Shown piece by piece: positions 1 to 64,000 of a stretch of DNA of 64,000 bases. The notes beneath the pieces were generated by a model that was given only the letters and a program-made list of their open reading frames with translations, had not been told where the DNA came from and did not search any database. The translations under genes were made by a program, and so were the position numbers. The DNA is from Candidatus Heimdallarchaeota archaeon. GTDB taxonomy: Archaea > Asgardarchaeota > Heimdallarchaeia > JABLTI01. The stretch spans positions 62,297 to 126,296 of the forward strand of contig DXJV01000059.1 in the NCBI GenBank assembly GCA_019056785.1, written 5' to 3'. How positions within the stretch are numbered: position 1 is the first letter of the stretch; each line of letters starts with the position of its first letter.

Positions 1-1184
1 TCGAGGAAGCGCATAGCTGCCCTGTTTGGATCACTCGAGCGATAAATGTATCTACCCACGATAATGATATCAGCACCGGCTTTCAATGCATCATTTAATG
101 GTTTGCCGGGTTTCAAACCTCCAGCAACTGCTGCCAGTCCGCCAGTAATCTTTTTGATTTGTTTAATGTCGCCCCAAACGCTTCGTGAAGCAGACGTGCC
201 TTCTTTCTTTGCTGCGCCGGTTTTCTGAGCATCTTCTTGATCAATGCCACGATGAAGAATAACCACTTTTGGCTTTTCTTTTAAGCGTCCCAGCATCGCC
301 AGAAATTCTGTCTGTGTGGTATTAAGAGAGTCAATCCAGGCATGGACTCCTCGTTTATTACAGGCACGAATGAACTCGGCAATGGTGCTTTCCGGAGCAA
401 TCCCGGACACTACAACCGCATTTGCAGTGGCATCTGCAGCAGCATTTACTTCCGCTCGTCCTACATCGAGAGTTTTCATATCAGCAATAATGTACGCGCC
501 CGGTTTGATCTGGCGCATTCGACCGACAGTTTCTTCAATGCCGTATTTTTTGATGTAAGGTGTACCAATTTCAATGATGATCCGCTCTGACTTTGGTAGT
601 TGTTCAACAATTTTAACTGCTTGAGATAGCGAACCAACATCTAAAGCTATTTGTAAATAAGGCGGGTTCCAAAGAGTTTGTGGTTTGAATTTCATCACGG
701 GATGCTTAGCACGGTCCTTTTCAGCAATGAGTTTCTTGAGTGGTGGATAGTCGCTTAGAGCACGCTTAATTGCTAAGCGGGTAGCACCATAATTGTAATA
801 ATAAATTTTGGATTCATCTTCGGCTTTTGGATGAATGTATACACTAACAATAATAACATATTTGAAAAGCTTCTCTTGGGGAATGTCACCTTCTGCAGCG
901 GCATCGGCGACGGCTTTAGCAACAGCCATTTGTGCCGGGCCAAAAATCTTTCCCGCTTGGTCGAGATTTTCAATTGTTACTTTCGGGACAATAAGTGTAC
1001 GGGGGTGCGGTTGCAAGTTTGGTTTTATTAATGCTAACAAGGGTGTGTGGCCTTGTGAAAGCTGTGTCATACCATTTGCAAAAGCATGACCAACCGGTCC
1101 ATCCTTATCGCCGATCATTAGATCAACATGCGCAAGTTCATTTCCCTTTCCCTGTAAAGCTTCACCTATGAAAAAGTCTGCCAA
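1..1184 (-). CDS. fae-hps: Bifunctional formaldehyde-activating enzyme / 3-hexulose-6-phosphate synthase (3' end runs off the window)
   Basis: Not in the ORF track; I translated it manually. TTG start at 1184 after a GGTGG SD-like motif: MADFFIGEALQGKGNELAHVDLMIGDKDGPVGHAFANGMTQLSQGHTPLLA...PKVTI...IFGPAQMAVAKAVAD...YNYGATRLAIKRA (Fae domain). Then PYLQIALD...IEIGTPYIKKYG...ADMKTLDVG...HRGIDQE...AVAGG...IVGRYI (HPS barrel). No stop before position 1. Confidence 0.93.
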   Translation of the reverse strand, partial: MADFFIGEALQGKGNELAHVDLMIGDKDGPVGHAFANGMTQLSQGHTPLLALIKPNLQPHPRTLIVPKVTIENLDQAGKIFGPAQMAVAKAVADAAAEGDIPQEKLFKYVIIVSVYIHPKAEDESKIYYYNYGATRLAIKRALSDYPPLKKLIAEKDRAKHPVMKFKPQTLWNPPYLQIALDVGSLSQAVKIVEQLPKSERIIIEIGTPYIKKYGIEETVGRMRQIKPGAYIIADMKTLDVGRAEVNAAADATANAVVVSGIAPESTIAEFIRACNKRGVHAWIDSLNTTQTEFLAMLGRLKEKPKVVILHRGIDQEDAQKTGAAKKEGTSASRSVWGDIKQIKKITGGLAAVAGGLKPGKPLNDALKAGADIIIVGRYIYRSSDPNRAAMRFL

Positions 1185-1476
1185 TTTTTTTAAAACCACC
1201 GGGGTCATTTTTTTTACTTTGTGTGTTAACTTCGAAGGCTTAACTTTATTAAGTTATCTAATTTTGTAATAATTCCCAGATAATATTTTCAAGAGAAGAA
1301 GGCTTAGAAATGTTAAAAGCTGGGAGACCTGTTGCTCTTTTTTATTCTTTGATTGGAAATGCTATCATATTGAAACATAATCAAATTCGAGATTACTTTT
1401 TCAAGCAACAATGATGAATTCAGATTTTTTTCATAAGAATGTCTATGCAAATTGTCATTCATTTGTACCATTGTGA

Positions 1477-2268
1477 TTAATATTTCATGCTAATTCTCTT
1501 TTGAATCTCCTTCTCGAAATTTGTTGTTCGATAGAATTTCTCGCGGAGCATAGAAAGAAGTATCTTTAGATACGCCTTTTTTACATCATAAAAATCTCTG
1601 GCCGGAACCTCAGAAATTCCTCCACCTGGGAAATGAATTTCGTATTTCTTAACTAAACCTAGAAATTTCTTCTTTAAATGAATGCTATTTGCAGCAATTT
1701 CATTTGCTTCCAAAGATAATTGATAATCAATGGCTTTTGCTTCGAGGAGAAGTTCTCTTTCAAGCTCAGATGAGATTTTCCCTGTGAATTTTGGTAAGAA
1801 GATTTTTTGCAAATAATCTTCAACAGTGATAAAAATTTTCAATCCATCATCTGTTAGTTGAGTAAAATAGCTACGTAGTACAGTCAAAGTTTGCTGGGTA
1901 TTCTTCTCAATTGTCTTTAAGATTTCACTACTTGGTAAGAAAAAAACAGTTACTAAGGGTAAAATGTCACTCCCAACGGGATTAGGGTTATAAGAATAAT
2001 ATAGATCGTTTATAATACTAGCAATAATTTGCTCTCTCTTAAACTGCCTTTTTCGCTTGCATTGTTGGTTAGTTGAGGCCGAAGCGATGCAAATAAACTC
2101 CCCTTCGATTAACAAACCAATTTCAGGTGCAACAGAAACAAGCTCCTCCTCTGAAATTTGGCAAATTGTTGCCACCCAATTAAGTCTGGCTTTCTTTTGT
2201 TTCTTAACTAAATCATAAATCTCTGACTTCTTTGCAGGAGAAATGGTGTCCAAAATAAATCCCCACAT
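1477..2268 (-). CDS. Hypothetical protein (possible N-terminal winged-helix-like segment)
   Basis: 263-aa ORF filling the gap between flanking genes; no recognisable catalytic motif. Confidence 0.6.
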   Translation of the reverse strand: MWGFILDTISPAKKSEIYDLVKKQKKARLNWVATICQISEEELVSVAPEIGLLIEGEFICIASASTNQQCKRKRQFKREQIIASIINDLYYSYNPNPVGSDILPLVTVFFLPSSEILKTIEKNTQQTLTVLRSYFTQLTDDGLKIFITVEDYLQKIFLPKFTGKISSELERELLLEAKAIDYQLSLEANEIAANSIHLKKKFLGLVKKYEIHFPGGGISEVPARDFYDVKKAYLKILLSMLREKFYRTTNFEKEIQKRISMKY

Positions 2269-2486
2269 AAAACTGTGTTTTGGTATTCACCTTTTTTCAA
2301 AATTTAAAATTTTTTATTATTCGAACAGGTGAAATTTCTTTGAAAGATTCCTATGAGAGTGCTTATCTTTTCCCATATAAAAAAGCGTTTTTATTTTCCA
2401 TTTCAGGAGAGTTTTCAAACCAATTCTAAACGGAAATTTTTATTTAATGAAAAAACATAATTACCTAAATACGAAGGCAGTTTATT

Positions 2487-3365
2487 ATGTGGCGAAAAAG
2501 CCCCGTCCCCTTTCTAAAAGGGAAGAGACCTCTTGTAATGGCACATCGGGGGGACAGTGCAAATACCCCTGAAAACAGTCTACGGGCATATGAAGACGCT
2601 TACAAGTTGAAAGTGGATGTTATAGAAACAGATTTGAGAATCACACGTGATGATGAAATTGTCTTTTTTCATGATGCTCGCGTAGACCGGACGACAAATG
2701 GGAAGGGTACAGTGAAATCTCTAACGCTTAGAGAACTCAAAAAATTAGATATGGGCTATCGTTTCAAAGGTGTTGGGGAATTGGAGGGAAGTTATCCTTT
2801 TCGAGGAAAGGGATTACAAATCCAAACGCTTGAAGAAGTCCTGACCCGCTTCCCAGATATGAAATTTAATATGGACATAAAAGACACTCTTTCGCGTGCC
2901 CCGACAGTCTTGGCTCGAAAAATCAAAGAGTTAAATGCCGAAGATCGAGTAATGATTGGTTCTTTCCATCACAAACAACTTAAAGGCTTTCGACTCCAGT
3001 CAGGTGCTCCGACTAGTGCAAGCCCTCAAGAGGTCTGGAAATTCAAAAGAGGTGTTTACAGGTGGTTCAAGAAGAATAAGCCTTTCACGTTCTCTGATGA
3101 CCTTGTTTTGGAGCAAGAAGAAGTTGTGGGAGAGCCATTGCCTTACTTTGCGTTGCAAATTCCAGAAAAAATCTTTGGCATGAGAATTTTTTATGGTCCT
3201 GAATTTTTCAAACTATGCCATTTAGTTGAAATTGCTGTACATATTTGGACAGTAAATGAGCCCGGCGACATGTTCAGGCTGCTTGATTGGGGTGTTGATG
3301 GTATATTCTCAGATAAACCGAAGATGCTTTTAGATATTGTTAATTTCAAATTTGGCTCCAAATAG
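2487..3365 (+). CDS. Glycerophosphodiester phosphodiesterase (GDPD family)
   Basis: AHRG...PENSL, IETDLRITRD, FHD..VDRTTNG, NMDIK, WTVN...GVDGIFSD motifs. Confidence 0.93.
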   Translation: MWRKSPVPFLKGKRPLVMAHRGDSANTPENSLRAYEDAYKLKVDVIETDLRITRDDEIVFFHDARVDRTTNGKGTVKSLTLRELKKLDMGYRFKGVGELEGSYPFRGKGLQIQTLEEVLTRFPDMKFNMDIKDTLSRAPTVLARKIKELNAEDRVMIGSFHHKQLKGFRLQSGAPTSASPQEVWKFKRGVYRWFKKNKPFTFSDDLVLEQEEVVGEPLPYFALQIPEKIFGMRIFYGPEFFKLCHLVEIAVHIWTVNEPGDMFRLLDWGVDGIFSDKPKMLLDIVNFKFGSK

Positions 3366-3507
3366 CATACCAAATAAATGATTTTTTTATACATGCAAGT
3401 CACATTATGTGACCTCACAAGAAGAAGTCTCTTTTTGAGTCCCCAAAAAGTGAATTTTCTTTTTATATGGTAACTATTAGTGACTAATTATGACTCATAA
3501 TTTGTGA

Positions 3508-4683
3508 ATGAAAATGGTTATTCATCAACGAATAGAAATACCAAAAAGAAAGAAGGTCAAATTAACAGAAGTAGATGGCGACCTGAAAATTGGCAAGGGA
3601 GCTTTTCTAATAGCTGAGAAAGGGACAATTATAGTCCATGGTCGAATTAAGAACAATGGGGGATTCAAATGTAAAGGTAATCTTGAAGCACGCTCATTAG
3701 AAACCAAGTCAGGTTCGGTGTTTGTGTTCGGCGATCTAACATGTCAAAGAGAGGTTACTATTGGAAAGAAGCTTGTTGTAAATGGTAAAATTACCGCAGA
3801 AGAAGTTTCGGCAGGGAAAGCAGTTATAGTTTTTAAAGGAGCTAAAGTTGATAAAATTACTGCTGGTTCACGAATTATTATTAAGGGAACAAACAACGTA
3901 GAACAGCTACGAGCAGGTGGCCTTGTCCGATTAATTGGCGAAAATCATCTACAAGCAGTAAATGCAGGTAGGAAAGTTAGCCTTTTAGGAAACACTTTTG
4001 TTGAAAATGTCAGGGCAGGTTTCAGTATTTTCTTTGAAAAAGGAAAAATTGAGCGTGCGAGTGCAGGCTTTTCTATCACAATAAAAGGGCCGGCTGAAAT
4101 TGCGACAGCAAATGCTGGGTTCCAAATAAAATTCCTGAATAAAATATCAATCGAAAAAGCAAATGCAGGCTTTCGGATCAAAGCTTTCCAACCAGTCACT
4201 TTTCAGAAAATGAATGCTGGCTTTCAAATTACCCTCTTAAAAGAAAGCTCAGGACAGGCAATAAATGCAGGTTTTAAAATAAGTGCTTTGGAGAACTTGG
4301 CAATTGAGGATCGTCTTTCCGCAGGACACAAATGCAAGCTGAGACAATTAACGTGCACAGTTATCTCTGCAGGCAAAAAAATTGTCGCGAAAAAAATTAT
4401 TGCCAACTCATTTGCTGTTGCCAAAAAGGGAGTCGTTAAAGGAATCATTATTGCAGATGAAGTGCTACTAAAAGAAAAAGCTCGAGCAAGCAACATATAT
4501 GCAAAAGAATTGACATTGTACGAAGAGAGCGTTGCAAGAAACGTCTATGCAGAAAAAATCACCCTCGAAAATTATGCTAAGCTTAAAGGGAAAGTGTTTT
4601 ATGTTAAAGAATTAAACGCCGAACCGAAAGCAAAAATAAAAACGAAACCGATTCAAGTCAGCGAATTGCCATCACCACCTTAA
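3508..4683 (+). CDS. Beta-helical repeat protein, bactofilin/polymer-forming-cytoskeletal-like
   Basis: About 17-aa periodic repeats (xxNAGFxIxxxxxxxIE) flanked by G-rich beta repeats; paralogous to the next gene. Confidence 0.7.
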   Translation: MKMVIHQRIEIPKRKKVKLTEVDGDLKIGKGAFLIAEKGTIIVHGRIKNNGGFKCKGNLEARSLETKSGSVFVFGDLTCQREVTIGKKLVVNGKITAEEVSAGKAVIVFKGAKVDKITAGSRIIIKGTNNVEQLRAGGLVRLIGENHLQAVNAGRKVSLLGNTFVENVRAGFSIFFEKGKIERASAGFSITIKGPAEIATANAGFQIKFLNKISIEKANAGFRIKAFQPVTFQKMNAGFQITLLKESSGQAINAGFKISALENLAIEDRLSAGHKCKLRQLTCTVISAGKKIVAKKIIANSFAVAKKGVVKGIIIADEVLLKEKARASNIYAKELTLYEESVARNVYAEKITLENYAKLKGKVFYVKELNAEPKAKIKTKPIQVSELPSPP

Positions 4684-4852
4684 ATTCTAAAACAGATCTA
4701 ATATCCAGAAAAGAGAAAAAGCTTTCAAAAACATACAGAAGATAAGAGTATGTCGATCATTCGATGCTTTTTCTTAATTAAGAAGGAATAGACATAAAAA
4801 TAAACATACGAATTGTTGGATACATTTTGTGAATAGACTTTAAAAAACGACA

Positions 4853-6055
4853 ATGAAAAAATCCTTAGAAGGCTTCCTAATGTACGAACTGGTAGTAAAA
4901 AAAGGACAACAGGTAACCCTTAGTAAAGTTAATGGAAATCTGTTAATAAATGACAATGCCGAACTTATCGCTGAAGAGAGTACCATTAAAGTCGAGGGTG
5001 CAATTGTTGTTAAAGGGCATTTTTTCTGTAAGGGAAATCTTCAGGCCCAAAGCCTTGAAGCACGGAAAGGCAGTGGGGAAATTCTTGGTAATTTGGAGTT
5101 GCATCATTTTGCTATTGTTGGAAATAGTCTTGATATTGGCGGGAATTTTTCATGCCCTGACATTTCCGTTGGAAATAGTCTTCACATTGAGGTAGATGTT
5201 ACTGCAAAGACAATAAAAGTAGGGAATAAACTTCGAGTTGGAGGAGCAGCAAAAGTTGAGACTGTAAAGGCCGGCGGAATTGCTAAAATTTTTGGCAGAG
5301 CAACAATTGGTACTCTAATTGTTGGTGGTACTGCAAAGCTACTTGATACTGCAGAAATAAAGGAATTGAAGGTTGGTGGGGTTGCTAAAATAGCCGGCGG
5401 AAAAATTGCTGTGATTAAAGTTGGTGGAGCCTTACAGGTAGCGGACGAATTTGAAGCTGAACAAATTGACGTTGGTGGTTCGGCTTCTTTTAAGGCCCAT
5501 GCAAAGGTAGGCAATGTTGAAATTGGTGGAAACTTAACTTGTGCGACAGACCTCAAGTTTAGAACCATTGATGTGGGGGGAGGGATGAGCGTAGAGGGAA
5601 ATCTTATGGGTGAAAGTTTGAAGGTGGGTGGGATAATAAAATGCGGCGGTAAATTGACATGTGAAAAACGACTTGTTGTTGGCGGTCAATGCAAAAGTAC
5701 TCTCACAATTAAAGCAAAAGAAATTGATGTCAATAAAAAAATTGATGCTCCAACAATAGTGGCACAGTTTTTCAAGTTGAGACGACGAGGAACAGCCATT
5801 GGAACAATCGTTGCTAAGAATGTTATCATTGGTTCTCGTGCAACAATTGAAGACGTCTTTGGTGAGGAGATCTTATTGGAAGAGTATTCCAAGGCTAACA
5901 ACCTTTATGGCGCGAACATTTCGTTAGAAGAAGGCGTAAAGGTTACAGGTGAAATACTCTATCAAACATCTTTATATCAGGATTCAACTACTAGCATTAA
6001 AACCCCTCCAAAACAAGTGCAACAGTTACCCCCGCCTTTTGGGGCAGAGCAGTAG
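4853..6055 (+). CDS. Beta-helical repeat protein, bactofilin/polymer-forming-cytoskeletal-like (paralog)
   Basis: About 17-aa repeats (xIxVGGxxxxxGxxxxE). N- and C-terminal blocks align by eye with 3508-4683. Start may be ATG 4880. Confidence 0.7.
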   Translation: MKKSLEGFLMYELVVKKGQQVTLSKVNGNLLINDNAELIAEESTIKVEGAIVVKGHFFCKGNLQAQSLEARKGSGEILGNLELHHFAIVGNSLDIGGNFSCPDISVGNSLHIEVDVTAKTIKVGNKLRVGGAAKVETVKAGGIAKIFGRATIGTLIVGGTAKLLDTAEIKELKVGGVAKIAGGKIAVIKVGGALQVADEFEAEQIDVGGSASFKAHAKVGNVEIGGNLTCATDLKFRTIDVGGGMSVEGNLMGESLKVGGIIKCGGKLTCEKRLVVGGQCKSTLTIKAKEIDVNKKIDAPTIVAQFFKLRRRGTAIGTIVAKNVIIGSRATIEDVFGEEILLEEYSKANNLYGANISLEEGVKVTGEILYQTSLYQDSTTSIKTPPKQVQQLPPPFGAEQ

Positions 6056-6177
6056 GCTATTACAGGATATAAAAAGTAATTTTAAGTTAGGCAAAAATTC
6101 TTAAGTGTTTAATTTGATAACATACAAAAATATTAAATGCAATATCAAACAAATCTTCAAAAAGAGGAGGATATCAA

Positions 6178-7269
6178 TTGATTAAGACCTTAAAAAGAAT
6201 GTCAAGAGTCTATATCTTTACCTTTGCACTTATTTTTATAACTGCTGCTTCAACTTACACCGCAATGGGTGCAACAGATTTTAAAGGAATAAAATCTATC
6301 AAGCCAGGTTTGAATAATGCCTTCCGGTATTCGATCAGGAATTTCAAGAATCAGCGATTCACTATAAGTGTATTCTTTAATGAAACTGTACCTACTTCTT
6401 ATTGGCTCTTAGTTTTTTGTATTGACAGACAAACCTTGACAGATCTCGAGCAAGGAAGGTTGACGCCTTACAATCTTACTGAGACCTCAGGAGAATATCT
6501 CTTTTATTATAATGTCTCACATTCAGAATATTTTGAAGTAACAGAAGTCATTCCTGATTGGGAAGAATGGACGTTTATGTTTTTAAACTTGAATGAAAAT
6601 GAAATGATGACTTATATTACCATTAAAAGACAGCATGTTTTATGGTGGCTGGGTCTCCTCCTCCCACTGCTTGCCATTGGCGGTTTAGTTTCCTATTATG
6701 TAGCAGAACGAGTCACAAGATATGAACGTGCAAGAATGGATAATGAGAAAGCCATTAAAAAACTCTCCAGCAGGAAAGAAAGCGAACGAAAGAAAGGTGC
6801 TTATTGGCTTATTAGTAATGGTACAGAAAAAGAAATAGAAATTTTACGTAAAAAATTGGATGATGCCAATCCCATCGTACGGGAAAATGCTGCCTTTGCC
6901 TTAGGTGGGATTTCGAAACGGCTTGGAGATAAGAGCTCTTCAAAGATTCTCCTGGAAAAATACAAAGTAGAAACAGAGTTGCCCGTTAAAGAAAGCATTG
7001 TTGGTGCTCTCTGTGATGTTGGCGATATTTCAGCATTGTCTATTTTCGAAAAATATCTTCATAGCGAACATAATGAACAGCTGAGATATAAAATTGCTAC
7101 TGCTTTGGGTGACATTGGGCACATTAAAGCTGCAGCTACTCTGGTAAAAGTTTTAGAAAATAAAAATACTGATGCACTAAAATTTGCTGCAAGAAGATCT
7201 CTCGAGAAAATTGCTAAAAATACAAGTGAATCCGTTGAAAGTTTGATTAACAAATATTCCAAAAAGTAA
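6178..7269 (+). CDS. Single-pass membrane protein with C-terminal HEAT (PBS-lyase-type) repeats
   Basis: N-terminal hydrophobic signal, TM segment VLWWLGLLLPLLAIGGLVSYYV, then repeats VRENAAFALG / VKESIVGALCDVG / LRYKIATALGDIG / LKFAARRSLEKI. Confidence 0.75.
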   Translation: MIKTLKRMSRVYIFTFALIFITAASTYTAMGATDFKGIKSIKPGLNNAFRYSIRNFKNQRFTISVFFNETVPTSYWLLVFCIDRQTLTDLEQGRLTPYNLTETSGEYLFYYNVSHSEYFEVTEVIPDWEEWTFMFLNLNENEMMTYITIKRQHVLWWLGLLLPLLAIGGLVSYYVAERVTRYERARMDNEKAIKKLSSRKESERKKGAYWLISNGTEKEIEILRKKLDDANPIVRENAAFALGGISKRLGDKSSSKILLEKYKVETELPVKESIVGALCDVGDISALSIFEKYLHSEHNEQLRYKIATALGDIGHIKAAATLVKVLENKNTDALKFAARRSLEKIAKNTSESVESLINKYSKK

Positions 7270-7392
7270 ACTTTCAACTCTTTACTCTTTTTTTTTCTCG
7301 AGAATTTTTTTCAATTTCGTTCTTTCCCTTAAGAAAAAGTTCACTCATTTTTCTATTTGGCAAAAAACCTTTATATTATCTAATTAAATAAT

Positions 7393-8829
7393 ATGCAACT
7401 AGCCAACAATCAATTTTCAACGGTATCCCTCAAAATGAAGAAGGAGAGCACTGTTTTGTCAGGTGAAATCTATCAAAAAATCTTGAAAGAAAATTCATAT
7501 GAAAAGATGAAGGAGAAAAAGACAGGTTTGGTGGGGGTTCGTGTAGATATTAACAGCCCTTTAAGTGTAGATGAAATCGATGGGAAAATCTACAAACGGG
7601 TTGTTAAAAGCCCTAGAATGGATGTTTGCGCGGAAACAATTGTAAAAATAACAAAAATGGGTTATGTGCCGGTGATCTTTGCTCATCAGGGACGATACAC
7701 GAAAGATGGTCCGGATGCAAATTGTATTTCGCTCGAGTCACATGCTGACCTGCTTAATGGGATGTTGCACAACATCAATGTCCATTTTCAAAACGATTCG
7801 CTCCAAAATTTGAGTGAATATGATTTCATTGGACTTCAACCTGGCGATGCTGTTGTCTTAGAAAATACCCGGATGGAAATGATTCCTAATGTAGGAAGTT
7901 TGGAAAACAATTTAGAAGAAGGGCGAAAGATTTTCAATAAGGTTTTCGACCCTATTTTTGACTATTATATTATTGATGCCTTTCCAACTTCACATAGAGC
8001 AAACACCTCCTTAGCACCAGTTTTTGATACGACACCTATTCTTTTTGGACCGGAATTTATCAAAGAATTTGAGCAAATAGAGCGCATTCGTAAGCGCTTA
8101 TATTCCTCTCAACCAATTATGTTTGGTTTTGGTGGGGCGAAATTTGATAAACTGGAGAATATGAAAAAGATTCTTTCGAGGAAAAATGTCATTGCTTTCT
8201 TTGGTGGTATTCCTGCTCAACTCTTACTTCGAGCAGGGGGCTATTCTTTGGGAAAATTAAATAATGAATTCTTGGAAAATCGCGGGGTAGATGTTGCTAA
8301 AGAATTGCTTGAAGTGCTAAAAAATGGCGCAGATTTTTATCTTCCAATTGACTTTACAGTTAAGATTGGTGACGCTGGAAGAACCATTCGAACGCTTAGC
8401 ATTGCAGATGTAGCTAAACATGATGATGGAATGATCCTCGACATAGGTGAACACACTGTAAATTATTTCATTAATGATATTATTCTCTCCTTTCTGTCCT
8501 CTTCCTCTGGAATGTTCATTAAGAATAATAATGACCTAAAAGAGTTCGAGTGGTGTTTTGTTCAAGCTGGGCCCTTCGGCAAGGTGGACGAATATGGTTT
8601 GAATACCTTGCCCTTCATCGCTCGATTGCTGAAAAAGGATCTAAATATAACAATCTTAGGCGGTGATTCTGCAGCCTATATGCGTACCAGTGGCTTTGGA
8701 GATGCAATCGAGGTTATTCTCAGTGGTGGTGCAGCGTTGTCCTATCTTGCTACTGGGAAAATCAAATGTATCGATAAAAACCCCAACTTCCGAAAATATT
8801 TTGACCAGGCAACAACTAAAAAAGAATAA
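7393..8829 (+). CDS. pgk: Phosphoglycerate kinase (divergent)
   Basis: VRVDINSP, AHQGR, LENTR, DAFPTSHRANTS, GGAK.DK, ILDIG, GGDS, SGGAALSYL motifs. True start may be a few codons downstream. Confidence 0.85.
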   Translation: MQLANNQFSTVSLKMKKESTVLSGEIYQKILKENSYEKMKEKKTGLVGVRVDINSPLSVDEIDGKIYKRVVKSPRMDVCAETIVKITKMGYVPVIFAHQGRYTKDGPDANCISLESHADLLNGMLHNINVHFQNDSLQNLSEYDFIGLQPGDAVVLENTRMEMIPNVGSLENNLEEGRKIFNKVFDPIFDYYIIDAFPTSHRANTSLAPVFDTTPILFGPEFIKEFEQIERIRKRLYSSQPIMFGFGGAKFDKLENMKKILSRKNVIAFFGGIPAQLLLRAGGYSLGKLNNEFLENRGVDVAKELLEVLKNGADFYLPIDFTVKIGDAGRTIRTLSIADVAKHDDGMILDIGEHTVNYFINDIILSFLSSSSGMFIKNNNDLKEFEWCFVQAGPFGKVDEYGLNTLPFIARLLKKDLNITILGGDSAAYMRTSGFGDAIEVILSGGAALSYLATGKIKCIDKNPNFRKYFDQATTKKE

Positions 8830-8874
8830 AAATAGCTAATCATTAGTTCGGATCTTAAAGAAGGAATTTGCTTC

Positions 8875-9951
8875 ATGTCTCTCCCTGGATATACTATCAG
8901 CATTTTGGAGAAGCCAACAGCTAAGGAAAAAAAGCGAATAAGTAGTTTTCTTGAAACGATCGGTCTCGAGTATGAAGAAACGGTGGAGGTAAGTATAATC
9001 ATCACCGATGAAACCACTAACGAAATTGTTGGGACAGGCAGTTTTGAAGGGATGGTGATAAAATGTATGGGCGTGTCGCCTGCCCATCGTGGCCTTGGCT
9101 TTTCAGCTCATCTGCTCTCGTTGTTAGTAAAAGAAGAATTCAGAAGAGGGAGAGAACATCTCTTTATTTTCACGAGCCCAAAAAACCTGGATGAATCTTC
9201 AGGAAATGTTTTTAGTGGTTTTAAATTGATCGCTCAAACAGACGAGATTGCACTCCTCGAGATGGGACCGCAAACCATTCAAGATTATCTCGAGCAATTA
9301 AAAGGGGAATTGGACCGGAAAATAACCACATTCTCAATAAAACCAGCGCAAATTGGTGCTATTGTCGTTAATTGTAATCCTTTTACTTTAGGACACCAGT
9401 ATCTAATCGAAACTGCTGCTAAAGAATGTGACCTACTTATTGTTTTTGTTGTGACAGAAAATCGCTCTGTTTTTCCAACAGACGTACGTTTACAATTGGT
9501 AAAGGAAGGCACAAAGCATATCGAAAATGTTCTCGTCCTAGAAGGTGGAGAATACATTATATCACAAGCAACTTTCCCCCGATACTTTATGAAAGAATCC
9601 GGAAATATCTCACTTGCACAAGCGCGATTAGATGTAACGATTTTTGCTGAATACATCGTTCCAGCGTTGAAAATTACTAGGCGCTATGTTGGCGAAGAAC
9701 CTTTTTGCCCGGTAACACATGCTTATAATCAAGCAATGCAAGAAATTTTGGTCCCAAAAGGAATTGAGCTTAAAATTATCCCTCGAAAAGAATTGGATGG
9801 AGAGGCAATTAGTGCTTCTAAAGTTCGGAAATTACTGGTTGAAGGGAAATTTGACGCGATTGCTAAAATCGTTCCAAAAACGACATTGGATTTTCTCCGC
9901 TCACCTGCAGCAAAACCAATAATTAAAAAAATAAAAGAGAAGAGTGGTTAG
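8875..9951 (+). CDS. citC: [Citrate (pro-3S)-lyase] ligase
   Basis: N-terminal GNAT-like part (IKCMGVSPAHRGLG), then GAIVVNCNPFTLGHQYLIE, YIISQATFPRYF, RYVGEEPFCPVTHAYN, AISASKVR. Confidence 0.93.
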   Translation: MSLPGYTISILEKPTAKEKKRISSFLETIGLEYEETVEVSIIITDETTNEIVGTGSFEGMVIKCMGVSPAHRGLGFSAHLLSLLVKEEFRRGREHLFIFTSPKNLDESSGNVFSGFKLIAQTDEIALLEMGPQTIQDYLEQLKGELDRKITTFSIKPAQIGAIVVNCNPFTLGHQYLIETAAKECDLLIVFVVTENRSVFPTDVRLQLVKEGTKHIENVLVLEGGEYIISQATFPRYFMKESGNISLAQARLDVTIFAEYIVPALKITRRYVGEEPFCPVTHAYNQAMQEILVPKGIELKIIPRKELDGEAISASKVRKLLVEGKFDAIAKIVPKTTLDFLRSPAAKPIIKKIKEKSG

Positions 9952-19212: not shown

Positions 19213-20474
19213 TTGAAAACCTCCTTCGGGGGCTCTGTTATGCGCCCTTCGAGAACGGATGCAGCAACTGTTGCAGGGCTACCAAGGAAAATCCTCGTGT
19301 CCTCTTTGCATCCCATTCTCCCCTTAAAATTCCTGTTCGCTGAAGAAATGGCTGTCTCGCCCGGTGCTAGTGTTCCACCATAGGCTCCCAAACAAGGACC
19401 ACAAGCCGGCACAGCTAATTCCCCTCCAGCCTCAACAAGTGTTTGGATGATGCCCTCTTTCATTCCCTCGAGTAAAACTGCTTGAGAGGCAGGATAGACA
19501 AGCAATCGAACGCCGCGTTTGATTTTCTTGCCTTTTAGAATTCTTGCTGCAGCAGCAAGATCATCTAAGCGACCATTCGTGCAGGTTCCCAATAAGCCAA
19601 CATCAACCTCTGTGTCAGGCAATTCTGCAATTGGAGAAACATTGTCCACGTTATGTGGTTTTGCAACGACGGGAACCATCTCATCGAGATGGAATTCCTC
19701 ACTCTTGATATATGTTGCATCTTTATCAGGGAGAACCTTTTGGTAGAGATCCAAGGCTCGCCCTTTAAGATAGCGTTCAGTTACTTCATCCGCCTGAAAC
19801 ATTCCCGCCTTGCCATCCATTTCAGCAACCATATTGCACATAGTAAGACGTTCACTAATGCTGAAATCTTTAGTCGCTGCACCATGAAATTCGACTGCTT
19901 TATAACTTGCACCATCTGAACGCATCTGTCCGATAATGGTAAGAATAACATCTTTTGCAAAGACATTAGCTGGCATTTTACCTGAGAGGGAAATTTTTAT
20001 TGATTCTGGAATGCGAAGCCATGTCTGGCCAATTGCCCAAATGCTTGCTGCCTCCGTCCGCCCAATTGGAATCCCGGCTGCACCCAAAGCTCCATGCGTG
20101 GTAGTATGAGAATCGGAACCGAAAATTACCACACCGGGGATAACATGCCCCTCTTGAGCCAACACTTGATGACAGATACCTACACCACAATCATAGAAGT
20201 ACTTTATGCCTTGCTCGTTGACAAACTTCCTGATTTTTGTATGGTTGGCTGCTTTCTTCTCATCTGGGGGTGGAACAGCATGGTCCAGTGCAATGAAAAT
20301 TTTTTCCGGGTCCCAAACCTTCGTTGCACCCATCGATTTGAATTTTCCAATAATTGCTGCAGAGTTGTCATGGGTCAGTATCCGGTGCGGCTCCACAAAA
20401 ACTATCGAGCCTTCTTCCGGGTCTTTAATACCCGTGACTTTACTTATGATTTTTTGTATCAGCGTTTGTGCCAT
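19209..20474 (-). CDS. leuC: 3-isopropylmalate/homoaconitate-type hydratase, large subunit
   Basis: DHAVP, GICHQ, GSDSHTTTHGA, GTCTNGR, PACGPCLG, NRNFKGRMG; 4-bp overlap with the small subunit gene. Confidence 0.88.
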   Translation of the reverse strand: MAQTLIQKIISKVTGIKDPEEGSIVFVEPHRILTHDNSAAIIGKFKSMGATKVWDPEKIFIALDHAVPPPDEKKAANHTKIRKFVNEQGIKYFYDCGVGICHQVLAQEGHVIPGVVIFGSDSHTTTHGALGAAGIPIGRTEAASIWAIGQTWLRIPESIKISLSGKMPANVFAKDVILTIIGQMRSDGASYKAVEFHGAATKDFSISERLTMCNMVAEMDGKAGMFQADEVTERYLKGRALDLYQKVLPDKDATYIKSEEFHLDEMVPVVAKPHNVDNVSPIAELPDTEVDVGLLGTCTNGRLDDLAAAARILKGKKIKRGVRLLVYPASQAVLLEGMKEGIIQTLVEAGGELAVPACGPCLGAYGGTLAPGETAISSANRNFKGRMGCKEDTRIFLGSPATVAASVLEGRITEPPKEVFK

Positions 20475-20646
20475 TCTTTCTCACATCAACTTTTTGGTTC
20501 TTACCTACACTACTTTCAATGATTTTTTCTTTGATAAATTTATTTCTTACTTTTGCATCTTTTTTAGCCCGATTGTATAGTTTTAAATATGTTTAGTAAT
20601 GTATTATATATGTAATTATATGTAAACAAAGCCGTTTAGAAGAAAA

Positions 20647-20856
20647 ATGATCGCAAAAGCAGCTTATCCAAAAGAAGAAGTGAAGGCAATTACTGCAATG
20701 GAATCGCATCTAAAAAATGCTATAAATGATTTAATAGAGGAATCTGAAGATAAATCAAAATTAGTTACTCAACATGTAAGCATGATAATCACTCATTTAG
20801 CAAAAGCAGCAGCAGATTTACGTATCAAAAAACAAGAAGAATTGGAAAAGCTGTAA
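20647..20856 (+). CDS. Small helical hypothetical protein
   Basis: 69-aa ORF with an AT-rich upstream region, divergent from leuC; amphipathic helical pattern. Confidence 0.55.
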   Translation: MIAKAAYPKEEVKAITAMESHLKNAINDLIEESEDKSKLVTQHVSMIITHLAKAAADLRIKKQEELEKL

Positions 20857-20880
20857 AAGAAACTTTTTTCCTACTTACTC

Positions 20881-22365
20881 CTAACCGTGCTCACTTGTTG
20901 CAATATACGTTTTCTCTTCGATGAAGATTATTTGAGCATTGATTTCGTTTTTGTTAATAAGGTCATACAGAATTTGAACAGTCATATTATTGTCATCCTG
21001 AAAGAAGGAAGTCATAACATCGAGGGGGATTATAGAAATATTCGTAAGAAAATCATCTATCCGAGTTTTAATCATATTTTGGACGATTTTTTTAGAGAGA
21101 TCGGTACCAAGCTTCGGTTTGATAATGTCTGTTAAAGTCTTAATATTTCCTTCAACAAAGCTTGTAAGGATTGTATTAATGGTTGCAATGAAATGTTCAT
21201 CAAATGTTTTCTTGACTGCCGGCAGATTGATGAAAGGTTGCCATTTTTCAGGAGAGAAAAATCGAATTAAAGAATTGGCAATTATGACTGCATTGAAATC
21301 TTTAAGCGCATCAGCATAATCGTTGCCACTCTTTTTCACGAAGATTTGTTTTATATATTTACTAACGATGAGTGTTTGCATATCGTAGTTATTTACAAAG
21401 ATTTTGAGATTTAAATTGTGTATGCGTGAAAACGAAATGGTTTTGCAAAGCTTGTGGTTGATAATTAAATCGTTAAAGAATTTCTCCATCTTGGGGGTTA
21501 CCAGCTTAGAGTTTGCTTCAATTGCAACTCGAATCAGGCTGTTACAAAGAACCGATTCGATTTTTTTATCTGGTTCATTATATGCGGCCGTTAATAGCTC
21601 CGAAAAATACGGGATAACTATTTCATAGTCTTGCCGTACGATTTTTGTTAAAAGTTCAGCCATTTCCAGTCGAGTTGGTAGCTCAGGGCTTGCAAGATAT
21701 CTCACAATTCCTTTGAGGATTGTTTTCTGATTTGTTTTGGATTTTTTGATTTTTTTAACAAGTTGCTCTTTAAGCGTTTGCTTCTGAGTAGGATCTTCGA
21801 GAGTAAGCAATTCCTCCAATAAAATTTTCACCGTAGTTCTTTGTGTGGTCTTCTTACTTTCTTCTTTTGGTTCGGTTTGTATCACTTCTGGTTCTTTTTG
21901 TTTTGGCAAAGGAGTGGCTTTCGTTGCTTCCGGTGGTTGTTTTTCAATCGTCTTATCTGTTCCTTGCTCAGCCTGAGACTTCTGCTGGGTATCTTTTTCT
22001 CTTTCTTCAGAAGGTGGTATAGTTTTTTCTTTGGGGGTTTTAACTTCTTGAATTTCAAATGTTACAATTTCTTCGACTGGAATTGGCTTAATGTTGAAGG
22101 TCTTTTTTAAAAGAATAACCTCACCGATTTTACTAATAGCGCTTACCGGGATAGTCTCTTCTACGATAAAATCAGTGCCAATTTCTGTCTTCACTGAAAG
22201 GCGCATGTGCTTTTTCTTTTTCTCATCCTCAAAAACCTCTGCACAAGTGGCAATAATATCTCCCTTTGGATCGACAATTGGTTTTCCAACCAATTTTTCA
22301 CTCGAATTGTCGTCCTCTCGAAATGGTCGTATCTTGCTGATCATAATTTTCACTTGTTTGGACAA
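20881..22365 (-). CDS. PRC-barrel domain plus low-complexity linker plus helical-repeat protein
   Basis: KLVGKPIVDPKGDII...IPVSAISKIGEVILLK is a PRC-barrel pattern; followed by a K/E/P/T-rich linker, HEAT-like helices and a possible C-terminal winged-helix (PCI-like) end. Confidence 0.7.
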   Translation of the reverse strand: MSKQVKIMISKIRPFREDDNSSEKLVGKPIVDPKGDIIATCAEVFEDEKKKKHMRLSVKTEIGTDFIVEETIPVSAISKIGEVILLKKTFNIKPIPVEEIVTFEIQEVKTPKEKTIPPSEEREKDTQQKSQAEQGTDKTIEKQPPEATKATPLPKQKEPEVIQTEPKEESKKTTQRTTVKILLEELLTLEDPTQKQTLKEQLVKKIKKSKTNQKTILKGIVRYLASPELPTRLEMAELLTKIVRQDYEIVIPYFSELLTAAYNEPDKKIESVLCNSLIRVAIEANSKLVTPKMEKFFNDLIINHKLCKTISFSRIHNLNLKIFVNNYDMQTLIVSKYIKQIFVKKSGNDYADALKDFNAVIIANSLIRFFSPEKWQPFINLPAVKKTFDEHFIATINTILTSFVEGNIKTLTDIIKPKLGTDLSKKIVQNMIKTRIDDFLTNISIIPLDVMTSFFQDDNNMTVQILYDLINKNEINAQIIFIEEKTYIATSEHG

Positions 22366-22550
22366 GTTACCATTTGTTTTTTTCTATTTCAACCCCTCAA
22401 AATGAGAGTTTGTTCGACTGTCTTCACCTGTTTTTTCCATTTTAACAGAGTCTTTTAACATTTTTTAATGTATTTACTTGGGCTTTTTGACTAGATTTGC
22501 GGAGAATTTCTCTAATATTTATATATTGAGATAGAAAAGGTAATGGTAAG

Positions 22551-24053
22551 ATGCTCGAACTTTCACCTTATCTTATTGTGACCATTTTTAATTTGATTAA
22601 AAAGAAGCGCGGAATCACAGAAAAGGAGATCACAGAAGCACTTCGAAACCAGACGGGCCTCGAGTCAATGCGATTAACAGAGGCAATACAAAAGTCCATC
22701 ACTTTTCTTTTGGAATCAAAGTTAATTGCAAAGTTTCCCGGCGAACAGATACGTTATAAGAAAATTGACAAAGCTGAGCTATCTATCTCAGATTCAATAG
22801 CAAAAGGCTTTGCACGAAAAGCCAAGGAAATCGCTCAGCGTACTATTTCCAGTGTCCCAGGTCAGAAGATTCGTGAAGCCCTTCTGGGGAAAAATGTTGT
22901 AGATTGCATGATGCATGAGAATCCACTGATAATAAAATGTGCATCACCTTTAGGAAGAAATGAATATTTGTTTGAAATTCAAGAATTAACAAATGATGTT
23001 GAAATTTTGCAGCAAATAAAGAGACAAGATTCTTTTCCAAATTTTCAAATCATTTACAATGCTCCAATCATCGAACACCTTGACTTGACCTTCCAAATCC
23101 CAGAAGATGTCCTTATCTCAGCCTCTGATGCAAGTAGATATACTTTCCCAGTGAAAAGCCCCATAGCAACAAATGATTTGCGGAAGTCACGACAGCTGCT
23201 ATTTACTGTAGCATCTGCTTGCCGGTGGGTAGGAAAATTCACAAAAGATGGACCAAAAGGGGAATTTCACTCAGTTCCGGACCTGGTCGACGTTGATGAT
23301 AGTTTTGGCTATGCAGCCGTGGATGAAATAACTACCTTGAATCAACAAGATTTTGTGGCGGACCAAACCTTTGCAACATCTTATTTTCAAATGGAAAAGA
23401 TGCATAATGAGATCGACTTGATTGGGTTCGAAGAAACTCCAACTACCTTTCACATTCGCGATGGACCAATTGTTCCCCATAGCTATCGCGATATAAAATT
23501 TTATGAAGCATTAGCCCAAGCAAAAAAATTGGTTGATATTGCCCTTCACCGAAATATCACCTATTTTGGTTTTGTGAAATTTTCTGCAGATAAAGCTTTG
23601 ACTTCTTTTATAAATACAGCCATTTTTAATAACATCCTTAAAGGGAAGGTCCCTGATAATTTCTGGAGTGACTTTGGCCTTCTTAGTCAAGTGTTAGAGG
23701 ACCAAGATGTCACAGTGCCAATCATTAGACTTGATAGGGGTTACGATGATCAGAAACGAAAGTGCCTGGTGCCATATATGAGCTTTTATTTGAAAATTTT
23801 TGACTGGGTCTCAAGAATTGATATCCCATGGATGCTCTGCCGGACAGACCCGCTTGGTTACCGCAATCGTATAGCACAATTAGTTTATTCGCTTTCATCT
23901 ATCGAATATTCAAAACCGCATACGACGCAAATTGTCCCCTTTCCAATAGCAATGGTAGATGAAATGGCGCGGATTGTTGCCCAGAATTTTATAGATATAT
24001 CTATTAAGCAGTTTTATGAAGAGCTTGGCAATCTCATTGACAATGAACTTTGA
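22551..24053 (+). CDS. NurA-family nuclease with N-terminal winged-helix-like extension
   Basis: ISASDAS, HIRDGPI, YFGFVKFS, SRIDIP, PFPIAMVDEMAR follow the NurA motif order (DGS / DG / GxVK / RxE / YPxxLxxAHxxA). Confidence 0.72.
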   Translation: MLELSPYLIVTIFNLIKKKRGITEKEITEALRNQTGLESMRLTEAIQKSITFLLESKLIAKFPGEQIRYKKIDKAELSISDSIAKGFARKAKEIAQRTISSVPGQKIREALLGKNVVDCMMHENPLIIKCASPLGRNEYLFEIQELTNDVEILQQIKRQDSFPNFQIIYNAPIIEHLDLTFQIPEDVLISASDASRYTFPVKSPIATNDLRKSRQLLFTVASACRWVGKFTKDGPKGEFHSVPDLVDVDDSFGYAAVDEITTLNQQDFVADQTFATSYFQMEKMHNEIDLIGFEETPTTFHIRDGPIVPHSYRDIKFYEALAQAKKLVDIALHRNITYFGFVKFSADKALTSFINTAIFNNILKGKVPDNFWSDFGLLSQVLEDQDVTVPIIRLDRGYDDQKRKCLVPYMSFYLKIFDWVSRIDIPWMLCRTDPLGYRNRIAQLVYSLSSIEYSKPHTTQIVPFPIAMVDEMARIVAQNFIDISIKQFYEELGNLIDNEL

Positions 24054-24056
24054 GAT

Positions 24057-24431
24057 TCAGGTGAAAAGAATAATCCAAACAATGCCAAGTAGTAAAAACA
24101 ACACTCCGGGAATAATTGTTGCAACTAAAATAGTGAAGAGGCGTTTCATTTCATTTTCTCTAAATTCCTTCGCTTTCTTTGAAATGAACTGATAGTGGAT
24201 GTTCTCTTCTTTTTGAAGCTGACTGCTGTCGGGTGCTGCTGCTTGTTTAAGGATTTCTTGGGCTATCATTCGTTTTAAAAGTCCCTTATATTTATTTAAC
24301 TCGAGATTCAGGTCTGGTAAAGTAAAAGGCTCATTACCTTGTTCTTCAAGAGCAGTTAACAATACATCAATCTTGCGTTTCTTTTTCTCGCGAGGTTTTG
24401 AGTCGCCCTCTTTTTGTTTTTCAGTTGTCAT
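24057..24431 (-). CDS. Small protein with C-terminal transmembrane anchor
   Basis: Likely start MTTEKQ at 24431 (the ORF track starts further upstream); single C-terminal TM. Confidence 0.6.
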   Translation of the reverse strand: MTTEKQKEGDSKPREKKKRKIDVLLTALEEQGNEPFTLPDLNLELNKYKGLLKRMIAQEILKQAAAPDSSQLQKEENIHYQFISKKAKEFRENEMKRLFTILVATIIPGVLFLLLGIVWIILFT

Positions 24432-24612
24432 ACTTGTTCCTCGGTGTGAAGAAATAATTATTTCTTTATAAAATATTCGAGTACACTCTAAAACTAACTG
24501 AACAAAAATGTTTCTTGGAGAAAATAGGCGAAAGTTTTCAACACAAAACAAGTGAAAATTTTTACAGAAACTTTTTGAGAAAAAACGGCTTTCATTAAAA
24601 AGAGGGTCAAGA

Positions 24613-26250
24613 GTGTCTCATCAAGCAAACAATAAAAAAGTCACAAAAAAACAAAAAGCTGATTTGCAAGAGCACTTAACTGACCAAAGCAATTTGCCAA
24701 ATAAAGAAAAGAAAACGAAAAAAATCTCCGGGAAACGCTTTTGGTCCTGGCTTACGGCAACAAAAGAACGCATCTATTCTTTGCTTTTTCTAATTTTGTT
24801 TGTTCTATTAATGATTATTTTAGGTATTTTTAGCCGCGATCCAACAATAATTATGTTGAAAATTGTTTATTGGTTCAATGATCATACCGGTGCAATTGGG
24901 CTCTATCTAGGAGTAGCAGTAATCTCCATTTTTGGTAATTTCTTGGTATTTATCCCTTCTATGTACGCAATTGTTCTTATGTTTGTTGCAGCGACAGGAC
25001 TCGTTAATGTTTGGTTGTTAGGGATTGCTGCAGGACTGGGAGCAGCAGTTGGGCAAATTGGTTCTTGGTTCCTAGGGAGAGCAACACGAGAAATGATCGA
25101 TGAGCGCTCGTTAAAGCGTCTAAGAAAAGTGCAAAGGTGGATTGAGCGAGGGTTAGCACCATTCCTCATTTATTTCTTCGCGGCAACACCATTGCCGGAT
25201 GAAGTATTATTAATAACTATAGGATTGGTGAATTATTCGTTAGTAAAAACACTCTTCTATTGTTTCCTGGGAAAAATAACTCTCACAGTAGGAGTAAGTA
25301 TTCTGGCCAATCTCTTAAGCACAACTGCTTTTGGAAAATGGATGTTAGCAGCCCTTTTCAATCTGACCCCTGAAATGTTAGCAAATGCACAATTGCCACC
25401 AAATAGTAATGTTTGGACCTCTATTGTTGTCTGGCTTATCAGTGCCTTGCTAATTGTTTTGGGTGGTTTTATTGATTGGGTCGAGCTGCTTGATAAAAGA
25501 AAAAGTAAAATCGACAAAAGAGCTTTGAACTTGCTTCTGAAAATAGCTAAAAAGTGCCCAGAGGAAGATATAAGCTCCCCTTTCATAACAATTACTTATT
25601 ATAAGGAGGAACAAAAAGAGTTCTTCCCAGAAGATGCTTTTTGGTTCTTTGAAGAGAAATTGGCAAAGAAACGAGATGTCTATTTGCGTAAGAGTTTAAT
25701 GGATATCTCAGCGATCGTGAACTCGGATATTGAGATCACCCTTTCTAATGAGTGGTTAAAACGCGTGCGCGAAAATTACCATAAACAACTGCTCCAGCCG
25801 AAAGAACAAGAAATAACACTCATTAAATATCCGTTCGGAAGGCTGGCTTCCGGAGTGCTTTTGAGGAATTTGCGCTTGCTCTCTTTTAAAGTGCATTTGA
25901 GAAATATTTTACGAGAAAAAAGTATGGACTATCTTGCAATAGCACCACTCCCAAAAAGAGTTCGAAAACGGCTCTTACAACGAAAACTCACTTTTAACCT
26001 CTTATTTGAAACTAGAGAAACAGAGTCATCCAAAGTGATCGCTTTGGGTTTAACGGAGGGAATTTATTTGCGGAGTATGGAAGAAATAACTACTTTGGAG
26101 GCATTACAATATTGCTTGAATCTTGTTGAGGTTCTCGCTGTTGCTCCGGAAACTGTTACGAATTATATGATTTATAGGGTGAAATATTCGACAGCAATTG
26201 ACGATAAATTTATTCTCCCAAAAGAATTCGATGAGTCATACCCGATTTAG
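24613..26250 (+). CDS. DedA/VTT (SNARE-associated) family membrane protein with C-terminal soluble extension
   Basis: GIAAGLGAAVGQIGSWFLGR, FFAATPLPDEV...G, CFLGK motifs; about 250-aa soluble C-terminal part. Confidence 0.8.
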   Translation: MSHQANNKKVTKKQKADLQEHLTDQSNLPNKEKKTKKISGKRFWSWLTATKERIYSLLFLILFVLLMIILGIFSRDPTIIMLKIVYWFNDHTGAIGLYLGVAVISIFGNFLVFIPSMYAIVLMFVAATGLVNVWLLGIAAGLGAAVGQIGSWFLGRATREMIDERSLKRLRKVQRWIERGLAPFLIYFFAATPLPDEVLLITIGLVNYSLVKTLFYCFLGKITLTVGVSILANLLSTTAFGKWMLAALFNLTPEMLANAQLPPNSNVWTSIVVWLISALLIVLGGFIDWVELLDKRKSKIDKRALNLLLKIAKKCPEEDISSPFITITYYKEEQKEFFPEDAFWFFEEKLAKKRDVYLRKSLMDISAIVNSDIEITLSNEWLKRVRENYHKQLLQPKEQEITLIKYPFGRLASGVLLRNLRLLSFKVHLRNILREKSMDYLAIAPLPKRVRKRLLQRKLTFNLLFETRETESSKVIALGLTEGIYLRSMEEITTLEALQYCLNLVEVLAVAPETVTNYMIYRVKYSTAIDDKFILPKEFDESYPI

Positions 26251-26357
26251 TGAGAAAGAAACATAGTAAGAGGAAATAAGTAAAAAGGCAAAATTTTTTT
26301 TGAGTGATTGGTTCTCTTGCTGTTAAAATTAGAAAGACTTTTATTTAAAAAAGGGAA

Positions 26358-29000
26358 ATGGTGGATGTTATAACTGAAATTTCGCAGGAGATAGCTTATT
26401 TTGGTAAGAAGCAAAAAAAAGCAGTAGTTGGCTTATGCATCGCTTTATTTTCCACAGCAACATTGATAACCTTTCTTTCTATCCCGTTGGGCTTTTTTCC
26501 CCCACTTGGCGACTTCCTCTTCCCCGGAAGAGGGCTCTGGAATATAAACGAAGAAGTACCACCAACAGAAGTTATACACAACGATAAATTAACAAGCGAT
26601 GTGACTGTTTTTCGAGATGAATGGGGAATTCCACACATTTTCGGGGAGACAGAAAGAGACATTCTCTTCGCACTTGGGTACGTGCAAGCACAGGACCGAT
26701 TATTCCAAATGGACCTCGCTCGAAGAGCCACCCTGGGACAACTGGCAGAAATACTGGGAGAAGACTTGCTTGAAAGAGATGAATATACTCTTAACAAGTT
26801 GATGGACTATTGGACAGAGCAAACATACCAAGCAATGCTCCAAAGCAATAATCCCATTGATCAAGAAATTCTCACTCTTCTCGAGTCGTTTTCAGCTGGA
26901 ATTAATTACTATCTTGATACCACCAAAGTTTTGCCACTCGAGTTTCAATTCTTAAATTACCGCCCTTCAAATTGGCAACCAAAAGATACGTTGGCGTTTA
27001 TTAAGTATATGAGCGAAATGCTTACCTGGAGTTACTCTGATTTTACCAACATTTTAATTAAAAATGCCATTGGCTCTGCTGCCTTTCAAGAGCTTTTTGG
27101 TTACCCATTACCCTATCAAATACCTATTGTGCCTGATTTTGGGAGCGATTTCAATACCAGCTTGAAAAAATCTTTGAACACAGGTGATATAACTGCTAAT
27201 TTACAGAGCGTTTATAGCCACTTGAGTGCAGATGTCTTGAAAGTAATTGTGAAAAACCCCCACGAGCAACAATTCTTAGGAAAAGAAGAGGTTCAAGGCT
27301 CAAACAATTGGGTTGCATCCGGCAACAAAACTGCAACAGGAAAGCCAATACTTTGTAATGATATGCACCTTGGCTTTGACTTGCCGGGGATTTGGTACGA
27401 AGCCCACCTAATTAAAGAGGGTTCGGATTGGAATATTTATGGCTTCTTTTTAGCAGGCGTCCCATTCCCAATTGTTGGCCATAATAATTATGTCGCATGG
27501 GGATACACAAATACTGCCTTTGATGTTATAGATTGGTATTTTTACGATCGAATAAATGAAACTCATTATCTTTACAAGGGAAAGCCAACAAAATTCGGGG
27601 AAATTTCTTACCAAATTGCTGTCCGAGGGCAAAAAGCTGTTAGCTTTACAATTAAAACCACAGTTCACGGACCCGTATTCGAGGGGTTAGTAAGCGCAAG
27701 TGACTTCCCAGAATACGAAGATAAGATAATTGCTTGTCAATGGATGGGACAAAAAGTAACAAACGAAGCACGAGCAATCTACCTTTTCTCAAGGGCAAAA
27801 AACCGGCAAGACTTTAATCACGCATCTGAATTCTTTGCCACTCCGGCACAAAATATGATCTACGCAGACATTTATGGTAACATTGGTATTCGCCCAACAG
27901 GACAAGTACCAATCCGCAATGATACCGGCATTCCCGCTTGGCACTCCGGAAATGGCACCATGCTTTATAATGGTTCGGCCGGGCAAGGAGAATGGATAGG
28001 CTTCCTACCCTTCGAAGCGTTACCTCATTCTGAAAATCCCGCACAAGGATACCTCTGCTCTGCAAATCAGATTGTTGCTGGACCAGCATATACGAAAAAT
28101 TACACCTTACAAAACCCAACAACAATTTCCAATGGCTACCGTGCGAGAAGAATAAATGCTCTTTTAGCATCCGGCGAGAATTTGACCATAAAAGACATGC
28201 AAGGCTTCCTTCTGGATGTTTACTCAGTGAAAGCAGCCAATGTTGCTCCCTATTTAATAGCCGCACTTGAAGCTGTGCCCACAAAAACAGCACTGCAAAC
28301 AGCTGTGCTTGCTGAGCTTAACAAGTGGGATTATCAAATGTTGACAACTTCTTCAGCAGCAACGATATTCAATGTTTGGTTTGAAAGGTTTCGATATCAG
28401 ACGTTTCAAGATGATGTGATCAATCTCGGGGGGCCACGTTTCCCACCAAACACTATACTCGAGTGGTTGGTGAAAAATAATGCAAGCTCTCATTGGTTTG
28501 ACAAAAACACAACACCACAAGTGGAAACAAGAGATGATATCATCTTACTGGCACTAACAGATACACTCGAGGCATTGGTAGACTATTTCGGAACAGAGGA
28601 TATTAGTGCCTGGAAGTGGGGAAAACTCCACCAACTAAAAATTGACCATCTAACCGGCTTAAGCCCGTTGGGATTTGGTCCAATAGAAGTTAATGGCACA
28701 GGTGAAACTGTTAGCCCCTTCAGTGGCTACCGACTCTGGAAAGGAGATGGAATTCGTTTAGACTATAGTGACCATGGCTCGTCAGAACGGATGATCATTG
28801 ATCTGGGAAATATGAATAATTCGCTATCAATTATCCCTTCAGGTGAAAGGGGGCTGACAAATTCGAAGCACTACACTGACTTACTCGAGATGTATTTGAA
28901 AGGAGAATATCATGAGCAATTTTTCGGTTATACGACAGCAAACTCATTTGCTCAATTACCAATTGAATCGATAATCTACTTCAAAGCAGGAGGAAATTAA
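26358..29000 (+). CDS. Penicillin acylase family Ntn-hydrolase (peptidase S45)
   Basis: RDEWGIPHI, GYVQAQDRLFQMD, GSNNWV (catalytic Ser), NDMHL..PGIWYEAHL, TVHGP, PSGERG..S.HY.D. Confidence 0.95.
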   Translation: MVDVITEISQEIAYFGKKQKKAVVGLCIALFSTATLITFLSIPLGFFPPLGDFLFPGRGLWNINEEVPPTEVIHNDKLTSDVTVFRDEWGIPHIFGETERDILFALGYVQAQDRLFQMDLARRATLGQLAEILGEDLLERDEYTLNKLMDYWTEQTYQAMLQSNNPIDQEILTLLESFSAGINYYLDTTKVLPLEFQFLNYRPSNWQPKDTLAFIKYMSEMLTWSYSDFTNILIKNAIGSAAFQELFGYPLPYQIPIVPDFGSDFNTSLKKSLNTGDITANLQSVYSHLSADVLKVIVKNPHEQQFLGKEEVQGSNNWVASGNKTATGKPILCNDMHLGFDLPGIWYEAHLIKEGSDWNIYGFFLAGVPFPIVGHNNYVAWGYTNTAFDVIDWYFYDRINETHYLYKGKPTKFGEISYQIAVRGQKAVSFTIKTTVHGPVFEGLVSASDFPEYEDKIIACQWMGQKVTNEARAIYLFSRAKNRQDFNHASEFFATPAQNMIYADIYGNIGIRPTGQVPIRNDTGIPAWHSGNGTMLYNGSAGQGEWIGFLPFEALPHSENPAQGYLCSANQIVAGPAYTKNYTLQNPTTISNGYRARRINALLASGENLTIKDMQGFLLDVYSVKAANVAPYLIAALEAVPTKTALQTAVLAELNKWDYQMLTTSSAATIFNVWFERFRYQTFQDDVINLGGPRFPPNTILEWLVKNNASSHWFDKNTTPQVETRDDIILLALTDTLEALVDYFGTEDISAWKWGKLHQLKIDHLTGLSPLGFGPIEVNGTGETVSPFSGYRLWKGDGIRLDYSDHGSSERMIIDLGNMNNSLSIIPSGERGLTNSKHYTDLLEMYLKGEYHEQFFGYTTANSFAQLPIESIIYFKAGGN

Positions 29001-29003
29001 TAA

Positions 29004-29453
29004 ATGGCAGAAACAATGGAACTAAAATCTACAGTCAAAATAGATGAAGAGAAGTTAACAAGAATCATCCATTTCTTAGGAGCAATCCTCTGCTATCTTA
29101 TTGCAGTGGCGCTGACATTTAATCCATACTGGCAGTTAACAATTATTGCCGGCATTCTTGGGGGCGCTTTTTTCCTTCAATTACGCAAAGGTGCCCTTGT
29201 AGGAACAATTGCCGTTGGATTAGCCTGGGGAACGTTTCTTCTTATTAAATTGACTAAAACAAATGTAGGAACTCTTTTAACGCAAATGACGGGGATACTC
29301 CTAGGCAACGAGCAGCTAAGTTGGTTGATAATTTTAGTAATAATACTCGTTGGCGCATTATTAGGAGCTGTAAGTGGAGTAATCGGCTCGGGAATGCGAC
29401 TCTTGTTTCAGAACTTTCTTGAAAAGAGACAGAAATCACAACAACACGAGTAA
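29004..29453 (+). CDS. Small 4-TM membrane protein
   Basis: Four hydrophobic Gly-rich segments; starts 3 bp after the acylase stop, so probably co-transcribed. Confidence 0.75.
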   Translation: MAETMELKSTVKIDEEKLTRIIHFLGAILCYLIAVALTFNPYWQLTIIAGILGGAFFLQLRKGALVGTIAVGLAWGTFLLIKLTKTNVGTLLTQMTGILLGNEQLSWLIILVIILVGALLGAVSGVIGSGMRLLFQNFLEKRQKSQQHE

Positions 29454-29466
29454 AAGGTGACAAAAG

Positions 29467-30429
29467 TCACCTTGCTATTTTTTTGATTAAAAAAGGTTCT
29501 AACTCACGAGGTTGATCATTTAGCGAAAAGTTTTGTATGCATGGGAGAAGCTCTTCCAAAAAAACCAAATTAATTTGTTTTAACCCAACCAAATGGCCAA
29601 GGAATTGAAGAGCAGAAATATGCTTCAAAGAGAGTTCTTGTTTTTCACCGCTAAACCATAAATAAACAGCTCCAAACTGGAACACAGGATGCCAACAAAT
29701 ACCTCCAAGAAGGGCAGGTGATAAACCTTCAGCATGTAAAGTATAGACCAATCGTTTTGCCTTGAAAAATTCCTCTTCAAAGGAGGAATGTAACAAAAAC
29801 CATGCTTTGAGAGAGGTTGAATGCCAACCAATAATCAGTCGCCATGTAGCGTTTCTCTTGAGAGGTGCTGGCTGTAAATATGGTTCGAAAGATGGTTTGG
29901 CAATTGTTGGAAGTCGCAGTATGAACCTTTTTTTCCAAATTGAAAAACCATTGCGAAGATAAAATTGTCCGGATGGCCCTGCTAACTCCTCTGGGTACAC
30001 AAGAAGAGAGTCACAACCGTTTCTCCTTGCTGTCTGTTCAACTTTCTCAAGTAATTTACTGGCAATCCCCAGACGCCTTTTCTCCGGCCGGATAAGAAGA
30101 AGGTCAATGTAAGCGTGTTTGCCAGGAATCGCCGCTTCCTCACCATAAAAAGCGCCGATAAAGCCGGCAATAGTGCTATCTTCACGAGCGATAAAAATAT
30201 CATTGGGGTCAAAGGTCTCCTGTTTAGATTCTTGCCAGTAATTTGTTGCAATGGAGAGGTCCATTGTTGGTCCTCCATGAAGCCAACGCTGAAAAGGAGA
30301 AAGCTCGTCGTATGTTGTCTCTTCTTTTTCTGTGAGGGAATGATAAAGAAACCATTTGTCTACAGATGCACGCTCGCAATCAACAAGTCCCGGTAAAGTT
30401 TCTTTGGACAACCGTTCAATTTGTACCAT
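29467..30429 (-). CDS. GNAT family N-acetyltransferase
   Basis: LLIRPEKRRLGIASKLL acetyl-CoA motif; FYLRNGF. Confidence 0.85.
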   Translation of the reverse strand: MVQIERLSKETLPGLVDCERASVDKWFLYHSLTEKEETTYDELSPFQRWLHGGPTMDLSIATNYWQESKQETFDPNDIFIAREDSTIAGFIGAFYGEEAAIPGKHAYIDLLLIRPEKRRLGIASKLLEKVEQTARRNGCDSLLVYPEELAGPSGQFYLRNGFSIWKKRFILRLPTIAKPSFEPYLQPAPLKRNATWRLIIGWHSTSLKAWFLLHSSFEEEFFKAKRLVYTLHAEGLSPALLGGICWHPVFQFGAVYLWFSGEKQELSLKHISALQFLGHLVGLKQINLVFLEELLPCIQNFSLNDQPRELEPFLIKKIAR

Positions 30430-30629
30430 TTGATTAAATTAAGATACGAGCATTAAAAAATTTGCTCTAACAGTAGTAGTGCTTGAGCAAATGACTTGTA
30501 ATTATGAGGGCCGGAGGGATCATCATCCATTTTAAGAAAAAGACTAAGTATTGATAAATTGTAAAGTTGTTTTAGTGAATGGTCGTATTTAATGAGAGCC
30601 TCTAAATCGAATAAAAAGGTGGAAACTGC

Positions 30630-31403
30630 TTGAACAACCAGCCAACTAAATACCAACAATTGAATACAGATGGTGTTTTCGCTCTCCTCAATGGAGAACT
30701 CGAAAAAGCTTCGCGCCTGTTTCAACAAGCAAGAGACCTTCGTGAAGATTGCTTTGAAGCCCTTTGCAATTTGGGGAAAGTAGAACTGCTCAAAGAACAT
30801 TACCATGAAGCAATTGCCTTATTCCAACAATCCCTCGAGATAAATGATTCGTTTATCGAATCTCTTCACAATTTAGGTGTGGCTAATTATCGACTTGGGG
30901 AGCTGGAAAAAGCAATAGAGTTCTATACAAAAGCAGTTACTATTGACCCCAAGTACTTCCAAAGTGCCTTTAATCTCGGAAATTGCTACTATGAAAAAAA
31001 AGAACTACAAAAAGCAATCTATTGGTATCAAAAGGCCATTGAAGCAAATCCCGCATTCTTTGATGCTTTTTTCAACCTGGCTAATGCTTATAGAGAAAAT
31101 AACCAGAATAGCTTGGCAATACAAACCTTTGAGGAGATAGTCAAAAAATGGCCAGATGTTCCGATGGCGTATTACAATCTCGGTTATTCTTACCATCTAG
31201 AGAAGAACTTTCAGAAAGCAATTGAAAACTATCAAAAGGCAATTGCTCTCCGGAAAAATTATTTAAAAGCGATGATAAATCTTGCACTAATTTACGAGGA
31301 GCAAGGCGAGAGGGAAAAAGCCTTAGAACTTTTAAAGCAAGTACAAACAATTGACCCTACAATTGAAGTAATTAACTTCAAAATCGAGCAATTGAAGAAA
31401 TAA
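30630..31403 (+). CDS. Tetratricopeptide repeat protein
   Basis: About 7 tandem 34-aa TPRs (A.xNLG..Y...G....AI..Y.KA...P). Confidence 0.93.
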   Translation: MNNQPTKYQQLNTDGVFALLNGELEKASRLFQQARDLREDCFEALCNLGKVELLKEHYHEAIALFQQSLEINDSFIESLHNLGVANYRLGELEKAIEFYTKAVTIDPKYFQSAFNLGNCYYEKKELQKAIYWYQKAIEANPAFFDAFFNLANAYRENNQNSLAIQTFEEIVKKWPDVPMAYYNLGYSYHLEKNFQKAIENYQKAIALRKNYLKAMINLALIYEEQGEREKALELLKQVQTIDPTIEVINFKIEQLKK

Positions 31404-31723
31404 CTGCTCTGAATTTTCTTGGCAAGTTCGCAGAAAAATCACTTTTTTCGGAAAAAACTGTCTTTTTTGTCGATAGAAATGCTTGCAATATGCTTGTTCT
31501 CGTCGAGAGTTCAAAAGACCATGGAGATTTATATATTTATAAAGAAAATCTTGTGTAGAACCTTTGAAGATGGTTTTACAATTAAAACCTAGATAATAAG
31601 GGTGCAGAAAAATCCAGATTAGAACACCGCCCACTTTTTTATGCACCCTTCTAATTTTTTTCCACCAAAAACAATAAAGACTTGAAAGGGCATTGATAAT
31701 TAAAAAAAAACGAGGAATAGACA

Positions 31724-32386
31724 ATGAAAGTTACTTGGCTTGGACATGCCGGAATAGAAATTGAGGATCAAGGAAAAACCATTTTCATAGATCCTTGGCT
31801 AACAGGTAATCCTGTTGCAACGAAAAAAGTTGATGAGATTAAAAAAGCAGATGCAGTTTTTGTAACTCACGATCACGGAGATCATGGTTATGCTGATGCC
31901 GTGACAATCTGTAAGAACACCGGCGCAACATTTGTAGGCATCTTTGAATTAGCTAATAAAGCTAAAGAGGATGGAGTTGGAAATGTTCTTGGTGGTAATA
32001 TAGGTGGCACTGCTACTGTCGCGGGCATCGAGTTTGTTTTTACAGAAGCACTCCACAGCAGCTCTGTTGGCGCTCCCCTTGGATTTGTTATTAAACTCCC
32101 CTCAATGACTGTCTATCACGCTGGCGATACTGGACTTTTTATGGGGATGAAACTTCTTGGCGAGCTGTATGATGTTGATTTGGCTTTTCTACCCATAGGT
32201 TCACTCTTTACAATGGGGCCGAAAGAAGCAGCAAAAGCACTTGAGTTATTAAGTTGCCAAAAGGTCATTCCTATACATTACAAAACCTTCCCGGTTTTAA
32301 CGAAAAGTGCTGAAGAGTTTAGTGAAATCGTTGGACCAATGATCGATGTCATTGCTCTCGAACCCGGCGACTCGAAAGAATTTTAA
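31724..32386 (+). CDS. Metal-dependent hydrolase, metallo-beta-lactamase fold (UPF0173-like)
   Basis: WLGHA, IDPWL.GNP, THDHGDH, YHAGDTG, LPIG..FTMGP.EA, PIHY.TFP. Confidence 0.92.
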   Translation: MKVTWLGHAGIEIEDQGKTIFIDPWLTGNPVATKKVDEIKKADAVFVTHDHGDHGYADAVTICKNTGATFVGIFELANKAKEDGVGNVLGGNIGGTATVAGIEFVFTEALHSSSVGAPLGFVIKLPSMTVYHAGDTGLFMGMKLLGELYDVDLAFLPIGSLFTMGPKEAAKALELLSCQKVIPIHYKTFPVLTKSAEEFSEIVGPMIDVIALEPGDSKEF

Positions 32387-32513
32387 TCCCTTTTTCTTTT
32401 TTCTTCTATTAATAAAAAGAGTTAGGAAAGGGAAGAATTAAAAAGGGTTGAGTTTGTAAGCTACACATCATTCACAGAAAAAATCTTCGCTAAAACTAAT
32501 TGAGGACTTAAAA

Positions 32514-33755
32514 TTGAAATGTTGTTATCATCCTGATCAAGAAGCCGAGGGCGCTTGTGTTCAATGCAATGCTCCTCTTTGCAAAACTTGCATGACAGAT
32601 GCCGAATTAAACGAAGGCCTCTGCCAAGTTTGCCTTCGCCAGAAAAAATTCATTCGGATTTATAGTTTCTTCCGACTTTTCTCCTGTTCGTTGGGAGCAG
32701 GGTGGTTAATTCTTGCGTTCATTATTTTTGACACTTCCCAAGGTTGGTCGAAACCATTCACTTACGGTCTTTTGGGCCTTTTTGGTTCGTTTGTTATTAA
32801 TATGCTGGGCCTTTTTGTTGTTAATTGGCTTTTACTTGGCAACTTAAATCCTGAGCAAAAGCTCTTCGTTGCACTTTCTCGTTATTCAGTGACAGGACAA
32901 AAGACTTTTCTCACACAAGCAGTTCGTGCAATGAAAAAGATTGATAATCTCGATAATTATCGTAATGCACTGTTTGATCAAATTATTGCTATTCTTATAT
33001 TGCAGCCCTACGATCTCCCAATGGACTGGGTTGCCTATCTTAGTGAAACATTCAAAATGACAGAAGAGGACCTCCTTTCTGGTTTACTAGAATTTGGTCA
33101 TGAGGTTTTCCTAAAAAATATCTTCGAAAACCATCATTATCAAGCAATAGAGCCTTACATCGAAATTTTAAACCGGACTGAGCAAACGAAGTTATATAAT
33201 GAATTAATCGATAAAATCATGGCGCGATTAGAGACAGCCGACTTGAAAGCCATCAAACGGTCACAACCCATTCAATTTGAAGGGATGGCACAACCACAAC
33301 AACCACTTAGACGAGAACCGCCTTCAGTGCTAAAAGACAAAGCATTTCTCACAGAATTAAAGCTTATAGATGAAGAGCTAAAGGAGTTCTTAATAAAGGA
33401 AAAACGAGATGGTGATTGGGAGAAAATCTCGGAGACCATTGATCAATTTGAGCTTCCAAAAGTGCCTAAGAATACTTTCGAAGCTGCACGCTCTCTTGCA
33501 ACACAACAAGTTTCTCAGCGACAAGCAGTCCCCACACCTCTCCCAGAAGAATTAGAACAAGTCAAAGCTGATCCCTCTAAAACCAGACTTTGTGCGGAGT
33601 GTGGCGCAAGTTTTTCAAAAGAACAATTGAAAAAATATGAATACAAAGGCATCAGCGTTAATGTTTGTTCTCATTGCTTTACTATCCTTGAAGAAGAAGG
33701 GCATCGCGAACCCAAACAATTAGCGAAACTTCGAGGAACAGATGCAGAAGGGTGA
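32514..33755 (+). CDS. B-box-type zinc finger membrane protein with C-terminal CxxC...CxxC finger
   Basis: CCYHPDQEAEGACVQCNAPLCKTC...CQVC, two TM helices, helical domain, CAECG...VCSHC. Confidence 0.75.
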   Translation: MKCCYHPDQEAEGACVQCNAPLCKTCMTDAELNEGLCQVCLRQKKFIRIYSFFRLFSCSLGAGWLILAFIIFDTSQGWSKPFTYGLLGLFGSFVINMLGLFVVNWLLLGNLNPEQKLFVALSRYSVTGQKTFLTQAVRAMKKIDNLDNYRNALFDQIIAILILQPYDLPMDWVAYLSETFKMTEEDLLSGLLEFGHEVFLKNIFENHHYQAIEPYIEILNRTEQTKLYNELIDKIMARLETADLKAIKRSQPIQFEGMAQPQQPLRREPPSVLKDKAFLTELKLIDEELKEFLIKEKRDGDWEKISETIDQFELPKVPKNTFEAARSLATQQVSQRQAVPTPLPEELEQVKADPSKTRLCAECGASFSKEQLKKYEYKGISVNVCSHCFTILEEEGHREPKQLAKLRGTDAEG

Positions 33756-33848
33756 TTGAATTAGAAGCAATCTTTCTCTTCTAATTTTTCTTTTTCATCG
33801 AAATTCTCTTATCTTACTTTCCATCTTTTTAATGTTAGGTGAAAATGT

Positions 33849-34802
33849 TTGCGCCCGCCTTGTGAAATAATTGTCCAAGAACTTTTGCCTTTACTCCGGG
33901 GGTTAATTGCTTTTGAATTAACCCAAAAAATGACACAACAAGAAGCAGCAGAACGTATGGGTGTTAGTCAACCGACAATTAGCACCTATTTAAAATCACT
34001 AGCAAGGGCACAAGAAGCAGGCGAAGAGGAATTTTTAGACAATCCCTCAGTTCAGCAATTGGTTTCTACTCTCCTTCAGCAGATCGAGCAAAAGGCTTCT
34101 GCGGAAGATCTGATTCAATCGGTTTGTTCGACTTGTGTCTCTTTGCGTATTGGCGGGCTTACTTGTCGCAAACATTATGAACTGTTCCCTGCGCTTTCTC
34201 AGGGCTGTAAAGCCTGTTTGCCGGCGATCGAGAAGGATTTTACCCAGGCGCGTCAAAAAGTTCTTTCTGAATTGGCCGAAGCAGTGGCATTAATTGAGGC
34301 AGAACCTTCCTTTGTAAAATTAGTGCCTGAAGTTTTGCTTAATATTTGCTTGGCTCTCCCTTCACCTAAGACAATAGATGATGTTGCTGCAATTCCTGGC
34401 CGTATCACAAAAATCCGGGGATTGACAAAAGCATTGCTCCCACCGGAGTTTGGAGTTTCGCAACATCTAGCAAAACTCCTCCTCGCCATTAACCACTTTA
34501 GGAATGATGTCTTAAGTATCATTGCAATAAAATTCAACCCTGAAATAAAAGCGATCATTGAGGTAATGGGTATTCCATCGATTGAACGGGCGAATAGCTT
34601 TTTTGAAGCCCTTCTTGAAGGCTCGGCTGTTGAGAAACAAATAGAACAAGAACTGCTTAACTTCTTAACGCATGCCTCTGCAAACAAACCTTTTGTTATT
34701 TTCAATACCGGTGCAGTGGGTATTGAACCTATTGCTTATTGCTTCTCTCATTCTGCTGTCTTACTCGCGCAGTTTTGTAGCAAAATTGCCAAAAAACTCT
34801 GA
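33849..34802 (+). CDS. ThiR-like regulator: XRE-type HTH plus ThiN (thiamine-phosphate synthase-like) domain
   Basis: MRPPCE...TQQEAAERMGVSQPTISTYL; LVPEV..N...DVAAIPGRI...PEFGVSQHLA; G.EP. Confidence 0.85.
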   Translation: MRPPCEIIVQELLPLLRGLIAFELTQKMTQQEAAERMGVSQPTISTYLKSLARAQEAGEEEFLDNPSVQQLVSTLLQQIEQKASAEDLIQSVCSTCVSLRIGGLTCRKHYELFPALSQGCKACLPAIEKDFTQARQKVLSELAEAVALIEAEPSFVKLVPEVLLNICLALPSPKTIDDVAAIPGRITKIRGLTKALLPPEFGVSQHLAKLLLAINHFRNDVLSIIAIKFNPEIKAIIEVMGIPSIERANSFFEALLEGSAVEKQIEQELLNFLTHASANKPFVIFNTGAVGIEPIAYCFSHSAVLLAQFCSKIAKKL

Positions 34803-34913
34803 AAAGGATTTGCTGTACTTCTAAGACTCTTTTTTAAATAAAATCGAAAATAGATGTGGCAAAAACATTTTTCAATTTAAAACTAACATTTTATTGTTAG
34901 CTATAAATAAATA

Positions 34914-37880
34914 GTGTGTGAGTTAATTATGAGACGTGGAAGAATCCTCTCATTAGGTTTATTAGCTCTCTTTCTTTTAGGAGCATTAACTCCTTTTGTA
35001 CTTACTAAAGCAACGATTCCTGAAAGTGAAGAGAGTGACACAATCATTTTCCGTCAGCAAATTGTAGATGCAAACGGAGATAAGATTGAAGATAAACTAA
35101 TGAGAACAATTGAAAACCAAGATGATTACGTTGTGGATGTGGTTTTGACCTTTAACCACAAAATCACCGATTATGACCTCACCAAATTGGCACGAGCTGG
35201 CGTTACCGTTTCAAAGGAAATTTGGAGCATGGGGCATAAGGTCAAGGTTTCAACAACAATAAATAATATTGAAACCTTAGCAAACTATCCAGATATTGAA
35301 CTTGTTTCTTCAGCAGAAATTCGTTATATTATGGTGGCAATCGATGGTGATGACTACTCAGATCTCGCGGCACTTGAGAAATACGATGCTGAGATCTTCT
35401 GGGGAGTGGGTTGTGCACTTGTTCGCTATTACTCAGGCATAGAAGATGATATCAAACTTTTGGGTGATTATACTGCCATCCAAGATACTACTGATATCCG
35501 ATTTACAACACAAGTACTAGAACCCGAAGAAACAGAAGTCACAATAAATACTCTGCATACTGCGCAAACAATTAATGCAACAGGGATGTGGGATTTGGGC
35601 TTTGATGGTTCAGGGATAAAGGTGGGGGTAATTGATTCTGGTATAAATCAAAATCATGTCGACTTTAGTGGGCGTGTAATAAATGTTCAAAGCTTCATCA
35701 AAGTTGAATATGGATACGATGAAGATGACACAACCCCCGATGATGTGGATGATCACGGTCACGGAACGCATGTTTCCGGAACAATCGCAGGTGATGGAAC
35801 TGCAAATTCCAACTACATCGGAATGGCACCTCAAGCATTAATTTATATGGCAAAAGTAGGCTCGACTGCAACTCTTCAAGCAATAATTGCAGCTCTTGAT
35901 TGGTTAGTGAACACCATTAAAGTTAAGACAATTAATTTTAGTATGGGTGCTACTGACACACCTGGAGAGACAATCTCAGAAATTGCTTGGAAGAATGCCA
36001 TTCGAAATAAAAAAGTCGTTTGTGTTACTTCTGCAGGAAATGAAGGAGATAATGGCTATTACACAATGGGCGCTCCAGCAGCTTTAGCAGATATCATTGC
36101 AGTTGGTGCAGCAGATGACACTAGTTCACCTGTTTCTTTTGCTTATTTCACTTCTCGGGGACCAACAGCTGATGATCAAGTAAAACCCGATGTTCTCGCA
36201 CCTGGTTATGCGATTTGGGCACCAGCACATGATAGTAATACTGGTTATAGAGAATTGTATGGTACTTCAATGGCTTCACCACACGTCACTGGTGCTGTTG
36301 CTTTATTAATCGAGGCATGTCAAAGCTCAGGGATTGCATATAATCCTGGACTGATTAAAGCAGCATTAATGAAAACAGCTGAGTCTATCAATGTCGACAT
36401 TTTAACCCAAGGTCGTGGTGTTATCAATGTCGGAAAAGCTTGGACATATATTTTGCATGCTCCTACAGTTGACTCTTATCGACTTGTTGGCACTTCCATT
36501 CCTACCGTTGAACCTCTCTTCTGGTGGGAGGACCTTCTCCAAGGACAAGTGACAGAGCAATACCTTACATTTGTTTCACCTTACAAAGTTAATCTTTCAA
36601 TAGAAATTACTGGCGCAGCTGCAAGCTTTATTACATCAGAAGTTATTCGAACCCATTGGTCCACAGTCTATAAAGTGACTTTTAGCATCCCCTTAGATAC
36701 TACTGTGGGTCACTACACAGGAAGTATTGACTTTAAATATAATGATTATGTCTTGGAAACCATCTCTATCGATTTCAATGTTGTCGCAAGTAATGGTAAA
36801 CGAATGCTCTTGAATTACGGAACTACAGATTGGGGTATAGACCATATGTATGGCCAATACCGCCATTTTAGTGCAGACATTTTAGATAACAAATACGTTA
36901 TAAGCGAGCAAAAAACATCCTTAGACTCCGGCATTTTGGATAATTATGAAGCAGTCTGGTTGCCTGATCCCTTTTCATTAGACTTCCCAAATGCTTATCA
37001 AGGAGATTACAATGCTACGACTCCAACTGCTTGGACTGAAAGCGAACGAACTGCTTTAACACAGTTTGTTTCAAATGGCGGAACCGTTTTCATCTGTTTC
37101 CTTGGACCAAACGAAGAAGATATAGAAGGATTCGGTACAATTGTTACAGGGACAAATGTTTCCACTATCAATGAATGGACAATGCAATATGGCATTGAAG
37201 CTCGTCATACCTATTTCACCAAACCAACACCAATTATTGTTCATCCAAATGGAAGTCATCCAATAACATATGGTGTCACAGGTGTTGATCACTATGGAAC
37301 ATCCTTGAAAATCTCTGGCGATGCGGTTAATGTTGTTAAAGTGGCTGAAGGGTCAAACTATGCTACTTTGGCGGTTTATCAGCATCCTAATGGTGGACGT
37401 GTCATTGTCTGGACAACCAATTTTGCTCTTGATAGTGAAGGGTACAAAAACAAATACAATGGTATCCTTACACAAAATGATGTCCTCGGTCGGAACCTAG
37501 TCCGGTGGGCATTAGCAAAACACCGAATACAAAGAACTAACATTACAGTTGAAAAGAAAACTGTAACTCTTACCTATAAATATCTCAGCGGTCCTGGCGC
37601 AGACTTTAGCGGCAAAGTGAGTTTCCCAGATGGTTCTGAAGAAAGCCTTACCTTCACTGATATCGGTAATGACCTTTGGCAAACACAATTCGAAGCCGGA
37701 AAAGAAGGACTCTATGACATTCTAGTCGAATGTGGCCCCTCTGGCACAGACGATTTTGATTATTACCAATTCAATTTCGCCAAATCCGGTGGTATTGGTA
37801 TCAGTCCAATTGTCGTTGTTTTACTCACCAGTTTTGGTTTAGCAGCTTGGTATCTTGTTCAAAGATTCCGACGAAAATAA
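34914..37880 (+). CDS. Secreted, membrane-anchored subtilisin-like serine protease (S8)
   Basis: Catalytic triad motifs VIDSG, HGTHVSG, GTSMASPHVTG and oxyanion SAGNEG; signal peptide, C-terminal accessory domains, TM plus RRK tail. Confidence 0.95.
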   Translation: MCELIMRRGRILSLGLLALFLLGALTPFVLTKATIPESEESDTIIFRQQIVDANGDKIEDKLMRTIENQDDYVVDVVLTFNHKITDYDLTKLARAGVTVSKEIWSMGHKVKVSTTINNIETLANYPDIELVSSAEIRYIMVAIDGDDYSDLAALEKYDAEIFWGVGCALVRYYSGIEDDIKLLGDYTAIQDTTDIRFTTQVLEPEETEVTINTLHTAQTINATGMWDLGFDGSGIKVGVIDSGINQNHVDFSGRVINVQSFIKVEYGYDEDDTTPDDVDDHGHGTHVSGTIAGDGTANSNYIGMAPQALIYMAKVGSTATLQAIIAALDWLVNTIKVKTINFSMGATDTPGETISEIAWKNAIRNKKVVCVTSAGNEGDNGYYTMGAPAALADIIAVGAADDTSSPVSFAYFTSRGPTADDQVKPDVLAPGYAIWAPAHDSNTGYRELYGTSMASPHVTGAVALLIEACQSSGIAYNPGLIKAALMKTAESINVDILTQGRGVINVGKAWTYILHAPTVDSYRLVGTSIPTVEPLFWWEDLLQGQVTEQYLTFVSPYKVNLSIEITGAAASFITSEVIRTHWSTVYKVTFSIPLDTTVGHYTGSIDFKYNDYVLETISIDFNVVASNGKRMLLNYGTTDWGIDHMYGQYRHFSADILDNKYVISEQKTSLDSGILDNYEAVWLPDPFSLDFPNAYQGDYNATTPTAWTESERTALTQFVSNGGTVFICFLGPNEEDIEGFGTIVTGTNVSTINEWTMQYGIEARHTYFTKPTPIIVHPNGSHPITYGVTGVDHYGTSLKISGDAVNVVKVAEGSNYATLAVYQHPNGGRVIVWTTNFALDSEGYKNKYNGILTQNDVLGRNLVRWALAKHRIQRTNITVEKKTVTLTYKYLSGPGADFSGKVSFPDGSEESLTFTDIGNDLWQTQFEAGKEGLYDILVECGPSGTDDFDYYQFNFAKSGGIGISPIVVVLLTSFGLAAWYLVQRFRRK

Positions 37881-37887
37881 ATTCCAA

Positions 37888-37935
37888 AGTGGCGAAGGCC
37901 TTGTCCTTTGCTCACTGCTCTCTTTTTTTCTCTCT
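37888..37935 (+). terminator. Putative terminator of the S8 protease gene
   Basis: Imperfect hairpin AGTGGCGAAGG...CCTTTGCTCACT followed by a T/C-rich tract just after the stop. Confidence 0.45.
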
Positions 37936-38055
37936 TTTAATTTCCTTTTGCCTTAAAGATAACTTTTATACCCAAACCGTAGAATTTAATAAAATGAATC
38001 TTAACTATCATTAGATAGAAATTTAATCATTTGATGTTAAGAATTAGGAGAAAGA

Positions 38056-38421
38056 TTGATGTCGTTTGAAGCTGAAGCAGCAAGATTACAAAGAGAAGGA
38101 ATTGTTGGTGCACTCGCACTTATTGGTGCTGATGGGCAAGTTTATTGGCAAACACCCAATTGGCAGGTGGATGGTCGGTCAATTATCGAGGCTTGGACGA
38201 AAAAAGCCCCCTGGGTAGTAGTCCAAGGAGTAAAGTATTCTACCATTGATATCACTAACAACAGGTTAATTTGTACTAACGTTCAACAACAGGGACATGT
38301 CATCATTGCGAAAACACCTTTCTGGCAAGGATTTGTAATGGCCTGGTGTTCACCCGCAAACCCAGTAAGGTTAATTTATGTTGATGTTGCAAAACTGGCA
38401 TCAACAGTAAAGCCCGGTTAA
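38056..38421 (+). CDS. Profilin (Asgard type)
   Basis: 121 aa; N-terminal helix, ALALIGADGQVYWQ, VVVQGVKYSTI, LICTN..QGHVIIAK, C-terminal helix. This is the profilin fold pattern (cf. eukaryotic AAI.G.DG..WA and GxKY). AGGAG SD upstream; start is TTG 38056 or ATG 38059. Confidence 0.85.
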   Translation: MMSFEAEAARLQREGIVGALALIGADGQVYWQTPNWQVDGRSIIEAWTKKAPWVVVQGVKYSTIDITNNRLICTNVQQQGHVIIAKTPFWQGFVMAWCSPANPVRLIYVDVAKLASTVKPG

Positions 38422-38473
38422 ACTCGAGGGCTCATACCGCCTTGGCTCTTTCCTCCCTCTCCTTTTTTATTCT

Positions 38474-41400
38474 TTAGCCTGTTTCAAAAATATTTTGACT
38501 TATGTCTTCTTTTTCTTGTACAAAAATAGTCCCTTTTTCTACTACTTTAATTTCTGAGAGATCAATACCTGTCACATTCATCTGGGTGAGGTATTTGCCA
38601 TATTCTTGAAGGGAAGTGACCTTTTTACCGACGATAAGTGATTTTAAGATATTGTGCGTACAAAGTGAGTCTTTAAAGTTCACACCAATCGCCCCCATGA
38701 CTGATTTTGAAATATCATCCATAACTTCCTTTTCGACAGTTGCATTTGTAAAAAGCATGGCAATTTCCCTCGAGAGTTTTTCACTGATGAGAAGTACCGG
38801 CTTATCAGAGAGTGAGATACCAAGGCTCATGCCGAGATGTCTTCCGGATAATCCTCTTACGCGAAGGCAAGCTAAGGGATAAACTTCGCTTGGATGGAAG
38901 AGTCGACTAGCATTTCGGAGAATAACTTTTGATTTTGTTTGTTTCTCGATCGCTCCCCCCGAAGCGAACATCCTGAAGGAATTTAAAATTTCATGTGGTA
39001 AGATGGGGAAGTAACGCTGCAAAGAATAATTGATTAAAGTCTTCGGTTTTAAAGCCTCGCCTTCTGGAATGCGCAATTGTTTTGCAATGAGGTATTTTAG
39101 CAACCAAACTCTTTCTTTAGGATTTTCTTCTGTAATCTCTAATCTTTGAACAAAATAGTCGACCAATGACAGGTCAGGCACGCCGGTATTTATAAGGAGC
39201 AATTTTCCAAGTAAGGGGTGAAAGACAATGGCAATTATTTTTCCGATTTTTTGTCCTTGGCTGTAATAACAATCTTTGCCGATAGGCGTATGTTCTTCAG
39301 TAACCAGTTTTCCATCCCAGGGAGCGGTTCGATAAGGTTTCAAAGGAAGAATGGCATTTTGTTGGCAAACAATCATTCCTTGTTTTATGCGGATTTTGTC
39401 AACAGGTAAAATGCCAATTTGCTCCCGGTTGGGGGTGGCAATTTCATTTGGATAGTTAATATTTCTAAAGTTGGCAAATTCTTGTAATCGTGTTGTATGG
39501 AGTGCCACATCACGAGTCACACGGAGGGCTTCTACAACTTCATTTATAACGTACTCCTTCCGTTTTTCAGCAGATTCGAGGTAATCTTCAGTGATCCAGA
39601 GGGGTTTTATCTGATCAAAAATCCTATCAATAATAGCTTGGTTTGCAGAGGATTCAGAAACAAGCATAAAGCCTAAGTGATTTTTATCGAAAATAACTAC
39701 CTCTTGAATGTAGCCTTCAAAATTTCTTTTTGCGTTATCTTGAAGTGTGAAAACAGCTTTCCCTGCAAGCTTCCATGCTTCTGATGACGCCTCAACAAGC
39801 TTTTTCGTAATCATAGATGTTCGTTGTGGCTTTATAAGGTCCACCGAGGTTTGTACTTGTGCTTCTTCTGCTGGTGGGGGCGGAGGCGGTAGGGGTTCTG
39901 GTTTTACTTTATCTTTAACAATTATCTCTTCAGTTAGCTCATCAATAGGTCGTTCTATGGCTTTATGTGCAACTTCAATTGCGGGTGCTTTTTCAGGTGG
40001 CGGTGGTGGTAGTGTTTCTGTTTTGGCAAAGTCTGTTGGCATATCTGGCGGTGGGGGTGGCAATCCTTCTTCTTCGGGCGCTGCACTTTTTTCCGTCGGT
40101 GGGGGAGGAGGTGGAAGGGTTTGTGGTGGTGGCGGTGGGGGGAGAGACTCATTTGCTGAAGAACTTTCTTCCATAACAACTTCATCTGTTAGCTGCTCTA
40201 GGCTATCTGTACTAGCTGGCTGTGCTATTGAGGAGTCTTTTTGTCCCAAGCTTTTCTTAACGAGGTCGCTTTTAAGAGGGGCGAATTTTACTTTTCGTTT
40301 TACCTTTGGCTTTTGTTCTTCAGGAGCCATTTCAGCTGGTGGTGGTGGGGTTGTTGGAGTTGTGGCTGTTGTCCCTGCAGCTGCTGGAGTATCACTGCCA
40401 TTATCAAGCAGTTTTTCCAATAGACCTTCAAAAGATTGGAAAATGATTTGCTTTGTAGCATCATTAATTTTATCACTCGAAGTAGCATAGACTTCGATGG
40501 GTGAATTAAACTCTTCTAATCCACCAATAACTTCGATGTCAACATTTGGCTGAAAAACAACTTCGGGTGTTTCTGGGATTACAAATTTGTCTGTTGGTTC
40601 TTCTTCTTGTTTCTGTTCCAAAGCATCTTGCTCGGTAGTTAAAGAGGAATCTATGTCTATTAAAAACAAGCCGATGTGGTCCGAGCTTTCTTGTTCATCT
40701 ACTATTGTTTTTAAGAAGGGGTCTATCTCTTCTGAATGTTGAGTGCCAGTAGTAGTTTCTTGGGTGAGTGTTTCAATTCCAAAATCCATTGGCTCAGAAA
40801 ACTCGAGTGATTCATCGATAGAAAGAACATCATCTTCTTCCAATAGTGAAAGACATTTCGAATATTCTCTAATATCTTCTGCTAACAGGGAAATATAATC
40901 TTTAATTTCATTGATCATTTGCTGGTAATCCAACAAGGACTTAAAGTCTGGCAAACCATTTTTTTGTTTGCTGACACTAATCTCCATTTGGGAGGTTTTC
41001 ATGGTCGCCAACATTTCAGCTAAAGTGCGTCGATACTCTTCTCGGAGTTCAATCTCTTTCTTTAGATCCCTAGCAATTTCCTTCAGTTCATTTTCATTTT
41101 TAATGCCATGACCAAAAGAGAATTTTTGATAGTTTTCAAGGGCAAAGCGAAGTAAATCACCTTTTGAAGGATTGCGTTTCAGATATTTTTCCCGGGCACC
41201 ATAGCGGTTTTCTGCAAGTCGCAGATCAAATTCAAGGGTTTCAAGTTTCACACTTGCAGCTTCAACATTAACTTTCTTTTCAGCAATTAATAACTTCAAT
41301 TTGTGGATGTTATGTTTGAGTCCTTCAATGTTTTTTTCCAATTCTTTGATTTCGCGCCGGATTTTCAGGTGGCGGTAAAAATGACGGGGGATATTAAAAG

Positions 41401-41632
41401 TTGGCAACAAATCTTCTATTGTTATTTTCCCCATAAACCGTTCTACACTGAACGGGATTTCTTTATTTTGGACTGCAAGCATGAATTCTTTGTCAGTCAA
41501 TTCTTCAGTTCTTCGCAATTGTTGCTCATAGATTTGCATCTTTCGTTCAAAAGTCTCAGAATCAATTTCCTCGAGGGCATATTTTTTCTCCAATTCCATG
41601 ATTTTTCTGAGGATAACAATTCTGTCTTTCAT
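38474..41632 (-). CDS. Large coiled-coil / polyproline / PRC-barrel-repeat protein
   Basis: N-terminal heptad-rich region, acidic disordered region, five LPPPPP(P) motifs, three C-terminal repeats starting with PRC-like L.GK.V....G..IG.I patterns. Confidence 0.8.
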   Translation of the reverse strand: MKDRIVILRKIMELEKKYALEEIDSETFERKMQIYEQQLRRTEELTDKEFMLAVQNKEIPFSVERFMGKITIEDLLPTFNIPRHFYRHLKIRREIKELEKNIEGLKHNIHKLKLLIAEKKVNVEAASVKLETLEFDLRLAENRYGAREKYLKRNPSKGDLLRFALENYQKFSFGHGIKNENELKEIARDLKKEIELREEYRRTLAEMLATMKTSQMEISVSKQKNGLPDFKSLLDYQQMINEIKDYISLLAEDIREYSKCLSLLEEDDVLSIDESLEFSEPMDFGIETLTQETTTGTQHSEEIDPFLKTIVDEQESSDHIGLFLIDIDSSLTTEQDALEQKQEEEPTDKFVIPETPEVVFQPNVDIEVIGGLEEFNSPIEVYATSSDKINDATKQIIFQSFEGLLEKLLDNGSDTPAAAGTTATTPTTPPPPAEMAPEEQKPKVKRKVKFAPLKSDLVKKSLGQKDSSIAQPASTDSLEQLTDEVVMEESSSANESLPPPPPPQTLPPPPPPTEKSAAPEEEGLPPPPPDMPTDFAKTETLPPPPPEKAPAIEVAHKAIERPIDELTEEIIVKDKVKPEPLPPPPPPAEEAQVQTSVDLIKPQRTSMITKKLVEASSEAWKLAGKAVFTLQDNAKRNFEGYIQEVVIFDKNHLGFMLVSESSANQAIIDRIFDQIKPLWITEDYLESAEKRKEYVINEVVEALRVTRDVALHTTRLQEFANFRNINYPNEIATPNREQIGILPVDKIRIKQGMIVCQQNAILPLKPYRTAPWDGKLVTEEHTPIGKDCYYSQGQKIGKIIAIVFHPLLGKLLLINTGVPDLSLVDYFVQRLEITEENPKERVWLLKYLIAKQLRIPEGEALKPKTLINYSLQRYFPILPHEILNSFRMFASGGAIEKQTKSKVILRNASRLFHPSEVYPLACLRVRGLSGRHLGMSLGISLSDKPVLLISEKLSREIAMLFTNATVEKEVMDDISKSVMGAIGVNFKDSLCTHNILKSLIVGKKVTSLQEYGKYLTQMNVTGIDLSEIKVVEKGTIFVQEKEDISQNIFETG
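39870..40352 (-). repeat. Polyproline-coding low-complexity tract (LP5/LP6 x5)
   Basis: GGN-rich runs on the + strand encoding SLPPPPPP, TLPPPPPP, GLPPPPP, TLPPPPP, PLPPPPPP and TPPPP. Confidence 0.9.
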
Positions 41633-41836
41633 TTTTTATGATACCAACGGCTTTTTTTTTATTTTACATTAATATAATATCCTTTCTACTTTAAATAAGC
41701 TGACATAGAGGAATGCAGAAACTCCATTCTCAAACTAAGTTTCTTTGAACAATACATTCAGAAAATTATTAAATGGGTATAAGTTTTTTTTGTTAGCTTC
41801 ATAAGGTAAATGCCGCGCTTACAGCTGGGATAAGTA

Positions 41837-42601
41837 ATGAGTTTTGTAGATTGGTACCATAACAACCAGGATTGGATTATGCTTATATGTATGTTTGTTA
41901 CTTTGGCAACAATTCTAACAATCTTTTATTTCCTGAACAAAAAAGGAATGGATGTTTTTTACACCAGAAAGGGGGTTCATATCACTGTTGGTTCCTATAT
42001 TTTCTTTTGGCTCATGGCTTCAGATAACTGGTGGGCAAGATACGTTGCCATGATTCCTGCAGCCCTCACAGCGATTGTTTTTCTTTTTGTCGGTTTGAAG
42101 GTTATCCGTTTTAACTTTCTTGTCAGAAGTATGTCCCGAGATGGCGAGCCGACGGATCTTCTCAAAGGAACATTTATCTATGCTATTATGATGAGTCTTA
42201 TTTGCGCATTTATCTGGCGAGAGCAACCTTGGGGACTAATCGTTATCATGTCTGTTGCTTTTGGGGATGGTATTGCTCCAATAGCCGGGCGGCATCTTGG
42301 AAAGCACAAATACCGGTTAATCAGTGGTGGAGAAAAAAGCCTGGAAGGGAGTCTATTCATGTTTCTCTGTTCTGTTGCAATGAGTTTTCTTATCACCTAT
42401 ATTTTCGGAGTTGTGTTGACAGGGCAAAATTGGCTCTGGGGATACGCAGATTGGCCCTGGCTCTGGGGAAAAATCTTGATTCTTTGCCTAATAGGAACAA
42501 TAGCTGAAGGACTAAGCCCAAGAGATTTTGATAATCTAATAGTACCAGGGGTAATGATTCTGATCTCACTTGCCTTTGGGCTGAAATTTTCTGTCACTTA
42601 A
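41837..42601 (+). CDS. Phytol/dolichol/polyprenol kinase family membrane protein (VTE5-like)
   Basis: TRKGVHI, RSMSR.G.P.DLLKG, AFGDGIAPIAG, KSLEGS, AEGLSP..FDNL. Confidence 0.87.
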   Translation: MSFVDWYHNNQDWIMLICMFVTLATILTIFYFLNKKGMDVFYTRKGVHITVGSYIFFWLMASDNWWARYVAMIPAALTAIVFLFVGLKVIRFNFLVRSMSRDGEPTDLLKGTFIYAIMMSLICAFIWREQPWGLIVIMSVAFGDGIAPIAGRHLGKHKYRLISGGEKSLEGSLFMFLCSVAMSFLITYIFGVVLTGQNWLWGYADWPWLWGKILILCLIGTIAEGLSPRDFDNLIVPGVMILISLAFGLKFSVT

Positions 42602-42636
42602 GAACAAAAAAAAGAAAAAAAAGCGAAGGAAAAACT

Positions 42637-43119
42637 CTAAAGATTTTCAAGGAGATAGAGAAGCTCTTCTTCTAAAGTTTGCTTGTGTTCGGGGTTCTCG
42701 ATCATCTGAGCAACAAGTTTGCCACTGGAGTCTAAAATATAGAAGGTTGGTATTTTTCGCAAATCAAATTCATTGACTTCAAGAGGAGAAGGTGGTACAC
42801 GCCATCGGACATCAAGATCAAGGGGCGCTGATTTTAGCCCTTTGAAGAAAATTGCATCGATTTCTGGTTCAAGTTCTAACATTTTTGCAAAAGCTGAGAC
42901 ATTAGTCTTGCAATCTTTACACCAATCCGCTGAGAAGACAACAAAAGTATATCCTTTCGCCTTTTCAGCAAATTTCTTGAGAACATCAACTTTTGGTTGA
43001 TAGTTTTTTATGTTCTCTTTGATGATTTCACCATCTTTCCCGGAGAGTTTTTCGACCATTTTTTGAATTGTAAGGCCATTTTTTCGAAGTTGTGCTAAAT
43101 CATGTGTTTGCTGAATCAT
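42637..43119 (-). CDS. Thioredoxin-like protein
   Basis: FSADWCKDC active site; IPTFYI cis-Pro motif; ENP. Confidence 0.85.
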   Translation of the reverse strand: MIQQTHDLAQLRKNGLTIQKMVEKLSGKDGEIIKENIKNYQPKVDVLKKFAEKAKGYTFVVFSADWCKDCKTNVSAFAKMLELEPEIDAIFFKGLKSAPLDLDVRWRVPPSPLEVNEFDLRKIPTFYILDSSGKLVAQMIENPEHKQTLEEELLYLLENL

Positions 43120-43275
43120 TAGTATTACCTTTTTAAATTAGTAAAAAAAGTTCTTTTCTTTTAATATATCTTCTCTTTTATTTTCTAAAAAAGAAACCCC
43201 AGGTTGCTATAGAAAAAGGAAAGACGATTTTTTCCGCAAAGCAACGGAAAAATTTTAAGGAGAGAAAAAAGAGAC

Positions 43276-44277
43276 TTGACAAGAATCGTGAGAGGAACAA
43301 ACTTGTCAGATTATTCCTATACCCCTGTAGAGTTAGACTTGTTTCTAAAGCAAGTCATAAAATCAAAATTGGCGATTAATATCTATAAAGAATTATTAGC
43401 AAGTGGTGGAGAAACAGCTTTTGGTATTTCGGATGCTCTTAAAGCAAAAGGATTGCGCGCTTGCAAAACAAGAGTCTACGAAGAAATTGCTTATCTCCAG
43501 AAATTGGGCTTTATCAAACGTCTGTCCCATCGACCACCAATTTATACAACCATTCATACGCCCGAAAATCTCGAGAAAATCGCAAAGCGTTTCTTTATTA
43601 AATCTAGAGAAGAATTAATGGAAAAATGGGCCGCAGTGTACCCGTTTTTACCACGAGAGCAAAAACAAAAAAATCAAGAAGAAATGGAAGATGACCAGAG
43701 TGTTTCTTTGTTCAAATTTAACCCTTTCCCTATTGTGGATATCTTTTACGACTCCCACTCAGGGTTAAAACGACTATTTTATAAAGTATACGAGTCCTCG
43801 GAGATTCTTATTTGCAATTTTCTTGTGGATACGTGTATGAATGGTGCCTTGTTCATCAAGACAATAAGTGAAGATCTTCCAGCCTTTCTTAACCATTTAG
43901 AAAACACTACCAGTCGCTATGGGAAAAAAATCCAAATGAAAACATTAACCAATACTTTTTCAGAAGAGTTAAAGACTATCTGGAAATTTAAGGTGCTTCC
44001 ACCAATCCACAAAAAGATTCTGAGTTATATTGACTACGAGCTTCGGGTATTGGAAGTACCAATTATGAGTTTTATACTGGGAGAAGACACTATCTTCTAC
44101 CCAATAGGTCCGGGGGGAATTATCAACAAAACCTCAATATTACTTGAAATGAAAGATGAGGAGCTTATTGATAACGCACAGTTTACTTTCGAAACAGCTT
44201 GGCAAAAGTCCCAAACAGTCATTAAAATAATCGATGGAAAAATAATAAAAGAACGCGATTTGAATTTTGATAGTTAA
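43276..44277 (+). CDS. TrmB-like HTH transcriptional regulator
   Basis: IYKELL..G.ETA..IS...KTRVYE.I..LQKLGFI.....RPPIY winged HTH; C-terminal F...W ending typical of TrmB effector domains. Confidence 0.72.
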   Translation: MTRIVRGTNLSDYSYTPVELDLFLKQVIKSKLAINIYKELLASGGETAFGISDALKAKGLRACKTRVYEEIAYLQKLGFIKRLSHRPPIYTTIHTPENLEKIAKRFFIKSREELMEKWAAVYPFLPREQKQKNQEEMEDDQSVSLFKFNPFPIVDIFYDSHSGLKRLFYKVYESSEILICNFLVDTCMNGALFIKTISEDLPAFLNHLENTTSRYGKKIQMKTLTNTFSEELKTIWKFKVLPPIHKKILSYIDYELRVLEVPIMSFILGEDTIFYPIGPGGIINKTSILLEMKDEELIDNAQFTFETAWQKSQTVIKIIDGKIIKERDLNFDS

Positions 44278-44421
44278 AAGCCGAGCTCCAACAAGGAAAA
44301 GAAAACAATCTGCGTCAAAAGGCATTTCTTACGAAAGCAATTCCAAAAAGATTAAATATAAATATTGACTTGTAGTTTTATGTTAAATCTTTAGCATAAA
44401 AAATGTAAACAGCTTATAAAA

Positions 44422-44616
44422 ATGGCTGGTGAAACAGACAAAATAGTCATGATCCTAGTAACCTTCTTCTTAGGTATTCCAGGTATTCATAGATTTTTGA
44501 AGAAATATTGGCTTTCCGCTATAGTCTATTTATGTACTGGCGGGCTATTTGGCATAGGTTGGATTATCGATCTAATTTTCATAATCTTAGACAAACCCTT
44601 GTTCTGGCAAAGTTAA
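44422..44616 (+). CDS. TM2 (NINE) domain protein
   Basis: FFLGIPGIHRF...YLCTGGLFGIGWIIDL. Confidence 0.9.
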   Translation: MAGETDKIVMILVTFFLGIPGIHRFLKKYWLSAIVYLCTGGLFGIGWIIDLIFIILDKPLFWQS

Positions 44617-45021
44617 CCAAATTTCCCAATATTCCTTTTTTTATTTTTTTTTCTAATAATAAAAGTTATTAACAAATAATGAAATGATATATTAAATGCG
44701 TAGAACGGAGGATCTTATGTGACTAATTGGAGGCGATGTTGGGTCATCGCTCAAAACCAAACAAACTTTTCGGTGTAGCATTAGTGGTCAAACTAGATTT
44801 TGCCTTTGTTACTTTTCTTTTAATGTTGGGTACTTTTCAAATTCTTTTCACTCAAACTTTCAAGAGCTTTTTCTTGAAACCCGCAAAAAAGCTTTTAATT
44901 ACAATTGTTTGACGAAACTACGGAAGAGTATTTCCTTTGCACGCTCTTTTAGAGAGCAAAACAACTTGCCCTTTAGAAACTCTAATATCAATCCTCCTTC
45001 AAATAGAACGGAGCCATAAAA

Positions 45022-47520
45022 ATGAATAGTTCAAAGCCAAATGAAAAGTCAAAACTGCAATCTAAATTGGAGAAACATTACAATATTCATGAAACAGAAC
45101 AAAGAATGCAAAAACTTTGGGCATCAGAAGAACATTACAAAGAAGTATACAGCTTCAAATTTGATGATACAGAACGCCCACTTTTTGCTATTGATACTCC
45201 CCCACCATTTACAAGCGGTATTTTACACATGGGGCATGCCTATTGGTGTTCTATTTCCGACTTAATTGGCAGGTATAAGCGAATGCGTGGATACAATGTT
45301 CTCCTCCCGCAAGGATGGGACACACAAGGGCTACCAACAGAATTGAAAGTGCAATACAAATGGAACATCTCCCGAGATAACCGGCAACTTTTCAAGAAGA
45401 AATGCCGGGAATGGACTGAACTGATGATTAAGGATATGAAAGATGTTATCTATCAAATCGGCTATCGGCCTGATTGGGAAGCCTTTGAGTATCGCACTAT
45501 GGACCTTGAATATCAAACGATTGTTCAGAAATCTTTGATTAAAATGTTCAAGGATGGAGATGTTTATGTTGATAGTTTTCCAAATATGTGGTGTACTTAT
45601 TGTGGGACCAGCATTGCCCAGGCTGAAACAGGCTATCTTGAGAAAAAGGGCTTTATGAATTGGGTAAAATTCCCCATTGTAGGAGAAAAAGATGAGTTCA
45701 TAGAGATCGCAACCACTCGACCGGAGCTCCTCCCAGCTTGCCAAGCTATCCTGGTTCATCCAAAAGATAAACGTTTTAGGAAATACCACGGGAAAGAAGC
45801 TATCATCCCGATTGTCAATCGAAAGATTCCAATCATTACTGACGATGAGGTTGATATGGAATTTGGAACTGGGGCAGTCATGAATTGTACGTTTGGTGAT
45901 GAACAAGACATTAAATGGCAACAAAGACATAAATTACCAATCAAGCAAATTATCTCACCTGATGGAAAAATTGTGAACACAGGCCTCCGGTATGATGGCA
46001 TGCTTATAAAGGATGCTCAACGCGAAATTGCAATCGATTTGAACAAAGAAGGGTTTATGCTTAAGCAAGAACGAATAAAACATCGTGTTCTCTGCCATAC
46101 AGAACGAGGTGACTGTGAAACTCCTATGGAATTCTTAACTACTAAGCAGTTCATGGTCAAAATTAAAGATTATGCTCCCAAATTACTTGAGGCTGCAAAA
46201 CGCATGAAGTGGTATCCAAGTTTTTATTTGCGAAGGGCAACAGATTGGATCAGTGCTTTAGAATGGGATTGGATCATTTCGCGCCAACGAGTTTTTGGCA
46301 CGCCAATACCCTTTTGGACATGCGCAGATTGTAATGCAGTTATTCCCCCTTCTGAAGAGACAAAGTTACCAATTGATACATCAATAACCCCCCCACCAGT
46401 GGAGAAATGCCCAAAATGTGGTTCAACAAACATCCATGGAACAACAGATGTTTGTGATTGTTGGGTAGACTCGAGTCTCACAGCATTAATAATTTCACGT
46501 TGGTATACCGACCCTGAATTTGCTAAAAAATGGATCACAAAGGATTCGAAAAACATCATTCGATTACAAGGGCATGATATCATTCGAACATGGTATACTT
46601 ATACAACGTTCCGAACAATGAGATTAACAGATGGCTTGTTGCCTTTTGGTAATGTTTTAATAAATGGCCACGTTCTCGGACCGGATTCCCTTAAAATGTC
46701 CAAATCACGTGGAAATGTTGTTGATCCTCGTGATGGCATAGAAAAATATGGGGCAGATGCGATTCGTCAGACAATTTTGAGCAGGAAAGTTGGAACTGAC
46801 TTTCCATTCCTCTGGGACACAGCGCAATATGGTAAATCCTTCCTCCAGAAACTCTGGTCAGTCTCAAGATTCATTAGCATGTATATCGATGACCTCCCCA
46901 GGGATTTCAAACTGAAATACTCACCTATTGACCTGTGGCTCCTCTCAGAGCTTGAAGCCGCTCGAAAGGAAATCACGAAAACAATGGATGAGTATGAATT
47001 TCATACTAGTTTGAAAATTCTGTATGAATTCACTTGGAATAAATTGTGCGACAATTATCTCGAAAGTGTAAAACCAATTCTTCGGTCGAATGACGAAAAA
47101 CGGGCAATCACAGTCAGACTCATTCTTCGTGATACTCTCTGGACTGTCTTGCGTATGCTTGCACCATTCTGCCCCCACATCACAGAAGAGATCTACTTGA
47201 AAATGTTTAAAGAGTCCATAGGTAAATTGTCGATACATGCCACCAGCTGGCCGGAAAAAGATTCACGACGATTTAACAAAGAAAAAGTAGCGATAGGTGA
47301 GGAATTAATTAAAATAATTGCTCAGATAAGACAACAAAAAGCAGCGCAACGAATTGCTCTAAATCAACCTTTGAATAAAGTAACAATTACTTTACCAAAA
47401 GAGATGATCGCTAAGTTAACACCTTATAAAGACTTGATAGCCCAACCATTACATATTAACTTAATTGTTTTTCAAGAAGGAGAAGAGTTAGTTGTTAAAC
47501 TAATGACTGCTAACAAATAA
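45022..47520 (+). CDS. valS: Valyl-tRNA synthetase (archaeal type)
   Basis: DTPPPFTSG.LHMGH, GWDTQGLPTE, ATTRPE, WIISRQRVFG, QGHDIIRTW, KMSKSRGN. Confidence 0.97.
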   Translation: MNSSKPNEKSKLQSKLEKHYNIHETEQRMQKLWASEEHYKEVYSFKFDDTERPLFAIDTPPPFTSGILHMGHAYWCSISDLIGRYKRMRGYNVLLPQGWDTQGLPTELKVQYKWNISRDNRQLFKKKCREWTELMIKDMKDVIYQIGYRPDWEAFEYRTMDLEYQTIVQKSLIKMFKDGDVYVDSFPNMWCTYCGTSIAQAETGYLEKKGFMNWVKFPIVGEKDEFIEIATTRPELLPACQAILVHPKDKRFRKYHGKEAIIPIVNRKIPIITDDEVDMEFGTGAVMNCTFGDEQDIKWQQRHKLPIKQIISPDGKIVNTGLRYDGMLIKDAQREIAIDLNKEGFMLKQERIKHRVLCHTERGDCETPMEFLTTKQFMVKIKDYAPKLLEAAKRMKWYPSFYLRRATDWISALEWDWIISRQRVFGTPIPFWTCADCNAVIPPSEETKLPIDTSITPPPVEKCPKCGSTNIHGTTDVCDCWVDSSLTALIISRWYTDPEFAKKWITKDSKNIIRLQGHDIIRTWYTYTTFRTMRLTDGLLPFGNVLINGHVLGPDSLKMSKSRGNVVDPRDGIEKYGADAIRQTILSRKVGTDFPFLWDTAQYGKSFLQKLWSVSRFISMYIDDLPRDFKLKYSPIDLWLLSELEAARKEITKTMDEYEFHTSLKILYEFTWNKLCDNYLESVKPILRSNDEKRAITVRLILRDTLWTVLRMLAPFCPHITEEIYLKMFKESIGKLSIHATSWPEKDSRRFNKEKVAIGEELIKIIAQIRQQKAAQRIALNQPLNKVTITLPKEMIAKLTPYKDLIAQPLHINLIVFQEGEELVVKLMTANK

Positions 47521-47784
47521 AACCCCTTACTTTTTTCCCTTTTTTTATATAAACCTCCTTACCGTTTCTTAATAAACTAGACTATTATCTAAAGTACTTT
47601 TTATTAGTTCCATATGTGTTATAGAAATTGGAGTTGAAGATTTACAGTGTCTTTTCATTTTTTAAAACAACAAATTACTTTTCTTAAACAAACCTTTTTG
47701 TAACATCTTATCGAAACCCTTTTGAAGCCATATTAAATTTTTAAGGCGAATTAATCAGCGAAAAGTTAAGGTTTTCAAGTTAAA

Positions 47785-48687
47785 ATGGCAACAACAATTT
47801 GGTTTCAAGAACTCTTCGGACAATGGGGGTGCTTAATTGCATTAGCACTTGCATTGATAATAAATCTCCCTATTTTTATTTGGGCGCGTTTAAAACATCA
47901 CCTGACTTTATGGGGGAGCATTGTTGCCGGCTTTTTTGGGATTAGTTATTGGCTAATCAATCCGGTGTTCTATCTCGGGTTGTTTACCTTTTTCATCTCA
48001 AGTAGTTTTTTAACGAGATATCACAAAAGTGTAAAAGAACCCTTCTTGGATAAATTTGAGAAAGGTGGGGAACGGGATGCCTCTCAGGTTTTAGCGAATG
48101 GATTAGCAGGTTTTCTTTTTATTGTGGGTTATTTGTTGACCATACTTTTTTCTAACAATTTTCTGATTTCAAATGCTTTTATATATGGATTTATAGCTGC
48201 AATTGGAACTGTTAATGCTGATACTTGGGCTACAGAAATTGGCATAGTTTCAAAGGATCAGCCTTATTGGATTTTAAATCTTAAAAAGAAGGTAGAACGG
48301 GGGACCTCCGGAGGTGTTTCAGCTAAAGGAACAGCTGCTGCCTTTCTCGGTTCACTAGTGATTGGTTCTCTGATTCTTCTTGTTGAAAGTTTTTGGCATA
48401 ATCCCATTCACTCTGAGAGCTCCTGGCAACTCCTTCTTTTCATCGCTGTTGCAATAGTTTGCGGTTTTTTAGGGTCAATTATTGATAGTTTCTTTGGTGC
48501 TACTATTCAAGGGTTCTTTGAGTGCACGGTATGTCAAAAAGGAACCGAGAAGAAAACCCATTGCTCACAACCGACAAAGTTAATTCGAGGGTCGAAAAAT
48601 TTCAGAAATGACCACGTGAATTTCTGGTCGTCTTTCATTGCTGGTTTATTAGCATTTGGTTTTGGTTGCTTTGCATACCTTTTATAG
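47785..48687 (+). CDS. DUF92 (TMEM19/VTE6-like) membrane protein
   Basis: EKGGERDASQVLANG, ADTWATEIG, GTSGGVS..G, GSIIDS.FGATIQ, NDHVNF. Confidence 0.9.
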   Translation: MATTIWFQELFGQWGCLIALALALIINLPIFIWARLKHHLTLWGSIVAGFFGISYWLINPVFYLGLFTFFISSSFLTRYHKSVKEPFLDKFEKGGERDASQVLANGLAGFLFIVGYLLTILFSNNFLISNAFIYGFIAAIGTVNADTWATEIGIVSKDQPYWILNLKKKVERGTSGGVSAKGTAAAFLGSLVIGSLILLVESFWHNPIHSESSWQLLLFIAVAIVCGFLGSIIDSFFGATIQGFFECTVCQKGTEKKTHCSQPTKLIRGSKNFRNDHVNFWSSFIAGLLAFGFGCFAYLL

Positions 48688-48688
48688 G

Positions 48689-49858
48689 TTAATCTGCAAA
48701 AATCTCAACAATGTCGCCATCTTGAAGCACGTGATTTATACCTACAGATTGTCCATCAAATTTCGCACTGGGGCCATAAATCTTTGCATTCTTAAAGTGT
48801 TCAAAGAATCGCGAGTGAATGATCTTTGCAACATCTCCTACTGTTGAACCTTTCTTAATAACAATCGGTTTTTCAGCAATAGTACCATTTGGTTCTTTAC
48901 TGCGAACTCTTATCAACCCTAGCTTAGAAAAAATCTGTTCCGGAAGTTGCTTCAAATTTTCTCCTTTTAAGGCACTAATGGGGATAATCTCAAATTGTTG
49001 CGCAAAGGTGTTTACTAGTTTTTCATAATTCTCTTTGGAGCCTGGAATGTCGCCTTTATTTGCAATTACTATGCCGTTTTTGTATACTAAACTGTAATCC
49101 AAAGCTTGAACTAAATCTGAAAGAGTCATTTTCTTCAAGATCTTGAGTGAGAAATTATACAACCCCTGGTCATTGAGGATTTCGATAATTTCTTCTCGAG
49201 TGGCATCTATCTTATCTTCACCGATTATAATTGCTCCTCCAGAGCCTGTTTTTTTCAACTCGATAGGAGGTTTTTCCTTATTAACTATGATACCACCGGT
49301 ATACAATTCTTCGATTAATAATGACATCTGTTCAACTGGATCGGAGGACAAATCAATAATAAAAAGAAGTAAATCTGCGGCGCGTATTTGCGAGAACAAT
49401 TTAGGACCATTTTTCGATTCATTTTTAATATTTTGAAAGACACTTGGCAAGTCGATTAATTGGACAATGGCTCCTTTGCAATCAAGGACGCCTGGAATAG
49501 GTTTTTCAGTGCCAAAAGGGTGAGAACTAATTTTCGTATTGGCGCCGGTAAGCTCTTTCAAGATCTGCGATTTCCCGGCGTTTGGGACACCAATAAGAAC
49601 AACTTGGGCATCTCCTTCTTTTGGAATCACCCACATTGGTCCTTTCGTAATTGCTTTTTGCCGTTGTTTTCGTTCAATCAATTCTGCCTTGAATTTTACT
49701 AATCGACTTCGCAAACGGGCGACCATTTTTTCTGTTGCCTTGTGTTTGGGGATTAAGGAAATAAATTTTTCAAGCTTAACTATCTTATCTTCAAGGGTAT
49801 TGGCTTCATTGTATTCTTGTTCTGCTAATTTAGCTTCCGGACTAAGATTAGTAGACAT
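48689..49858 (-). CDS. OBG/DRG-family GTPase with TGS domain
   Basis: IPKHKATE, GVPNAGKS, QLIDLP, ANKGD, ISA, IHS..F..AKIYG.SAKFDGQ.VG..H.L.DGD.VEI. Confidence 0.93.
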   Translation of the reverse strand: MSTNLSPEAKLAEQEYNEANTLEDKIVKLEKFISLIPKHKATEKMVARLRSRLVKFKAELIERKQRQKAITKGPMWVIPKEGDAQVVLIGVPNAGKSQILKELTGANTKISSHPFGTEKPIPGVLDCKGAIVQLIDLPSVFQNIKNESKNGPKLFSQIRAADLLLFIIDLSSDPVEQMSLLIEELYTGGIIVNKEKPPIELKKTGSGGAIIIGEDKIDATREEIIEILNDQGLYNFSLKILKKMTLSDLVQALDYSLVYKNGIVIANKGDIPGSKENYEKLVNTFAQQFEIIPISALKGENLKQLPEQIFSKLGLIRVRSKEPNGTIAEKPIVIKKGSTVGDVAKIIHSRFFEHFKNAKIYGPSAKFDGQSVGINHVLQDGDIVEIFAD

Positions 49859-49929
49859 AGCTCCGTAGTTAACTCCTGAAAGTGTTTGTCTCTTAACTTT
49901 TTAATAGAAAGAAGGATTTTTAATTGTTC

Positions 49930-49979
49930 CTTTCAACGGGAGAAAAAAAGAGGGAAAGCGAGTGCTGAAAAAAGCACTC
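49930..49979 (-). terminator. Putative terminator of the 50001-51605 gene
   Basis: Perfect 7-bp inverted repeat GAGTGCT-N6-AGCACTC at 49960-49979, followed on the - strand by a pyrimidine/T tract. Confidence 0.5.
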
Positions 49980-50000
49980 AATTAAAGATTGTCAAATAGA

Positions 50001-51605
50001 TTATTTCCTACGACTGATTAAACCAAGAGCCGCAAGGCCTAAGAGTGTGGGAATTGCAATTAACCAAGTAAAGCCTGGAATAAAGCCGCCACGAATAATG
50101 TCAGGTGGATTGTAGTCATGGTTGCGTAATTTAAAGTCAATACTAACTGAGAAATCACCCATGTCATGTCCAGTGCCATTAACATGATCGGCTGTTAAAT
50201 CGGCTTGTAATCTTATTACTGCACCAGCACCACTTTTATGATAGGCTAAGTAGGCTTGGAAATCAAAGGTAAGATGAGCTTCTTCGTCGTAAACTGCATT
50301 TATTGAGAACAGATCAGGAGAGTAGCTTGTGGTATTTATTTCCACATCTGCAGTAGCAGCGATCTTGAAGTAATAGAAACTTCGTTTGTTAACAAGCTCC
50401 GTACTAGAGGTCATGGTATTAATGGTCACTTCATCAGCGGGAATTTCAATGGCAGACATGATTTCATCAAAATATGTTCCAAATGCAGTGTTGGCGAGAA
50501 TCATAATTCCTTTGTAAATGTCCCAGTCAGGGGTAACCCATGGGGCAAATGATTCAACAAATTCCCAATCGGGTTCAATTTTGGGATATTGTTGTTCGTA
50601 ATATTTGTAGCTGAAAGGATCGCCAGATGTTTTAATTGCTGCGGCAAAAGCGTTAAAGACAACACCGCCATCAGTTTTCTCAAGTTGTTCAGTCTCAAAA
50701 TTGTAGAAGTAACTGTCGCAGAGGACAAAGTCTCCATAGATACCTTTTACCACGAATTTTGAAAAGACAACACCCTCATGGGATTCATAAGTGTTTAACG
50801 TATCTGTAATATTGGCAGTATCAATCATGGAACTAAAGTCACCGTTAGCAGTTATATCGACGTTAAAGGTGTCAAGGTAGAAACTAATGTCGTCACCAAC
50901 ATTTAAAGCTAATGGACGGTTTTCAACATGATTTAATGAGAGTTCGAAGGATAAGCCTGGAACTTCGAGGAAGGTTAAGTTATCGAGTAAAATATATTCA
51001 GCAATACCATCAGACTTACGATATTGTACTTCTGCCTCGCCATAGGCATCAGAGTAGGAAGCTTTGAAGGTTGTAGCATCATTAACATCAATAGTGAAGT
51101 TCAAATAGTCCAGTTTTGTAGCATGGTCTGCCCAGTCATCATTTACGAAGAAGATGGCAGGAGCATAATCTGAGTCATTGAAATGGGGAATGCTTTTAAT
51201 CATAGGTCCTGGAGTAGCAGCACCCTTGGGAATAACAACATTAATGGCATCGACGCCTTCACCGATAGTGAAGGTTTCATCTTGTTCGAAAATCAATCCT
51301 ATTGTGTACCAAACGACTGTGCCGATTACTCCGCTATCAAACTCGTGGTCAGTTTCCACATGGTTGACTTTTACATATAAAGAATTACCAGCGAGATCAG
51401 GGAGTGTAACATTGGGAATGTCGGGGAAAGTTGCTTGAAGAATATCATAGTAAAGCGTTGCACCTTCGGGGACCAAAAAATCGCTGTCAAAATCTTGAGG
51501 AGCAACAACAACTGGTTCATTAACCGGTGTTGTTCCCACAACAGCTAATATTGGAGAGAATATTAGCATTAAGCTTAGGATTAAAATAGTATTTTTCACC
51601 CTCAA
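50001..51605 (-). CDS. Secreted acidic surface protein with a PGF-type C-terminal sorting signal
   Basis: Signal peptide; two similar acidic halves; ends GFIPGFTWLIAIPTLLGLAALGLISRRK (PGF motif, TM, basic tail). Confidence 0.82.
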   Translation of the reverse strand: MRVKNTILILSLMLIFSPILAVVGTTPVNEPVVVAPQDFDSDFLVPEGATLYYDILQATFPDIPNVTLPDLAGNSLYVKVNHVETDHEFDSGVIGTVVWYTIGLIFEQDETFTIGEGVDAINVVIPKGAATPGPMIKSIPHFNDSDYAPAIFFVNDDWADHATKLDYLNFTIDVNDATTFKASYSDAYGEAEVQYRKSDGIAEYILLDNLTFLEVPGLSFELSLNHVENRPLALNVGDDISFYLDTFNVDITANGDFSSMIDTANITDTLNTYESHEGVVFSKFVVKGIYGDFVLCDSYFYNFETEQLEKTDGGVVFNAFAAAIKTSGDPFSYKYYEQQYPKIEPDWEFVESFAPWVTPDWDIYKGIMILANTAFGTYFDEIMSAIEIPADEVTINTMTSSTELVNKRSFYYFKIAATADVEINTTSYSPDLFSINAVYDEEAHLTFDFQAYLAYHKSGAGAVIRLQADLTADHVNGTGHDMGDFSVSIDFKLRNHDYNPPDIIRGGFIPGFTWLIAIPTLLGLAALGLISRRK

Positions 51606-51836
51606 AATATTTCACCATTTTTTAGTGATTCTGTATTTTTTTTGTTATATATACAATAACCGTTATTCTATTATATAATGTTATTGTTTTCGCCATAAGA
51701 ATGATTATCGGCTAGTGATTAATCATTCTTGATTAACAAATCCATTAAGAAAAAAAGAGACTGTTCTTTTTCTAAGAAAAACACTTTTATGAAGGGTTTT
51801 TTCCTCTTTGCCAGGTTCTTCTATATTATGGATCAG

Positions 51837-52509
51837 TTAGATGCTCTTTTTCTCTCTCCTTTTAACGAAGTCCCAAAAGTTCAAGTCTTGAATACTAACA
51901 AGATAAAGTAACAAACTGATCGTCGCTACAAGAAAGAGAATATTGTTTAATAGCCACAAAAAAGCAATAACTATAAAGAATATGGCCCGGATGCCAATCA
52001 TCCACGAACGCTGGGATAGCCGGAAAATGTTCTTAATATAATTAATAGTATCCTTCCCACTCTCCTCCGGTTGAATGTCGCTTGTAAGCAAATAAGAGAG
52101 GTTTGCTAACATGCGATTAGCATTCACAAAACTAAACAAGGCAATGATGATAATTAATATTAGCATTGCCATCTGAGCGAATCCGACAGTTAATAATGAA
52201 CTTATTTCCCATAAAAAAAACGATCATTGTCTGTGAAAATGTTCGAAGAAAAACCTACAATCAAACCGATAAGAGCGAGAAGGCCAGAAATAAAAGCACT
52301 ATTAATCAAAATATGATTTCATAAAGCGTGTTGGACTGTTGCAGCATTACTTTTTTGCAAATTGAATTCAATCCAATTCTTGAGAATTTTATGCCGTAAG
52401 CTTTTCTTTGTTTTCTCTCTTCGCAGGTTAAGGAGAATAAGGAAAGCAGTGATAGGAGAAAGGCACTAATGAAGATAAAAAAAGCTACTTCATCTAACAT
52501 TTTAACCAA
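51837..52509 (-). pseudogene. DUF599-family membrane protein, disrupted
   Basis: Three frames stitch into one DUF599-like protein: ...KNWIEF...VQHAL*NHILINSAFISG... / ...FSFVNANRML...WMIGIRAIFF...LW. Two frameshifts and an in-frame TGA at 52319-52321. Confidence 0.7.
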
Positions 52510-52650
52510 CTCTGGAGTTATTGGTAATGGTAGCCTTAGTTCCAGTCAATAAAACTATCGGGAAAAAAGTAAAGTTTTCGTCTTATTTTCTTTAATTTTT
52601 CATTAACAACTTTTTTTAAAGAAAAAACGTTTAATCAATATAATGATGAA

Positions 52651-53157
52651 ATGCAAAGAAGGATGATGCAAAAAATGATAGATGAAAAAGAATTGCTAGC
52701 ATTTTTAGAAGAGCAAATTAAGCTCGAAGATGAAATTGTAGATATTTCGAATAAAAGTGTGGAAGACATAAATAATATTCTTGTTCGTGAGTTGATTCGG
52801 GGTATTGCCATGGATTCTAAAAAGCATGCCTTATTATTGACTGCACTTAAAGGGATGCTTGTCGGACCGACGCCACTCATTGAAGCAGAAGATTTTAACG
52901 AGATTAAAAAGACAATCGAAAAACATATCGAATTAGAAGCAAAAGCCATCGAAACCTATCAGGAGCTCCTCGATAAATATCCTGATGATTCACGGGTTCA
53001 AATGGTTATTAGTGAGATACGTAAGGACGAACTTAGACACCATAGCTTTTTGAGACGTTTATTACAAGCCATTATTGATAAAGAAACTTTAACACAAGAG
53101 TTGTTAGAAGATTGGCTCTATAAATTCTCTCCCTTCCATGGAACACCTGGCGGATAA
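52651..53157 (+). CDS. Ferritin-like (rubrerythrin-type four-helix) protein
   Basis: Duplicated E...(D/E)xxH motifs: LEDE...DSKKH and LEAKAI...DELRH. Start may be 52675. Confidence 0.8.
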   Translation: MQRRMMQKMIDEKELLAFLEEQIKLEDEIVDISNKSVEDINNILVRELIRGIAMDSKKHALLLTALKGMLVGPTPLIEAEDFNEIKKTIEKHIELEAKAIETYQELLDKYPDDSRVQMVISEIRKDELRHHSFLRRLLQAIIDKETLTQELLEDWLYKFSPFHGTPGG

Positions 53158-53208
53158 AAAAAGAGAGAAAAAGAGCGTAAGAAAAGTTAACTTTTGAAAA
53201 ATCAGTGC

Positions 53209-54170
53209 CTAGAAGAATTTCTGGGCGAATTTTTCCGGATCAGAACTCAATTTAATCGCTGCGCTTTTATCAGTCTGGTCATGCTCCTTGGAGAGGTAAT
53301 AGATACGCTTCTTGAACCATTTGTAAGTGTTTACTTTATTGAAGGAGACACAAGGTTGAAGAATATAGAGCAAAGCATACCCTTTTGTGTTTCATTGCTT
53401 TTTTCATCATTGTTTTCATATGTTCTTGATCTCCAGCGAATGTTCGTGCAACAAAAGATGCTCCAAGTCCAATCGCTATTGCCAGTGGGTTAAAAGGATC
53501 GAGTATTACCCCATCTACTTGAACGGGTGTCATAAATCCGGGGCGTGAAGTTGGAGATGCTTGCCCCTTCGTTAACCCATAAACAAAATTATCGTGAATG
53601 ATATTAGTGATGTTAGGATTTCTTCTAATAGTGTGGATAAAGTGGTTTCCTCCTTCTCCAAACATACAACCATCGCCACTTTCGAGCAAAACGTTTCTGA
53701 AGATAGTCTTTTGCAATAGTATCATCAATATCGAATAAATGCGCAATGACACCTGCAGCAACGACATTGGAATAAATTTTGTTCCCAATTTCCTCTGCAA
53801 CTTGTGTCCAAGGAACCTCGATAATTTTTGCTTCGGGAAGAGTCAGGTTAGTATGAATGTTTTCAAGCTAGCCAATAATAATAATCTCTTTTGAAATGCG
53901 TTTTTTGTTAGTGAGCAATAGCAGTTTTTTTTAAAGGAATGAAGAGATCAATTTGGTCAATAAAAGCACGAACCCGCTCAGAGGAGATACGAAGCTCCGT
54001 TGAGTTTGTCCCCCACGAACTCGAGACATGTATTCTTTTGTAGCAGCAATGTAGTAGCCAGCTTGATGAAAAACATGTGTTAAAAACTGTTCGACCGTTT
54101 TAATTCCTTGCCCGGCTACAGGTACAAAGAACAATAGAAAGATCTTGTTTTTGATTGTAGAAAAAGTCAT
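53209..54170 (-). pseudogene. 2-oxoacid:ferredoxin oxidoreductase alpha (N-terminal) plus beta (C-terminal) remnant fused by deletion
   Basis: Alpha motifs DLSIVLC / AGQGIKTVE / [10 protein letters not shown] / NSTELRIS / YSNVVAAG with frameshifts and stops. They abut beta motifs [17 protein letters not shown] / [12 protein letters not shown] / FVAR / [10 protein letters not shown] at about 53683. Confidence 0.88.
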
Positions 54171-54375
54171 AGCTAAAGATACGCGGAAATTTATATAACC
54201 TTTCTGCTTAAGAAAGAAAAAGAGAAAAGAAGTGCTGGCTTACGAATGAAAAGAAGCACGAAATAAAGGTTCTTTATACCGAAAGTTAGAAAATAAAAAA
54301 AAGTCCACTCTTTCTTTAAAGCATCAATACTTTTATTAAGAAAGTTAAAGTTGACTTTTTTTTGGGCGATGAATT

Positions 54376-55311
54376 ATGACTGTTGAAATTACTGATTTAA
54401 GGGACAATAAAGCTCTGGACACACTTCCTGAAAGAAGCAATGGGCCTTTAGAGATAGTTGTTACCGAACCAAGACGGGAAGAGCTGCGACAACTGGGAGA
54501 AAAACTGGCAATTCCATTTGAGGAACTAGAAGACGCTTTAGATGAAGACGAACGCCCCCGTATCGAAGAGATTGAAGGGTATTTGAAAATCATTTTTCGA
54601 GTTCCAATCACTTTTGAAGATGGGGAAGTCACAGAAGCAACTACCACACCAGTTTTCGTTTTCCTCTCAAAGGATGTCATTATTAGAGTCTTACTTCGAA
54701 AAATGTCCTTCAAAAAATTGCGGCAAAGTAAGATGAATGAAGTACAAAGAACCCCATTAGTGGCTTTTTTTGAGTTTTTACAACAAATCATAAGATCGTT
54801 TGAGCATCGACTTGATATTCTGGACCACAAAATTCACGAAGCTGAACTTAATATCCTGAAGACAATTAAACCGAAATCTATTTGGCAAGTATTTCGACTC
54901 TCAAAAGATGCCATTTACTTAGAGGCAAGCCTTAAAGGGAACATTCGAGTCTTTAACCGTCTCAAATATGTCAAGACGCAACAACTTTTCACAAACTCAC
55001 TCGACCAACTTGAAGATCTGACCATTGATTTAGACCAACAAGTGGAATTAATTATGATCTACCGGGAGCTGCTGGAAAATAGTTTGGATGCTTATGCTTC
55101 AGTTATTTCAAACAACCAAAATGATTTGATTAAAATCCTTACTAGCATTTCTTTAATTCTCATGGTTCCAACACTTATCGCCAGTTTTTATGGAATGAAC
55201 ATTGCCCTTCCATTTGCAAGCTCACAATATGCCTTTTGGATTATTTTGGCCATAAGTACCTTCTTCACAGTATTACTTTATGTGTTCTTCAAAGTCATAG
55301 ATTGGGTTTAG
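54376..55311 (+). CDS. corA: CorA family Mg2+/Co2+ transporter
   Basis: DALDEDERPRIE, SVISNNQN...KILT, PTLIASFYGMN signature, two C-terminal TMs. Confidence 0.93.
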   Translation: MTVEITDLRDNKALDTLPERSNGPLEIVVTEPRREELRQLGEKLAIPFEELEDALDEDERPRIEEIEGYLKIIFRVPITFEDGEVTEATTTPVFVFLSKDVIIRVLLRKMSFKKLRQSKMNEVQRTPLVAFFEFLQQIIRSFEHRLDILDHKIHEAELNILKTIKPKSIWQVFRLSKDAIYLEASLKGNIRVFNRLKYVKTQQLFTNSLDQLEDLTIDLDQQVELIMIYRELLENSLDAYASVISNNQNDLIKILTSISLILMVPTLIASFYGMNIALPFASSQYAFWIILAISTFFTVLLYVFFKVIDWV

Positions 55312-55408
55312 TGAAAAGCTCATCCCTTTTCTTAGTAAAGAGAAAAGGAAAGAGAGCAAAAGCTCACAGAGAAAAATAAAATAATCATAGAATAAAAGGA
55401 AGGAAACC

Positions 55409-56191
55409 TTACTTAGGGTTATTATTATAAAAGTCATCTAACGTGTGAGACATGTTCAGAGTAGCTTTTGAGGGGAAAATTTCTTGCCAAAAAACAACGA
55501 CAGGCTTAAAATCATAAGTTCGTAAAAGGCTTAAAACCTTCTCACTGAATCCGGCGGCAACAAGCACACCTCTAACTGAGACCTTTTCGACATCCTGAAA
55601 GTAGTCAACATAGCGTTTTAATTGGTGAGCATCAGCTGGAGTGGCGCTCTGCTTTTTTACTTCAACAATGATAATATTCCCATGCTTGTCCACACCACGA
55701 AGATCAATAAAACCAAAAGGGGTTTCATATTCACGTGTTGTTGGCTGGAAATCCGGGCCAATAATTTCAGGATGGTCAAATAAATAGTCAGAGAGGTCAC
55801 TTTCAGAACCAAAGATATTTAAAGTGGCGGAATCGTGGTCGTCAAAAGTCGTTGTTTGATAAACTCGAGTAAATAATATTTCAAGGGTCTCTTTGGTTTT
55901 TGGCCGAAATGTTGAAACAACGAGCGTGGAACCTTTTGCAGAATAATTAATCTTCCCAGCGCCACTTTTTTGCCAGTTAAGGGGTTTCACTCCTTTTGAA
56001 CCATGAAGAATTAACGATTCATCTTTTTTGACAATTAGAAGCCTGTCACCACCCGGGAGAAAGGATTTAATTCTACCATCAAAAATGGCTTTGCAAAAGC
56101 CAAAAATAACAATTGTTTTCTTGCAAGATTCTTCGGAAAGTTGTTGAGCAAGTTCTTTTGCTGTGCCCTTAAGATTAATCGTTCGTTTCAT
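55409..56191 (-). CDS. nucS: Endonuclease NucS (EndoMS)
   Basis: GR..S.L..GDRL.IVK.D.S...H......PLNWQ, SESDL, REY.T..G.IDL.G.D, VEVK, QLKRYV, VRGVLVA. Confidence 0.93.
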   Translation of the reverse strand: MKRTINLKGTAKELAQQLSEESCKKTIVIFGFCKAIFDGRIKSFLPGGDRLLIVKKDESLILHGSKGVKPLNWQKSGAGKINYSAKGSTLVVSTFRPKTKETLEILFTRVYQTTTFDDHDSATLNIFGSESDLSDYLFDHPEIIGPDFQPTTREYETPFGFIDLRGVDKHGNIIIVEVKKQSATPADAHQLKRYVDYFQDVEKVSVRGVLVAAGFSEKVLSLLRTYDFKPVVVFWQEIFPSKATLNMSHTLDDFYNNNPK

Positions 56192-56277
56192 CGGTAACGC
56201 CGGACAAGTCTATTCTCATAGAAATTGCTCATAGGAATTTATTAATTAGCTGTTAATAAATGAATTAGACTCCACTA

Positions 56278-57285
56278 CTATTCTTGTAAGAGTTTTTGTA
56301 ATTGCTTTTGCAATATGACATGAGAATCTTTTGTAGGATGGAAGAAGAGCCAACCAATGGAAACTGTTTCAATTAAGGAAAAAATATCAAAGATTTTTCG
56401 CTCAAGAGGAAAGTTTGTCAGTGAAAAGTTTTCATCTTCAGCATAAACGGCATAGAAGGTTTTCTTGAGTTCAGGTTCGCAGAGCCACCCATCTTCAATA
56501 GCAAAGAGGTCGAAGAGTGGGTCGCCAGCAAAAGCCCATTCAAAGTCGATAAGTGCTTGTATTTTTTGGCTATCATTGGAAGCAACAAGGATATTGGTCA
56601 AATTGAGATCTGCGTGGACCAGCTGTGGTTGTTCAGAAAAGTTTGTTTCTCGCAGTTTATCTTCGAAAAATAGCTGTATGTCTGTGAGTAATTTAGGTGG
56701 AAATATCCGCCTTTTCCCCAAAAGAAGAATATCACGATGGAGATTGGCTTTTAAAAAACTTTGAAACGAATAAAACCGTCGGGGACAGTCATAGTCTTCT
56801 ATCTCGCCAAACATATCGAAAGTAAGGCTGTGAAGGTTCTTGAGAATACGGGCAAGCTCTCTAACTAATGACAGTTTTACCTCTTTGGTTAAGTCGTGCC
56901 AACAACTAGCTAAGGGAATACCATCAATATATTCGAAAACAATGAATTTATAACCGGCTCTTTCCTCACTTCTCTCGAGGTGAACGACTTTTTGAAGGGG
57001 GATAATGCCCTTTACATCGTTGGCTTTTTGTGCAAGTTCATTTTTTTGTTGAAGGCGCGCTATAAGGGCAACTTCTTTTTCAAAACGAAAATAATCACTT
57101 TTAACACGGGGCGGTCTTGTGAGAATTTTGAGAAGGTACTTTTTATTACCAATTTGAAAAGAAAACAAATCATTGACTGTTTTAGCTCCTTCCCGTGAAA
57201 AACGGATGCCTTGATCAACCTCAAAAAGTCCTCGCAGCACAGGTTCTATCTTGATGATGAGGTTATGATAGTTGTTGGATGGCAA
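56278..57285 (-). CDS. Aminoglycoside phosphotransferase / choline-kinase-like family protein
   Basis: YLLKI, KEV, LVHADLNLTNILV (Brenner motif), LIDFEWA..GDPLFDL. Confidence 0.85.
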   Translation of the reverse strand: MPSNNYHNLIIKIEPVLRGLFEVDQGIRFSREGAKTVNDLFSFQIGNKKYLLKILTRPPRVKSDYFRFEKEVALIARLQQKNELAQKANDVKGIIPLQKVVHLERSEERAGYKFIVFEYIDGIPLASCWHDLTKEVKLSLVRELARILKNLHSLTFDMFGEIEDYDCPRRFYSFQSFLKANLHRDILLLGKRRIFPPKLLTDIQLFFEDKLRETNFSEQPQLVHADLNLTNILVASNDSQKIQALIDFEWAFAGDPLFDLFAIEDGWLCEPELKKTFYAVYAEDENFSLTNFPLERKIFDIFSLIETVSIGWLFFHPTKDSHVILQKQLQKLLQE

Positions 57286-57405
57286 TACTCACACCTGATA
57301 AGGAAATCTTTCGTATTAGGACTAGTTAAGACTAATTTATTAAGATGTTTTATTAATAGGTATTTACAAGTTAAAAGAAGAAAAAGCATTGCGGAAGCAG
57401 AACAA

Positions 57406-58227
57406 ATGAACCTTGGCATATCACTTTTACCCAATTTTTTAGATATTTCTTCAATAGAGTCCTTCTTTAATTTTGCTCAGGAAATGGCTGTACAAACAGT
57501 GGAGCTAATAACAGAACCACCATGGTGCTGCCTTGCAGAGCTTTCTCCAGAAAAGCGAAAACATATTAAAGATTTGGCAAAAGAACGAGGTCTAAGTTTG
57601 ACAGTGCATTCTTGTTTTTCGGATATAAATATTGCAGCGCTAAACCCAACTATCCGGAGTGCTTGTCTAGACATCGTTAAAAGTAGTATTGCTTTTAGTG
57701 CGGAAATAGGTGCAAAAGTAGTAACAATCCATCCCGGAGCTTTTGGAGCAAATGGGATCGCTTTCCCTGAGAAAACAAAAATCTACAATTTCAAAGCCGT
57801 ACAGGAGTTGGCGGCTTTTTCTGCAAAGAAAAAAATTCAATTAGGCTACGAAAACTTTCCGATCGTTCCTTGGCAGTTGTTTGATGAGAGCTTTAAGCCC
57901 AAAGAGATTCAGGAGTTTGTGGAACGAATAAATAATAATGCTTTGGGAATTACTTGGGACGTTGGCCATTCCAATACAACGAATATCCCCATGGAAGAGT
58001 TCTTTAAACATTTCAAAAACCATCTTGTAAATATACATCTCCATGATAATAAGGGCGGTGGAGAAGGATGGTTGGACCAGCATTTAGCAGTGGGAGAGGG
58101 AACGACACCCTGGGAAAAATTCTTCGATTTAATGTCAACAATAGACTATCAGAAAGCATTGATTCTTGAGTTAAATTCAAAGAAAAAAATCATTTCGAGC
58201 ATTGATTATCTACAGCGATTTCTTTAA
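57406..58227 (+). CDS. Sugar phosphate isomerase/epimerase (xylose-isomerase-like / AP endonuclease 2 TIM barrel)
   Basis: TVHS.FSDINIA, TIHPG, GYEN, TWDVGH, IHLHDN, DQHL..GEG, ILE. Likely start ATG 57406; the longer ORF-track start overlaps the neighbouring gene. Confidence 0.88.
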   Translation: MNLGISLLPNFLDISSIESFFNFAQEMAVQTVELITEPPWCCLAELSPEKRKHIKDLAKERGLSLTVHSCFSDINIAALNPTIRSACLDIVKSSIAFSAEIGAKVVTIHPGAFGANGIAFPEKTKIYNFKAVQELAAFSAKKKIQLGYENFPIVPWQLFDESFKPKEIQEFVERINNNALGITWDVGHSNTTNIPMEEFFKHFKNHLVNIHLHDNKGGGEGWLDQHLAVGEGTTPWEKFFDLMSTIDYQKALILELNSKKKIISSIDYLQRFL

Positions 58228-58230
58228 ACG

Positions 58231-58677
58231 TTATTTAGACTGTTCTTTCATAAATTTACGAAATCGTTCCAATATGTCTTTTTGTTCCTCTGTCTGCAAG
58301 AAATTGATGAAAAGTCCGAGTTTTTCAATTGTTTCTTTCGTTAAATTGTGTTCCATAACACAGCAATCGAGATTGGCATTTTCTGGTTTTACACCTATTA
58401 ATAGGAGAAATACCAGAAGAATTTCATGCTTGTTTTTAACTTTCTGAGCTATTTCTTTTCCTTTTGGTGTGAGAGAAATTGTGCCATATTTTTCCGAGTT
58501 AACAAAACCCATTTTCTTTAATTTGGCGATCATTTCTGTGACACTTGCCTTGCTAATATTATGGAACTCGGCGATTTCGGTAACCTTGGCATAATCTTTT
58601 TTCTCACTAAGTACTAGAATTGTCTCGAGGTAATCTTCAATAGTTGAGGTTATGTTATGTTCAGTTTTATCTGTCAT
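58231..58677 (-). CDS. DtxR/MntR family metal-dependent transcriptional regulator
   Basis: EDYLETI, EIA....ISKASVTEM..KL...G, LT.KG..IA..V..KHE, DCCVMEH. Confidence 0.93.
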   Translation of the reverse strand: MTDKTEHNITSTIEDYLETILVLSEKKDYAKVTEIAEFHNISKASVTEMIAKLKKMGFVNSEKYGTISLTPKGKEIAQKVKNKHEILLVFLLLIGVKPENANLDCCVMEHNLTKETIEKLGLFINFLQTEEQKDILERFRKFMKEQSK

Positions 58678-58862
58678 TGGCGGTATATCCCCAGATAATC
58701 ATTTAAACTACGGTATACTAACTATTAAGGCTTTTTTTTTGCTGGAATTTTTTTGAGGGGATGATTCGCACTAATTGAAAGTTAATAATAAAACTTTTAG
58801 CAAAGGAGCCTTTCCAATGATATTAGAAAAACGCATAAAAAGAATTTTACAGGCGAGTAAAA

Positions 58863-59738
58863 GTGAATCTAAAAACCGACACACAACCCCGTATAAAGAA
58901 AGTGGGGATCCTGAAATTAGGCAACATCGCCAGTAGCATTCTCTTGGAGATGCTTCTAGATGAACGGGCTGATAGAGAAGACATTCAAGTCCGAACAATT
59001 TCTTCTGGAGCGAAACTGACCGAAACCGCTACAAACGAAGCATTTGAGTTGTTATCAAAAGAAGTTTTTGACTTGGTTATCATTGCCACTCCTAATGCTT
59101 CCTTGAAAATTCCCAAGCAAATTATTAAGAAAATACATGAAAAAGGCCAACCAGTAATTGTCATAACCGACCACTTGAAAAAAGAAACGAAAGAAGAGTT
59201 TGTTTCTGAGAAAATTGGCTTCCTTGTTGTAAAAGCAGATGCGATGATTGGCGCTCGACGAGAATTTTTAGACCCCATTGAAATGGCACTATACAACAGT
59301 GATTTATTGAAAGTATTGGCAATCGGCGGTGCATTTACAATTCTTTATAGCGAAATTAACCGGGCATTAGAAAGTATTGTTAAGAAGAACACTGAAAACT
59401 ATCTCCCACAAGTAGTTATAACCGCAAAAAAAGCAGTAAAGGCAGCAGATTTCTTCAATCCTTATGCTAAAGCAAAAGCACGGGCCGCTCTAGAAATAGC
59501 CGAGAAAGTGGCAAAAGTAAATAGTGAAGCATGTTTCAAACTGCAAGAACGACAACAATATCTCCATCAAGTGGCCACTGCTCATGAAATGATGCAAACA
59601 GCCGCAAAACTTGCCGGAGAGGCCAGAGAAATCGAAAAGAGTATAAATAAAGTGAAACGACAACCACATCATTATAAAGGCCAAATCCAAAGTAAGAGGC
59701 TGTTAATGGAAAAACCGGACAACCCCTACAAGGATTAA
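58863..59738 (+). CDS. mtd: F420-dependent methylene-tetrahydromethanopterin dehydrogenase
   Basis: KLGNIA...LLDERADREDI.VR..SSGAKL, PNA, ADAMIGARREFLDP.EMA.YN.D..KVLA, F.NPYAKAKA, R.PH. Confidence 0.93.
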   Translation: MNLKTDTQPRIKKVGILKLGNIASSILLEMLLDERADREDIQVRTISSGAKLTETATNEAFELLSKEVFDLVIIATPNASLKIPKQIIKKIHEKGQPVIVITDHLKKETKEEFVSEKIGFLVVKADAMIGARREFLDPIEMALYNSDLLKVLAIGGAFTILYSEINRALESIVKKNTENYLPQVVITAKKAVKAADFFNPYAKAKARAALEIAEKVAKVNSEACFKLQERQQYLHQVATAHEMMQTAAKLAGEAREIEKSINKVKRQPHHYKGQIQSKRLLMEKPDNPYKD

Positions 59739-59756
59739 TCGAGATGAAAAATTAAA

Positions 59757-60422
59757 ATGCCCCTTCTGTATGATGAAATGTTTACTTGCCATAACTGTGG
59801 CATTATATTTCAGACAAAAATCTTGGGTTGCTATAACACATTTGGTAAGCGCTACAGCGACCTCTACATTGCAAGTGAAGATGATCCACAACCAATTTTA
59901 TACCAAATCTGTAAATGCCCAAAATGTGGCTTTGCAGGCTTCACAGATGAATATCGGATGCTCAGCTTGGAAGAAGAGGAAATGGCTGCAGCAATAAAAG
60001 CTGCAGAGGATTTTACTGGAAAAAAAGCCCGGGGATTTAACCAGGGTGATGGGTTTATCGTTGTCGCCAAATATAGTGAGAGTCACTCTTTAGAGGAGCA
60101 AGTCTCATTATACTTGCAAGCTTCTTACGCCTATCGAGAGTTAAAAGATCCTTTGCTTCAAAAAGCACGAACAATTGTTCTTGAGCTTCTGGAAAAAATC
60201 ATAGAGAAAAAAGAGTTTACCTTTCAATCAGAAGAATATTATTGTTATTTAGCAGGAGAAATAGCTCGTTTGTTAGGTGAAAATGAAAAATCACTCAAGT
60301 ATTTTAAAAGAGCTTTACAAGTTGCTCCGGAAAACTCATTGGTCTCAAAACTAACACAACACCAGCTAGTACATCCCAGTGAAGTTATCCGTGCTGAGAT
60401 TTTTAGCCATAAAATCTGCTGA
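59757..60422 (+). CDS. DUF2225-like zinc-ribbon plus TPR protein
   Basis: CHNC...SDL...P..Y.I..CPKCGFAG; YLAGE.ARLLG....SL.YF.. Confidence 0.75.
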   Translation: MPLLYDEMFTCHNCGIIFQTKILGCYNTFGKRYSDLYIASEDDPQPILYQICKCPKCGFAGFTDEYRMLSLEEEEMAAAIKAAEDFTGKKARGFNQGDGFIVVAKYSESHSLEEQVSLYLQASYAYRELKDPLLQKARTIVLELLEKIIEKKEFTFQSEEYYCYLAGEIARLLGENEKSLKYFKRALQVAPENSLVSKLTQHQLVHPSEVIRAEIFSHKIC

Positions 60423-60570
60423 GGGAGTAAAAAAATCTCTTTACTAATACTTTTCCGAATAAATAATACTTTTAAATACTAATTTGCCTTGAAATATGGC
60501 AAAAACAATCGATACAAGGAAGAAAAAAGTCAAGGAACTGACTTAGTTTCTAGTATGGTGGATAGAAATA

Positions 60571-61161
60571 GTGACAAACGAACAAGGCGCGTTCTTTAAA
60601 GTCATCATTATTGGTGATGGCGCAGTTGGTAAAACAAGCATTTGTACACACATAACCACGCAAGAATTTTTTGCGGATTACAATCTTACAGTAGGATGCG
60701 ATTTTTTCATTAAGAAAATTTACGTAAATAATGTGAGCGTTACTTTGCAAATTTTTGATGTAGGAGGACAAGATCATTTCGCAAAAATGCGCCCTATTTT
60801 TGCTGATGGTGCAAAAGGAATCTTTCTGGCGTTCGATGTGACACGCCGGGATAGTTTCTACAATTTAGAGGATTGGTACGAGTCTGTAAAAGACGGTCTG
60901 GACCCCCGAGCACCAAAAATTCTCATTGCAACAAAGAGTGACTTAAATACAGAAGCCGAAGTTTGGAAGGAAGATATCGAAGCATTAAAAGGTATCTTGA
61001 GAATAGACGCGTATTTTGATACTTCCTCACTCACCGGAGAAGGTGTTTCAGAAGCTTTTGAAACCATGGCTCTTCTTCTTCTAAACCGCTATCGCCCAGA
61101 AGAATATTCAAAAAGTGCCCAGAAGCAATTGTTTTTCGAAGGATTTTACAGGATAGCATAG
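60571..61161 (+). CDS. Rab-like small GTPase
   Basis: FKVIIIGDGAVGKT (G1), YNLTVGCDF (G2), LQIFDVGGQ (G3), ATKSD (G4 variant), DTSSLTGEGV..AF (G5 variant). Confidence 0.92.
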   Translation: MTNEQGAFFKVIIIGDGAVGKTSICTHITTQEFFADYNLTVGCDFFIKKIYVNNVSVTLQIFDVGGQDHFAKMRPIFADGAKGIFLAFDVTRRDSFYNLEDWYESVKDGLDPRAPKILIATKSDLNTEAEVWKEDIEALKGILRIDAYFDTSSLTGEGVSEAFETMALLLLNRYRPEEYSKSAQKQLFFEGFYRIA

Positions 61162-61274
61162 AAGAATGATTGGTGAGGAATTTAGTGGTATTTTTATACC
61201 GCCCCTTAAAATTTGAGGTGAAAATGAAGAACAGCACTTTTTGTCTATCACTAATAACACACAGTTGATCATGA

Positions 61275-61682
61275 ATGAAGAAGGTATTTTTTATCTGCAT
61301 TGGCAACTCTGCTAGAAGTCAAATGGCTGAAGCGTTTGTTAAACATTTGGCACAAGGCTTACTTGAGGCGCGCAGTGGTGGAACAAAGCCAGCTCCAAAA
61401 GTAAGTAGGAATGCTATTGCTGTTATGAAAGAATTGGGTCTAGATATCTCGGACCAATTTCCAAAACAATTAGATTTTGAATATGCCAGAAATGCGGACT
61501 TGGTAGTGATTATGGGCTGTGGGGCTGAGAGAATGTGCCCTGCTTGGCTGGTTAGTAAAAGTGAGAATTGGGCCCTCGACGACCCTCGTGAGCAAGATCT
61601 TCCATTGTACCGTAAGATAAGAGATGAAATAAAAAGAAGAGTAGAGGAATTAATTGCAAGAGTAGAAAAGAACGACTTTTAA
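61275..61682 (+). CDS. arsC: Arsenate reductase ArsC (LMW-PTP fold)
   Basis: FICIGNSARSQMAEA, S.GT.P, MGC...CP, W.LDDP, RDEI. Confidence 0.92.
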   Translation: MKKVFFICIGNSARSQMAEAFVKHLAQGLLEARSGGTKPAPKVSRNAIAVMKELGLDISDQFPKQLDFEYARNADLVVIMGCGAERMCPAWLVSKSENWALDDPREQDLPLYRKIRDEIKRRVEELIARVEKNDF

Positions 61683-64000
61683 GTTGCTACGCCGTCGAAT
61701 TTTTCACCGGCTAAAATCCCTTTTAAAATCCAATCGATCCCTTCTTTGTCTTTTTCCAGAAGTGCATTGCGATGGGAGTCATGTATCTGAAGGATAGTAA
61801 GGGCAATTTCTCGTGCGCGATAGACATCAAAGGGGTTAAAAAGAGCAAGTAATTCATTCAAAGCAAAAGGAACATCATTTTTTGCGAGGATGATCAGTAA
61901 ATCTTTGTATAATTCTTCGTCTAAAGGATGCTTGATAAGTTCTTTCAATTCTGAGAGAGGAACTTTTGCTTTAGTGGTTTTTAAGGCATCTAATGAGTAT
62001 TCAACAATGGTTAGTTTTTTGAATTGCTCGCCAAGCTCGGCAATCCATTCGTTTTCCTCATTATCATCAAACCATTCTTCTTCAGTGTCTTCTAAGTCAT
62101 TTGTTCGTTCGATGAGAGTTGGCATTTCAGATTCATCTGTGAAGTCTAACTCGTTGTTCTCCAAAATGGCAAATTGATCTTCTCGGAGCTCTAGCTTATG
62201 CGATGAGGTATTGTTGAATCTTTTTAACCACCGGGCAATATCCTTGTCAACGAGTGTTTTCTCGCTGTTTTTCAATTGTTCGCGAATCTTTTGTTTAGCT
62301 CCAATGTCTTCTTCCATCTTGGGGTCTTGTTCATCTACTTCCCACCGGTTGTCGACAATTTGCTCGATCTCGTTTGCAAATTCTAAGACACCATTTTGAA
62401 TAGCGTCCAAGATATTGTGAATGAAAATCGGGATAGCTTTTTGTGAATTAAACTTTCCCAGAGCCAACAATGCCTCTCTTTGGACACTCATAAATGGGTC
62501 AGTCGTTGCCAATTGTAAGAGTTTCTTTTCGAGTTCCAGCGTGAAGGTTTGTTGCTTTTGTAAGCTAAGAATCGCCTGATACCTAATTTTTGGGTCGTAA
62601 TCATTCAAACTATCTATTAGTACGGAGGTGACTTGTGGTTGTGAGAAGTTGCCCAAGAGATAAATAATGTTCCAGTAAAAGATTTCATCGAAGTCAGCTT
62701 CCATGAATTTCAGGGTCTCAAAATTAAAGCTGGTATTAATATCTTCGAGAAACTCATTGTCAAAATCATCGATGTAATCAATATCTGAAAAGATTTCTCT
62801 ACTTTTGGGGAGAACCACTTTCCGTTTAGAGATGTCAAAATTGTTCTGTAAATATTCTAGGAGAAAATCGAGCGATTTTTCTTTTCCAATTGCTCCAAGG
62901 CAGCAAATAATCTCGAACATTTGCTCTTTCGAGAGTTTCTCTTGCTTGGCAAGTTCCAGAACGCGTTCTTCATACTCGTCTAATTTGAAGTTTCGGATAA
63001 AACGCAATGCCAAGTAAAAGTCACTCAAGTCCGGGTTGAGGTTAAGCTTTATAAAAGTATTGAGATAATTAATGATAGTTTCATTGGGAAATTCTTGGAG
63101 TAATTTCCAGGACTGCTGAATGTGTTTTCGTGTTGCTTTTGTAATGACATATGGGTCGACATTAAGGTAAATCTCTTCTATAACCAGTTTCAGAACATGT
63201 AAAGCTTTGATGTTATCAATACTTGGCTCAAGTTTCGCTAATTTTAGTAATTCTTTTACAACCTTTACTAATTCGATTTCCTCAATCAACAAAAGATCAT
63301 AACGCAAAAGAGGAGCAATAACCTCTACAAAACGAATTGTTATGGGTTGAAGAAAGTCATCATTAGAATTGATAAAATTCGCCGGCTTCAGCCCTTCCCA
63401 GGCGAGTTCACGCGCAAGAAAAGTCGCTTTGGTCTGTGAAATGGTGAAATCAAATCCTTTCGACCGGTAGAGCCAAAGCGCTGCTAAGGGGTTGCCCTTC
63501 TGGATGAGAATCCTCGCTATGGCTTTTCTTTGCAACTGGTTTTTTGAATTTAACATGAATTTTGTCCCTAACAATTCCACTACTTTAGGGTCGGACATCA
63601 ACCCGAGAGCAAAATAGGCGTCTTCAAATAGAACATCGTAATTTGACATTTTTTCGATTTCGTCAAAAAATTCACTTTTATCATAATACCCGGCAAGAAA
63701 TAATCCGATTCGTCGCTCCTCGGCAATAGGCGATTTCAAGAGTTCTGCCAATCGCTCGTTAATTATGTGCATCTGCTCGCCAAGATTGACTTTGGGGAAA
63801 CGGGAAATAAGCATGTTGGACAAAGCGATTGATTGGCCAATAATATGTGCTAATGATAAGATGTCAATAATGAGATGAAGGTCCAACTTTTTCTCGATTA
63901 CTTGAATGATTCTCTCAGCCTCAAACGACGTCAACTTGTGGAAATTGTCGGTGAAGATTTTCCAGTTCTCCATATCATACGACAGGAGATATTTCTCCAC
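61679..64000 (-). CDS. Large HEAT-repeat helical protein (5' end probably outside the window)
   Basis: AYFALG, IICCLGAIG, DYDPKIRYQAILSL, DPFMSVQREALLALG repeats with acidic inserts; ORF reaches the window edge. Confidence 0.75.
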   Translation of the reverse strand: MEKYLLSYDMENWKIFTDNFHKLTSFEAERIIQVIEKKLDLHLIIDILSLAHIIGQSIALSNMLISRFPKVNLGEQMHIINERLAELLKSPIAEERRIGLFLAGYYDKSEFFDEIEKMSNYDVLFEDAYFALGLMSDPKVVELLGTKFMLNSKNQLQRKAIARILIQKGNPLAALWLYRSKGFDFTISQTKATFLARELAWEGLKPANFINSNDDFLQPITIRFVEVIAPLLRYDLLLIEEIELVKVVKELLKLAKLEPSIDNIKALHVLKLVIEEIYLNVDPYVITKATRKHIQQSWKLLQEFPNETIINYLNTFIKLNLNPDLSDFYLALRFIRNFKLDEYEERVLELAKQEKLSKEQMFEIICCLGAIGKEKSLDFLLEYLQNNFDISKRKVVLPKSREIFSDIDYIDDFDNEFLEDINTSFNFETLKFMEADFDEIFYWNIIYLLGNFSQPQVTSVLIDSLNDYDPKIRYQAILSLQKQQTFTLELEKKLLQLATTDPFMSVQREALLALGKFNSQKAIPIFIHNILDAIQNGVLEFANEIEQIVDNRWEVDEQDPKMEEDIGAKQKIREQLKNSEKTLVDKDIARWLKRFNNTSSHKLELREDQFAILENNELDFTDESEMPTLIERTNDLEDTEEEWFDDNEENEWIAELGEQFKKLTIVEYSLDALKTTKAKVPLSELKELIKHPLDEELYKDLLIILAKNDVPFALNELLALFNPFDVYRAREIALTILQIHDSHRNALLEKDKEGIDWILKGILAGEKFDGVAT

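What the first reader, a model, noticed from the sequence alone, without database searches (positions are those of the whole stretch)
38056..41632. Profilin gene facing a protein with five L-P5/6 profilin-ligand motifs: candidate native profilin-polyproline actin module
Seen: a profilin-fold gene ends 52 bp from the stop of a convergent 1052-aa gene. Its central disordered region carries SLPPPPPP, TLPPPPPP, GLPPPPP, TLPPPPP and PLPPPPPP within about 90 aa, and no other protein in the window has such a cluster. Established: XPPPPP (X = L/G/A/I/S) arrays are the profilin-docking sites of eukaryotic formin FH1, VASP and WASP proteins. Asgard profilins regulate actin; polyproline binding has been reported for a Heimdall profilin but not for Loki-type ones. 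Inference: this could be a genomically linked archaeal polyproline partner that loads profilin-actin onto a scaffold, a proto-FH1-like elongation or recruitment factor with a coiled-coil dimerisation region.
Basis: partly seen in the sequence, partly recalled or inferred. Interest (0 to 1): 0.9.

Follow-up and report, generated by a model that had tools for sequence, protein, structure and literature searches.

The report
Profilin beside polyproline-bearing PRC-barrel scaffold
In a Heimdall-group Asgard archaeon, the only profilin gene lies next to a large undescribed scaffold protein whose flexible middle holds the genome's only cluster of Leu-Pro5-6 motifs, the sequence eukaryotic profilins dock on, which makes it the best candidate so far for a native archaeal profilin ligand, although binding is not shown.

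Summary
A real Asgard profilin (120 aa from ATG 38059) ends 52 bp from the stop of a convergent 1052-aa gene. That protein carries five L-P5/6 tracts within 91 residues. They are the only such cluster in the 2.87-Mb assembly and are not a DNA repeat.

The big protein has three parts: an N-terminal long-helix bundle, a roughly 330-aa acidic disordered linker, and a C-terminal module of three PRC-barrel-like domains. No database family or paper describes it.

Gene order within the organism's own family is uninformative, because more than 15 kb is collinear there. A profile search, however, shows profilin directly beside a triple-PRC protein in five Asgard families, in three different gene orientations. 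The linkage is therefore old and probably functional. This scan noted the same pairing before on other DNA; I re-tested it here.

The polyproline tracts are a later addition specific to one family. 21 of 30 homologs have at least one, 26 of 32 tracts are preceded by Leu, and there were at least four losses. Profilin-linked relatives in other families have none.

The profilin keeps the Trp equivalent to human W31, which is a contact residue in the two Asgard profilins shown to bind polyproline. Binding itself remains untested; the complex prediction gave no verdict.

My reading is an FH1/VASP-like profilin-recruiting motif grafted onto an older profilin-associated scaffold (confidence about 0.45).

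The parts
38059..38421 (+). Profilin gene, 120 aa plus stop. The ORF finder's TTG at 38056 is one codon upstream of the likely ATG start. It is the only profilin found in the assembly.
   Evidence: PDB 5ZZA_P E 4e-22, 7PBH 1e-12, 6YRR 3e-8. Pfam Profilin scores 22.5 bits, below the cut-off of 25. There is a single match in the own genome. GGAG lies before the ATG.
38422..38473 (.). 52-bp spacer between the two convergent stop codons. It contains a T-rich stretch (ccttttttattcttt).
   Evidence: Sequence read.
38474..41632 (-). 1052-aa scaffold protein gene, with no Pfam or NCBIfam family.
   Evidence: There are 30 homologs of about 1000 aa, all 'hypothetical protein' in Heimdall-group MAGs.
40835..41632 (-). 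N-terminal helical region, aa 1-266. It has long helices at 83-117, 123-153, 180-220 and 230-266, is 50-66% identical among orthologs, and matches no specific known fold.
   Evidence: AF2 model, with pLDDT 80-95 over most of 1-266. Foldseek returns only generic helical bundles, E >= 0.09. Conservation profile.
39836..40834 (-). Disordered acidic, proline-rich linker, aa 267-599. It is the least conserved part (15-40% identity) and contains a few small conserved islands.
   Evidence: pLDDT below 50 over 268-364 and 411-445. Conservation and conserved islands.
40256..40291 (-). Conserved linear motif K-F-A-P-L-K-S-D-L-V-K-K (aa 448-459). The family consensus is F-x-x-L-[ST]-x-[DE]-[LIV]-K-K. It lies about 40 aa upstream of the first polyproline tract. 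Function unknown.
   Evidence: Present in all 30 homologs, including those without polyproline.
40124..40144 (-). Tract 1: L497-P503 (S-L-P6-Q).
40097..40117 (-). Tract 2: L506-P512 (T-L-P6-T).
40046..40063 (-). Tract 3: L524-P529 (G-L-P5-D).
39995..40012 (-). Tract 4: L541-P546 (T-L-P5-E).
39872..39892 (-). Tract 5: L581-P587 (P-L-P6-A).
39356..39790 (-). PRC-barrel-like domain 1 with helical insert (about aa 615-759).
   Evidence: AF2 pLDDT 89 for aa 600-1052. VIA-align gives CdvA 9s9g Z 5.5 and FlgD-type barrels over model residues 16-160.
38891..39313 (-). PRC-barrel-like domain 2 with helical insert (about aa 774-914).
   Evidence: RimM PRC domain 7cq1 Z 7.9, MTH1859 1pm3 Z 7.3, reaction-centre H subunit Z 5.7.
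38504..38875 (-). PRC-barrel-like domain 3 with helical insert (about aa 920-1043).
   Evidence: A. fulgidus CdpB PRC domain 8onw_A Z 8.0 and AF2094 2kk4 Z 6.3. The top Foldseek rows are CdpB1/CdpB2 8qzo.

Best explanation
The two genes encode a functionally coupled pair. One is the cell's single profilin. The other is a large scaffold made of an N-terminal helical bundle, a long disordered linker and a C-terminal triple PRC-barrel module. The coupling is old: it predates this family and does not depend on proline. In this family the linker expanded and acquired one to five copies of a short linear motif, L-P5-11 usually followed by E or Q. I propose that these copies act as profilin docking sites, as the tracts of formin FH1, Ena/VASP and WASP do. 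They would concentrate profilin or profilin-actin wherever the folded modules place the scaffold, for example on a polymer, a membrane or the division apparatus, in the way PRC-barrel proteins such as CdvA and CdpB act in other archaea. What is shown: the gene anatomy, the uniqueness and protein-level conservation of the motif, the deep gene linkage, the PRC-like fold, and retention in the profilin of residues that contact polyproline in related profilins. What is inferred: physical binding of the tracts to profilin, oligomerisation of the scaffold, and any effect on actin assembly.
For: (1) The motif is real and selected. It forms five tracts, unique in the genome, with mixed codons and no DNA repeat. 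Of 30 homologs, 21 keep at least one tract, at the same place in a linker that is otherwise only 15-25% identical. 26 of 32 tracts are preceded by Leu, against a 7.8% Leu background. The tract is present in the deepest branch, P0029. (2) L/G/A/I/S-P5 is the established profilin-binding motif of FH1, VASP and WASP (textbook knowledge; Reinhard 1995 as cited in PMC8410842). (3) The gene linkage is deep. Profilin sits directly beside a triple-PRC protein in f1 (convergent, 11/11), f2 (divergent, 11 genomes on one contig), f32 (convergent), f33 (co-directional) and f29 (convergent). Adjacency has therefore survived rearrangements. (4) The profilin keeps G27, Y30 and W31, which align with G49, Y52 and W53 of heimProfilin LC3. 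Those residues shift on polyproline binding by NMR, and W53 corresponds to human W31/32 (PMC8410842). Thor profilin W53 is the same position (bioRxiv 10.1101/2021.08.06.455371). The reported non-binders Loki-1/2 and Odin have T or Y there. The invariant F3 sits where eukaryotic profilins have W3. (5) No WH1/EVH1, WW, SH3_1 or GYF domain scores over cut-off in the genome, so profilin is the only recognised proline-motif reader detected. (6) The genome encodes a bona fide actin, 442 bits.
Against: 9 of 30 homologs in the family have no P>=5 tract, with at least four independent losses. The profilin-linked relatives in f2, f29, f32 and f33 have no P>=3 run at all. Whatever couples the two proteins in general therefore cannot be polyproline. 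The profilin is a compact Odin-type protein whose short C-terminal helix has no equivalents of human H133 and Y139. Odin and Loki profilins were reported not to bind a VASP peptide, and the measured Asgard affinities are weak (Kd 0.3-3 mM; PMC8410842). The Trp is class-wide, not specific to the polyproline-bearing family, so there is no co-evolution signal. The two genes are convergent here and so not co-transcribed. The domain searches for other proline readers have limited sensitivity: the same kind of six-frame Pfam search missed the genuine profilin.
Confidence: 0.45

Rival explanations
1. The scaffold and profilin are functionally linked, but through the folded parts (the helical bundle or the triple PRC module). 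The polyproline tracts would then be stiff PPII spacers, or ligands for some other unrecognised partner, possibly even the SH3-like PRC barrels of the same protein, and not profilin docking sites.
For: The linkage exists in four other families whose proteins have no proline runs. The tracts were lost at least four times within the family while the gene pair stayed. The profilin-contact Trp shows no family-specific change. Compact Odin-type profilins were reported as non-binders (PMC8410842, citing Akil and Robinson 2018).
Against: A spacer role does not explain why 26 of 32 tracts are preceded by Leu and mostly followed by E or Q, which matches the profilin-ligand consensus. No other known proline-motif reader was detected in the genome.
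Confidence: 0.3
2. The adjacency carries no functional meaning for actin. The big protein would be a PRC-barrel scaffold of another process, for example cell division in the manner of CdvA or CdpB1/2, that happens to neighbour profilin.
For: Within the family the whole region of more than 15 kb is collinear, so local synteny is uninformative. In family f3, and in f24 and f25, the homolog is not near profilin; in the closed genomes G076 and G077 the two are more than 1 Mb apart. The best structural matches are the division proteins CdpB and CdvA.
Against: Immediate adjacency in five families in three different orientations is very unlikely without selection. The only LP5 cluster in the genome sits in exactly this protein.
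Confidence: 0.17
3. The proline runs are a compositional or slippage artefact of a low-complexity region, or the ORF is not a real gene.
For: The linker is proline-rich (22.7% Pro) and evolves fast.
Against: No shuffle out of 200,000 reproduces the clustering. Codons are mixed and there is no DNA repeat. The ORF is conserved full-length in 30 clusters, and its C-terminal part models with high confidence.
Confidence: 0.02

Closest known systems
Formin FH1 domain (with FH2)
   Same: It has multiple X-P5+ tracts (X = L here) in a disordered region flanked by a folded module that may oligomerise. Tract number varies between orthologs, as in FH1 domains.
   Different: There is no FH2 domain by sequence, and the region C-terminal to the tracts folds as three PRC-like beta-barrels, not the helical FH2 tether. 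Homology is not implied.
Ena/VASP and WASP/WAVE proline-rich regions
   Same: Proline-rich profilin-recruiting segment on a scaffold that also contains helical oligomerisation-type segments. A conserved basic short motif (aa 448-459) lies near the tracts, as G-actin-binding motifs do in VASP and WASP.
   Different: No EVH1/WH1 domain in the protein or the genome. No WH2 hit in Pfam. The domain order and the folds differ.
Asgard profilins with solved structures (Odin 5ZZA, Loki 5YED/5ZZB, Thor 7PBH, Heimdall LC3 6YRR)
   Same: Clear sequence homology (E 4e-22 to 3e-8). It is compact like Odin profilin. It shares the Y-W pair with the polyproline-binding LC3 profilin and the Trp with Thor profilin.
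   Different: It lacks the N-terminal extension of the LC3 and Thor profilins. No biochemistry exists for this protein.
CdvA of Thermoproteota (PRC barrel, coiled coil, disordered tail with the E3B peptide that recruits ESCRT-III)
   Same: The same design logic: PRC barrel(s), a helical region and a disordered segment carrying a short motif that would recruit a cytoskeletal partner. One barrel matches the CdvA structure 9s9g at Z 5.5.
   Different: It has three barrels instead of one, each split by a helical insert. The domain order is reversed, there is no detectable sequence homology, and the partner would be profilin rather than ESCRT-III.
CdpB1/CdpB2 PRC-barrel division proteins (A. fulgidus 8ONW, 8QZO)
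   Same: Best structural matches: Z 8.0 and the top Foldseek rows. PRC barrels that polymerise or heterodimerise are known from archaeal division (bioRxiv 10.1101/2023.03.28.534520).
   Different: CdpB proteins are small single-barrel proteins tied to SepF and FtsZ. Here three barrels are fused in one 1052-aa chain next to profilin. Z values of 7-8 are within the range of common-fold matches.

Membership tests
Profilin (PF00235; Asgard profilins) | Significant sequence homology to profilins of solved structure over the whole domain | tested here: met
   5ZZA_P E 4e-22 over residues 2-116. With the family profile, 5ZZA scores 3e-26, 7PBH 1.5e-17 and 6YRR 7e-11.
Profilin (PF00235; Asgard profilins) | Score over Pfam's gathering threshold | tested here: not met
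   22.5 bits against a cut-off of 25, E 1.3e-4, covering 10-118 of 127 profile positions. One close homolog carries a precomputed PF00235 hit.
Profilin (PF00235; Asgard profilins) | Aromatic polyproline-binding platform (human W3, Y6, W31, H133, L134, Y139) | tested here: inconclusive
   W31 aligns with Heimdall LC3 W53 and Thor W53, which correspond to human W31. F3 sits at the W3 position and V at the L134 position. There are no equivalents of H133 or Y139 (PMC8410842; bioRxiv 10.1101/2021.08.06.455371).
Profilin (PF00235; Asgard profilins) | Binds G-actin and regulates polymerisation | not testable with these tools
   Needs biochemistry. The genome does encode an actin.
Formin (FH1-FH2) | FH2 domain C-terminal to the proline-rich region | tested here: not met
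   No FH2 hit in Pfam at E <= 10. The C-terminal 453 aa model as three PRC-like barrels.
Formin (FH1-FH2) | Several X-P5+ tracts in a disordered segment | tested here: met
   Five L-P5/6 tracts at aa 497-587, in a region that is poorly conserved and lies outside both folded models.
Ena/VASP | N-terminal EVH1 (WH1) domain | tested here: not met
   No WH1 hit in the protein and none over cut-off anywhere in the genome.
WASP/WAVE and other WH2 proteins | WH2 actin-binding motif | tested here: inconclusive
   No Pfam hit in aa 266-599 at E <= 10. A conserved F-x-x-L-x-x-[DE]-[LIV]-K-K motif exists, but its resemblance to LKKT is partial and untested.
PRC-barrel domain (PF05239) | PRC beta-barrel fold | tested here: met
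   Each of the three repeats matches PRC barrels: 8onw_A Z 8.0, RimM 7cq1 Z 7.9, MTH1859 Z 7.3, 3htr Z 6.7. PRC families also dominate the ESM Atlas rows. The Z values are moderate.
PRC-barrel domain (PF05239) | Sequence match to the Pfam model | tested here: not met
   No Pfam family for aa 600-1052 at E <= 10.
CdvA | N-terminal PRC barrel, coiled coil, and C-terminal E3B peptide binding ESCRT-III | tested here: not met
   The domain order is reversed and there are three barrels. Only Z 5.5 to 9s9g for one barrel. No E3B-like C-terminal tail: the protein ends in the third barrel.

The most novel reading that the evidence does not exclude
Heimdall-group archaea have an actin-assembly or actin-targeting factor that is neither a formin nor a VASP relative. 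A polymerising triple-PRC-barrel scaffold would partner with profilin, and in this family it would feed profilin-actin through genuine L-Pro5-6 docking sites. Polyproline-guided profilin recruitment would then exist natively in archaea, either as an ancestral principle or as an independent invention. The scaffold might also connect the actin system to the PRC-barrel-based division or membrane machinery.
Probability: 0.3. Interest if true: 0.9.

Novelty: new variant of a known kind. Interest (0 to 1): 0.72.

Why it matters
Whether polyproline-mediated control of profilin arose before eukaryotes is an open dispute. Akil and Robinson 2018 found no binding. Survery et al. 2021 (PMC8410842) found weak binding. 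Both tested a human VASP peptide, because no native archaeal ligand was known. This locus offers a concrete native candidate, with defined peptides, in the lineage closest to eukaryotes, encoded next to its presumed reader. The question therefore becomes directly testable with two recombinant proteins. Separately, the deep profilin/triple-PRC gene pair points to an undescribed component of the Asgard actin system. No paper in the searched library mentions it.

Tried and rejected
Approaches that gave nothing or were set aside:

- Complex prediction of profilin (alignment A2) with linker aa 488-597 returned 'no answer' (score 0.00, controls not run). This is no evidence either way.
- Pfam and NCBIfam on the whole 1052-aa protein and on its three parts gave only noise: DivIC, HECT, SMC and GvpG, all far below cut-offs.
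- Fold search with the N-terminal model gave generic helical bundles only. The ESM Atlas feature search gave no usable hit.
I replaced it with a profile search across the phylum.
- Synteny within the family was first counted as 11/11. I then discounted it, because the whole region of more than 15 kb is collinear.
- The co-evolution test was negative. The Trp at the human-W31 position is class-wide, not specific to the polyproline family. The only hint is one event: Y30H in the profilins of the polyproline-less clade G001/G008/G010.
- The class-wide DNA pattern for [L/F]-P5 occurs at background level, similar to the reversed-pattern control. Several hits that I inspected were out of frame, so I found no hidden polyproline partner near profilin in other families.
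- A single-sequence search missed the f2 homologs. Only the profile found them.
- I considered and dropped a relationship between the ~190-aa helical neighbour of profilin in f2/f4 and the scaffold's N-terminus (BLASTP E >= 1).
Full report
**Observation.** The window holds a 121-codon ORF at 38056-38421 (+) and a convergent 1052-codon ORF at 38474-41632 (-). Their stops are 52 bp apart.

The small ORF is a genuine Asgard profilin:
- phmmer hits the solved Odin profilin 5ZZA_P at E 4e-22. It also hits Thor 7PBH, Loki 5ZZB/5YED and Heimdall LC3 6YRR.
- Pfam Profilin covers almost the whole model but stays just under the gathering score, 22.5 against 25 bits.
- The real start is probably ATG 38059. 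It follows a GGAG and agrees with all orthologs.
- It is the only profilin found in the 2.87-Mb, 82.5%-complete assembly.
- The assembly also encodes a bona fide actin.
- Source names of near-identical proteins place the organism among 'Candidatus Heimdallarchaeota' MAGs.

**The proline tracts.** The large protein carries SLP6, TLP6, GLP5, TLP5 and PLP6, with the leucines at positions 497, 506, 524, 541 and 581. This is far beyond chance:
- None of 200,000 shuffles of the linker reach five runs.
- Only nine ORFs in the whole genome have any P>=5 run, and no other has more than two.
- All five genomic matches to the [L/F]-P5 DNA pattern lie in this gene.
- The tracts use all four Pro codons and four different Leu codons, and no tandem repeat is detectable. 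The feature is therefore maintained at the protein level.

**Anatomy of the large protein.** No Pfam or NCBIfam family matches any part. The protein has three regions:
- Residues 1-266 model as a bundle of long helices, with no specific structural relative.
- Residues 267-599 are acidic, proline-rich and poorly conserved; the modelled part (to aa 445) is predicted disordered. A few conserved islands stand out, among them an F-x-x-L-[ST]-x-[DE]-[LIV]-K-K motif at 448-459 that is present in all 30 homologs.
- Residues 600-1052 model with high confidence (pLDDT 89, pTM 0.87) as three beta-barrels, each carrying a helical insert.

Each barrel matches PRC-barrel structures. The best matches are CdpB from A. 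fulgidus (8onw, Z 8.0), RimM (Z 7.9), MTH1859 (Z 7.3), 3htr (Z 6.7) and CdvA (Z 5.5). The top Foldseek rows are CdpB1/CdpB2. The Z values are moderate, but the same fold family recurs for all three repeats. Earlier notes of this scan read the same module independently.

**Are the tracts conserved?**
- Thirty homolog clusters of about 1000 aa exist, all unannotated.
- 21 of them have at least one P>=5 tract at the same position in the linker.
- 26 of 32 tracts are preceded by Leu, which makes up 7.8% of non-Pro linker residues. Most tracts are followed by E or Q.
- On a tree built without the linker, the tract is present in the deepest branch. The pattern needs at least four changes, which reads most simply as ancestral presence with repeated loss.
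- This window has the largest number of tracts.

This behaviour fits a short linear motif under fluctuating selection, much as FH1 tract numbers vary in eukaryotes.

**Is the linkage meaningful?**
- Within the organism's own family (f1), profilin is convergent with this gene in all 11 genomes that have it.
- More than 15 kb around the pair is collinear in that family, so this count alone says little.
- A note from an earlier follow-up on other DNA claimed deep linkage, so I tested it.
- A profile of the triple-PRC module finds relatives in f1 (11/11), f2 (14/31), f3 (21/22) and five families outside the class.
- Profilin lies directly beside the relative in f2 (head-to-head; 11 genomes on one contig, four checked at ORF level), in f32 (tail-to-tail), in f33 (same strand, scaffold upstream) and in f29 (tail-to-tail).
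- It is not adjacent in f3, where two closed genomes place the genes more than 1 Mb apart, nor in f24 or f25.

Adjacency that survives three different arrangements and very deep sequence divergence is strong evidence for a functional connection between profilin and this scaffold family.

None of the profilin-linked relatives outside f1 has even a P3 run. These proteins are 590-880 aa, with much shorter linkers. The polyproline tracts are therefore an innovation of one family, laid on top of an older association that must rest on something else.

**Can this profilin read polyproline?**
- The family's invariant G27, Y30 and W31 align exactly with G49, Y52 and W53 of heimProfilin LC3. These three residues shift on binding a VASP peptide, and W53 equals human W31/32 (PMC8410842).
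- Thor profilin, the other reported binder, has W53 at the same position (bioRxiv 10.1101/2021.08.06.455371).
- The reported non-binders have Thr (Loki-1, Loki-2) or Tyr (Odin) there.
- The invariant F3 occupies the place of eukaryotic W3.
- Against: the C-terminal helix is short and lacks H133 and Y139 equivalents.
- Against: the Trp is found in most families of the class, so it did not arise together with the tracts.
- The only hint of co-variation is a single event. The f1 clade that lost all tracts has His instead of Y30.
- No WH1, WW, SH3_1 or GYF domain passes its cut-off in the genome. That leaves profilin as the only recognised proline-motif reader detected, although such searches can miss divergent domains.

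**Verdict.** The best-supported reading is an old profilin/triple-PRC-scaffold partnership. In this family the scaffold's expanded disordered linker gained canonical L-Pro5-6 motifs that plausibly dock profilin. This works like an FH1 or VASP proline-rich region without being homologous to either.

I put about 0.45 on that full mechanism and about 0.3 on a real partnership in which the tracts do something else. I put about 0.17 on no actin-related function at all.

No paper in the searched library describes the scaffold, the gene pair or any native archaeal polyproline ligand. The pairing itself was noted earlier in this scan on other genomes. What is new here is the polyproline cluster, its family-level distribution, and the demonstration that it is secondary to the linkage.

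Noticed in passing
L058:1861-2745 (G060); also L051, L054, L056, L060-L066. In the own genome, G000:C84:88532-89351 (L067, L068).: In families f2 and f4 the profilin gene is also flanked by a DUF167/YggU gene (PF02594, E 1e-18) and a conserved ~190-aa helical protein with no Pfam family. In family f3 the triple-PRC homolog is followed by DUF167 on the same strand. In this genome the DUF167 gene and the 190-aa gene sit together on another contig. DUF167 thus neighbours either member of the pair in different families, which hints at an older three- or four-gene neighbourhood.
   Followed up: partly
window 40256-40291 (-), aa 448-459: A short motif, F-x-x-L-[ST]-x-[DE]-[LIV]-K-K, is conserved in all 30 homologs inside an otherwise variable linker, about 40 aa upstream of the first proline tract. 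In many orthologs it reads DLKKT, which is reminiscent of the LKKT of WH2/thymosin motifs. There is no Pfam WH2 hit, and the deepest homolog lacks the KK.
   Followed up: partly
L069:598-1533 (G008:C117): A sister species whose scaffold has lost all proline tracts encodes a 312-aa protein with zinc ribbons at both ends, a transmembrane segment and TLP6, TLP6 and RTP5 tracts. ORFs with RTP5-6 also exist in this genome (C57, C84). This may be a second, membrane-anchored polyproline carrier.
   Followed up: no
G000:C70:29234-29791 (outside the window); also G007:C15, G003:C169, G008:C82, G010:C24, G005:C22: A second, shorter protein (~536-549 aa) whose C-terminus matches the last PRC barrel plus insert of the triple-PRC profile (E 1e-6 to 1e-10). 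It is present across the genus and is probably a paralogous PRC-barrel scaffold.
   Followed up: no
window 34914-37880 (+): A 988-aa subtilisin-like (S8) protease with a signal or TM segment at the N-terminus and a C-terminal TM anchor lies immediately upstream of profilin. It is collinear with the pair throughout the family.
   Followed up: no
window 41837-44277: The genes downstream of the scaffold are equally collinear across the family: a 254-aa polytopic membrane protein, a 160-aa thioredoxin-like protein and a 333-aa TrmB-like regulator. This shows how little within-family synteny discriminates.
   Followed up: partly
L049:1999-3246 and L050:133-1380 (family f6): In family f6 the profilin neighbour is a 416-aa TPR-like protein instead, and no triple-PRC relative was detected at E <= 1e-5 in any of its three genomes.
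   Followed up: no

What the first reader, a model, noticed from the sequence alone, without database searches (positions are those of the whole stretch)
38474..39790. Three tandem PRC-barrel-like repeats with helical inserts at the C-terminus of the polyproline protein
Seen: three ~150-aa units begin WKLAGKAVFTL...EGYIQEV, TPIGKDCYYSQGQKIGKIIAI and LACLRVRGLSGRHLGMSLGI. Each has a helical insert (VVEALRV / IAKQLRI / VMGAIGV) and ends in a PRC-like closing strand (LPVDKIRIKQGMIV / GAIEKQTKSKVIL / IDLSEIKVVEKGTIFV). Established: small PRC-barrel proteins (CdpB) act in archaeal FtsZ/SepF-based division. Inference: a coiled-coil + polyproline + multi-PRC architecture could bridge a PRC/divisome-type scaffold and the actin system. 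I do not recognise this architecture from any described family.
Basis: partly seen in the sequence, partly recalled or inferred. Interest (0 to 1): 0.7.

Follow-up and report, generated by a model that had tools for sequence, protein, structure and literature searches.

The report
Triple split PRC-barrel module beside profilin
The tail of this 1052-residue Asgard-archaeal protein really is three ancient copies of a PRC beta-barrel, each split by the same small helical insert, and its unannotated gene family sits next to the actin regulator profilin in several diverged lineages, which makes it a candidate new part of the archaeal actin system.

Summary
Residues 611-1052 of the 1052-aa protein (window 38474-41632, minus strand) form three homologous units of about 140-165 aa. 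Profile-profile comparison gives 91-94% probability and E 1e-6 to 1e-7 for every unit pair; column-shuffled controls score three times lower. Unit 2 folded alone (pLDDT 90) matches PRC barrels best (RimM C-domain Z 8.0, MTH1859 7.5, CdpB-type 8onw 7.4). Units 1 and 3 match the same set. With the inserts removed, all three cores match the genome's own Pfam-positive PRC proteins (E 1e-5 to 4e-5). Each barrel carries a 65-75-aa four-helix insert between strands 3 and 4, with a shared motif.

The family is Asgard-only, unannotated and missed by Pfam. Its gene lies beside profilin in five of nine genome families that carry it, in three different orientations. Most of those homologues have no polyproline. 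This lineage has five LP5-6 tracts.

My reading is an actin-linked coiled-coil scaffold whose triple PRC module is the docking end. The structure is well supported; the function is inferred. The scan has already followed up an orthologue on another genome (e1-5383210) with the same conclusion, so this is a further member of that find.

The parts
40823..41632 (-). aa 1-270: N-terminal charged, helix-compatible region, presumed coiled coil and oligomerisation part
   Evidence: It contains Pro/Gly-free stretches of 40-59 aa and has 19% D+E and 19% K+R. Only weak coiled-coil-type Pfam hits were found: DivIC E 0.066 here, and STAT coiled coil E 3.8e-5 in the paralogue. Distant homologues also begin with charged helical regions. 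The coiled coil itself was not modelled.
40358..40822 (-). aa 271-425: acidic Ser/Thr-rich linker, presumed disordered
   Evidence: Composition is 23% D+E, 4% K+R and 20% S+T. The region is not conserved among homologues; the BLASTP matches of orthologues to aa 610-1052 start only at the C-terminal module, and the region itself was not compared.
39803..40357 (-). aa 426-610: proline-rich region with five LP5-6 tracts (aa 497, 506, 524, 541, 581) plus TPPPP (aa 428)
   Evidence: Proline is 24% of the region, and the motif list is. The number of tracts varies from 0 to 6 among orthologues, and they are absent from distant homologues.
39308..39802 (-). aa 611-775: PRC-like unit 1. Strands are at about aa 626-658 and 738-756. 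The helical insert is at about aa 661-735 (window 39428-39652).
   Evidence: AF2 model pLDDT is 70-86 over this unit. VIA matches include RimM 2dyi (Z 6.5) and CdvA 9s9g (Z 6.0). hhalign to units 2 and 3. The barrel core against canonical PRC proteins gives E 2.3e-5.
38891..39307 (-). aa 776-914: PRC-like unit 2, the most conserved unit. Strands are at aa 787-815 and 887-905. The four-helix insert is at aa 818-885 (window 38978-39181) and carries the loop PEGEALKPK and the motif FPILP.
   Evidence: Folded alone, it gives pLDDT 90.2 and pTM 0.77. VIA matches: RimM C-domain Z 8.0 (rmsd 2.5 A, 70 residues aligned to the 77-residue chain), MTH1859 7.5, 8onw 7.4. The core against canonical PRC proteins gives E 9.6e-6. 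The family's two invariant residues (G797, P879) and several near-invariant ones lie here.
38477..38890 (-). aa 915-1052: PRC-like unit 3. Strands are at about aa 924-950 and 1021-1038. The helical insert is at about aa 951-1018 (window 38579-38782). A short C-terminal tail ends in NIF.
   Evidence: VIA matches: 8onw Z 7.5, MTH1859 7.0, RimM 6.9 (model confidence here is only 50-68). hhalign to units 1 and 2. The core against canonical PRC proteins gives E 4e-5.
38056..38421 (+). Convergent neighbour: an Asgard profilin (121 aa; the true start is probably the ATG at 38059). It is the only profilin detected in this genome.
   Evidence: Sequence search of the PDB finds Asgard-type profilin chains: 5zza E 4e-22, 7pbh E 1e-12, 6yrr E 3e-8 (two are deposited as 'Profilin', the rest as 'Uncharacterized protein'). 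Pfam Profilin gives E 1.3e-4. A single copy was found in the 82.5%-complete assembly. Its stop codon lies 52 bp from the stop of the scaffold gene.

Best explanation
The flagged stretch encodes the conserved C-terminal body of an Asgard-specific scaffold protein. It consists of three tandem, anciently triplicated PRC beta-barrels. Each barrel is split between strands 3 and 4 by a homologous four-helix subdomain of 65-75 aa. The shared motif is (hydrophobic)xxxLxIPxExALxPxx(hydrophobic)xxY.

The whole protein reads: N-terminal coiled-coil region, then an acidic disordered linker, then (in this lineage) five LP5-6 tracts, then the triple PRC module.

Proposed working (inferred, not shown). The coiled coil oligomerises the protein. 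The LP5-6 tracts recruit profilin or profilin-actin, as formin FH1 and Ena/VASP proline-rich regions do. The triple PRC module is the family's invariant docking end. It would tie this activity to a fixed partner or site through the conserved insert loops, with three like sites per chain.

The gene's persistent position beside profilin says the family works with the profilin/actin system. That link predates the polyproline tracts, because homologues without polyproline keep the profilin neighbour.
For: Triplication. hhalign on the deep alignment gives E 1e-6 to 1e-7 for all three unit pairs, far above shuffled and reversed controls.

PRC fold.
- Unit 2 alone has pLDDT 90. Its seven best VIA matches and seven best Foldseek matches are all PRC barrels. 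The best, RimM, has Z 8.0, rmsd 2.5 A, 70 residues aligned to the 77-residue chain.
- Units 1 and 3 match the same set of structures at Z 6-7.5.
- The Foldseek top hits for the whole module are CdpB1/CdpB2.
- The barrel cores with inserts removed match five Pfam-PRC-positive proteins of the same genome at E 1e-5 to 4e-5 over 52-55 columns. Shuffled controls reach a score of at most 16, against 25-28 for the real comparison.

Conservation. Mean column identity is 76% among orthologues. Relatives are found only in Asgard genomes: 27 hits among 1.84 billion representative proteins, and 50 of 201 Asgard genomes sampled.

Profilin link.
- Profilin is the immediate neighbour in families f1, f14 and f21 (convergent), f8 (same strand) and f2 (divergent, 15 genomes, plus one 1.6 kb away). 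That is 23 of about 37 genomes in which both genes were found.
- Homologues in f2, f8, f14 and f21 have no polyproline.
- This genome has only one detectable profilin, and it is this neighbour.

LP5-6 tracts. Heimdallarchaeial and Thor profilins bind polyproline in vitro (PMC8410842).
Against: No binding or activity has been shown; the function rests on gene neighbourhood and analogy.

The orientation here is convergent, so the two genes are not co-transcribed. In family f4 the gene and profilin were found on different contigs in the 8 genomes where both were listed.

The polyproline tracts vary from 0 to 6 even among close orthologues, so they cannot be the family's core function.

Structural Z-scores of 6-8 are middling by the tool's own calibration, and the Pfam PRC model does not score the protein.

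The model of the whole module has low confidence (pLDDT 60.6, pTM 0.33), so how the three units pack is unknown.

Known PRC proteins act in ribosome maturation, photosynthesis and FtsZ- or ESCRT-based division, not with actin.
Confidence: 0.55

Rival explanations
1. Divisome bridge. The triple PRC module pairs with small CdpB-like PRC proteins or with SepF at the FtsZ ring, as CdpB1/CdpB2 do in Haloferax. The protein would then couple division to actin.
For: CdpB1/CdpB2 and CdvA are among the structural matches. The genome encodes small canonical PRC proteins of 113-119 aa that could be partners. PRC barrels heterodimerise and bind SepF in haloarchaea (10.1101/2023.03.28.534520; PMC11188069). 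CdvA is a precedent for a PRC barrel combined with a coiled coil.
Against: No division gene is a conserved neighbour in any of the loci inspected. CdpB-type chains rank no higher than RimM or MTH1859, and for unit 2 they rank lower (Z 4.5 for 8qzo). The barrels carry large inserts that CdpB proteins lack. No interaction was tested.
Confidence: 0.15
2. Direct actin assembly factor. Each of the three insert-bearing units binds one actin subunit. The oligomerised protein, fed by profilin-actin through the LP5-6 tracts, nucleates or elongates filaments. This would be analogous to tandem-monomer nucleators and to formin or Ena/VASP.
For: There are three equivalent units with the same conserved exposed loop. 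The order 'oligomeriser, proline-rich tracts, conserved ~440-aa C-terminal body' mirrors the formin FH1-FH2 logic. The profilin adjacency is conserved. Apart from profilins and gelsolins, no nucleator or elongator is known in Asgard archaea (PMC13716822).
Against: No similarity to FH2, WH2 or any actin-binding fold was found. The only actin-related structural match is the RodZ helix-turn-helix domain in its complex with MreB, at Z 3.3, which is noise level. Most family members have no polyproline at all.
Confidence: 0.15
3. Nucleic-acid- or ribosome-associated scaffold. The barrels act like the RimM PRC domain, which binds a ribosomal protein, and the helical inserts act as helix-turn-helix-like nucleic-acid binders. 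The profilin adjacency would be inherited synteny without functional meaning.
For: RimM C-domains are the top structural matches. The inserts weakly resemble lambda-repressor-like and HigA helix-turn-helix domains (Z 3.4-3.9). Archaeal PRC genes often lie near translation genes (10.1101/2023.03.28.534520). A DUF167/YggU gene is a second conserved neighbour.
Against: The units are not basic: K+R is 12-14% and D+E is 9-13%. The loop between the two central helices is nine residues long with a conserved proline, unlike a helix-turn-helix turn. The adjacency to profilin has survived inversions into three orientations, which argues for selection rather than inertia.
Confidence: 0.1

Closest known systems
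PRC-barrel domain (Pfam PF05239): RimM C-terminal domain (7cq1, 3h9n, 2dyi), MTH1859 (1pm3), 3htr, reaction-centre H subunit
   Same: Each unit has the same small six-stranded barrel. The alignments cover nearly the whole solved domains: 59-81 residues aligned to stand-alone PRC chains of 68-98 residues, at Z 5-8. The sequence pattern is the same: GK-x-hydrophobic ... G-x-x-hydrophobic-G at the start, and a hydrophobic-P/x-x-x-x-I ... closing hairpin at the end. Profile-level similarity to canonical PRC proteins is E about 1e-5.
   Different: Each barrel is split by a 65-75-aa four-helix subdomain between strands 3 and 4. There are three copies in tandem. The sequences are too diverged for the Pfam model. 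They sit at the C-terminus of a ~1000-aa coiled-coil protein.
CdpB1/CdpB2/CdpB3, archaeal division PRC-barrel proteins (8qzo, 8onw)
   Same: They are archaeal PRC barrels used as protein-protein scaffolding modules. They are the top Foldseek hits for the whole module (E 0.015) and reach VIA Z 7.4-7.5.
   Different: CdpB proteins are small, with one or two uninterrupted barrels. They bind SepF and localise to the FtsZ ring. Here no link to SepF or FtsZ was found, and the conserved neighbour is profilin.
CdvA (PRC barrel + coiled coil; 9s9g)
   Same: It combines a PRC barrel with a coiled-coil region in one archaeal cytoskeleton-associated protein. The structural match is Z 6.0 for unit 1 and Z 4.5 for unit 2.
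   Different: The order is reversed: here the coil is N-terminal and the barrels are C-terminal. There are three barrels with inserts instead of one. There is no ESCRT-III-binding tail and there are no cdvB/cdvC neighbours.
Formin FH1-FH2 and Ena/VASP proline-rich actin assembly factors (functional analogy only)
   Same: Repeated LP5-6 tracts, the classic profilin ligand, lie just before a conserved C-terminal body of about 440 aa, in a protein with an oligomerising coil. The gene lies beside profilin.
   Different: There is no FH2, EVH1 or WH2 similarity. The C-terminal body is made of beta-barrels, not the helical FH2 fold. The polyproline tracts are lineage-specific.

Membership tests
PRC-barrel domain (PF05239) | Scores against the Pfam PRC model at or above the gathering threshold | tested here: not met
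   No Pfam family was reported for aa 600-1052 at the loosest setting, E <= 10. The same model finds five other proteins in this genome.
PRC-barrel domain (PF05239) | Small six-stranded beta-barrel that superposes on solved PRC barrels over most of the domain | tested here: met
   Unit 2 (pLDDT 90): RimM 7cq1 Z 8.0, rmsd 2.5 A, 70 residues aligned to the 77-residue chain; MTH1859 Z 7.5; 8onw Z 7.4. Units 1 and 3: Z 6.0-7.5 against the same set. The seven (unit 2) to nine (whole module) best VIA matches are all PRC barrels. Z of 8 or less is middling by the tool's own calibration.
PRC-barrel domain (PF05239) | Profile-level sequence similarity to canonical PRC proteins, in register with the GK...G start and the closing hairpin | tested here: met
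   Barrel cores with inserts removed were compared with five Pfam-positive PRC proteins of the same genome. Probabilities are 76%, 83% and 70%. E-values are 2.3e-5, 9.6e-6 and 4e-5, over 52-55 columns. Shuffled controls reach a score of at most 16.1, against 25-28 for the real comparison. The insert boundaries were taken from the models.
CdpB division proteins | Small protein of one or two uninterrupted PRC barrels | tested here: not met
   The protein is 1052 aa with three barrels, each carrying a 65-75-aa insert.
CdpB division proteins | Binds SepF and localises to the FtsZ ring | not tested
   No co-fold or assay with SepF or FtsZ was run. No division gene lies in the neighbourhood.
CdvA | N-terminal PRC barrel, then a coiled coil, then a C-terminal ESCRT-III-binding peptide, encoded with cdvB/cdvC | tested here: not met
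   The domain order is reversed. The neighbours are profilin, an S8 peptidase, a ThiN-domain protein, a thioredoxin-like protein and a weakly CTP_transf_1-like protein.
Formin (FH1-FH2) | Proline-rich FH1 tracts directly upstream of the conserved C-terminal domain | tested here: met
   Five LP5-6 tracts lie at aa 497-587, followed by the conserved module from aa 611.
Formin (FH1-FH2) | All-helical FH2 domain (PF02181) | tested here: not met
   There is no Pfam hit. The module is built of beta-barrels with helical inserts, and no formin appears among the listed structural matches.

The most novel reading that the evidence does not exclude
This family could be the first native archaeal actin assembly factor, and it would be unrelated to formins, Ena/VASP or WH2 nucleators. 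In this reading an oligomeric scaffold captures profilin-actin on its LP5-6 tracts. Its three insert-bearing PRC units each hold an actin subunit, or anchor the growing filament at the membrane. Profilin-fed, processive-type actin assembly would then have existed in Heimdallarchaeia before eukaryotes, built from an archaeal PRC-barrel toolkit.
Probability: 0.15. Interest if true: 0.9.

Novelty: new variant of a known kind. Interest (0 to 1): 0.66.

Why it matters
By current accounts, Asgard archaea regulate their actin with profilins and gelsolins only (PMC13716822). No native polyproline ligand of an Asgard profilin has been identified, although Heimdall and Thor profilins bind a VASP peptide in vitro (PMC8410842).

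This family is restricted to Asgard genomes and is conserved at 53-83% identity in its C-terminal body. It sits beside profilin through three gene orientations. In this lineage it carries formin-like LP5-6 tracts. That makes it a concrete, testable candidate for the missing partner.

It also shows that the PRC barrel, known from ribosome maturation, photosynthesis and archaeal division, has a strongly diverged, insert-bearing, triplicated form that sequence models miss.

The finding is not unique within this scan. An orthologue on another genome was already followed up with the same result, so the present window adds a member with the richest polyproline region, not a new kind.

Tried and rejected
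1. BLASTP self-comparison of aa 600-1052 found no internal match.
2. hhalign between units cut from the shallow orthologue alignment A1 gave probabilities below 1%. The repeat only appears with distant relatives in the alignment.
3. The Pfam scan of aa 600-1052, and PDB sequence searches of aa 600-1052 and aa 1-300, returned nothing; the whole-protein Pfam scan gave only two weak sub-threshold hits (DivIC E 0.066, HECT E 0.15).
4. Foldseek gave no match at E <= 0.001 for either model. The PRC barrels lead the lists only at E 0.015-0.1.
5. A co-fold of the C-terminal module (A2) with the neighbouring profilin (A4) returned 'no answer' (score 0.00, controls not run). This says nothing for or against binding.
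6. A search for stand-alone single units of 66-272 aa with the unit-2 profile found one partial sequence and one short 224-aa hit on a 1.4-kb contig.
7. The Pfam Profilin model used through the genome search did not recover even the window's own profilin, so the profilin protein and alignment were used instead.
8. It was dropped from the canonical PRC set (one search replaces).
9. A helix-turn-helix or DNA-binding reading of the inserts was considered and set aside. The structural matches are weak (Z 3.4-3.9), the conserved loop is nine residues long, and the composition is not basic.
Full report
**The gene.** The flagged coordinates 38474-39790 are the 3' part of one ORF, 38474-41632 on the minus strand, encoding 1052 aa. 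The flagged range corresponds to aa 615-1052 plus the stop codon. By composition the protein has four parts:
- a charged N-terminal region (aa 1-270) with Pro/Gly-free stretches of 40-59 aa;
- an acidic Ser/Thr-rich linker (aa 271-425);
- a region with 24% proline (aa 426-610), holding five LP5-6 tracts plus TPPPP;
- a C-terminal body (aa 611-1052).

**Family.** The C-terminal body has no Pfam or PDB sequence match. It is highly conserved. Thirty proteins match at 53-99% identity, most of about 1000 aa and apparently full length (two are shorter or partial); where a source names them they are 'hypothetical protein' and mostly assigned to Heimdallarchaeota or 'Asgard group' (three bear other labels). 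Mean column identity over 22 of them is 76%. An exhaustive profile search of 1.84 billion representative proteins found only 27 hits. These include distant relatives of 480-814 aa with 16-23% identity. They also begin with a charged helical region and end with this body, but have no polyproline. Where a source names them, they are Hodarchaeales, Heimdallarchaeaceae or 'Promethearchaeota'. In a sample of 201 Asgard genomes the family was found in 50, belonging to nine genome families. It was not found in the three largest families sampled, with 43, 40 and 19 genomes. The window's own genome has a second, shorter paralogue of 534 aa: a coiled coil, short PPP/PPPP tracts and two units.

**Is the triplication real?** Direct self-comparison fails. 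So does profile comparison built from close orthologues only. After adding the distant relatives (alignment A2, 33 sequences), the three units match each other:
- aa 611-775 against 776-914: 94% probability, E 1.4e-7, 116 columns;
- aa 611-775 against 915-1045: 94%, E 1.5e-7;
- aa 776-914 against 915-1045: 91%, E 1e-6.

Twenty-five column shuffles per pair gave maximum scores of 14.7-16.2, against 41-48 for the real pairs. Reversed profiles gave 9-13. The best-shared element is a helix-loop-helix of the insert. It is clearest in the distant relatives and reads roughly (hydrophobic)xxxLxIPxExALxPxx(hydrophobic)xxY.

**Is it a PRC barrel?** Four lines of evidence bear on this.
- *Whole-module model.* An AF2 model of aa 610-1052 from the shallow alignment was only moderately confident (pLDDT 60.6, pTM 0.33). 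It still showed the pattern three strands, helices, three strands, three times. Foldseek put CdpB1/CdpB2 (8qzo, 8onw) first at E 0.015-0.07.
- *Foldseek-independent search.* All nine top rows were PRC barrels: 8onw Z 7.5, MTH1859 7.0, RimM C-domains 6.5-6.9, 3htr 6.2, CdvA 6.0, 8qzo 5.9 and AF2094 5.8. They covered unit 3 or unit 1.
- *Unit 2 alone.* Folded with the deep alignment A3, it gave pLDDT 90.2 and pTM 0.77. Strands lie at aa 787-815 and 887-905, and four helices at aa 821-884. Its best matches are again PRC barrels: RimM 7cq1 Z 8.0 (rmsd 2.5 A, 70 residues aligned to the 77-residue chain), MTH1859 7.5, 8onw 7.4, RimM 7.2 and 6.6, and a reaction-centre H subunit 6.1. The alignments span the model from end to end and skip the helices. 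Foldseek agrees at weak E-values. These Z-scores are middling by the tool's own calibration, but the lists are uniform and the solved domains are covered almost completely.
- *Sequence test.* I removed the inserts at the model-derived boundaries. I then compared each barrel core with an alignment of the five proteins of this same genome that pass the Pfam PRC threshold. Probabilities were 76%, 83% and 70%. E-values were 2.3e-5, 9.6e-6 and 4e-5, over 52-55 columns. Shuffled controls scored at most 16, against 25-28 for the real comparison.

So the units are diverged homologues of PRC barrels. Each carries a 65-75-aa four-helix insertion between strands 3 and 4. The insert alone has only weak, mixed structural matches at Z 3.4-5.1: EF-hand-like, peptidoglycan-binding-like and lambda-repressor-like domains. 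I leave it unclassified. No stand-alone single unit was found in the protein database.

**Context.** The gene's convergent neighbour at 38056-38421 is a genuine Asgard profilin. Sequence search of the PDB gives 5zza E 4e-22, 7pbh E 1e-12 and 6yrr E 3e-8. It is the only profilin detected in this assembly, which is 82.5% complete. The same convergent pair occurs in orthologues at 68%, 61% and 53% identity. It also occurs next to a 23%-identical, polyproline-free relative.

I compared the coordinates of matches to the module and to profilin in the same 201 genomes. The two genes are immediate neighbours in:
- family f1 (3 genomes, convergent);
- families f14 and f21 (1 genome each, convergent);
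- family f8 (2 genomes, same strand);
- family f2 (15 genomes, divergent with short spacers, plus one genome 1.6 kb apart; in 3 further genomes the genes are on different contigs).

In f4 (8 genomes in which both genes were listed) the two genes lie on different contigs. Altogether 23 of about 37 genomes with both genes have them side by side, in three orientations. The representatives I fetched from f2, f8, f14 and f21 have no PPP run at all.

The link to profilin is therefore older than the polyproline tracts and independent of them. The tracts vary from 0 to 6 even among close orthologues. A DUF167/YggU gene is a second frequent neighbour outside this lineage. In this genome it lies elsewhere. 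No division gene is a conserved neighbour.

**Mechanism.**
- *Shown:* the triplicated, insert-bearing PRC module; its strong conservation; its restriction to Asgard genomes; the conserved adjacency to profilin; and the LP5-6 tracts in this lineage.
- *From the literature:* LP5/GP5-type tracts are the profilin ligands of formins and Ena/VASP (my own background knowledge). Heimdall LC3 and Thor profilins bind a VASP polyproline peptide weakly in vitro (PMC8410842). [quoted passage not shown] Profilins and gelsolins are the only Asgard actin regulators recognised so far (PMC13716822).
- *Inferred:* the protein is an oligomeric scaffold of the profilin/actin system. The proline tracts recruit profilin or profilin-actin. 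The triple PRC module is the family's constant docking end, using the conserved insert loops, with three like sites per chain. What it docks to is open: actin itself, a membrane-associated partner, or other PRC proteins.

A co-fold of the module with profilin gave no verdict and counts neither way.

**Comparison and novelty.** The closest known kind is the PRC barrel. Duplicated PRC barrels and PRC fused to a coiled coil (CdvA) are already described. The new features are the split barrels with a homologous helical insert, the triplication, the divergence beyond the Pfam model, and the profilin linkage. I found no paper that describes the family. Within this scan, an orthologue on another genome was already followed up with the same conclusion (e1-5383210). 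Other first-reader notes flag further orthologues. My tests here were run independently and agree.

**Verdict.** The actin link is supported by conserved neighbourhood. The divisome link is not supported. It is a new variant of a known kind, and of real interest as a candidate native profilin partner, but its function remains untested.

Noticed in passing
L022:4742-5047, L026:4755-5060, L023:4959-5273; also L005, L006, L007: A DUF167/YggU (PF02594) gene of about 100 aa is a second conserved neighbour. It follows profilin in families f2 and f21, and follows the scaffold gene directly in f4-type loci. In the window's own genome it lies elsewhere (G000 C84:89133-89351).
   Followed up: partly
L009:1447-3051 (-) = G000 C70: The same genome has a 534-aa paralogue (P0067). 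It has an N-terminal coiled coil (Pfam STAT_alpha coiled coil, E 3.8e-5), a short linker with PPPP/PPP/PPP, and only two insert-bearing units. It is not next to a profilin; its neighbours are a BpsA-like polyamine synthase and Maf.
   Followed up: partly
window 41500-41632 (aa 1-45), and the N-termini of P0035, P0043 and P0067: The N-termini of distant family members share a short motif around (G/E)x-I-D-xx-(T/L)-(Y/F)-E-xx-(K/R). From memory it resembles SHOCT-type oligomerisation helices. Pfam reports no SHOCT hit.
   Followed up: no
Its only hits are weak (PCI E 0.021, then two at E 0.14-0.2). It was also not among the genome's PRC matches.
   Followed up: partly
window 41837-42601 (+) and 42637-43119 (-): A 254-aa protein with a weak CTP_transf_1 match lies divergently upstream, followed by a Thioredoxin_9 protein. 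Genes of the same size and position recur in the orthologous loci L001, L003 and L004. The S8 peptidase beyond profilin also recurs there.
   Followed up: no
P0055 (101 aa, from the representatives search): A short protein whose last 33 residues are nearly identical to the end of unit 3 (GIDLSRIQVVEKGTVYI...NIF), behind an unrelated N-terminus. It is probably a chimeric or misassembled metagenomic gene call.
   Followed up: no
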